DNA of 30,196 bases from a virus (Duplodnaviria > Caudoviricetes), in IMG/VR virus record IMGVR_UViG_3300032312_001296, positions 1 through 30,196 of that record; one strand, given 5' to 3'. Both the position numbers and the translations under genes were made by a program. Positions 1-30,196 of this stretch are shown one piece after another. The notes beneath the pieces were generated by a model that was not told the origin of the DNA, did no database searches, and saw only the letters and a program-made list of their open reading frames with translations. Numbering within the stretch: position 1 is the stretch's first letter; each line of letters starts with the position of its first letter.

Positions 1-123
1 GCCCACTTAATAGCATGAATCATTTTCTTATCTATTATGCAATTTTGGAAAACCATTTTCACCCCTAACAATCATCTGGCAATTTTGAAGCTTTTCATTT
101 GCGTTTTTAGCATCATAAAAAGA
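1..123 (+). repeat. Terminal direct repeat, left copy
   Basis: gcccacttaa...cataaaaaga is identical to 30074-30196; probably assembly overlap. Confidence 0.97.
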
Positions 124-198
124 CGAATCAACACCTTGAATAAATCCCACTCTATAAAAGAATGGGATTGATACTAATAATATAATTTTAAAAAACAT
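28..198 (-). CDS. Small hypothetical membrane/secreted protein
   Basis: ORF 28..222; likely start ATG at 198 (MFFKIILLVSIPFF, hydrophobic N-terminus); overlaps the start of the protease gene across the junction. Confidence 0.55.
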   Translation of the reverse strand: MFFKIILLVSIPFFYRVGFIQGVDSSFYDAKNANEKLQNCQMIVRGENGFPKLHNR

Positions 199-283
199 AC
201 TTAATGTCTTTTTCAGGGTCAAGGTCTATCAAAAGATCAGAATTAAAAGGTCTACACATAGCCTTTCCTGAAGAAGTTTTACC

Positions 284-559
284 TTAATAAGTCCAGTCTG
301 ACCCATCCTCTACCAGTACAAACATAGTCCCAACATGAACATCTGATGACATTAAATCACCTATTGTCTTTGGTTCATTTTCTCGGTGCTTTCCTGCAAA
401 TGTTTCAATAAGTGCCGGAACAATATAAACCGGGACGCTATGAAGCGAGAAAAGAAATTCTCTTATCTCACTCGATGTTGTTCTAAAGCTGGCCAAGAGT
501 TCTTTTACTTGTTTTGGTTTTTCTTGAATTTCTTTGGATAGGTCTCTCAAAGTTCTCAT
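284..559 (-). CDS. Hypothetical protein
   Basis: 91-aa ORF with AAAGGGG SD-like site, in the leftward operon. Confidence 0.75.
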   Translation of the reverse strand: MRTLRDLSKEIQEKPKQVKELLASFRTTSSEIREFLFSLHSVPVYIVPALIETFAGKHRENEPKTIGDLMSSDVHVGTMFVLVEDGSDWTY

Positions 560-580
560 TTATACCCCTTTGGTTTAATA

Positions 581-895
581 TTATGCTGCGTCTTTGTTGC
601 CTAAAAATGAAAACGTAGTAACGATAAATTGGAAACGCTCGATGTTAGAGTCATCTTTATAAGTGTCAATCTGACAATCAAGGTAAACTAACTTACCGTC
701 CTCTAAATATTTATAAAGAATCTCAGCGGCCTGAGCATAGGCGACTATAGGAAGAAAGCAAACTTTATCTTTTCCCTCTTTATGCTCTCTCCAAACACGA
801 AGAACAAACTTTAAAAACGGTTTACCATTCTTAGTCTGTTTCATTTCCATTCCGTAACACGCACCTAGTAAAGTAGCTTTAGACACTGCAATCAT
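581..895 (-). CDS. ssb: Single-stranded DNA-binding protein (OB fold), short form
   Basis: SSB pattern KATLLG..KQTKNGKPFLKFVL..FLPIVAYAQAAEILYKYLEDGKLVYLDCQIDT; lies near ERF. Confidence 0.85.
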   Translation of the reverse strand: MIAVSKATLLGACYGMEMKQTKNGKPFLKFVLRVWREHKEGKDKVCFLPIVAYAQAAEILYKYLEDGKLVYLDCQIDTYKDDSNIERFQFIVTTFSFLGNKDAA

Positions 896-911
896 TTATC
901 TTCCTTTATTA

Positions 912-1043
912 TTAAAAAGACCTAGACTGAAACCTGAACCTAGACCAAGACCCAGACGCAGACCTAGACCAAGACCAAGACCCAGACGCAGACCTAGACC
1001 AAGACTGAAACCAAGACCATTTTTGCTTTTTTCTTCTAATCAC
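912..1043 (-). CDS. 43-aa Ser/Trp/Arg repeat peptide MIRRKKQKWSWFQSWSRSASGSWSWSRSASGSWSRFRFQSRSF (not in ORF track)
   Basis: GTG start overlaps the TGA of the upstream gene (GTGA coupling); ends with TAA TAA TAA in frame. Confidence 0.65.
   Translation of the reverse strand: MIRRKKQKWSWFQSWSRSASGSWSWSRSASGSWSRFRFQSRSF
918..1019. repeat. Degenerate hexamer tandem repeat (AGACCW-like) with a 30-bp higher-order duplication
   Basis: tagaccaagacccagacgcagacctagaccaagaccaagacccagacgcagacctagaccaagac. Confidence 0.9.
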
Positions 1044-1306
1044 TTTAATATACCAAAACTTTCTATGCAGCTTTTCTGGATAAAAAACTCAGGCACATTT
1101 AGGCTTTGTTCGTCTCTGTATTTCTCTTCAGTAAATGCGCCAGTTTCATAAACAATAGCAGGATTACTAATTAACACGCACGTATCACTAATCCCTATTA
1201 ACTCCCCAACATAAATGTAATTTAAACAAAAGAAAGTAACTCTTTTACCCATGAGTTTTAATATGCCTTCATTTTCTATTTCTTGAACTTGTACAAGTTT
1301 TGTCAT
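1040..1306 (-). CDS. Putative Sm/LSm-like fold phage protein
   Basis: LMGKRVTFFCLNYIYVGELIGISDTCVLISNPAIVYETG matches the Sm1-type pattern; C-terminal FFIQKSCIESF resembles Sm2. Confidence 0.6.
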   Translation of the reverse strand: MTKLVQVQEIENEGILKLMGKRVTFFCLNYIYVGELIGISDTCVLISNPAIVYETGAFTEEKYRDEQSLNVPEFFIQKSCIESFGILK

Positions 1307-1309
1307 TTA

Positions 1310-1888
1310 TTAGCCCCTTTTATTAGATTCAGCGATTAAATCACTAGCTTCTTGTTTCGTAATATTGTCCGAGAACTTCACTCCCATCTTCTTAAGAGCA
1401 TTCTTTTGGGCATCAGAAGCAACGCCTAACATAGGTCTTTGCTGACCAATGCCCTCGACTTGGAATGTAGGTTTTATAACCTCTTTTACCGGTGCTTTTA
1501 CTGGTTGAGATTGCGGAATAGAAACTGAGTTTCCATCGTCATCTTCATCCGCAGTTGAAATACCAAGCAATGCCTGGAGTTGGTAACGCTTGTAATATGT
1601 GATAAGAGACCCCATCTTTTGTGGGTCTTGCAAAACAGGCATAACCATTTCAGAAGATAATTCTTCACCAGTTTCGTGAAGTAATTTAGTGACCAATAAG
1701 GTCGAAGCTTCAGATACTCTCATTGTTTGAACAATAGCGAAACCATTAGATGCTAGTGGGCTTCTAACAGCGTCTAGAATTCCTGAAAGGGTTAAATAGT
1801 CCGACTTAAAGAAGGGGTTTTGAGCGTCTTTCTTAATCGGTTTAAATTGTGAATGGAATTTAACGAGTGCTTGACTTAGATTTTTCAT
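1310..1888 (-). CDS. erf: ERF-family single-strand annealing protein
   Basis: KDAQNPFFKSDY, QDPQKMGSLITYYKRYQLQALLGI and DEDDDGN ERF motifs; C-terminal ASDAQKNAL..TKQEASDLI domain. Confidence 0.92.
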   Translation of the reverse strand: MKNLSQALVKFHSQFKPIKKDAQNPFFKSDYLTLSGILDAVRSPLASNGFAIVQTMRVSEASTLLVTKLLHETGEELSSEMVMPVLQDPQKMGSLITYYKRYQLQALLGISTADEDDDGNSVSIPQSQPVKAPVKEVIKPTFQVEGIGQQRPMLGVASDAQKNALKKMGVKFSDNITKQEASDLIAESNKRG

Positions 1889-2075
1889 TCTTTACCTCTT
1901 TTAATTTAATATAAAATTTTCTAACAACCTCTTCGATTGCCTTATCTAGTTTTTCTCTTCTTAACCTTTTATAACAGGAGCATTGGGTTTGACTAACAAT
2001 TTCTTCTTCGTTATAAAATGCTGAAATAAGTTCATACTCTTGACGGCAAACAGGGCAACGTATTATTTCGCTCAT
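1860..2075 (-). CDS. Small Cys-rich (Zn-ribbon-like) protein
   Basis: CPVC...CSC; likely start MSEIIRC at 2075, ATGA-coupled to the upstream gene. Confidence 0.65.
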   Translation of the reverse strand: MSEIIRCPVCRQEYELISAFYNEEEIVSQTQCSCYKRLRREKLDKAIEEVVRKFYIKLKEVKNEKSKSSTR

Positions 2076-2242
2076 AGTGACCTTAAGAACTTTTGAAGAT
2101 ACCAACCCACTGGCCCATGTTCATCAGCTCCAGCGTACCAAATGCCTTCATGGTCTATTCTTATTTCTGTTATTTCAAACATAAAACAAATTTTGTCTTT
2201 CTCAAATATTACTTCCTGACCAATGGCAAAACGTGTTTCCAT
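2072..2242 (-). CDS. Small hypothetical protein (SH3-like beta pattern)
   Basis: Start METRFAIGQEV at 2242 after a GGAGG SD. Confidence 0.7.
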   Translation of the reverse strand: METRFAIGQEVIFEKDKICFMFEITEIRIDHEGIWYAGADEHGPVGWYLQKFLRSL

Positions 2243-2436
2243 TAAATACCTCCCAAAGAATAACAAAAATCTGTTTGGTATTTTGGGGCGCAATAGACAT
2301 TAGCCATATAACTAGACTCACCAGTTTGGGCGATCCTGGTAGCAATGCAATAGTTAAGAGCTTCTTCTCTTGAATAGCATCTTTGAGGTGTGTTCTTGCC
2401 ACATGAAATAAGTAGCAATAAAGCTAGTAACTTCAT
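2242..2436 (-). CDS. Small lipoprotein
   Basis: MKLLALLLLISC lipobox signal; four further Cys. Confidence 0.75.
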   Translation of the reverse strand: MKLLALLLLISCGKNTPQRCYSREEALNYCIATRIAQTGESSYMANVYCAPKYQTDFCYSLGGI

Positions 2437-2437
2437 T

Positions 2438-2623
2438 TTATACTTCTCTTTTTAATTTAGTACTGTAACAATCATGTATAAATTCTATATCCTCTTGATC
2501 GGATTCATCACACCATTCATTTGAGAAAGAACCATCCTCTAAAGCGTAAATGATCTGTTGTGTGGAATAGTTATCTTCTAAGTCTTTAAAATAATCCATT
2601 AAACCTTGAAGTCTAGTGCTCAT
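2438..2623 (-). CDS. Small acidic protein, first gene of the leftward operon
   Basis: 61 aa, Asp/Glu-rich; GAGG SD. Confidence 0.7.
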   Translation of the reverse strand: MSTRLQGLMDYFKDLEDNYSTQQIIYALEDGSFSNEWCDESDQEDIEFIHDCYSTKLKREV

Positions 2624-2652
2624 CTTGTACCTCTTTCGTTTAGTAGGTCTTA

Positions 2653-2679
2653 ATTATAGCACAATTCTGACCATGTAAA
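2653..2679 (-). promoter_or_regulatory. Leftward sigma70-type promoter
   Basis: Extended -10 TGCTATAAT (2661-2653) with TTTACA at 2679-2674; 30 bp upstream of the first leftward gene. Confidence 0.7.
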
Positions 2680-2756
2680 TAAGCTATTGTAATTCATACA
2701 AAGTACCATAAACGTACTGTACTAATATCGTACTAAGTATTATCAATGGGTTACAC

Positions 2757-2785
2757 TTTACAGATCGATTTTGCACTCTTATAAG
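2757..2785 (+). promoter_or_regulatory. Candidate rightward promoter
   Basis: TTTACA-17 bp-TATAAG. Confidence 0.4.
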
Positions 2786-2789
2786 AAAT

Positions 2790-3115
2790 AATGGGAACGT
2801 GAAAAATTGCCCTTAGTGATAAGGTGTCGAGAGAAACAGGCGCATAGAGAAATCTAGCTGTACTTGGTAAACGAGCGAGAAAGAACCAAGCGTGAGGCCC
2901 AAAAAGATTTATAAGATTGTGAGTAGTCTTGTTTAATCCGCTCTTGAAGAGAGAGACATAGTAGCAGGGAAACAACAAATAATCCTGTGAGGTAGGTTTT
3001 AACTTCTCCACTAAGAAAGAGAATAGTGATACCTATGGGCTAAAACGTACTTATCTTCAGTTCACCTCATTAAATGCTGTCGCATTTGGGCCATTGGGTA
3101 AAACCCAACGGCCTA
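2790..3115 (+). ncRNA. Candidate structured non-coding RNA or origin region
   Basis: No convincing ORF; at least seven stems can be drawn by eye (see findings). Confidence 0.35.
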
Positions 3116-3169
3116 TTGCTTAACATTGCATAATTTGACTTAACTAGAATTGATTGTAACTATTTAATC

Positions 3170-4141
3170 ATGACTAAGGTTACGTTTCATGATCTTGTAG
3201 TTCAATTAAAGGAACTTGCTAAAGAGCTTGAACGAACTCCGACTCAGTCAGAATTCATAAATGCAGGTGCTTCTAAAAGACAAATCGCTAAATATAAATA
3301 TTCTAAGATCGTTAATGCTGCAGGTTTAGAACCAAATAGACACGCTCAAACCACCGAACCAATTGAACCAGTAATAAGACCTCCTAGGATTTTATTCTAC
3401 GATATTGAGACTGCCCCTATAACTAGTTACGTTTGGGGACTCTTTGACCAAAACATTGGCCTTAATCAAATAGTCGAAGATTGGTTTATTTTATCCTTTG
3501 CTGCTAAGTATCAAGGTGAGACTGAGTTTCATTACTTTGACCAGCGATCTGAAGCACCCATCCAAGATGACAAAAAACTACTTATAAGCGTTCATAAGCT
3601 ATTATCCGATGCTGACGTACTAGTCGGTCATAATGCTGTTAAATTTGATTTTAGAAAGCTTAATGCTAGGTTCGTCAAACATGGTCTAGCTCCACTAAAC
3701 CACTTCATTCATATCGACACATTAAAGATCGCTAGAAAGCACTTTGCTTTCACTTCTAACAAGCTGAGTTATCTGGCCGAATATCTTAAGTGTGACTCTA
3801 AGAAGTCAGAACATAAAAGGTTTAGCGGTATGGATATGTGGGTGGAGTGTCTTAAAAATAACTTAGAAGCATTTCAGGAAATGGAATCTTATTGCAAGAT
3901 GGACGTTGAAGTTCTTGAGCAGGTATACAATAAGCTTGCACCGTGGGAGCCAACAATAAACTTCCAAGCTTTCTTCCTTGGAACTATCTGTCCATGTAGC
4001 CATACTAAGTTCTACAAGGATGGTTTTAGATATACCCGACAAGGTAAGTTTCAAGTCTTTAGATGTCATAATTGTTCAAAGACCTTTACCGCTAAAGAAA
4101 ACCTTATTGATAAAGACTTAAGAAAGAGCTTTTTTAAGTGA
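3170..4141 (+). CDS. DnaQ/RNase H-fold 3'-5' exonuclease with N-terminal helical repeat and C-terminal Zn ribbon
   Basis: ExoI FYDIET, ExoII VGHNAVKFD, HIDTL, ExoIII YCKMDV; C-terminal CPC...CHNC; N-terminal LAKELERTPTQSEF resembles homing-endonuclease-associated repeats. Confidence 0.85.
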   Translation: MTKVTFHDLVVQLKELAKELERTPTQSEFINAGASKRQIAKYKYSKIVNAAGLEPNRHAQTTEPIEPVIRPPRILFYDIETAPITSYVWGLFDQNIGLNQIVEDWFILSFAAKYQGETEFHYFDQRSEAPIQDDKKLLISVHKLLSDADVLVGHNAVKFDFRKLNARFVKHGLAPLNHFIHIDTLKIARKHFAFTSNKLSYLAEYLKCDSKKSEHKRFSGMDMWVECLKNNLEAFQEMESYCKMDVEVLEQVYNKLAPWEPTINFQAFFLGTICPCSHTKFYKDGFRYTRQGKFQVFRCHNCSKTFTAKENLIDKDLRKSFFK

Positions 4142-4196
4142 TTTAGTCAGTCATTAATTTAGTTACAAATTAAGTCTTCATGCAATCATTAAAAGT

Positions 4197-4520
4197 ATGA
4201 AGAAACTTCCAAAATCTATCACAATTTTAGGTCGCATAATCCCAATTAAATGTTTACCGGGTGACAAGATAAAAGAGCTATATCCTCAATTCGAACATAC
4301 TCCACAAGGTCTATGGGATAGTGCTGATAGGGTCATCGTATTAAATAACCAATACCCTCTTAAAGATCAATTTTATACCCTCCTTCACGAATGCTTTCAT
4401 TCATCGTTTACCACCACAGGGCTTGATTTAATTCTTAATGCTGACCTTCAAGAAATACTGGTTCAAACTTGCGCGAGTGTTGCTGAAGACCTTTTATCTC
4501 AACAGAGAACATTAAAGTGA
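4197..4520 (+). CDS. Small HExxH Zn-metallopeptidase-like protein (ImmA/IrrE-like)
   Basis: GLWD...IVLN...TLLHECFH and a downstream E (QEILV). Confidence 0.7.
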   Translation: MKKLPKSITILGRIIPIKCLPGDKIKELYPQFEHTPQGLWDSADRVIVLNNQYPLKDQFYTLLHECFHSSFTTTGLDLILNADLQEILVQTCASVAEDLLSQQRTLK

Positions 4521-4765
4521 GCGTTCTGTTTATTAATACTGGTTATCTTCCTACCTATGACGAGTGGGTGAGGTTAGAAAATATTCAGCGTGAGATCGCA
4601 GGATGGAGAGCCGAACTAGCTAGAGAATGGCAACTTAAAAAATTTACAATGGGAGAGATTTACTTATCAAAGCAAAGATTTCATAACGGTGTAAGACAAC
4701 AATGGAAAATATTTAAAGGGTTTAAAGAAAAAGAAGAAAACACCCTTTACAATTTAGTTAAGTAA
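4517..4765 (+). CDS. Hypothetical protein
   Basis: 82-aa ORF, GTGA-coupled to the upstream gene. Confidence 0.6.
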   Translation: MSVLFINTGYLPTYDEWVRLENIQREIAGWRAELAREWQLKKFTMGEIYLSKQRFHNGVRQQWKIFKGFKEKEENTLYNLVK

Positions 4766-4774
4766 GCTTTTAAT
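4746..4774 (+). promoter_or_regulatory. Candidate promoter for the HTH gene
   Basis: TTTACA-17 bp-TTTAAT. Confidence 0.35.
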
Positions 4775-4799
4775 CACAAGCCTAACAAAGAGGTATGAA

Positions 4800-5099
4800 A
4801 TGATTAATCGCTCAAATCATTTAGCAAATCTAATCAAAACAAGACGAATCAAATTTAAATTATCTCAGCAAGGTTTATCTAAAGCTCTTGGTTATTCTCA
4901 AAAGCACGGCCAATTTATTAGCAATATCGAAATTGGAAAATGCCTACTACCGCCAGAAAAGATTAGAAAATTATCTGAAGTTCTTCACATGGATTTTATA
5001 CAAGTCATAGAAGCTATGGCCATGGATTATCAAAACAATTTAATTAAAGAGGTTTTAAAAGATGAGTCACCTATCATTCATTCTGAAGCAATTAATTAG
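4800..5099 (+). CDS. XRE/Cro-CI-type helix-turn-helix regulator
   Basis: IKTRRIKFKLSQQGLSKALGY...GQFISNIEIGKCLLP; GAGG SD. Confidence 0.9.
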   Translation: MINRSNHLANLIKTRRIKFKLSQQGLSKALGYSQKHGQFISNIEIGKCLLPPEKIRKLSEVLHMDFIQVIEAMAMDYQNNLIKEVLKDESPIIHSEAIN

Positions 5100-5235
5100 C
5101 TATGAGAAAACCGAGGAGGCAAAGCTTGATACAATCAACACAAAGCAAGGATTTCATAAGCAGGCATCAAGAATTTTATTAGCTCTAAACATTACTACAG
5201 CTAGAGAAGAACTAAAAGAAGTAGGTGAGAAATGA
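5062..5235 (+). CDS. 57-aa hypothetical protein MSHLSFILKQ...KEVGEK (not in ORF track)
   Basis: GAGGT SD; fills the gap; TGA overlaps the next ATG. Confidence 0.65.
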   Translation: MSHLSFILKQLISYEKTEEAKLDTINTKQGFHKQASRILLALNITTAREELKEVGEK

Positions 5236-5618
5236 ATTTAAAAGTGTCACCAAGTAATCCTGAATTATTAGTTGGAGATAGTGGGGAAGTTTACGTAAGA
5301 GAAACAGGAAAAAGACTAAATCTTATTAGAGACCATGGTTATTCAACCAATGGCCCTGTAGTTATTTACAAGACAAATAGAATTCACAGAAACTTATCAG
5401 TATCGAGGTTAGTTTATGAAGCTCATGTGAAAGGTTCAAAACTAACTGCAATGGATTATTTTGAGCATAAAGACGCAGATGATAACAATGTTTCAGCTTC
5501 TAACCTCGTCACTGTTTCTTTTAGAAGAAATAGAAAGAAACCTCAAAAGGTTAATAGGCTTCCAGAAGGTGAGAAATATTCAACTTGGATGAATGGGCAT
5601 TCAGAACTTTATTGCTAA
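5232..5618 (+). CDS. Degenerate NUMOD4/HNH-like protein
   Basis: VGDSGEVY, VSRLVYEAH, EHKDADDNNVSASNL resemble HNH_3; no obvious final metal ligand. Confidence 0.6.
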   Translation: MNLKVSPSNPELLVGDSGEVYVRETGKRLNLIRDHGYSTNGPVVIYKTNRIHRNLSVSRLVYEAHVKGSKLTAMDYFEHKDADDNNVSASNLVTVSFRRNRKKPQKVNRLPEGEKYSTWMNGHSELYC

Positions 5619-5634
5619 GAATTAATTAAATTTT

Positions 5635-5928
5635 ATGAATCAAATAGAAAAAATTAAAGAAAACGAACACGCCCAAAATGTCTTAAGTGTTGGGCCAAAC
5701 CCTTTAGGTAGAAGCAATAAAAGGAAACTTGATGAAATTCAAATTTTGACGATACTGACAATGAAAAACATGACAAAAACAGAATTGTCGAAGCATTTTA
5801 AAATAACCCTTAGCAAAATCAGCGAGATAAACAAAGGGTATATTTATAAAGAATTTCAAAAGTATAACAATGAAAAAGAATACAAAGAAGGAAGAGGGGC
5901 TTACCTTAAAATGCTATCAGTTAAATAA
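5635..5928 (+). CDS. Hypothetical HTH-like protein
   Basis: RKLDEIQI...TKTELSKHFKITLSKISEINKG. Confidence 0.55.
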   Translation: MNQIEKIKENEHAQNVLSVGPNPLGRSNKRKLDEIQILTILTMKNMTKTELSKHFKITLSKISEINKGYIYKEFQKYNNEKEYKEGRGAYLKMLSVK

Positions 5929-5951
5929 GTAACATCATTTTTAGGCAACTT

Positions 5952-6215
5952 ATGAAAAATTACAAGTCAGATAAGCCTTGTATAGTATGCGGAGAGTCTA
6001 AAGATGGTTTTGTTTGTTTCCATCATGTTAAAACTAGGAAGTCAGGCGGAACAGATGAGGAACATAATCTAATGCCATTGTGCGCTTGTTGTCACACAAC
6101 GATTCATAAGATCGGATTGGTTACGATGGCAAAAAAATATGTGGCAATTCATAACTGGTTAGTAAAAAATGGCTGGGAATTTACAATGGGAAAATGGATT
6201 TATAGTAAGGAGTAA
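5952..6215 (+). CDS. Small Zn-binding HNH endonuclease (DUF968/HNHc-like)
   Basis: PCIVCG...FHHVKTRKSGG...NLMPLCACCHTTIH. Confidence 0.85.
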   Translation: MKNYKSDKPCIVCGESKDGFVCFHHVKTRKSGGTDEEHNLMPLCACCHTTIHKIGLVTMAKKYVAIHNWLVKNGWEFTMGKWIYSKE

Positions 6216-6217
6216 TT

Positions 6218-6520
6218 ATGTTAAAAGTTAGTTTTTCTGAAACAATCGGAAAAGGATTATTAAATCGTAAAAAAGTTTATTTGGTAACAAAAAGACATGA
6301 AAACAATGATTTAATAATTTTAGAAACATTTTCAAAAAAAGAAGCTTATCTAAAAGCTGATTTTGAGGCTAAGAATAAAGCTGACCTGTCTAATGATAGA
6401 ATAGTTATAACTGAGTTTGAAAGGATTGGAGATGGATATTCAGTTTGCCAAAAATACATTAATGAAAAAACATTAAATAGAACTATTAACAGTAAGAAAT
6501 TTAATAGATTAAAAAATTAA
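6218..6520 (+). CDS. Hypothetical protein
   Basis: 100-aa ORF with AAGGAG SD; very AT-rich. Confidence 0.7.
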   Translation: MLKVSFSETIGKGLLNRKKVYLVTKRHENNDLIILETFSKKEAYLKADFEAKNKADLSNDRIVITEFERIGDGYSVCQKYINEKTLNRTINSKKFNRLKN

Positions 6521-6521
6521 T

Positions 6522-6767
6522 TTATAGTTCACAAGGACTAGGCTCATCCGAATAAATAATAATTGTCTCTGGTATGTTGTCGGGTGTGCCTAATTCCCAA
6601 TGATGGGCTTCAGCTTCCGATCCTTCATAACTTTCTGAATAACTTGATTCTATACTGGAATTAGTATTTTCTTCTTTTATACTGTAATCGGAATAAATAG
6701 CCTGTAATAGATAATCATTAGGATAGAAAACTGGCATTGATAGAATAAAAACTATAATATTCTTCAT
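6522..6767 (-). CDS. Counter-oriented acidic protein with hydrophobic N-terminus (moron-like)
   Basis: 81 aa, MKNIIVFILS; own promoter-like site upstream. Confidence 0.55.
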   Translation of the reverse strand: MKNIIVFILSMPVFYPNDYLLQAIYSDYSIKEENTNSSIESSYSESYEGSEAEAHHWELGTPDNIPETIIIYSDEPSPCEL

Positions 6768-6786
6768 TTTTATAGAATAAACCCTA

Positions 6787-6816
6787 TTGACGAACCATGT
6801 AAAGATTACTTAGTCT
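6787..6816 (+). promoter_or_regulatory. Candidate promoter of the packaging/late operon, overlapping a divergent promoter
   Basis: TTGACG-18-TAGTCT on +; TTTACA(6803-6798)-18-TATTCT(6779-6774) on -. Confidence 0.45.
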
Positions 6817-6869
6817 GAGAATAAGAGTCGGTGACTCGCAACCAGAATCCAGTGGATTGAGGTTTATTT

Positions 6870-7049
6870 ATGGAAGAAATTGGTGCAATTAACGCTATTC
6901 TTAGCGCAATTAAAACTCGTGTTGACGGTTCAGTCAGCATCACAATAGAAGCAAATCCAAGCGAAATAGAAGTAATTAATAAACTTATGCAGTCTTATTT
7001 AATTGATAAGCGAGTATTTACTGTTGCATTTATTCGGGTGGATGAATAA
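6870..7049 (+). CDS. 59-aa hypothetical protein MEEIGAINAILSAIKTRVDGSVSITIE... (not in ORF track)
   Basis: GAGG SD; TAATG coupling to terS. Confidence 0.75.
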   Translation: MEEIGAINAILSAIKTRVDGSVSITIEANPSEIEVINKLMQSYLIDKRVFTVAFIRVDE

Positions 7050-7450
7050 TGGCAAGACCAACTGACTATAAAGAAGAGTATTGTGAATTGATTGTTGAGT
7101 TCTTTGACCAACCTTTATACATAGTAAAAAAGAAAGAAATTGCATCAGGTGGAAGAAAGGTTGTTATTGAGGAAGAGGTTCCAAATTCAATGCCTACCTT
7201 TGAAAGATTTGCAAGAAAGCTTGGTGTTGAACACGACACATTGAGAAACTGGTGCAAGAAACATGAAAAGTTTTTCGGTGCATATAAGATTTGTAAGGAC
7301 ATTCAGAAAGATTTTTTGATTGAGCATGGAACAAAAGGCAACTACAACGCAGCTTTTACCAAATTCTTAGCGGTCAATGTCACAGATTTAAGGGATAAAG
7401 TAACTCACGAAATTGGAGATGTTAATCTTGAGTTTGAATCTAAAGATTAA
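7049..7450 (+). CDS. terS: Terminase small subunit
   Basis: MARPTDYKEEYC start, PTFERFARKLGV..DTLRNW HTH, GNYNAAFTKF; directly upstream of terL. Confidence 0.85.
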   Translation: MARPTDYKEEYCELIVEFFDQPLYIVKKKEIASGGRKVVIEEEVPNSMPTFERFARKLGVEHDTLRNWCKKHEKFFGAYKICKDIQKDFLIEHGTKGNYNAAFTKFLAVNVTDLRDKVTHEIGDVNLEFESKD

Positions 7451-8699
7451 ATATACTCCACTCCCATCACAGAAGCCTGTGTTTGACGATGATGTAACGG
7501 AAACAATTCTACATAGTGCAGGACTTGGAAGTGGTAAGTCATACAACCTATGCATGAAACTAATTAAGCTTTCAAAGTTAAACAAAGGTCATGCTGGTGG
7601 CTTACTTTGCCCATCGTATGCAATGTTTAAGAAAGATATTTACCCAACATTTCAGGACATATTCGAAAAGTCTGGAATACCCAAAGGAAAGATTTGGGAT
7701 TACAACGCTCAGGATAAGACTTATACCTTTATTTGGAATAATAAACCACTTTACATATTTACCGCAGAAAACGAAATTGCTGGCCCTAACTTAGGTTATG
7801 GTGGTGTAAACGAGTTTTCACTTTGCCAATGGGATAGGATAAATCAATTCATTCGAAGGATAAGAACAGACTCGCCATTTAAGCAAAAAATCCTTGCCGG
7901 AACACCAGAAGACCGTCATGGATGGTTAATGGATTATGTAAACATGATGAACGAACAGGAAGCAAAGAATCCGGGTAAGTTCAAAATAGTCTTTGGCGAC
8001 ACTTCAGAAAATGCCCATATAGATCAACAATATGTTTCGACTCTTGAATATATGCTCGATAAGAAAGCTTTACAGGTATTCAAGGAAGGAAAGATCATTA
8101 AGTTGAGTGGCGATTTATTCTATTACTCTTTTGATAGAACTAAACACGTTAGCGATATAGCAGATATTCCTAGATCGACTCAAGTTTACGCTAACCTAGA
8201 TTTTAACGTAGGAAGAATGACCTGTACATTTGCCTACAAGCTAGGGCCAACGATTTACTTCTTTGATGAGTTCGAATTATTGGGAAACTCGGACACTATG
8301 CAAGCCGCCATAGAAATACAAAAGCGATATGGCAAAGGTGTTGTGCTAACCATTGACGCTAGTGGTAAGAATAGGAAAACATCAGGTGCTTCAGATTATC
8401 AGGTATTAATTCAGGCAGGCTTTCAGGCCAACAATATTAGATTTAAATCTCAAAACCCACGCTTTAGAGAAAGGCAGCTTCTCGTTAATGGGAAGATTGA
8501 CCGTGGGGAAATAATAATATCTCCTAAGTGCAAAGTTTTAATAAAAGACCTTGAGCAGGTGGAACAATCAAAACTTACCTTTGAGAAGATCAAAGACAAA
8601 GATGGAAAGTTGACACACGCATCAGATACGTTAGACTATTTTATTGACTATGAATTCTCGCTTTACTTGAATAGGAATACATCAACAATTCAACTATAG
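7413..8699 (+). CDS. terL: Terminase large subunit (exact start uncertain)
   Basis: Walker A AGLGSGKS, Walker B-like GGVNE, coupling motif GTP, nuclease LDFN..DASG..HASD. Confidence 0.95.
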   Translation: MEMLILSLNLKIKYTPLPSQKPVFDDDVTETILHSAGLGSGKSYNLCMKLIKLSKLNKGHAGGLLCPSYAMFKKDIYPTFQDIFEKSGIPKGKIWDYNAQDKTYTFIWNNKPLYIFTAENEIAGPNLGYGGVNEFSLCQWDRINQFIRRIRTDSPFKQKILAGTPEDRHGWLMDYVNMMNEQEAKNPGKFKIVFGDTSENAHIDQQYVSTLEYMLDKKALQVFKEGKIIKLSGDLFYYSFDRTKHVSDIADIPRSTQVYANLDFNVGRMTCTFAYKLGPTIYFFDEFELLGNSDTMQAAIEIQKRYGKGVVLTIDASGKNRKTSGASDYQVLIQAGFQANNIRFKSQNPRFRERQLLVNGKIDRGEIIISPKCKVLIKDLEQVEQSKLTFEKIKDKDGKLTHASDTLDYFIDYEFSLYLNRNTSTIQL

Positions 8700-8706
8700 G
8701 ACTAAT

Positions 8707-10056
8707 ATGCTTAAGGATAGGCGCAACGAGATTATTGAATACGTAAGACAGAATAAACAATTTATCGAGCTTAACACTGAAGCACTAGATATTTATGAAG
8801 GAAACCTTCTCCCGTATATTGATGTTATCCTAAAAAACTCACTATCAGCTAACTACTACAACTCGATTAGAGATAGAATTCTTCCTGTCAATATCCTTCA
8901 AAGATATGTAGACAAGGTATCCGCTACTTACTCAAAAGCTCCAAAAAGAACTTCAGAGTATGAAAGAAGTCAGGAGTTTGTTGATTACTATTCAAGCGCA
9001 TTAAACATCAACCAGTCTGGTCAGATTGCTGATGCCTATTCGAACCTATTTAAAGGTTACGCATGGGAGCCGTACATTGATAAAAACGGTAAACCCGCAA
9101 TCAGAGAGCTTCCTTTTAATTCGTTTCTAGTTATGTCTGACTCATTAGTTAACCCTGAAGAAGAAACAGTGTTTATTAAATTCATGGGCAAGCGTGGGGA
9201 TGATGATGACTCTATGCTTCTTCACGTTTACACTGACACCGAGTTCGATGCCTTCTATATGAATGGGCTAGAGGCAAGTGAATACCTTATCGAGAATCAA
9301 GGTGTGAATGTTATTGGCACTATTCCGTTCGTATATGGGAAGCGTCAGAAGAATAGACTTTTACCAGTTCTTGACTCTGATATGCTTAGAGTTACTAAAG
9401 CAATTTCAGTGATGCTAAGTGATGCAGCAGGGTGCCAGTTCTACCAAGCTTTCTCGATCATGTACGGTATTGACGTGTCTTTCGATAATGCCAAGATCGG
9501 GCCAAATGTTATCTGGTCACTTAAGTCAGATCGTGAAAGTGATAAGACTCCACAGGTAGGAACAATTAAACCTGAAGCGGATACTCAAAAAGTGGTCGAG
9601 TTTGTTACGACAATCTTCACACTATGGTTAGAGACTAAAGGTGTAAGAGTCGGTTCAATGGCTTCATTGCAAGGCAATAGTACAGCTTCAGGCATCGCTA
9701 AGGTCATTGATGAGCTAGACGTATATGAGATTAGAAAAAAATCTCAAGAATGGTTTGTCAAAGATGAACAAGAATTATGGAATATCAAACTCCCAGCAAT
9801 CCATAATTATTGGATTAGGTCGGGGCTAGTTAATCCTTCTAGTGTTCCTGGTCTTATTCCTGAATCAGCTGACTTAGAAATTTATGTTGAGTTTGAAAGA
9901 CCTATGCCAATGAAATCAAGACAGGAAGAAATTGCCGAAATTAAAGCCGAATTAGAGCTTGGGACTATGACTATGAAGCAAGCTATCAAGAGACTTCACC
10001 CTGATTATGACGAAGATGAAATTCAAGAAGTGGAAGGGAATAGGTCAATTATTTAA
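8707..10056 (+). CDS. Portal protein (SPP1 gp6-like)
   Basis: 449 aa after terL; IYEG, N.IGTIPFV, SGIAK motifs. Confidence 0.88.
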   Translation: MLKDRRNEIIEYVRQNKQFIELNTEALDIYEGNLLPYIDVILKNSLSANYYNSIRDRILPVNILQRYVDKVSATYSKAPKRTSEYERSQEFVDYYSSALNINQSGQIADAYSNLFKGYAWEPYIDKNGKPAIRELPFNSFLVMSDSLVNPEEETVFIKFMGKRGDDDDSMLLHVYTDTEFDAFYMNGLEASEYLIENQGVNVIGTIPFVYGKRQKNRLLPVLDSDMLRVTKAISVMLSDAAGCQFYQAFSIMYGIDVSFDNAKIGPNVIWSLKSDRESDKTPQVGTIKPEADTQKVVEFVTTIFTLWLETKGVRVGSMASLQGNSTASGIAKVIDELDVYEIRKKSQEWFVKDEQELWNIKLPAIHNYWIRSGLVNPSSVPGLIPESADLEIYVEFERPMPMKSRQEEIAEIKAELELGTMTMKQAIKRLHPDYDEDEIQEVEGNRSII

Positions 10057-10595
10057 TGGCAAATAAATATACTAGGGAAGTTTTAAAGATACCTAAGTCT
10101 ATTAAGCCAAAAGATCGGGTCAAGATTGCTCGAATTGTTATTGAGCATATTATAACTCGTAGTGCTAATGGTCTTGATAAGAATAATAAGAAGTTTCCCA
10201 AGTACGAAATACCTTACGCCAACTCTAAAGGTGTAGGTGTTAGCGATGTTGATCTTATTTTGTCTGGTGAAATGCTAGATGAATTAGAACTTGTAGATCA
10301 TTCCGCTGGTAAGATTGTGATCGGTTATAAAGACCCATCAGACGAATTAGCAGGAAAGGTTGAGGGTAATCGCATCGGCTCTTACGGAAAAGAGCCAAAC
10401 AGAAAAAAAGCTAGAGACTTTTTAGGTTTACCAAAAGACGAGTTGGATATTCTTATCGCTGCAATAGAGGAAGATATTCAATTAGATGATGAAGACACTC
10501 TAAGCAAAACCGAAGTCATAAAACAAGCTAAAGAAGTAGACCCATTTGACTCTGAGTCAATCTTAGATAAACTTTTAGAAGAAGAGTTCGGATGA
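10056..10595 (+). CDS. Virion morphogenesis/tail completion protein (Mu gpG/P2 gpS-like), paralog 1
   Basis: DLILSGEMLDEL and RDFLGL motifs. Confidence 0.6.
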   Translation: MANKYTREVLKIPKSIKPKDRVKIARIVIEHIITRSANGLDKNNKKFPKYEIPYANSKGVGVSDVDLILSGEMLDELELVDHSAGKIVIGYKDPSDELAGKVEGNRIGSYGKEPNRKKARDFLGLPKDELDILIAAIEEDIQLDDEDTLSKTEVIKQAKEVDPFDSESILDKLLEEEFG

Positions 10596-11134
10596 CACCA
10601 GAAGAAAAGATCAGAAAATTTAAAGAGAAGTATAAAGCAGAAATTAAGAAAGGTCTTAATGAAGCAACTAAAAAAGCAGCCGAGAGAACACTTAAAGAAG
10701 TTGTTAAGAGAACCAAGGCAGGGCTAGGAACTAAAAGCAGTTTGAAAGGTTTAAGCGCTTCTTACATAGCATTTAGAAGAAGATGGGCAGCCTTCTTAGC
10801 CGAAGACACTTCACCAGCTAAGTCTAACCTAACGGCTACAGGGCAATTATTAGAAGCTCTCTATTACCGAGTAGTGGGAACAAGGTTCTTTATCAAGGTC
10901 AACTCAAAGAATCGTGAGGAAGGTCTAGGTGGTGAAGAGTTAATAAGTGTTAAAGTTACAAAGAAGAAATCAGAGATGAAGTCACGACTAACGAATGAAG
11001 ATGTTCGTAAGTTCGTTGAGGATGCAGGAAGAGAGTTTCTTGCGTTAAACGATCAAGAAAAGGCAGAACTAGAGAAGTTTACGGCCAATGTTTTGAAAGA
11101 ATCTTTGAAAAGCATATTAGGTAAGAAAGTCTGA
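10592..11134 (+). CDS. Virion morphogenesis/tail completion protein, paralog 2
   Basis: LSASY, NLTATGQLLEAL and REFLAL motifs. Confidence 0.6.
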   Translation: MTPEEKIRKFKEKYKAEIKKGLNEATKKAAERTLKEVVKRTKAGLGTKSSLKGLSASYIAFRRRWAAFLAEDTSPAKSNLTATGQLLEALYYRVVGTRFFIKVNSKNREEGLGGEELISVKVTKKKSEMKSRLTNEDVRKFVEDAGREFLALNDQEKAELEKFTANVLKESLKSILGKKV

Positions 11135-11188
11135 CGGGCCTCGTTAAAAAATAATTTGACAGGCGTTATATCAAGGAGAATGATAAGT

Positions 11189-11770
11189 ATGAGTACCGAA
11201 AATGTAGGCAGTGCCTCAACTCAAGAGTCCAGTGGACAATCTGAGAAAGAAACCAATGACAAAGTTAGTTATGACACTTATCGTCGTGTCTTGTCTGAAG
11301 CAAAGAAGCTTAAGGAAAGGCTTTCAGCATTAGAAGAAGAAAAGGCGAAGACTCATGAAAATAAACTTCGTGAGCAGAACGAGTGGAAAGCGTTAGCAGA
11401 AGCTAAAGCGGCCGAAGCTGAAAAGTTAAAGTCACTTTACACTGAAACGCAGGAACAAATTGTTAATGGTTTAAAGTATCAAGAATTTGAGAAACATTTA
11501 GGTGGTAAACTCAAGTCTCAAGATTATGCAACGTTCGTCCCATTTGAGAAGATCGTGATTAATCCAGAGACAAGACGAGTTGACGAAGAGTCGGTGAAGT
11601 CTGTTGTTGCTGAGTTTGTTAAAACGCATCCTGTATTAGTTGAATTTAACTCAGGTGCTAGAATGCCAAACGAAGCTGCAAAAAGTGGTAACTCAATTTC
11701 TAAGCCAATTGATAAACTTTCGACTGAAGAAATTATGAATGAACTTAAAAAAATTGGTTCTTTAACTTAA
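11189..11770 (+). CDS. Capsid scaffolding protein
   Basis: Coiled-coil, E/K-rich, immediately before the capsid gene; likely start ATG 11189 after AAGGAG (ORF open from 11156). Confidence 0.8.
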   Translation: MSTENVGSASTQESSGQSEKETNDKVSYDTYRRVLSEAKKLKERLSALEEEKAKTHENKLREQNEWKALAEAKAAEAEKLKSLYTETQEQIVNGLKYQEFEKHLGGKLKSQDYATFVPFEKIVINPETRRVDEESVKSVVAEFVKTHPVLVEFNSGARMPNEAAKSGNSISKPIDKLSTEEIMNELKKIGSLT

Positions 11771-11782
11771 TAGGAGAATTTT

Positions 11783-12640
11783 ATGGCAGACGCTTACATG
11801 GGGAATACAGAACTTGGAAGTACCAAGGCAACCCTTATCTCTAACCTTGTTCAGAGAGAACTTGCTTTCGCAGCTGTTCTCCGTGGACTAGTAACTGATG
11901 TTTCTTCTTTCGCCCTTCCGGGTCTTAAGGAAATCAAGTTTCCAAAGCTTACTTCTTTCACAGTTGGCAATCGTTCTGAAGGTGTTAAAGGTGAGACACA
12001 AGCATTAACGGCTAGCACAGATACTTTAGCACTCGATGTCAATGCCTACGTCTCATGGGCGGTGGACAGCTTCACAGCTAAGCAAACGTCTATCGATGCA
12101 CAACTTGAGTCAATTAAATTCGCTTCTCAGGCTATGGGTCGCTATGTTGATTCTCAAATCATTGCCAAGATTGTTGCTTCTTCAGCTTCTTTCATTAACG
12201 TAGGTACTGACGTAAACGTAACTTACGCTAACCTTATCACAATGAGACAGAATCTACTTAAGGCTGATGCTATTCTTGCTAATTGTGTTATCGTTGCTTC
12301 ACCAGCTCAGGAAGCTGCATTAATGACTCTTACAGAGTTCAAAGATGCTTCAGTTTTTGGACAGGCTACGATTCCTTCTGGCCTCGTTGGTAAAATTTTA
12401 GGTATGCCTGTTTATATCCATAATGGTCTTGCTGATAAACAGCTTTTCATGATGGAAAAATCAGCTATCGCAGTTGGTTTCCAAAAAGAAGCTGCTTATG
12501 GTGAAGAATCTTTCATCGAGCTTGGTGTTGGTGCTAAGCGTGCAGCTGTTGACCAGTACTTCGGTGTGTGTGCATTACATCAAGGTCTTAAAGGTGCTGC
12601 TGCTGGTAAGTCTCCACTTATCATCGGTCTTAACGACTAA
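11783..12640 (+). CDS. Major capsid protein (HK97 fold)
   Basis: 285 aa; IKFPKL, GLVGKILGMPVYIHN, DQYFG; AGGAG SD; followed by a terminator. Confidence 0.9.
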   Translation: MADAYMGNTELGSTKATLISNLVQRELAFAAVLRGLVTDVSSFALPGLKEIKFPKLTSFTVGNRSEGVKGETQALTASTDTLALDVNAYVSWAVDSFTAKQTSIDAQLESIKFASQAMGRYVDSQIIAKIVASSASFINVGTDVNVTYANLITMRQNLLKADAILANCVIVASPAQEAALMTLTEFKDASVFGQATIPSGLVGKILGMPVYIHNGLADKQLFMMEKSAIAVGFQKEAAYGEESFIELGVGAKRAAVDQYFGVCALHQGLKGAAAGKSPLIIGLND

Positions 12641-12658
12641 TTAGATTAATAATCAAGG

Positions 12659-12691
12659 AAGGTCAGGGTAGTAATACTCTGGCCTTTTTTT
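12659..12691 (+). terminator. Intrinsic terminator
   Basis: AAGGTCAGGGTA-GTAA-TACTCTGGCCTT followed by a T tract. Confidence 0.85.
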
Positions 12692-12910
12692 ATGAAAAAA
12701 CCATCAGACTGCAAAGATTATTTAAAAGCTAAAACACCTGAAGGTTTAAAAGTCTTAATGATTAAGAACAATCTTAAGACTAACTCTTATCACGACTATA
12801 GAATTATTCACGATGGGTCATTCTGGTTCGCTTGGTTTGAGTTTGATGCATCCTCTATTATCGACAAAGAAACAAAGAGGGTAATGAGTGAAGGAATCGA
12901 TCAGGGATAG
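12692..12910 (+). CDS. Hypothetical protein
   Basis: 72-aa ORF after the capsid gene. Confidence 0.65.
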   Translation: MKKPSDCKDYLKAKTPEGLKVLMIKNNLKTNSYHDYRIIHDGSFWFAWFEFDASSIIDKETKRVMSEGIDQG

Positions 12911-13142
12911 GGAATTCGACAAGTTTAGAGGGTCAGCAAATGATCTTTCTAAAGTTGCAGTTTCAATCGAGGGAGATACTGGCCTCATAGAGGGTATTTC
13001 TTACGATGACATTCAAGTAACATATCCAACTAATGAAACTGAAGTTTATTCATACTACAAGAGCACTGTTTTACAGGCCCAAATAGAAGTCACCTACACA
13101 AATATTTCCAAGCTCGAACTGTCTAGGGTAAGACGTTTATGA
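12888..13142 (+). CDS. Hypothetical virion protein
   Basis: 84 aa, beta-rich; coupled to the next gene. Confidence 0.65.
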   Translation: MKESIRDREFDKFRGSANDLSKVAVSIEGDTGLIEGISYDDIQVTYPTNETEVYSYYKSTVLQAQIEVTYTNISKLELSRVRRL

Positions 13143-13708
13143 GGTTAGTTTTTAACCCATTCACATCAAATCTTGATTGGGTTACTACACCAGACGCTCT
13201 TATTACTCAAGTATGGAATCAATCAGGTGCTACGATCCAAAAAGGTAAAGTGATTTACCTCAATGGTTCTCATGGTAACCTTCCAACTATTGCACTTGCT
13301 CAGGCAAACCCTGAAGCAACATCATCAAGAGCGTATGGAATAGTTCAGTATGATATTCCCAATAACTCAATTGGTGTGGTTGTTCACGCTGGATTAATTC
13401 AAGGTTTAGATACTCAGGCTATCCCTGTAGGTGTTTCATTATATCTTTCTCCAACTGTTCAGGGTGGAATAACAACTACAAAACCTCAAGCTCCTGATCA
13501 CATGGTCTTTCTTGGAATGGCAACACGCTCCCATCCAACACAGGGAAGAATCGAAGTAACTATCGTTAATGGTTTTGAGCTAGATGAACTTCATAACGTA
13601 AGGATAGTATCCCCTCAAGATGGACAGCTTCTATATTATGAGTCATCATCTAGTTTATGGAAGAACATGGACGATAAATCACTTATTAACGCTTTAATTT
13701 TTGGGTAA
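13139..13708 (+). CDS. Putative capsid fibre/decoration protein
   Basis: NQSGATIQKGKVIY...LYLSPTVQGGITTTKP (cement/fibre-base-like), LDELHNV...DGQLLYY..WKN repeat unit, C-terminal INALIFG. Confidence 0.6.
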   Translation: MRLVFNPFTSNLDWVTTPDALITQVWNQSGATIQKGKVIYLNGSHGNLPTIALAQANPEATSSRAYGIVQYDIPNNSIGVVVHAGLIQGLDTQAIPVGVSLYLSPTVQGGITTTKPQAPDHMVFLGMATRSHPTQGRIEVTIVNGFELDELHNVRIVSPQDGQLLYYESSSSLWKNMDDKSLINALIFG

Positions 13709-13711
13709 AAT

Positions 13712-14068
13712 ATGACAACACCTGCCGAATACAACTTTTCACTTTATATCGGACAAACTTTAAAGCAACCATTCACAGTGTGGAATGATGAAGCTCAAAC
13801 TTCACCATACAGCTTTACTGGTCATACAATTAAATCGCAAATAAGATTAAGTTATAACTCAACTCAAGCATTAACATTAACGACAACTGTTGTCGGAAAC
13901 ACTATATACTTAAACGCAACACCTGAAGCAATGCGAGCTTTCTTTGTTATTCAAAATGCCCAATCAGCAAAATATTATTATGATGTTGAGATAACTAAAC
14001 CAGATTTATCAATTTGGACTTTGGTGCGTGGTGTAATTGATGTTTACCCAGAGGTAACAAAGATATGA
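13712..14068 (+). CDS. BppU-like/Ig-like virion adaptor protein
   Basis: FTGHTIKSQIR...YYYDVEI...LVRGVIDVYPEVT. Confidence 0.6.
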   Translation: MTTPAEYNFSLYIGQTLKQPFTVWNDEAQTSPYSFTGHTIKSQIRLSYNSTQALTLTTTVVGNTIYLNATPEAMRAFFVIQNAQSAKYYYDVEITKPDLSIWTLVRGVIDVYPEVTKI

Positions 14069-14364
14069 ACATAGTAGTCACTGAAGAAACTTCAAAGATT
14101 ATTGTCGTTCAGGAAGCTTCGCCTAGAGTTATTGTTATAAATAAAGGCGAAGCTGGTGAAGGCGTTCCGTCTGGTGGTTTAACTGGCCAGGTTTTAGTAA
14201 AGGCTTCAAATGCTAACTATGATACTCAATGGACTAATAACGGCAACGGTGACTTACTTGCCATTAATAACCTCTCTGATGTTGCAAATGTGGATACTGC
14301 ACGAAATAATCTAGGTGCAATTAATAACTCTGAATCAATCGTAAACGCTTTAATCTTTGGATAA
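14065..14364 (+). CDS. Short fibre-like virion protein
   Basis: GVPSGGLTGQVLVKASNANYDTQW and NNLSDV..ARNNLG fibre motifs; C-terminal VNALIFG. Confidence 0.7.
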   Translation: MNIVVTEETSKIIVVQEASPRVIVINKGEAGEGVPSGGLTGQVLVKASNANYDTQWTNNGNGDLLAINNLSDVANVDTARNNLGAINNSESIVNALIFG

Positions 14365-14373
14365 GGTGACATA

Positions 14374-17115
14374 ATGAAAAAGTTTATAACTCCGACATAT
14401 ACATTTACCCCAGGAGCTTCTGGTGTAGGAACTGTAAACCTTTCAGGCATTACAGGGTTCAATGTTAAAAACCTTGTCTCGATCATTAACCAGACTAGGG
14501 GTGTGGTCATCTACGCTACTGGTTCACAATCTTTAAGATACACTAACGTCGTAGGAACTACGGTCACTCTGTTTTTTAATACTACTGGCATGAGTTCAGG
14601 AGATGTGCTTCAGGTTATCTATGAAGATAATTCTGCCATAACTGTTGAACCTATTTTAATCGATAAAAATGGTAAAGAAGTACCACAGCTTGCGACTTTT
14701 TCTGGCGGTGCGGCGGTTGGTAACTCAACCAATAGGCTAAGTGATAACTTTTCTAGTCCTACTCCAAGCGCATTAGTTTGGGATGAAGTATGGGCAAATA
14801 AAGCCGATTCATTCGTTGAGAAAGGCGGTAACTCTAGCGGTTCGTCTTACTTAAAAATATCTTTATCTCCTTTTGAATTAAATTCTGAATACAGGCTTAT
14901 ATCTAAAGGGACATTTGACATTCCCTCGGCTCTTGGAGTTTCTTACTCTGCTTCTCAAAGATTTTCAGGTCAAGAATTTTCTTTCGGATTCGTCGGTTGT
15001 GATGCCAATGGAAATATTGAATACAATCCACCTAAAGCGGATGTGGCCCTTCCGGCAACTCTGTCAATCACTTCAAACATAGCGACAATTACTTTCGCAG
15101 CACCACATAACTTCGTAGGTAATGATCGTGTTGTTCTTTATGGCAATACGATTTCAGCTTTAAACGTGGGGCCTGTATTTGTTGGAGTAGTTTCTCAATT
15201 TAGCATTAGCGTTGCTATAGCGCTACCAAATGCAACATATAACTGCAACGGTTTTATAAAATTTGTAGACCAGTTAGATGATGCCTCTAACGGTTGTTTC
15301 CTGCACACTGGAGACACCACGAATGCGAGTAATATGACCATAGCTTCTCGTCGAAGTGGTCAAAGCGTAAGATTTGCAAGCATGACTACTGCTTCGTCAA
15401 ATGCATCACCACAAGGTTCATCTAGTTTTACTGACTCTTTCTTGTCTAATAATATAATTGAGCTACAGGCTTCACCTGATGACATTGTTGCTGTCAGTAG
15501 ATCGGCAGACTCAATAGCTTCTCCGCAGACACCTGTTAGATTTACGCAAGGTTATCCAGACGAGTCTAAAAAATATAAAATATTCATTAAAGCCAAAAAC
15601 CACGCAAGACTTCCAAGACCGATCGCTAGAATTGTATCAGCAACTAAAACGGGTTCAACGGTAGCAACCTTCGTAACTGACGTTCCTCACAACCTTGCAG
15701 TTAATGCTAGCCGAATTGTAATAAACGGTATTCGTGACACACTTAATTTTCCTAACGCAACAACGATGAACGTTCAATCGGTTCCAAACGCCACTACTTT
15801 CACAGCTTTCATTGGTACAACCACTACAGGCACTAGCGCCGGAGGCTATGTAGGTTTATGTGATGCTAATGGAATTATACCGGGGGTAAGCTTTCCATCG
15901 GTTCAAAGTATAACTAGAACTAGTAATGCCCTTCAAATTACCCTAGCAAGCAATCCATCAGCACTTACTTCAGGAGAGACAATTCATCTCTATGGTTGTG
16001 ACGCAGGTTCAATGGGTCTATATGATGGTGCGTATAAAGTTGCAAGAATTAACGGTTCAATTGTCGTTGTGGACTCTGTAGGGCCAGACATTGCGCCTAC
16101 AAACTGTGGTGGTGGTATCTTAAAACGAACTGACTTTCGTGTGCATATGGTACGTCTTAATGATTTCTTAAGACATACAATAGAAGTATCTTCAAACGGT
16201 TCTGGTGACTCATCAAAAGGTATTCCAGTGTCCGGTGTGGTTGGCGTGTCAGGGGCTGTTGCAGTAACGGGGACTGTTGGGGTATCAAGTATCTCAGGAG
16301 GTACCGTTTCTGTTTCTTCCGGTTCTGTCACACTCGACGGTGGTTACATAGGGTCTATCGATAGTCCAATTATCATTGGTGGTGGTTTTATTGACAATAT
16401 CAACAATCCAGTAGAGGTAAGTGGAAACGTTGATATTAATTCAAATGCTAATCCTTTAACAATTTTTAAAGATAATCAAAATTATTCTTCGAGTTTTGGT
16501 GGTACATACACTACTTCGAGCTTTGAATACCTTCAAGCATTTGGCGGCGATTGTATAACTGTAAGTGCAAACGTCTCAACCCTCACTGGTTCGGCCTATA
16601 TATATGTTTATGATAGTCCCGATCAGGGAGTTACATATCATTATAAATACACGATCGGGCCCATTGTTCAAGTAGGTGTGTATTCTTCTCCTATCTTGTC
16701 TATCCCTAGCAATTACATACAACTTCATGTTGAACCTGCGGCCGGGTCAAGCATTACCGTCACAACAACTACAGTTTATTCAAACAAAGAACCTACAAGC
16801 ATTATTAAATTTTCCACAAAAAGTTTTAACCCAAACACATTAAACTCGACTACGCCAATTATTGATTGTTCTAGTGTTAAAGATTTTCATATCTCAATAA
16901 GAAATTCTGCTCAGACCTCACCGGCAACAATTACCGTAGAATTTTCACACGACCAAATAAATTGGTGGCCAAGTCCTATCACCATATCAACGATTAATGG
17001 AACTGTTAGAGTGAATAAAGCTAATGAACTATGGTCATACGTTAGGGCGAGAGTTACGTCCGCAGGGTCAGGAATTACAATGCAAGATATTACGATTAAA
17101 GGGATGGCATTATGA
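14374..17115 (+). CDS. Large beta-rich virion fibre/adhesin-like protein
   Basis: 913 aa, S/T/G-rich; repeated (ATITF..PHN..G..V.I.G) barrels; Gly/Val shaft segment. Confidence 0.65.
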   Translation: MKKFITPTYTFTPGASGVGTVNLSGITGFNVKNLVSIINQTRGVVIYATGSQSLRYTNVVGTTVTLFFNTTGMSSGDVLQVIYEDNSAITVEPILIDKNGKEVPQLATFSGGAAVGNSTNRLSDNFSSPTPSALVWDEVWANKADSFVEKGGNSSGSSYLKISLSPFELNSEYRLISKGTFDIPSALGVSYSASQRFSGQEFSFGFVGCDANGNIEYNPPKADVALPATLSITSNIATITFAAPHNFVGNDRVVLYGNTISALNVGPVFVGVVSQFSISVAIALPNATYNCNGFIKFVDQLDDASNGCFLHTGDTTNASNMTIASRRSGQSVRFASMTTASSNASPQGSSSFTDSFLSNNIIELQASPDDIVAVSRSADSIASPQTPVRFTQGYPDESKKYKIFIKAKNHARLPRPIARIVSATKTGSTVATFVTDVPHNLAVNASRIVINGIRDTLNFPNATTMNVQSVPNATTFTAFIGTTTTGTSAGGYVGLCDANGIIPGVSFPSVQSITRTSNALQITLASNPSALTSGETIHLYGCDAGSMGLYDGAYKVARINGSIVVVDSVGPDIAPTNCGGGILKRTDFRVHMVRLNDFLRHTIEVSSNGSGDSSKGIPVSGVVGVSGAVAVTGTVGVSSISGGTVSVSSGSVTLDGGYIGSIDSPIIIGGGFIDNINNPVEVSGNVDINSNANPLTIFKDNQNYSSSFGGTYTTSSFEYLQAFGGDCITVSANVSTLTGSAYIYVYDSPDQGVTYHYKYTIGPIVQVGVYSSPILSIPSNYIQLHVEPAAGSSITVTTTTVYSNKEPTSIIKFSTKSFNPNTLNSTTPIIDCSSVKDFHISIRNSAQTSPATITVEFSHDQINWWPSPITISTINGTVRVNKANELWSYVRARVTSAGSGITMQDITIKGMAL

Positions 17116-17417
17116 TAAGTTTAATTTATTTTGAAGTTATTGATTACAAAATTAAGAACGCATCAGAAATAGGTCAATTCGAAACTATGCAAGAATGCTT
17201 AGATAAGATTGCAGAGGACTCCCCTTCATATCACAGAATCGAAGAATTAATTCCTACTGGAAGAAAGTTAATCTATTCTAGTCCTGTTCCTGAAAAACCT
17301 AAGCCACAGCCAGCTCCACGACCTACAAGACCTGTTCCACAATCACAACCAATATCAGAACCAGAACCAACACCAGAACCGGAACCAGAACCAGTACAAC
17401 CAATAGAAGGTGAATGA
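17112..17417 (+). CDS. Hypothetical protein with Pro/Glu-rich C-terminal tail
   Basis: PEKPKPQPAPRP...EPEPTPEPEPEP, encoded by CCAGAA repeats. Confidence 0.7.
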   Translation: MISLIYFEVIDYKIKNASEIGQFETMQECLDKIAEDSPSYHRIEELIPTGRKLIYSSPVPEKPKPQPAPRPTRPVPQSQPISEPEPTPEPEPEPVQPIEGE

Positions 17418-18238
17418 TGAGAATCTTTTTTAAAGACGTTTCAGGAATTAAAGAAATTACTCAACAGCTTTCAAGGTTCGGTGCTGATACTTACCTGATC
17501 ACGCTTACTAGCTCTAATTATATTTACATAGCATCAGACTTTCCTATGAATCACTTTTACATTAAGTTAGGAGATCAAAAAAATGCGGCCTCCGCTTCTA
17601 TGCAAGTTGATTATTGGACTAGCACTAATTGGGCACCTGTTGTTAATCTTAATGACTACACTGACGGATTAAGTCATTCTGGATTCGTTGATTTTACACC
17701 AAATAAAGACGTTTCATGGCTTCGTTCTGATACTGATGGAGCTAGTGGAATTATCGGACTTGAGAATATAACTGTTTATGATAAATACTGGACTAGAATT
17801 AAATTCACTGGAACTCTAACACCACAGATCGAGTTTAACTATTTAGGCTATAAATTTTCTGATGATGTTGATCTATTCTCAGAATATCCTGTCTTTAATG
17901 ACCAAAACTTTTTATCTGGTTTTGAAGTAGGGAAGACAACATGGGAAGAACAACACGTTAAAGCCGCTGACCTTATCATTCAAGACATGAAACGTAAGGG
18001 AATTATCATAGGGAAAGAACAAATCTTAGATAGAGATGTTCTACTTCCTGCGTCTGTTTGTAAAGTTGCCGAGATTCTATTTAATGCTTTTGGTCGAGAT
18101 TATATTGATGACGCTAAAAAAGCTCGTTATGAATACGACAAGCGCATGGACTTATCAGCTTTCCTTGTAGATCAAAATAATAACGGTGTACTTGATGAAG
18201 TTGACGTTGGTTATAGACAAGGGTGGTTATCACGATGA
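17414..18238 (+). CDS. Putative head-tail adaptor with extra N-terminal beta domain
   Basis: Helical C-terminal third ending VDQNNNGVLD...GWLSR; position before the tail genes. Confidence 0.5.
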   Translation: MMRIFFKDVSGIKEITQQLSRFGADTYLITLTSSNYIYIASDFPMNHFYIKLGDQKNAASASMQVDYWTSTNWAPVVNLNDYTDGLSHSGFVDFTPNKDVSWLRSDTDGASGIIGLENITVYDKYWTRIKFTGTLTPQIEFNYLGYKFSDDVDLFSEYPVFNDQNFLSGFEVGKTTWEEQHVKAADLIIQDMKRKGIIIGKEQILDRDVLLPASVCKVAEILFNAFGRDYIDDAKKARYEYDKRMDLSAFLVDQNNNGVLDEVDVGYRQGWLSR

Positions 18239-18687
18239 CTAAGATTGAGTCAGCTTATAACTCTATTCTAAGCGTATGCAATGATCTTTATGCTTCTAAG
18301 CAGAGACTTCCAAACCCTTATTCCCTAGAAGAGAATCCTGATGTGGTCAAAAAAGACTCATGGGGAATAAGAACCAATGGAGCAAACAGAGAAGAACTTG
18401 ATCTTTGTAACTTATCGCTAAAAAGATCATTTACATTTACCTTAATGCGTCAAATGGTTGGACTAGTTAATAAAGAAGATGGTTTTGACTCAGTAACCAT
18501 TAACTTACTTAACGATCAACAAAAGATGCTAGAAAGACTTTATAAGTCGGACAATCTTGATAACATTGAGAACATTGACCTTATTGAGATTGACGAAGTT
18601 GGCGGTCTTCAGTCTTTAGTCAGTGATGAAAAAAAATATCTTTTTTGTGAGATAACATTTAGCATAATAACGAGCACTACAATTTAG
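18235..18687 (+). CDS. Putative tail terminator
   Basis: About 150 aa directly upstream of the tail tube gene; ATGA start at 18235. Confidence 0.5.
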   Translation: MTKIESAYNSILSVCNDLYASKQRLPNPYSLEENPDVVKKDSWGIRTNGANREELDLCNLSLKRSFTFTLMRQMVGLVNKEDGFDSVTINLLNDQQKMLERLYKSDNLDNIENIDLIEIDEVGGLQSLVSDEKKYLFCEITFSIITSTTI

Positions 18688-18698
18688 GAGAATATTTT

Positions 18699-20195
18699 AT
18701 GGCAGTAGGACAGGCAAAGGCCACAATTCAGGCAGTCAAAAAAGAAACAACCGCAGGGGTTTATGTTGCACCTTCTGTTGGGACTGACTTCATAGCTATT
18801 CGCCCAGGTGCGGAACTAGCACTAGAACCAGAGCTAGTTGATAATGAAGAATTGGTTGGTGACATTGGTATTTCTAAAAAGATCAATGTCGGAGAAGCTA
18901 CTACAGGGTCCAATCCTGCCTATCTTCGTCACTCTGGAATCGAGGGTCAAGAGCCTCAAATAGGTCTATTCTTTGAATCATTACTTGGTTCTAAATATGT
19001 TGTTGCTACTGAGCAATCGGCCGCAGCTTCATCAACAGTTTCAATTGTTAGAGTTGGAACTGGTTTAGGTGCAAACTTTAGGCAAGGTCAGGCACTACTT
19101 GTTAAAAAGAATGGTGGTTTTGAAGTTGCAAATATTGCTTCTATTTCAGGTGATAATTTAACATTGGCTTTCAACCTTAATTCTGCGCCTGCACTAGGAA
19201 CAAAACTTGGTAAAGCTTGTCTTTATTCACCTGCCTCAAGTGGTCATCCTACTTTTTCGATCACTAAATACCTTGGAAATGATTACGCTATCGAAGCAAG
19301 CGCAGGAAACACTGTAACTGAAGCTGCTATTACAATGGGTGCTAAGGGTCTTGGTAATGTAGAATTTTCTTTCGCAGGAACAAAATATTTCTACAATCCT
19401 ATTACAATCACGGCTACTTCTAAGTTTTTAGACGTAACTGATGATACTGGTACTTTTGCTGTATCTGTTGAGGAAAAAACTTATAAGTCACCTATCGAAC
19501 TTGCTGAAGCTCTTAATGCTGCTTTAACTGTTGCATCAACTGAGACTTACACAGTTAGTTATTCAAATACTACTGGTAAATTCACAATCGCATCAGGTTC
19601 AACTGTTTTGAGTCTTCTATGGTTGACTGGTGCAAACTCAGCTAACTCTATCGGTGCAAAACTTGGCTTCGTTACAACTGCCAACGATACTGGTGCAGTA
19701 TCTTATACCTCTGACAATGCTCAGGTCTATTCATCTTCTATCACTCCTTCTTACGACTCAACAGATGCAATCGTTGTAAAGGGCGCAGAACTTAACATTG
19801 GTACTCAAGAAGATAACCTTTGTATTTGCGCTCAATCGGTAAGTGTCACAATCTCGAAAGAAGTTGAGGACGTTAATTGTGTGTGCGAAGAAACTGGTGT
19901 CAAGGAGAAGATTGCTACTGGTAGAACTGTAACGATGGAAGTTGCTGCTACACTTAAGAAGTATGATGTTGAGCTTCTTAGCGCACTACTTAAGAATGAA
20001 GGTATTTCTGCAGCGATGACTTGCGGGCCTAAATCAGGCGGTAACTTTGTGGGCGGAAAATGTTTCAACGTGTATATGCAAAAAGCAACTGTCTCAGCTT
20101 TCACAACTTCAGGTGAGTCATTCTTACAAGTAAATTTCACTCTCGAAGGTTATGTGACAGCTACAGAAAAAGACGTTTACGTAAACTTTATTTAA
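18699..20195 (+). CDS. Major tail tube protein with inserted domains
   Basis: N-terminal AVKKETTAGVY motif; AGGAG SD; precedes the chaperone and tape measure genes. Confidence 0.8.
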   Translation: MAVGQAKATIQAVKKETTAGVYVAPSVGTDFIAIRPGAELALEPELVDNEELVGDIGISKKINVGEATTGSNPAYLRHSGIEGQEPQIGLFFESLLGSKYVVATEQSAAASSTVSIVRVGTGLGANFRQGQALLVKKNGGFEVANIASISGDNLTLAFNLNSAPALGTKLGKACLYSPASSGHPTFSITKYLGNDYAIEASAGNTVTEAAITMGAKGLGNVEFSFAGTKYFYNPITITATSKFLDVTDDTGTFAVSVEEKTYKSPIELAEALNAALTVASTETYTVSYSNTTGKFTIASGSTVLSLLWLTGANSANSIGAKLGFVTTANDTGAVSYTSDNAQVYSSSITPSYDSTDAIVVKGAELNIGTQEDNLCICAQSVSVTISKEVEDVNCVCEETGVKEKIATGRTVTMEVAATLKKYDVELLSALLKNEGISAAMTCGPKSGGNFVGGKCFNVYMQKATVSAFTTSGESFLQVNFTLEGYVTATEKDVYVNFI

Positions 20196-20204
20196 GAGGT
20201 TTTT

Positions 20205-20492
20205 TTGAAAGAGAAGAACACACCAAAGGGCATTCTGAAATATCGGATGCCTAATGTGATAGAGGGTTTCGAATTCCTTAGTATGATTGAAACAATCAAA
20301 ACTGGCGGAGACCTTTTTAGAATTAAAGGCAAGTTCATTAATAAAATGGATTCTTTAATCGATTACAAGTCTTGCGGATACCAGTCATGGGAAGAGCTTA
20401 TCTCCGATAAGGAAAATATGTTTCACCCATTGTCTGAAATTGCACAAGAAATTTTCGATGATGTGACGGGTGTTTTAGTAAAAAAGACTTAA
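20205..20492 (+). CDS. Tail assembly chaperone (G-like)
   Basis: Between tube and TMP; ends VKKT over a slippery site. Confidence 0.8.
   Translation: MKEKNTPKGILKYRMPNVIEGFEFLSMIETIKTGGDLFRIKGKFINKMDSLIDYKSCGYQSWEELISDKENMFHPLSEIAQEIFDDVTGVLVKKT
20480..20486 (+). other. -1 programmed frameshift site A AAA AAG
   Basis: Heptamer in the correct phase; -1 frame open to TGA at 20729-20731. Confidence 0.85.
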
Positions 20493-20731
20493 TTCCTGAT
20501 GGCGTTAATGCTTTCAGGAATGGATTAAGTAAAGAAGAACTAACCGATCTTTTGGATGGTGATGAGACTAAGGCCAATCTCATCATAGAAGTTGTAAGGG
20601 ATGTTTTTGAATACTCTTATTTTACATCATCTAAAGACCTTGGAATAAATTACGGCCCTAACGATTTGAGTTTCAGTAAAATGATGCTCTACTCATGGAT
20701 AAAAGAGGCAATCGGTGGCAGAAAGCATTGA
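20486..20731 (+). CDS. Frameshift extension (T part) of tail chaperone G-T, about 175 aa in total
   Basis: 81 open codons DLIPDGVNAF...GGRKH filling the gap to the TMP gene. Confidence 0.8.
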   Translation, partial: DLIPDGVNAFRNGLSKEELTDLLDGDETKANLIIEVVRDVFEYSYFTSSKDLGINYGPNDLSFSKMMLYSWIKEAIGGRKH

Positions 20732-22583
20732 GTTTCGTTTAAAAGTCATTGAGGATAAACTAGGTGTTGCTCTCGAACAAAACGAGAAGAAAGCTAAATC
20801 ACTTGGTTCTGCCCTTACTGTTGCGGCCGGAACATTTGCCGGTGGTGTTGCACTTAAAGGCTTCGATGCTTTAGGTCGTGCTATTGGTTCAGTAAATGAT
20901 TTTATCTTTGATTCAATTAAAGCATCAGCGGAGCAAGAAGCTGCGCTCAACAGATTAGGTCAAGCCCTAAGAAACACGGGCGAGTTTAGTAATGCAGCAA
21001 TAGAAGACTTTTCTGCATTCGCTGGTGAGTTACAAAAAACATCAGTATATGCGGACGAAGTTGTTCTTAATCAGTTGGCATTAGCTAAATCATTTGGTGC
21101 TACTAATGAGCAAGCTAAAAACCTTGTACAAGGTGCAGCGAATCTTTCGGCGTCTATCGGTGGAACACTAGAGCAAAACGTCGAGATATTATCAAAAAGC
21201 TTAAACGGATTAGTTGGAAAAGGTCTTAAAGCTGCAATTCCAGAACTTAAAAGCCTATCTCAGGAAGCTCTTAATTCTGGCGCAGCTATTGATCTAGTTA
21301 ATCAGAAATTTGGTGGGTCAGCTCAGGCGCAATTAAATACCTATGAAGGAAGTTTAGTAGCTCTTAAAAACTCATTTGGAGAACTACAAGAAATTGTCGG
21401 TGATGTTGTTACTCAATCCGAGTTTGTTCAAGGCGCTTTTAAGTTTTTAACCGATTCAATTAATAGCGCAGTACAGGCAGTCTCAGAATATAAAGCAGTC
21501 AATGAAGCGAATAATAAAGGCTTCGTTGATTCTGAGAATAAGGTCAACTCACTAGCTTCTCAATATGCTGACTTAACAGTAGAAATCGAAAAACAACAGG
21601 CTATTATAAATGGGCAAGGGCAAAATAAGGGGCTTGTTTCTACAGCGGATATTCAATTTGCTGAAACAAGAGTAAAGGCATTAACCGCCGAAGCTCAAAA
21701 ATTATTTAATGTTATCCAAACTTCTCAGCAACAAATTGCAGCGGAAGAAGCTAAGTCACCACAGGCAAAAGCTGAAAAGATTAGAGAGCAAACAACCGAA
21801 GAGCTTAATGCTATCAAAGAAAGACAAATCCAAATTAGTGAGCTTGAAGGTCAATTTGCACTACTTCAAGAACAAGGAAGGTTAGAACAAGAAGCTTTAA
21901 AAAATGAAAGCATATTTACAAGCAGAGAAGAACAACTTCAAAGACTTGCAGATTTTGAATATGCAAAGACCGAACTAGAATACCAAAGTGCAGTAGACAG
22001 AGCAGCATTACTTAAAACTCAAGAAGAAAAAGCAACAGCAATACAAAAATCAGAGCTTATAAAAAGAATCGCTAACGAGAAGACAAAACAAAAAACAGAT
22101 AAAGAAATTAAGGATGAGCAATTAAAACAAGAAACAGACTTTTATGATGCAGCTATTTCTTTAAGCAATTCAAAAAATAGAACTATGGCAGCAATTGGAA
22201 AGGCTTTTGCTTTGCAACAATTAGCAGAAAAAACACCACTTGCTATAGGCAATTCGTATGAGTTTGGAACTAGAACAGGGGGCCCCGTACTTGGTGCAGT
22301 CTTTGGTGGTATCGCTGCGGCCGCAATGGCACAACAGGCGGCTAGAATAGCAGGTGTCCAAGGCTTCGCTCAGGGTGGCATTATCGGTGCAACATCAGGA
22401 GCAGACAACAGAATGGCATCTGTTAGGGACGGAGAAATGGTTCTAAACGCTTCACAACAAGAGCAGCTTTTCAATTCAATTAATAATGGCGCAGTGGGTG
22501 GAAACATAGTCATTCAAATAGATGGTAGGAATATTGCCTATGCTGTTAGAGATCAAGTCAGACAAGGATTCAAATTAACATGA
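20715..22583 (+). CDS. Tape measure protein
   Basis: 622 aa, Ala/Gln/Glu helical; C-terminal FAQGGII..GEMVLN..IQIDG. Confidence 0.92.
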   Translation: MAESIEFRLKVIEDKLGVALEQNEKKAKSLGSALTVAAGTFAGGVALKGFDALGRAIGSVNDFIFDSIKASAEQEAALNRLGQALRNTGEFSNAAIEDFSAFAGELQKTSVYADEVVLNQLALAKSFGATNEQAKNLVQGAANLSASIGGTLEQNVEILSKSLNGLVGKGLKAAIPELKSLSQEALNSGAAIDLVNQKFGGSAQAQLNTYEGSLVALKNSFGELQEIVGDVVTQSEFVQGAFKFLTDSINSAVQAVSEYKAVNEANNKGFVDSENKVNSLASQYADLTVEIEKQQAIINGQGQNKGLVSTADIQFAETRVKALTAEAQKLFNVIQTSQQQIAAEEAKSPQAKAEKIREQTTEELNAIKERQIQISELEGQFALLQEQGRLEQEALKNESIFTSREEQLQRLADFEYAKTELEYQSAVDRAALLKTQEEKATAIQKSELIKRIANEKTKQKTDKEIKDEQLKQETDFYDAAISLSNSKNRTMAAIGKAFALQQLAEKTPLAIGNSYEFGTRTGGPVLGAVFGGIAAAAMAQQAARIAGVQGFAQGGIIGATSGADNRMASVRDGEMVLNASQQEQLFNSINNGAVGGNIVIQIDGRNIAYAVRDQVRQGFKLT

Positions 22584-23344
22584 GCTGCTTAAAATTCTTT
22601 AACGATAATTTAGTCACAGCAACCGCCACAGTAGGAACACCTAGCACAGTAAATGCTAGTTTTCCTCTTTCTAACCTGAGCGACTCAAGACGAACAAAAG
22701 TATTTAGAACAACGGCCAACAGTGGGAACATTGTCTTTGACTTTGGCTCAGCTAAAACAATTGATTCTCTCTTCATAGTAGGTAACTCTCAAACTGGTCT
22801 AGGAATTAACTCACTAACTTTAGAACTAAACAGCTCTAACTCGTGGGGTTCACCAGCTTTCAGTCAAGTCATCAGTTTAAGTTCTAAATTTAATCAAGGA
22901 AAAGCTAACTTCACAGCGCAGACTTACCGCTATGCCAGGGTAGTTTTCACATCTTCAGCTTCATTTTGTGAAATCTCAAAGTTATTTATCGGTCAAGCGA
23001 TAGACCTTGATAGAAGCCCATCTTATAACTGGACTTATAAGAGTGAAGACTTATCTAAGGTAGTTGAGAACCGTTATGCCCAGAAGTTCGTTGATATAAT
23101 CTCAAGACAAAAAAGACTCTCCATCTCTATAAATCTACTCAACAAAGACCAACTCGATCAACTTTTTGAAATTTACGACTCAAAAGGTTTAACTTATCCG
23201 TTCTTTATTGAGCTTGGTTCTGATAACATGATAAATGACAATAGGCGTTTTAGTGGTTTGGTTTATTTAAGTTCCATTCCCACGATAACGAACAACTATT
23301 TTAACCGCTATTCATTGACTATTGAGGTTGAAGAAGGGATGTAA
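22580..23344 (+). CDS. Distal tail-like protein with discoidin-like domain
   Basis: Follows TMP; FPLSNL.D, IVFDFG, YRYARV. Confidence 0.6.
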   Translation: MSCLKFFNDNLVTATATVGTPSTVNASFPLSNLSDSRRTKVFRTTANSGNIVFDFGSAKTIDSLFIVGNSQTGLGINSLTLELNSSNSWGSPAFSQVISLSSKFNQGKANFTAQTYRYARVVFTSSASFCEISKLFIGQAIDLDRSPSYNWTYKSEDLSKVVENRYAQKFVDIISRQKRLSISINLLNKDQLDQLFEIYDSKGLTYPFFIELGSDNMINDNRRFSGLVYLSSIPTITNNYFNRYSLTIEVEEGM

Positions 23345-23512
23345 ATGAATAATGAACAAGAATGGCGCACTAGATTATTTGAAGAGATAAAAGAAGTTCG
23401 CTCTGACATTAAAGAAATCAAAGCAGAAATGATGAGTCTCAAAATAAAAATAGCTGGTATAAGTTCAGTCATTGGTTCAATCGTTTCATTATTGGTCAGT
23501 AAACTTTCATGA
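23345..23512 (+). CDS. 55-aa coiled-coil + C-terminal TM protein (XhlA/holin-like; not in ORF track)
   Basis: MNNEQEWRTRLFEEIKEVRSDIKEIK...IAGISSVIGSIVSLLVSKLS; abuts the upstream stop and is ATGA-coupled downstream. Confidence 0.7.
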   Translation: MNNEQEWRTRLFEEIKEVRSDIKEIKAEMMSLKIKIAGISSVIGSIVSLLVSKLS

Positions 23513-26500
23513 GTACATTCTTGCAAGTTGCTCAAAATCCTGTAAGCGAAAAGATAACATTAGTCACTTTAGACTCTGTAAAAGAAGCTCGTTTATTTAC
23601 TCTACATTCGGGTACTGTTTATAAGAAACAAGTTGATTTCTTTGTGTCTGGTGTGCGTGAATATTACGATGATTATGTAAAAGTTGGTTCTATAGGGGCA
23701 ATCGTTCCAGGTTCATTTCATTACGATATTTCAACTAAGACAGTTTACCTTAAAACACTTGGAAGTGTTGACCCAAAAGATGTACTAGATTTAAGTCTTC
23801 GTTATAGACACTTCTTTTCAAATAAACCACTGATATTGCCATGGGACTTATCCACAGGTGAAGAAATCGAATGGCTTCCTTACATTCAGTCAATCGGTGC
23901 GGTAGGGCAGCAATTAGACGAAGAAGCGACTGGAATCGTTCTTGAGTCTAACTCAAGCATCACGCTAGTTAATCAAGGTTATTTCGACAATCTATATGAC
24001 ACAATGATATGGGAAAATAGACCTGCAACATTTTACGCATGGTTTAACGGTCTAGCTCTAACTGAAGTTAAAAAGATTTTCGACGGAGTAATTGACTCCA
24101 AAGACTACTCGCCTGAAACAATTTCATTTAAGGTTAAAGACTTTGTTTATAAGCTCAGGGATCAGCTGACCCATGGGGTGTTTTCTAGTGCTGACGGTGT
24201 TGTTTCCGATGCAGTTTTAGGAACACCGAAAAGAAGAATTTACGGTCAAGTAAAGCAAGTCAAGACGGTCGGTTGCGATCTTGTAAAAGATGGTTTTCTC
24301 GGAACAGGGACTATTACGATTGATACAAGCTTAACTAATCTCACTGGAACAGCTTCGGGCACGTTTCTAGCTAACGATTTGGCCGGTACGGTATCGGGCA
24401 CCATTGGAACTAGAACTATTACAGGCGTAGGAACTAGCTTTACAACTGCACTATCTATTAACGATAAAATAAGGGTTACGAACGGACTAGCAACTTACAC
24501 TTATACGGTCGAGTCAATTGCTTCAGCAACGTCATTAACTGTTAGCAGCAACATAACTATTTCATTCTCAACTTTTACAGCAAAGAACGCATCAAGAGGG
24601 AATAAGAAAGTTTATGGCATAGGAACATCGTTTCTTTCCCAGTTACAACAAGGGTCATCAATCCGCTTTAAAAATGGTGTGACTGAGTACAACTACAAAG
24701 TTGAATACATTAATTCCAATGTTGAGCTAACTCTAACTGAGTTTATTACGATTTCATTTGTAAACTTTACGATCATAAACCCAGACGCAAAAAGAAATAT
24801 AATTAACGGTACTGGCACGCAGTTTTTTACTGAGTTATCAGTAGGCGACGAGATTAAGGTTAATGTAAATGGAAATCTAATAACTGGAAAGGTTGATTCT
24901 ATCCCATCAAATACTCTTGTAAGTGTTGCCGACGAGATTACAGAACCAGTAACTAACCTATCTTTCATTATTGAACCTGAAGTTCATTATTGGAAGAATA
25001 ATCGTAAATGGCATATAGCAGGACACAAACTCAGAGAACCAACTACCACGATCACAAGTGTAATCGCTAACAATAGATTCATGCTTGCAAGCACAACGGA
25101 TATTTTTGCAGACGACAGGCTTCTTATTAATGGGAGTTTTGTAGTTGTTAGGCGAATAGTCGGAAATGAGCTAATAACTCAAACAGCTATTTCACCAGTC
25201 CCATCAGTAGGTGCAACGGTTAAAAAGTTGCCTATCCAAAATGTCTTTTTTGGCTTCCAAGAAATGATTTTCAATCGTGATTGGAATTATACCAATAGCG
25301 CAGAGTCATTTATTGAGTTCACTGATGATGCTGAATTTAACGTCACCAATGAGAAGATTTTAGGTGTGTCTCTTCAGTTTACTAATGGGTCAAGGTCTTT
25401 GGTCACATCTGGAACAGTGGACTTTAGAAGTATCTTAAAAGTCAGAGATAGAATCAGGAAAAACTCTATCATTAGTGGGGAAGGTGACTTTTACGAGATA
25501 GCTGACGTAAAAGAGCAGGAGGTTATTCTAAGGTCACCTTATACAGGTTCTACAGCGGTGGAAACTGCTTACATTAAAAACATTGCCTTTATTGATGATG
25601 ACTCTCTGATAACGGTAAACTGTTTAGGTATGGAAAAATCTGGTTTATGGATTAAGACAGCTTCAGACGCAGTAAAAGATATAATTCTAAACGATGCAGG
25701 GTTTACTGGAATAGATTCGGCCGCATTTGATAAGGCCAAATCAGACTGCGATTATACTCTATCAATCGTGACCCCGTTGCAAATAGGTCAACAAGCCGAG
25801 AAGGCTAGAGATGTTTTAACAAAGATAAATGAATCAGTTTTTGGAGCTTTATTTATTGATAGCTCTAACTTAATTTCTTATTCTATTTTAAATTCAGACA
25901 AAACAGAACTTCCAGAAACGGTCAAAGACGATGACATTATTTCATTTAGTGCTGACTCTATTGGTACTTATTACGATAAAATATCGTTAAGCTATCGCCC
26001 ATTTGTAGATCAATCAAGTGGCCAGGATACTTTCGACATAATCACTTATGATTCTGCTTTCGTGACCAACTATCTTGGAATCAAAAACACACTTGAGAAG
26101 ACCATTTACTTATATGACGATAGTAAAGCTACAATCATGGCGCAAAGGTTAGCTTTCTTTAACTCACTGAGTAAAACAAAGATCACTCTTCGGGGAAAGA
26201 TGAACTTCTTCCTTAAGTCTGTTGGGACTCTTTTGACTCTTAATTTAGACAGATTGTTTGCTAGGTTCGGACAAGGTGACAAAAGACGAATCGGGATTAT
26301 TACAGGAATTAAACGCTCCCAATATGATACTGAATTGGTTCTATCTGATTTAGGAAACGTCTTTAACCGAGTCCCCTCTATTGCGGCAAACACGACTCCA
26401 AATTATTCAACCGCAAGCGACAATGACAAGCTTCTTTATGGCTTCATCGTTGACAATAACACAAGAACACCTGACACTAGTACTGAAGTGGGTCTAGGTA

Positions 26501-26517
26501 ATAACTTAATAGGATAA
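23509..26517 (+). CDS. Tail tip/hub protein with internal repeats
   Basis: 1002 aa; IFDGVID, P.RIYG; four G.GT.F...L..GD.I-type repeats. Confidence 0.7.
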   Translation: MSTFLQVAQNPVSEKITLVTLDSVKEARLFTLHSGTVYKKQVDFFVSGVREYYDDYVKVGSIGAIVPGSFHYDISTKTVYLKTLGSVDPKDVLDLSLRYRHFFSNKPLILPWDLSTGEEIEWLPYIQSIGAVGQQLDEEATGIVLESNSSITLVNQGYFDNLYDTMIWENRPATFYAWFNGLALTEVKKIFDGVIDSKDYSPETISFKVKDFVYKLRDQLTHGVFSSADGVVSDAVLGTPKRRIYGQVKQVKTVGCDLVKDGFLGTGTITIDTSLTNLTGTASGTFLANDLAGTVSGTIGTRTITGVGTSFTTALSINDKIRVTNGLATYTYTVESIASATSLTVSSNITISFSTFTAKNASRGNKKVYGIGTSFLSQLQQGSSIRFKNGVTEYNYKVEYINSNVELTLTEFITISFVNFTIINPDAKRNIINGTGTQFFTELSVGDEIKVNVNGNLITGKVDSIPSNTLVSVADEITEPVTNLSFIIEPEVHYWKNNRKWHIAGHKLREPTTTITSVIANNRFMLASTTDIFADDRLLINGSFVVVRRIVGNELITQTAISPVPSVGATVKKLPIQNVFFGFQEMIFNRDWNYTNSAESFIEFTDDAEFNVTNEKILGVSLQFTNGSRSLVTSGTVDFRSILKVRDRIRKNSIISGEGDFYEIADVKEQEVILRSPYTGSTAVETAYIKNIAFIDDDSLITVNCLGMEKSGLWIKTASDAVKDIILNDAGFTGIDSAAFDKAKSDCDYTLSIVTPLQIGQQAEKARDVLTKINESVFGALFIDSSNLISYSILNSDKTELPETVKDDDIISFSADSIGTYYDKISLSYRPFVDQSSGQDTFDIITYDSAFVTNYLGIKNTLEKTIYLYDDSKATIMAQRLAFFNSLSKTKITLRGKMNFFLKSVGTLLTLNLDRLFARFGQGDKRRIGIITGIKRSQYDTELVLSDLGNVFNRVPSIAANTTPNYSTASDNDKLLYGFIVDNNTRTPDTSTEVGLGNNLIG

Positions 26518-26519
26518 AC

Positions 26520-27035
26520 ATGGCATTTACAACCATAAGCCCATCGGCAATACAGGTAGGAAGTGCGGTCAGAAAAGACCTATGGGACGTTGTTAAAGAC
26601 GACCTAGATGACTTAAACTCACGCCTAAACACTGTTGAGGCATCTGCTCCTAAGATTAAAGTAATCGAGTTCTATTGCCTTAATGCTTCTTCATTTTCAA
26701 CCGCAACAGGAATTTACTACTATAAGGCGGTAGATAACTTTACGCTAACAAGTGCATTCATTCAGATATTTGAGAAAGGTTCACTTACTGGTACGTTTGA
26801 GGCTGACATTAAAAAGAGCACAACTAATTTAGATGGACCTTCATTTTCTACAGTCTTCACAACAAAACCAAGTATCAACTTCTCAACAGCGGTTGATTAC
26901 CAAACATCAACTAACCAAGTTTTTGACCCTACTAAAGTTAGTATTGCGGTTGGGAACTATTTACGATTAGATTTAACTCAACTTCCTACAAGTGGAGTAA
27001 TGAGTAAATTTTTAATTACGGTTTACGGAGAGTAA
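26520..27035 (+). CDS. Minor tail protein
   Basis: MAFTTI start, VKDDLDDL, C-terminal IAVGNYLRLDLTQ. Confidence 0.6.
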   Translation: MAFTTISPSAIQVGSAVRKDLWDVVKDDLDDLNSRLNTVEASAPKIKVIEFYCLNASSFSTATGIYYYKAVDNFTLTSAFIQIFEKGSLTGTFEADIKKSTTNLDGPSFSTVFTTKPSINFSTAVDYQTSTNQVFDPTKVSIAVGNYLRLDLTQLPTSGVMSKFLITVYGE

Positions 27036-27036
27036 T

Positions 27037-27609
27037 ATGGCCGCACCTTTTATAATTCCATTTAATTTTCAGCCAGCTTCAGCACCATCTTTAAAAACAA
27101 CTTCATACACAATACCGTCTGGGAAGTATGCACAAATTGAAGATATTTATGGTGACAGCACAATAAACGGAAATAATACTTCTTATGATGTTGTGTTGCA
27201 TAACCAATCTCAACCAGCTTCAACGCTTAGCACTTATTACTATCAAGTTCCAAGGTTTTCAAAATACATTACATTTAATTTTTCAATAACAGTTAGTAAC
27301 GCTTCTAATTATGTTCAAATAAGGTCAGCAGAATATGGTTATAGTGGTACAACTTGGACACCAAACGTTACTGGAACATTAAGATTTTTATGGAATGGTG
27401 CAGGAACAACCACAACAGGTTTTGATAAAATTCCAAATTATGGGAATGGCTATTTGCAAGTACAAATGTGGAACAATACAGCCACAGTTAACGCAGTTAG
27501 CTGCTCAACAAGGTTTTGGAATTCAACAGACACTACATATTGGGTGCCTTCAGGAACAGTATTAAGCGGTTCAAGTTATTTAGTTACTGAATTTAACATG
27601 ATTTCATAA
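27037..27609 (+). CDS. Putative receptor-binding/tail accessory protein
   Basis: S/T/N/aromatic-rich; YTIPSGK and YWVPSGT motifs at the two ends. Confidence 0.5.
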   Translation: MAAPFIIPFNFQPASAPSLKTTSYTIPSGKYAQIEDIYGDSTINGNNTSYDVVLHNQSQPASTLSTYYYQVPRFSKYITFNFSITVSNASNYVQIRSAEYGYSGTTWTPNVTGTLRFLWNGAGTTTTGFDKIPNYGNGYLQVQMWNNTATVNAVSCSTRFWNSTDTTYWVPSGTVLSGSSYLVTEFNMIS

Positions 27610-27618
27610 AAGGGTTTT

Positions 27619-27957
27619 ATGTTTTGTTTTTTTAAAAATGATTCTTTAGTTAATTTCTGGTCTAACCAAATTGGCGATATTTTTTGTGAACTCACAATTA
27701 AAAGCATGAAATGGGAATCAGGTCAAATTGATCTTGTATTATATCCGTTACTAGATAACGTTCCTGAGCATTATGAATTTGATTCAGAAAAAAATTTTAT
27801 CATTAAGAAAAAGATTGTTACCCAAAACGAAGTAGTAAGCATTAACGAACTAGACGAAGAAGTTGTCACAATCGAAGAAGTTGTTACTTACGAAGTAGAA
27901 AGAACAATTAACCCGATCGTTTATTACACTAAAGGTTTAATGATTAAACCTTGTTAG
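27619..27957 (+). CDS. Hypothetical protein
   Basis: 112-aa acidic ORF after the tail genes. Confidence 0.65.
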   Translation: MFCFFKNDSLVNFWSNQIGDIFCELTIKSMKWESGQIDLVLYPLLDNVPEHYEFDSEKNFIIKKKIVTQNEVVSINELDEEVVTIEEVVTYEVERTINPIVYYTKGLMIKPC

Positions 27958-27964
27958 GAGATTT

Positions 27965-28105
27965 ATGCCGATAAAAAAAGGCTATTCTAAAAAGACAATC
28001 TCATCAAATATTAAAACAGAGATGAAAAGCGGCAAATCTCAAGCTCAATCCGTTGCGATTGCTCTAGATGTTGCTCGAAAAGCTAAGAAGAAAAAAAAGA
28101 AATGA
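27965..28105 (+). CDS. 46-aa very basic protein MPIKKGYSKKTISSNIKTEMKSGKSQAQSVAIALDVARK... (not in ORF track)
   Basis: AGGAG SD; ATGA-coupled to the endolysin; KQAVAIAL-type motif common in phage small basic proteins. Confidence 0.8.
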   Translation: MPIKKGYSKKTISSNIKTEMKSGKSQAQSVAIALDVARKAKKKKKK

Positions 28106-28488
28106 AGTATAAGACCAAAGAGCTTGAACAAACATTTGTTAAGATCAATCCTATCCTTATCAAGATAGCTCAGGAAATGGACGCATGGTCAGTAAGCTAT
28201 GACAAAACTGAAATTGTCATAACTGAAGCTCATACAACTTTAGAGCATGACAAGAAGGTAGGAAGAGTATCAGCAACACACCGAGAAGGTCGAGCTATTG
28301 ATATTCGATGCAATGATTGGGATAGTGTAAAGCTTGCCGATTTTCTAGTTTACTTTGATGCTAAATATAGAAGGTATGGCGCAGTCATAAAAGATGGGTC
28401 TAGGCGTTTTGTGCTGGCGCATGGTGAAGGAATGAATCTTCATATACACGTTCAAATTGGTCGAGATATAAAAAACAAAAGGAAATAA
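28102..28488 (+). CDS. Endolysin, peptidase M15-like (Hedgehog/DD-peptidase fold)
   Basis: SATHREGRAIDIR (H-x6-D) and HIHVQ (HxH) Zn ligands. Confidence 0.85.
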   Translation: MKYKTKELEQTFVKINPILIKIAQEMDAWSVSYDKTEIVITEAHTTLEHDKKVGRVSATHREGRAIDIRCNDWDSVKLADFLVYFDAKYRRYGAVIKDGSRRFVLAHGEGMNLHIHVQIGRDIKNKRK

Positions 28489-28489
28489 T

Positions 28490-28648
28490 ATGGAAGTTAT
28501 CATTCAAAACAAAGAAGTTATTCTAGTTTTTCTTCTCGCTCTTTCAGAAGTTCTGGCCCTTACACCAGTAAAGTCTAACTCTGTTTTCCAACTTGTTTGG
28601 AACGGTCTCAAGAAAGCTAAAGAAATTCTTGTAAAAAAAGCTCAATAA
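28490..28648 (+). CDS. 52-aa putative holin (not in ORF track)
   Basis: VILVFLLALSEVLALTPVKSNSVFQLVW plus basic tail; between endolysin and spanins; TAATG coupling. Confidence 0.7.
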   Translation: MEVIIQNKEVILVFLLALSEVLALTPVKSNSVFQLVWNGLKKAKEILVKKAQ

Positions 28649-28908
28649 TGCAATTTGCTTCTCTTGTCATTGCTTTTGCTAGGGCCATTCCAATTATTGA
28701 TAAATGGTTGGAGATGCTAGTTCTAGCTTATACTAAGCAGCGACAAGAGGAACTTATCAAACTTAATAAGAAGATAATTGATGAAGCTATTCAGAAACAA
28801 GACCAAAGAAAAGTCGAGTCTGAGAATTATTCTGGAAGGCCTAGCGGTAACGGTGTTACTGTTGACTCTTTGCCAAGGATGCGTAACCAGACAACGGATC
28901 AACGCTAA
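28648..28908 (+). CDS. Putative i-spanin (Rz-like)
   Basis: Hydrophobic N-terminus then coiled coil; overlapped by a lipoprotein ORF. Confidence 0.55.
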   Translation: MQFASLVIAFARAIPIIDKWLEMLVLAYTKQRQEELIKLNKKIIDEAIQKQDQRKVESENYSGRPSGNGVTVDSLPRMRNQTTDQR

Positions 28909-29119
28909 TCTTTGGTATGGTATCGCTATTCCTGAAGATATTTGCGAAAAGACTCCTGAAGTCAGGTCTTATGGCATATTTAGAAAGCTTAACGATGGGA
29001 AATTTGAATTCGTTTCCATTTGTTCTGATGAGTATCAAGACTTCTTTTCTATTCACAAAGACGATCTTGAAAGGTTATTAAATGAAGCAGGAATTAAACG
29101 GAAAAAAAGTTTTAACTAA
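28778..29119 (+). CDS. Putative o-spanin lipoprotein (Rz1-like; start uncertain)
   Basis: LAVTVLLLTLCQGC lipobox; overlaps the 3' half of the upstream gene in another frame. Confidence 0.55.
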   Translation: MMKLFRNKTKEKSSLRIILEGLAVTVLLLTLCQGCVTRQRINANLWYGIAIPEDICEKTPEVRSYGIFRKLNDGKFEFVSICSDEYQDFFSIHKDDLERLLNEAGIKRKKSFN

Positions 29120-29243
29120 GAAAGAGCAAGCTGATTACTGGCAAGAAAAATATCTAGAAGCTAAGACGAATGGCGATAAGAATAAGATGAAAATGTATGA
29201 AGCTATTATTATTAAGTTAGGATTTAAGCCTTCGAAGCTGTAA
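29082..29243 (+). CDS. 53-aa hypothetical protein MKQELNGKKV...KPSKL (not in ORF track)
   Basis: Open frame filling the gap at the end of the late operon; AAGG SD-like site. Confidence 0.5.
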   Translation: MKQELNGKKVLTKKEQADYWQEKYLEAKTNGDKNKMKMYEAIIIKLGFKPSKL

Positions 29244-29609
29244 CTGTTCTTCTATAACCTCAATAGAATCGGCAATAAAAGCAACTCCACCACCGTTATT
29301 AATTATTTCCAAGAAAAACAATTGGTCTTCACTAGCAAGCTTTTCAAGTTCTTCTTGAGTTCTATGCTTAACTTGAAGTGTCTTCTTTGATATATACGGT
29401 TTTTTAACTTCGATTGCTAGAAATCTTCCCTCATAAATGCCAAGAATGTCGGCTACACCATTTATATGATGTTTGTTATTAGACTTCCTAAAGATGCGCT
29501 TTTTAGGGTCAAAAATGCCAGTCGATTGATTTTTCCAGCAAAATATTTTATTTGCTCTTAAGTAGGTTAAAATTTGGTTTTCTACCATCTTCTCAGTAAT
29601 ATTTGACAC
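29217..29609 (-). CDS. VRR-NUC (PD-(D/E)xK) nuclease, putative Holliday junction resolvase
   Basis: TEKMVENQI, GVADILG, FLAIEVKKP, SEDQ..F, GGVAFI; likely GTG start at 29609 after AAGGA. Confidence 0.88.
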   Translation of the reverse strand: MSNITEKMVENQILTYLRANKIFCWKNQSTGIFDPKKRIFRKSNNKHHINGVADILGIYEGRFLAIEVKKPYISKKTLQVKHRTQEELEKLASEDQLFFLEIINNGGGVAFIADSIEVIEEQLQLRRLKS

Positions 29610-29669
29610 GACAATCCTTGAGTGAAACAATTTTAAAGTGTGGTTTACCCTTTCCACTTCCTCTCTGGG

Positions 29670-29703
29670 CCAGACTAGTCTTTACGGATGAAAACTAGTC
29701 TGG
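29670..29703. repeat. Intergenic inverted repeat
   Basis: CCAGACTAGT-14 nt-ACTAGTCTGG. Confidence 0.85.
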
Positions 29704-29706
29704 TTC

Positions 29707-30129
29707 TTAAACCCATTTCTTAACATTCTGACTTAAGTAGTAAGGAACTGAGTAGTCATTTTTCTCTTCACTAGGAAAATTATTCCCATGAGTAAATCCG
29801 CAAATGTGAGCGTATTCATGCAAAAGACAGCCTACTATTTCCGTTTCTGAAATATCATCAAGCTTTTTAATGTTGAAATAAATAGCTTTCCCATCAGTGT
29901 ATGCGATTGCTTTAGAAAACGGATTCCATGGTCTATATGAGAAAACATTAACAGGGTCACGTTGAGTAAGAAGCTTTAGGATTATGTCAGTAGACTTTCC
30001 AGAATTAAACCTCCAATCATCTTTTTGAAGTATGGCCAAAACCATAGGCGAGCTTCCTTTAAGAAGAAGCTGCGCCCACTTAATAGCATGAATCATTTTC
30101 TTATCTATTATGCAATTTTGGAAAACCAT
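29707..30129 (-). CDS. Zn metalloprotease with metzincin-type motif
   Basis: HEYAHICGFTH (HExxHxxGxxH) and downstream SVPY; likely start MVFQNC at 30129 after GGGGTG. Confidence 0.75.
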   Translation of the reverse strand: MVFQNCIIDKKMIHAIKWAQLLLKGSSPMVLAILQKDDWRFNSGKSTDIILKLLTQRDPVNVFSYRPWNPFSKAIAYTDGKAIYFNIKKLDDISETEIVGCLLHEYAHICGFTHGNNFPSEEKNDYSVPYYLSQNVKKWV

Positions 30130-30196
30130 TTTCACCCCTAACAATCATCTGGCAATTTTGAAGCTTTTCATTTGCGTTTTTAGCATCATAAAAAGA
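30074..30196 (+). repeat. Terminal direct repeat, right copy
   Basis: Identical to 1-123. Confidence 0.97.

Follow-up and report, generated by a model that had tools for sequence, protein, structure and literature searches.

A widespread two-gene phage cassette with a predicted Sm-fold protein and a basic Ser-X repeat peptide

Two small overlapping genes, one for an acidic protein with a predicted Sm fold and one for a basic peptide in which serine alternates mostly with glycine, tryptophan or arginine, constitute a real, widespread and unnamed cassette that is present in many uncultured phages and in some bacteria of the Nitrospina group. The Sm-fold family is large, yet none of Pfam, PHROG, NCBIfam and PADLOC has a model for it, and annotation overlooks both genes; in GenBank entry MW202825.1 (L380, 5407-5830), for instance, the Sm-fold gene and the Ser-X peptide are both present and both unannotated. 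In the open-access literature exclusive of its supplements, where lists of phage structures could mention the family, we found no description of the pair. At most, the cassette may work like an Sm ring with a putative basic tail.

Layout and distribution of the pair

The DNA analysed here (the window) is a whole virus record of 30,196 nt with direct terminal repeats, and matches to terminase, portal, capsid, tail tube and endolysin are present among its open reading frames (ORFs). On the minus strand, the Sm-fold gene of an unnamed family (1306-1040; 88 aa, net charge -4, pI 4.7) ends in a TGA that shares its letters with the GTG start of a (Ser-X)n microprotein (minus strand, 1043-912; 43 aa, net charge +10), and this GTGA stop/start overlap (minus strand, 1040..1043) points to translational coupling. 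The peptide opens with the basic leader MIRRKKQK, after which Ser alternates with Trp, Arg, Gly or Ala; the alternating codons are TGG, AGG, GCG and GGG, with TTT, TTC and CAG at the two ends. The Ser-X repeat is encoded by a hexamer array, mostly N-G-G-T-C-T (minus strand, 917..1019), for which TRF reports a period of 6 with 13.7 copies (938-1019) and a higher-order period of 30 nt (917-1005), and the peptide frame is ended by three tandem TAA (minus strand, 914-906). On re-reading the sequence, we recovered the 88-aa ORF, the overlap, the 43-aa peptide and the three stops exactly as the sequence-only reading had described them. A terminator-like hairpin with a T run (minus strand, 919..946) lies inside the 3' end of the peptide gene, in its last codons, just before ssb.

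The module is flanked upstream by erf, an ssDNA-annealing gene (minus strand, 1888-1310; Pfam ERF, 7.7e-20), and downstream by ssb (minus strand, 895-581; Pfam SSB, 6.9e-12), both of which lie outside it. An Rfam search of window positions 1-3200 gave no match at E 0.1. Elsewhere, the window holds a second, unrelated hexamer repeat of 6.5 copies (17347-17394) towards the end of ORF 17112-17417, as well as a 323-aa ORF (plus strand, 3170-4141) with an HNH-associated repeat, a stand-alone 3'-5' exonuclease domain and a Cys-rich C-terminal part (phrog_403).

From 124 loci, drawn from viral contigs, genomes and the window's own record, 95 distinct Sm loci were obtained, the window's included; exact duplicates were removed and near-copies kept, so that the counts below, to which near-identical phages contribute, are not independent. 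A coupled ORF was defined by at least three Ser-x-Ser and a start falling in the interval -8 to +24 relative to the Sm stop. Translation of the downstream DNA revealed such an ORF in 88 of the 95 loci, in 56 of those 88 at offset -1 as in the window, which bears out the proposal, made from a single locus, of a two-gene module whose coding frame is conserved. Contig ends truncate four of the seven misses (L025, L055, L086, L123); the remaining ones are a short array (L007), a diverged Nitrospinales peptide (L120) and a locus whose Ser-X frames start further down (L118). One locus (L028) passes the filter, yet is Ser-rich rather than repetitive. We conclude that the two genes almost certainly form one functional cassette. 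At L118, six Ser-X frames stand in a row between +189 and about +1250 from the Sm stop, two of them sharing a CYYDQ tail; two or more Ser-X frames occur in 10 of 80 loci, some being overlapping frames of one array.

For the converse test, arrays were collected by DNA pattern alone, yielding 118 distinct ones. This Sm gene lies within 1.2 kb upstream of 62 of them, while 35 have less than 500 nt of upstream DNA and no match, and 21 are without the Sm gene. Among these 21, about eight are pure Trp-Ser runs and apparently unrelated, and about 13 look like orphan Ser-X ORFs, or have a partner beyond the flank. At L290, L305, L310, L314 and L330, a Ser-X ORF has a basic or comparable leader, but the 1.2 kb ahead of it contains no detectable Sm-fold gene. 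A DUF6948-type or A2-type gene was found upstream of none of the 118 Ser-X arrays.

The genes around the pair change from locus to locus. The special tie to erf and ssb that the window had seemed to offer did not hold, erf being a neighbour in 6 and ssb in 8 of the 95 loci; their adjacency is clade-specific, and we rejected them as parts of the module. Within 3 kb, a span cut short at many loci, no conserved third neighbour was found, the largest clusters reaching 8 of 95 loci when antisense repeat frames are set aside.

A chromosomal copy of the Sm gene is present in 10 of 120 Nitrospinota genomes, and in all 10 it is followed at -1 by a non-repetitive peptide of 49-51 aa; the loci with chromosomal pairs from Nitrospinota genomes are L246-L255, L114, L117 and L119-L122. 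Here the hexamer array has decayed and the Ser codons are mixed. Between the four closest copies, pN of the peptide is 0.10-0.14 as against a pS of 0.41-0.64, with a pN of 0.09-0.12 for the Sm genes, so that among these copies the peptide is under purifying selection. Since this selection acts after decay of the array, the peptide itself is what is selected. We rely on the four closest copies because pairs with L246 or L119 (pN 0.39-0.47) were compared gapless, though the alignment shows indels. A divergent XRE-type HTH gene stands ahead of the Nitrospinota pair in 9 of 10 cases. Behind the pair come a convergent gene whose N-terminal domain is butyrobetaine-dioxygenase-like, seen in 8 of 10, and an ApbC/Mrp gene. 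In the two loci viewed in full, one of them on a 3.4-Mb contig, no phage genes were seen within 4 kb. Hfq (PF17209) was not found in any of five Nitrospinota genomes tested, which may be incomplete. Having a fixed length and no repeats, the Nitrospinota copy offers a clonable and alignable version of the peptide for functional tests.

Repeat array and coding frame

The peptides span 19-94 aa with a median of 60 (81 closed ORFs) and carry a basic leader of about nine residues ahead of the Ser-X repeat. Residues enclosed by two serines are Gly (596), Trp (441) and Arg (413), with any other at 31 or fewer. Loci that share identical 75-aa Sm cores encode peptides of 72 and 42, 55 and 27, or 53 and 61 aa, differences to which mis-assembly of repeats could contribute; together with the overall range, they agree with the variable peptide length expected beforehand. 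The observation that serine is always written TCT proved correct for the window (14 of 14 Ser codons) but is local, each of the six Ser codons being dominant somewhere (TCG at 36 loci, TCT 31, TCA 10, AGC 6, TCC 4, AGT 1). Each locus has its dominant Ser codon; these account for 1719 of 1867 Ser codons and leave 148 of 1867 non-dominant in unfiltered counts. The X codons are almost all NGG.

In 75 phage arrays, position 1 of the hexamer is non-modal in 55% of the units, compared to 3-4.5% at positions 2-6, a figure bounded by the unit filter and corresponding to about 8% for Ser codons without it. Variation is thus far higher at a non-synonymous site than at the synonymous ones adjoining it. 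We infer that the array is homogenised while selection acts through position 1 on the mixture of Trp, Gly and Arg. DGR-type adenine-specific mutagenesis was rejected as the source of this variation, since array adenines are fixed while position 1 varies, both at position 6 of TCA arrays (236 of 241) and at position 4 of AGC arrays (161 of 162); no reverse transcriptase was found among the window ORFs scanned. A tree labelled by Ser codon shows 28 label changes with the AGC arrays scattered; as only 7 of 80 inner branches are well supported, this suggests repeated origin without showing it. In one sequencing run, contigs break at the array, where depth is 60 as against 9-10; no indel or joint is listed there, and these data cannot show slippage. 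The search for sequencing runs listed no RNA dataset, and its single match may be the source sample.

The variable base of the hexamer doubles as the +1 frame's wobble base, which raises the question whether the product is instead made from that frame, by read-through of the Sm stop, or whether the array is non-coding altogether. In favour of such a frame, in 37 of 69 arrays it shares the register of the Sm gene and only one stop separates the two, and third-base variation after CG (2/233) is as rare as after TG (8/533). The +1 frame, however, has a start in only 7 of 69 arrays and is out of register or blocked by additional stops in 32 of 69, it runs a median of 9 codons past the array compared to 2 for the Ser-X frame, and from one locus to another its product would change between Gly-Leu (as in the window), Gly-Arg, Gly-His/Gln, Gly-Ala and Gly-Val. 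Moreover, third-base variation is higher after GG (52/674) than after TG, and the +1 frame is broken by 2-5 stops in all 10 Nitrospinota copies. With starts this rare and the frame broken in every Nitrospinota copy, we rejected the +1 frame and stop read-through, and consider a coding frame other than Ser-X, or a non-coding array, extremely improbable. The presence of a Ser-X start and the absence of Ser-X stops and of TGA follow from the construction of the set and were given no weight. The retention of Ser despite six codon types, the scarcity of starts in rival frames and the purifying selection in Nitrospinota together indicate that the peptide product matters.

The Sm-fold partner and the sister Gly-X pairs

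Relatives of the 88-aa protein fall into 1126 clusters at 90% identity (E <= 0.001), and a profile search returned 501 representatives at 50% identity. None of Pfam, PHROG, NCBIfam and PADLOC gave a match for the window protein itself, PDB sequence searches gave nothing below E 0.3, and the LSM/Hfq models PF01423 and PF17209 were not matched. Among 138 homologues, the LSM model is touched by a single one (E 0.025), and the best family match is DUF6897 (E 0.0017, in 12 members). By sequence or motif, the protein is a member neither of Sm/LSm/Hfq nor of DUF6948. Its structure as modelled by AlphaFold2 (pLDDT 91.9) comprises a helix (14-18) and strands at 22-27, 31-39, 43-54, 65-68, 73-77 and 81-85, i.e. 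a helix plus a five-stranded bent antiparallel sheet with a long loop 4, the arrangement of the Sm/LSm/Hfq fold. Among the PDB matches listed by Foldseek, on which the fold assignment rests, the best are Sm/LSm-bearing entries (TM 0.50-0.62, best E 8e-4, one match at E <= 0.001), in line with the Sm-like pattern that had been noticed in the sequence; an Sm fold is thus predicted. The viral matches include DUF6948 proteins, and the nearest named Atlas cluster is LSM at 0.83, which we take as a lead only.

Conserved in the 138 homologues are C27 (86%), Y30, Y32, G34, L36, Y53, E54, T55, G56, F58, Y63, D65, Q67 and E82. Aromatic residues at 30, 32, 53 and 63 are kept in 97-99%, and acidic ones at 54 (90%), 65 (83%) and 82 (97%). 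Sm proteins bind uridine through residues of the Sm1 (Asp..Asn) and Sm2 (Arg-Gly or Tyr-Lys-His) motifs. We take the equivalent sites to be positions 41-43 and 77-79, mapped via secondary structure and motif positions rather than by superposition; no residue there exceeds 41%, and conserved uridine-binding Sm1/Sm2 residues were not found among the 138 homologues. The canonical RNA pocket hence appears to be absent. Positions 53-67 lie at and within the beta3-beta4 insertion of the predicted structure, and the beta3-beta4 loop faces the distal side in Sm rings, as described in sections of PMC3710371. Subunits of Sm rings join through beta4-beta5' pairing. Three of the 150 representatives listed (P0126, P0129, P0164) are natural two-domain single chains, and P0126 is predicted to fold as two Sm-type domains (pTM 0.73), which agrees with packing and shows no interface. 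A complex prediction with four Sm copies and the peptide (score 0.01, mark 0.32) is no evidence either way.

The two partners differ in charge, the Sm core being negative in 71 of 80 Ser-X loci and the peptide positive in all 80; within the family, the two charges are uncorrelated (Spearman 0.09, p 0.45, n=80). A similar layout, in which a small gene is followed by an overlapping dipeptide-repeat ORF, is found in Gly-X pairs, supporting the kinship in layout that had been suggested for repeats of this type. A search with a Gly-Tyr-Gly-Asp pattern gave 121 loci, 66 of them distinct and with an upstream ORF in reach, and 30 of the 46 upstream proteins scanned pass the DUF6948 (PF22253) cut-off; some of the other upstream partners form a group below it. 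The Gly-X peptides are acidic, of the Gly-(Tyr/Asp/Ser) type, a charge built into the search pattern, and their Sm-like partners are only near neutral (average net charge +0.36, n=47). Many Gly-X repeats (L125-L245) stand within longer proteins that have an N-terminal Ala-Cys-x-x-Gly motif or a C-terminal domain. The Ser-X and Gly-X partner types were never seen swapped. The profile match between the Gly-X partners and the Ser-X Sm family is weak (hhalign probability 7% and 9%, over beta1-beta3) and falls under 1% against both Gly-X partner sets when the narrow alignment A1 is used; in the better of the former alignments, E54 is opposite an Arg of the Gly-X partner consensus. Neither the window protein nor any of the 138 homologues reaches the DUF6948 cut-off, and given the missing HMM match and an hhalign probability of 7% we rejected membership of the Sm protein in that family. 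No publication naming DUF6948 was found in an open-access search.

Possible functions and comparison with known systems

Our best reading, to which we assign a probability of roughly 0.35, is that the acidic Sm-fold protein would assemble into a ring that binds the peptide as a putative basic tail for single-stranded nucleic acid. The conserved acidic and aromatic residues around loop 4 would hold the basic (Ser-Trp/Arg/Gly)n peptide, which as a detachable tail might grip single-stranded RNA or DNA during phage infection by means of Trp stacking and Arg, and coupled translation would yield matched amounts of both partners. The peptide would be recognised by composition rather than order, because loci with identical Sm cores carry peptides that differ in order and length. 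The array probably turns over by slippage and homogenisation, with selection probably keeping the mixture of Trp, Gly and Arg via the base that switches the NGG codons. Direct binding between Sm protein and peptide, taken as a part of its own, is reasonably probable. Against the ring-and-tail reading speak the lack of charge co-variation between the partners and the roughly 13 orphan-like ORFs, which may mean that the peptide occurs alone, or that its partner lies beyond the flank. Furthermore, an acidic ring could equally neutralise the peptide as present it, the negative charge of the Gly-X peptides is built into the search and their partners are only near neutral, and the proximity of erf and ssb, which would favour ssDNA, is confined to a clade.

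Neutralisation is the core of an unlikely alternative, in which the Arg/Trp-rich peptide is a poison for nucleic acid, ribosome or membrane of the host and the acidic Sm ring the antidote that sequesters it. Arg/Trp peptides can be toxic, and the antidote-first gene order with overlap, the opposite charges and the divergent XRE-type gene at the Nitrospinota loci would suit such a pair. The gene layout also fits type II toxin-antitoxin systems; neither part, however, has a family match in PADLOC or NCBIfam, up to six peptide ORFs stand behind one Sm gene, and apparent orphan peptides exist. We are similarly doubtful about a counter-defence decoy, i.e. a ring that displays a low-complexity peptide imitating single-stranded nucleic acid, with one dipeptide per base and Trp as the base, or seeding aggregates, and thereby soaks up a host sensor or nuclease. 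In keeping with this idea, order and length are hypervariable in phages and the length is fixed at 49-51 aa once the cassette is chromosomal, the sister Gly-(Tyr/Asp/Ser) cassette follows the same logic of small, aromatic and charged residues, and the neighbours change between loci. Yet a basic peptide would be a poor mimic of nucleic acid unless its serines were phosphorylated, and no kinase is linked to the pair; nor is a counter-defence gene readily reconciled with persistence in Nitrospinota chromosomes.

The repeat might also act in cis, its translation or an RNA hairpin regulating downstream genes in the manner of an attenuator while the Sm ring binds the repeat RNA. TCT-type arrays do fold strongly (mean z -5.2, n=28), the window's array less so (z -2.2), the window has its terminator-like hairpin at 946-919, and NGG makes up nearly all X codons. 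Arrays of the AGC type (n=6) and those from Nitrospinota (n=3), in contrast, fold no better than shuffles (z 0.4 and 0.1), and a terminator-type T run is present in only 4 of 73 loci, so that the T run of the window hairpin is not conserved. The downstream genes vary, being convergent in Nitrospinota, and the peptide remains selected after the array has decayed. Cis control is accordingly quite improbable, and an attenuator leader peptide was rejected for want of a conserved terminator and of a conserved downstream gene; hairpin folding is possibly an engine of array expansion rather than a requirement. We see only a slim chance for a RiPP-like system, in which a basic leader with a variable Ser-rich core is modified by a host enzyme or by the Sm-fold protein through its conserved Cys27, Tyr, Asp65, Gln67 and Glu82. 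The leader-core anatomy, the several precursor-like copies at some loci (overlapping frames in part) and the conservation of C27 would agree with it, but no conserved modifying enzyme, protease or exporter lies within 3 kb at the 95 loci, many of which are short, and we know of no catalytic 88-aa Sm domain.

More generally, but only tentatively, the pairs could represent an undescribed class of phage cassettes in which Sm rings lacking the pocket read encoded dipeptide polymers, basic Ser-X and acidic Gly-X ones with matched rings, diversified at one base per hexamer, and which would serve as decoy or poison in phage-host conflict and later have been domesticated by Nitrospina-group bacteria. 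In the DUF6948 pairs, the likeness lies in the layout of a small protein and an overlapping dipeptide-repeat ORF, as seen here and not as part of the Pfam definition; they differ in that their acidic Gly-X peptide is often inside a longer protein, whereas here the Ser-X peptide is basic and a separate ORF. Other phage-encoded Sm-type folds likewise lack an assigned function; passages on them mention no repeat-peptide partner, and the Ser-X Sm protein differs by having no PDB sequence match. An Hfq-like phage gene is treated in PMC11373665, and folds, faces and oligomers of Sm proteins in PMC3710371 and bioRxiv 10.1101/140376. Compared to Sm/LSm/Hfq proteins in general, the phage protein is acidic, and by sequence it matches neither the LSM/Hfq models nor any solved structure. 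Borg Sm ribonucleoproteins, according to passages of PMC9879509, are likewise encoded by a mobile element and join an Sm domain to tandem repeats that evolve fast, stay in frame and yield disordered sequence; there, however, repeats of 4-17-aa units are fused N-terminally and the Sm1/Sm2 motifs are kept, whereas the phage module has 2-aa units in a separate downstream gene. Closest in logic are eukaryotic SmD1, SmD3, SmB and LSm4, in which the Sm domain is likewise accompanied by a basic dipeptide repeat, their Arg-Gly tail (RG tails of Sm proteins are described in parts of PMC3710371), the phage repeat differing as a separate, Ser-based and Trp-rich gene product. The Ser-X peptide would then be a counterpart of that tail supplied in trans, and if the ring does bind it, the Sm fold would act as the reader of a trans-supplied dipeptide polymer with built-in diversification.
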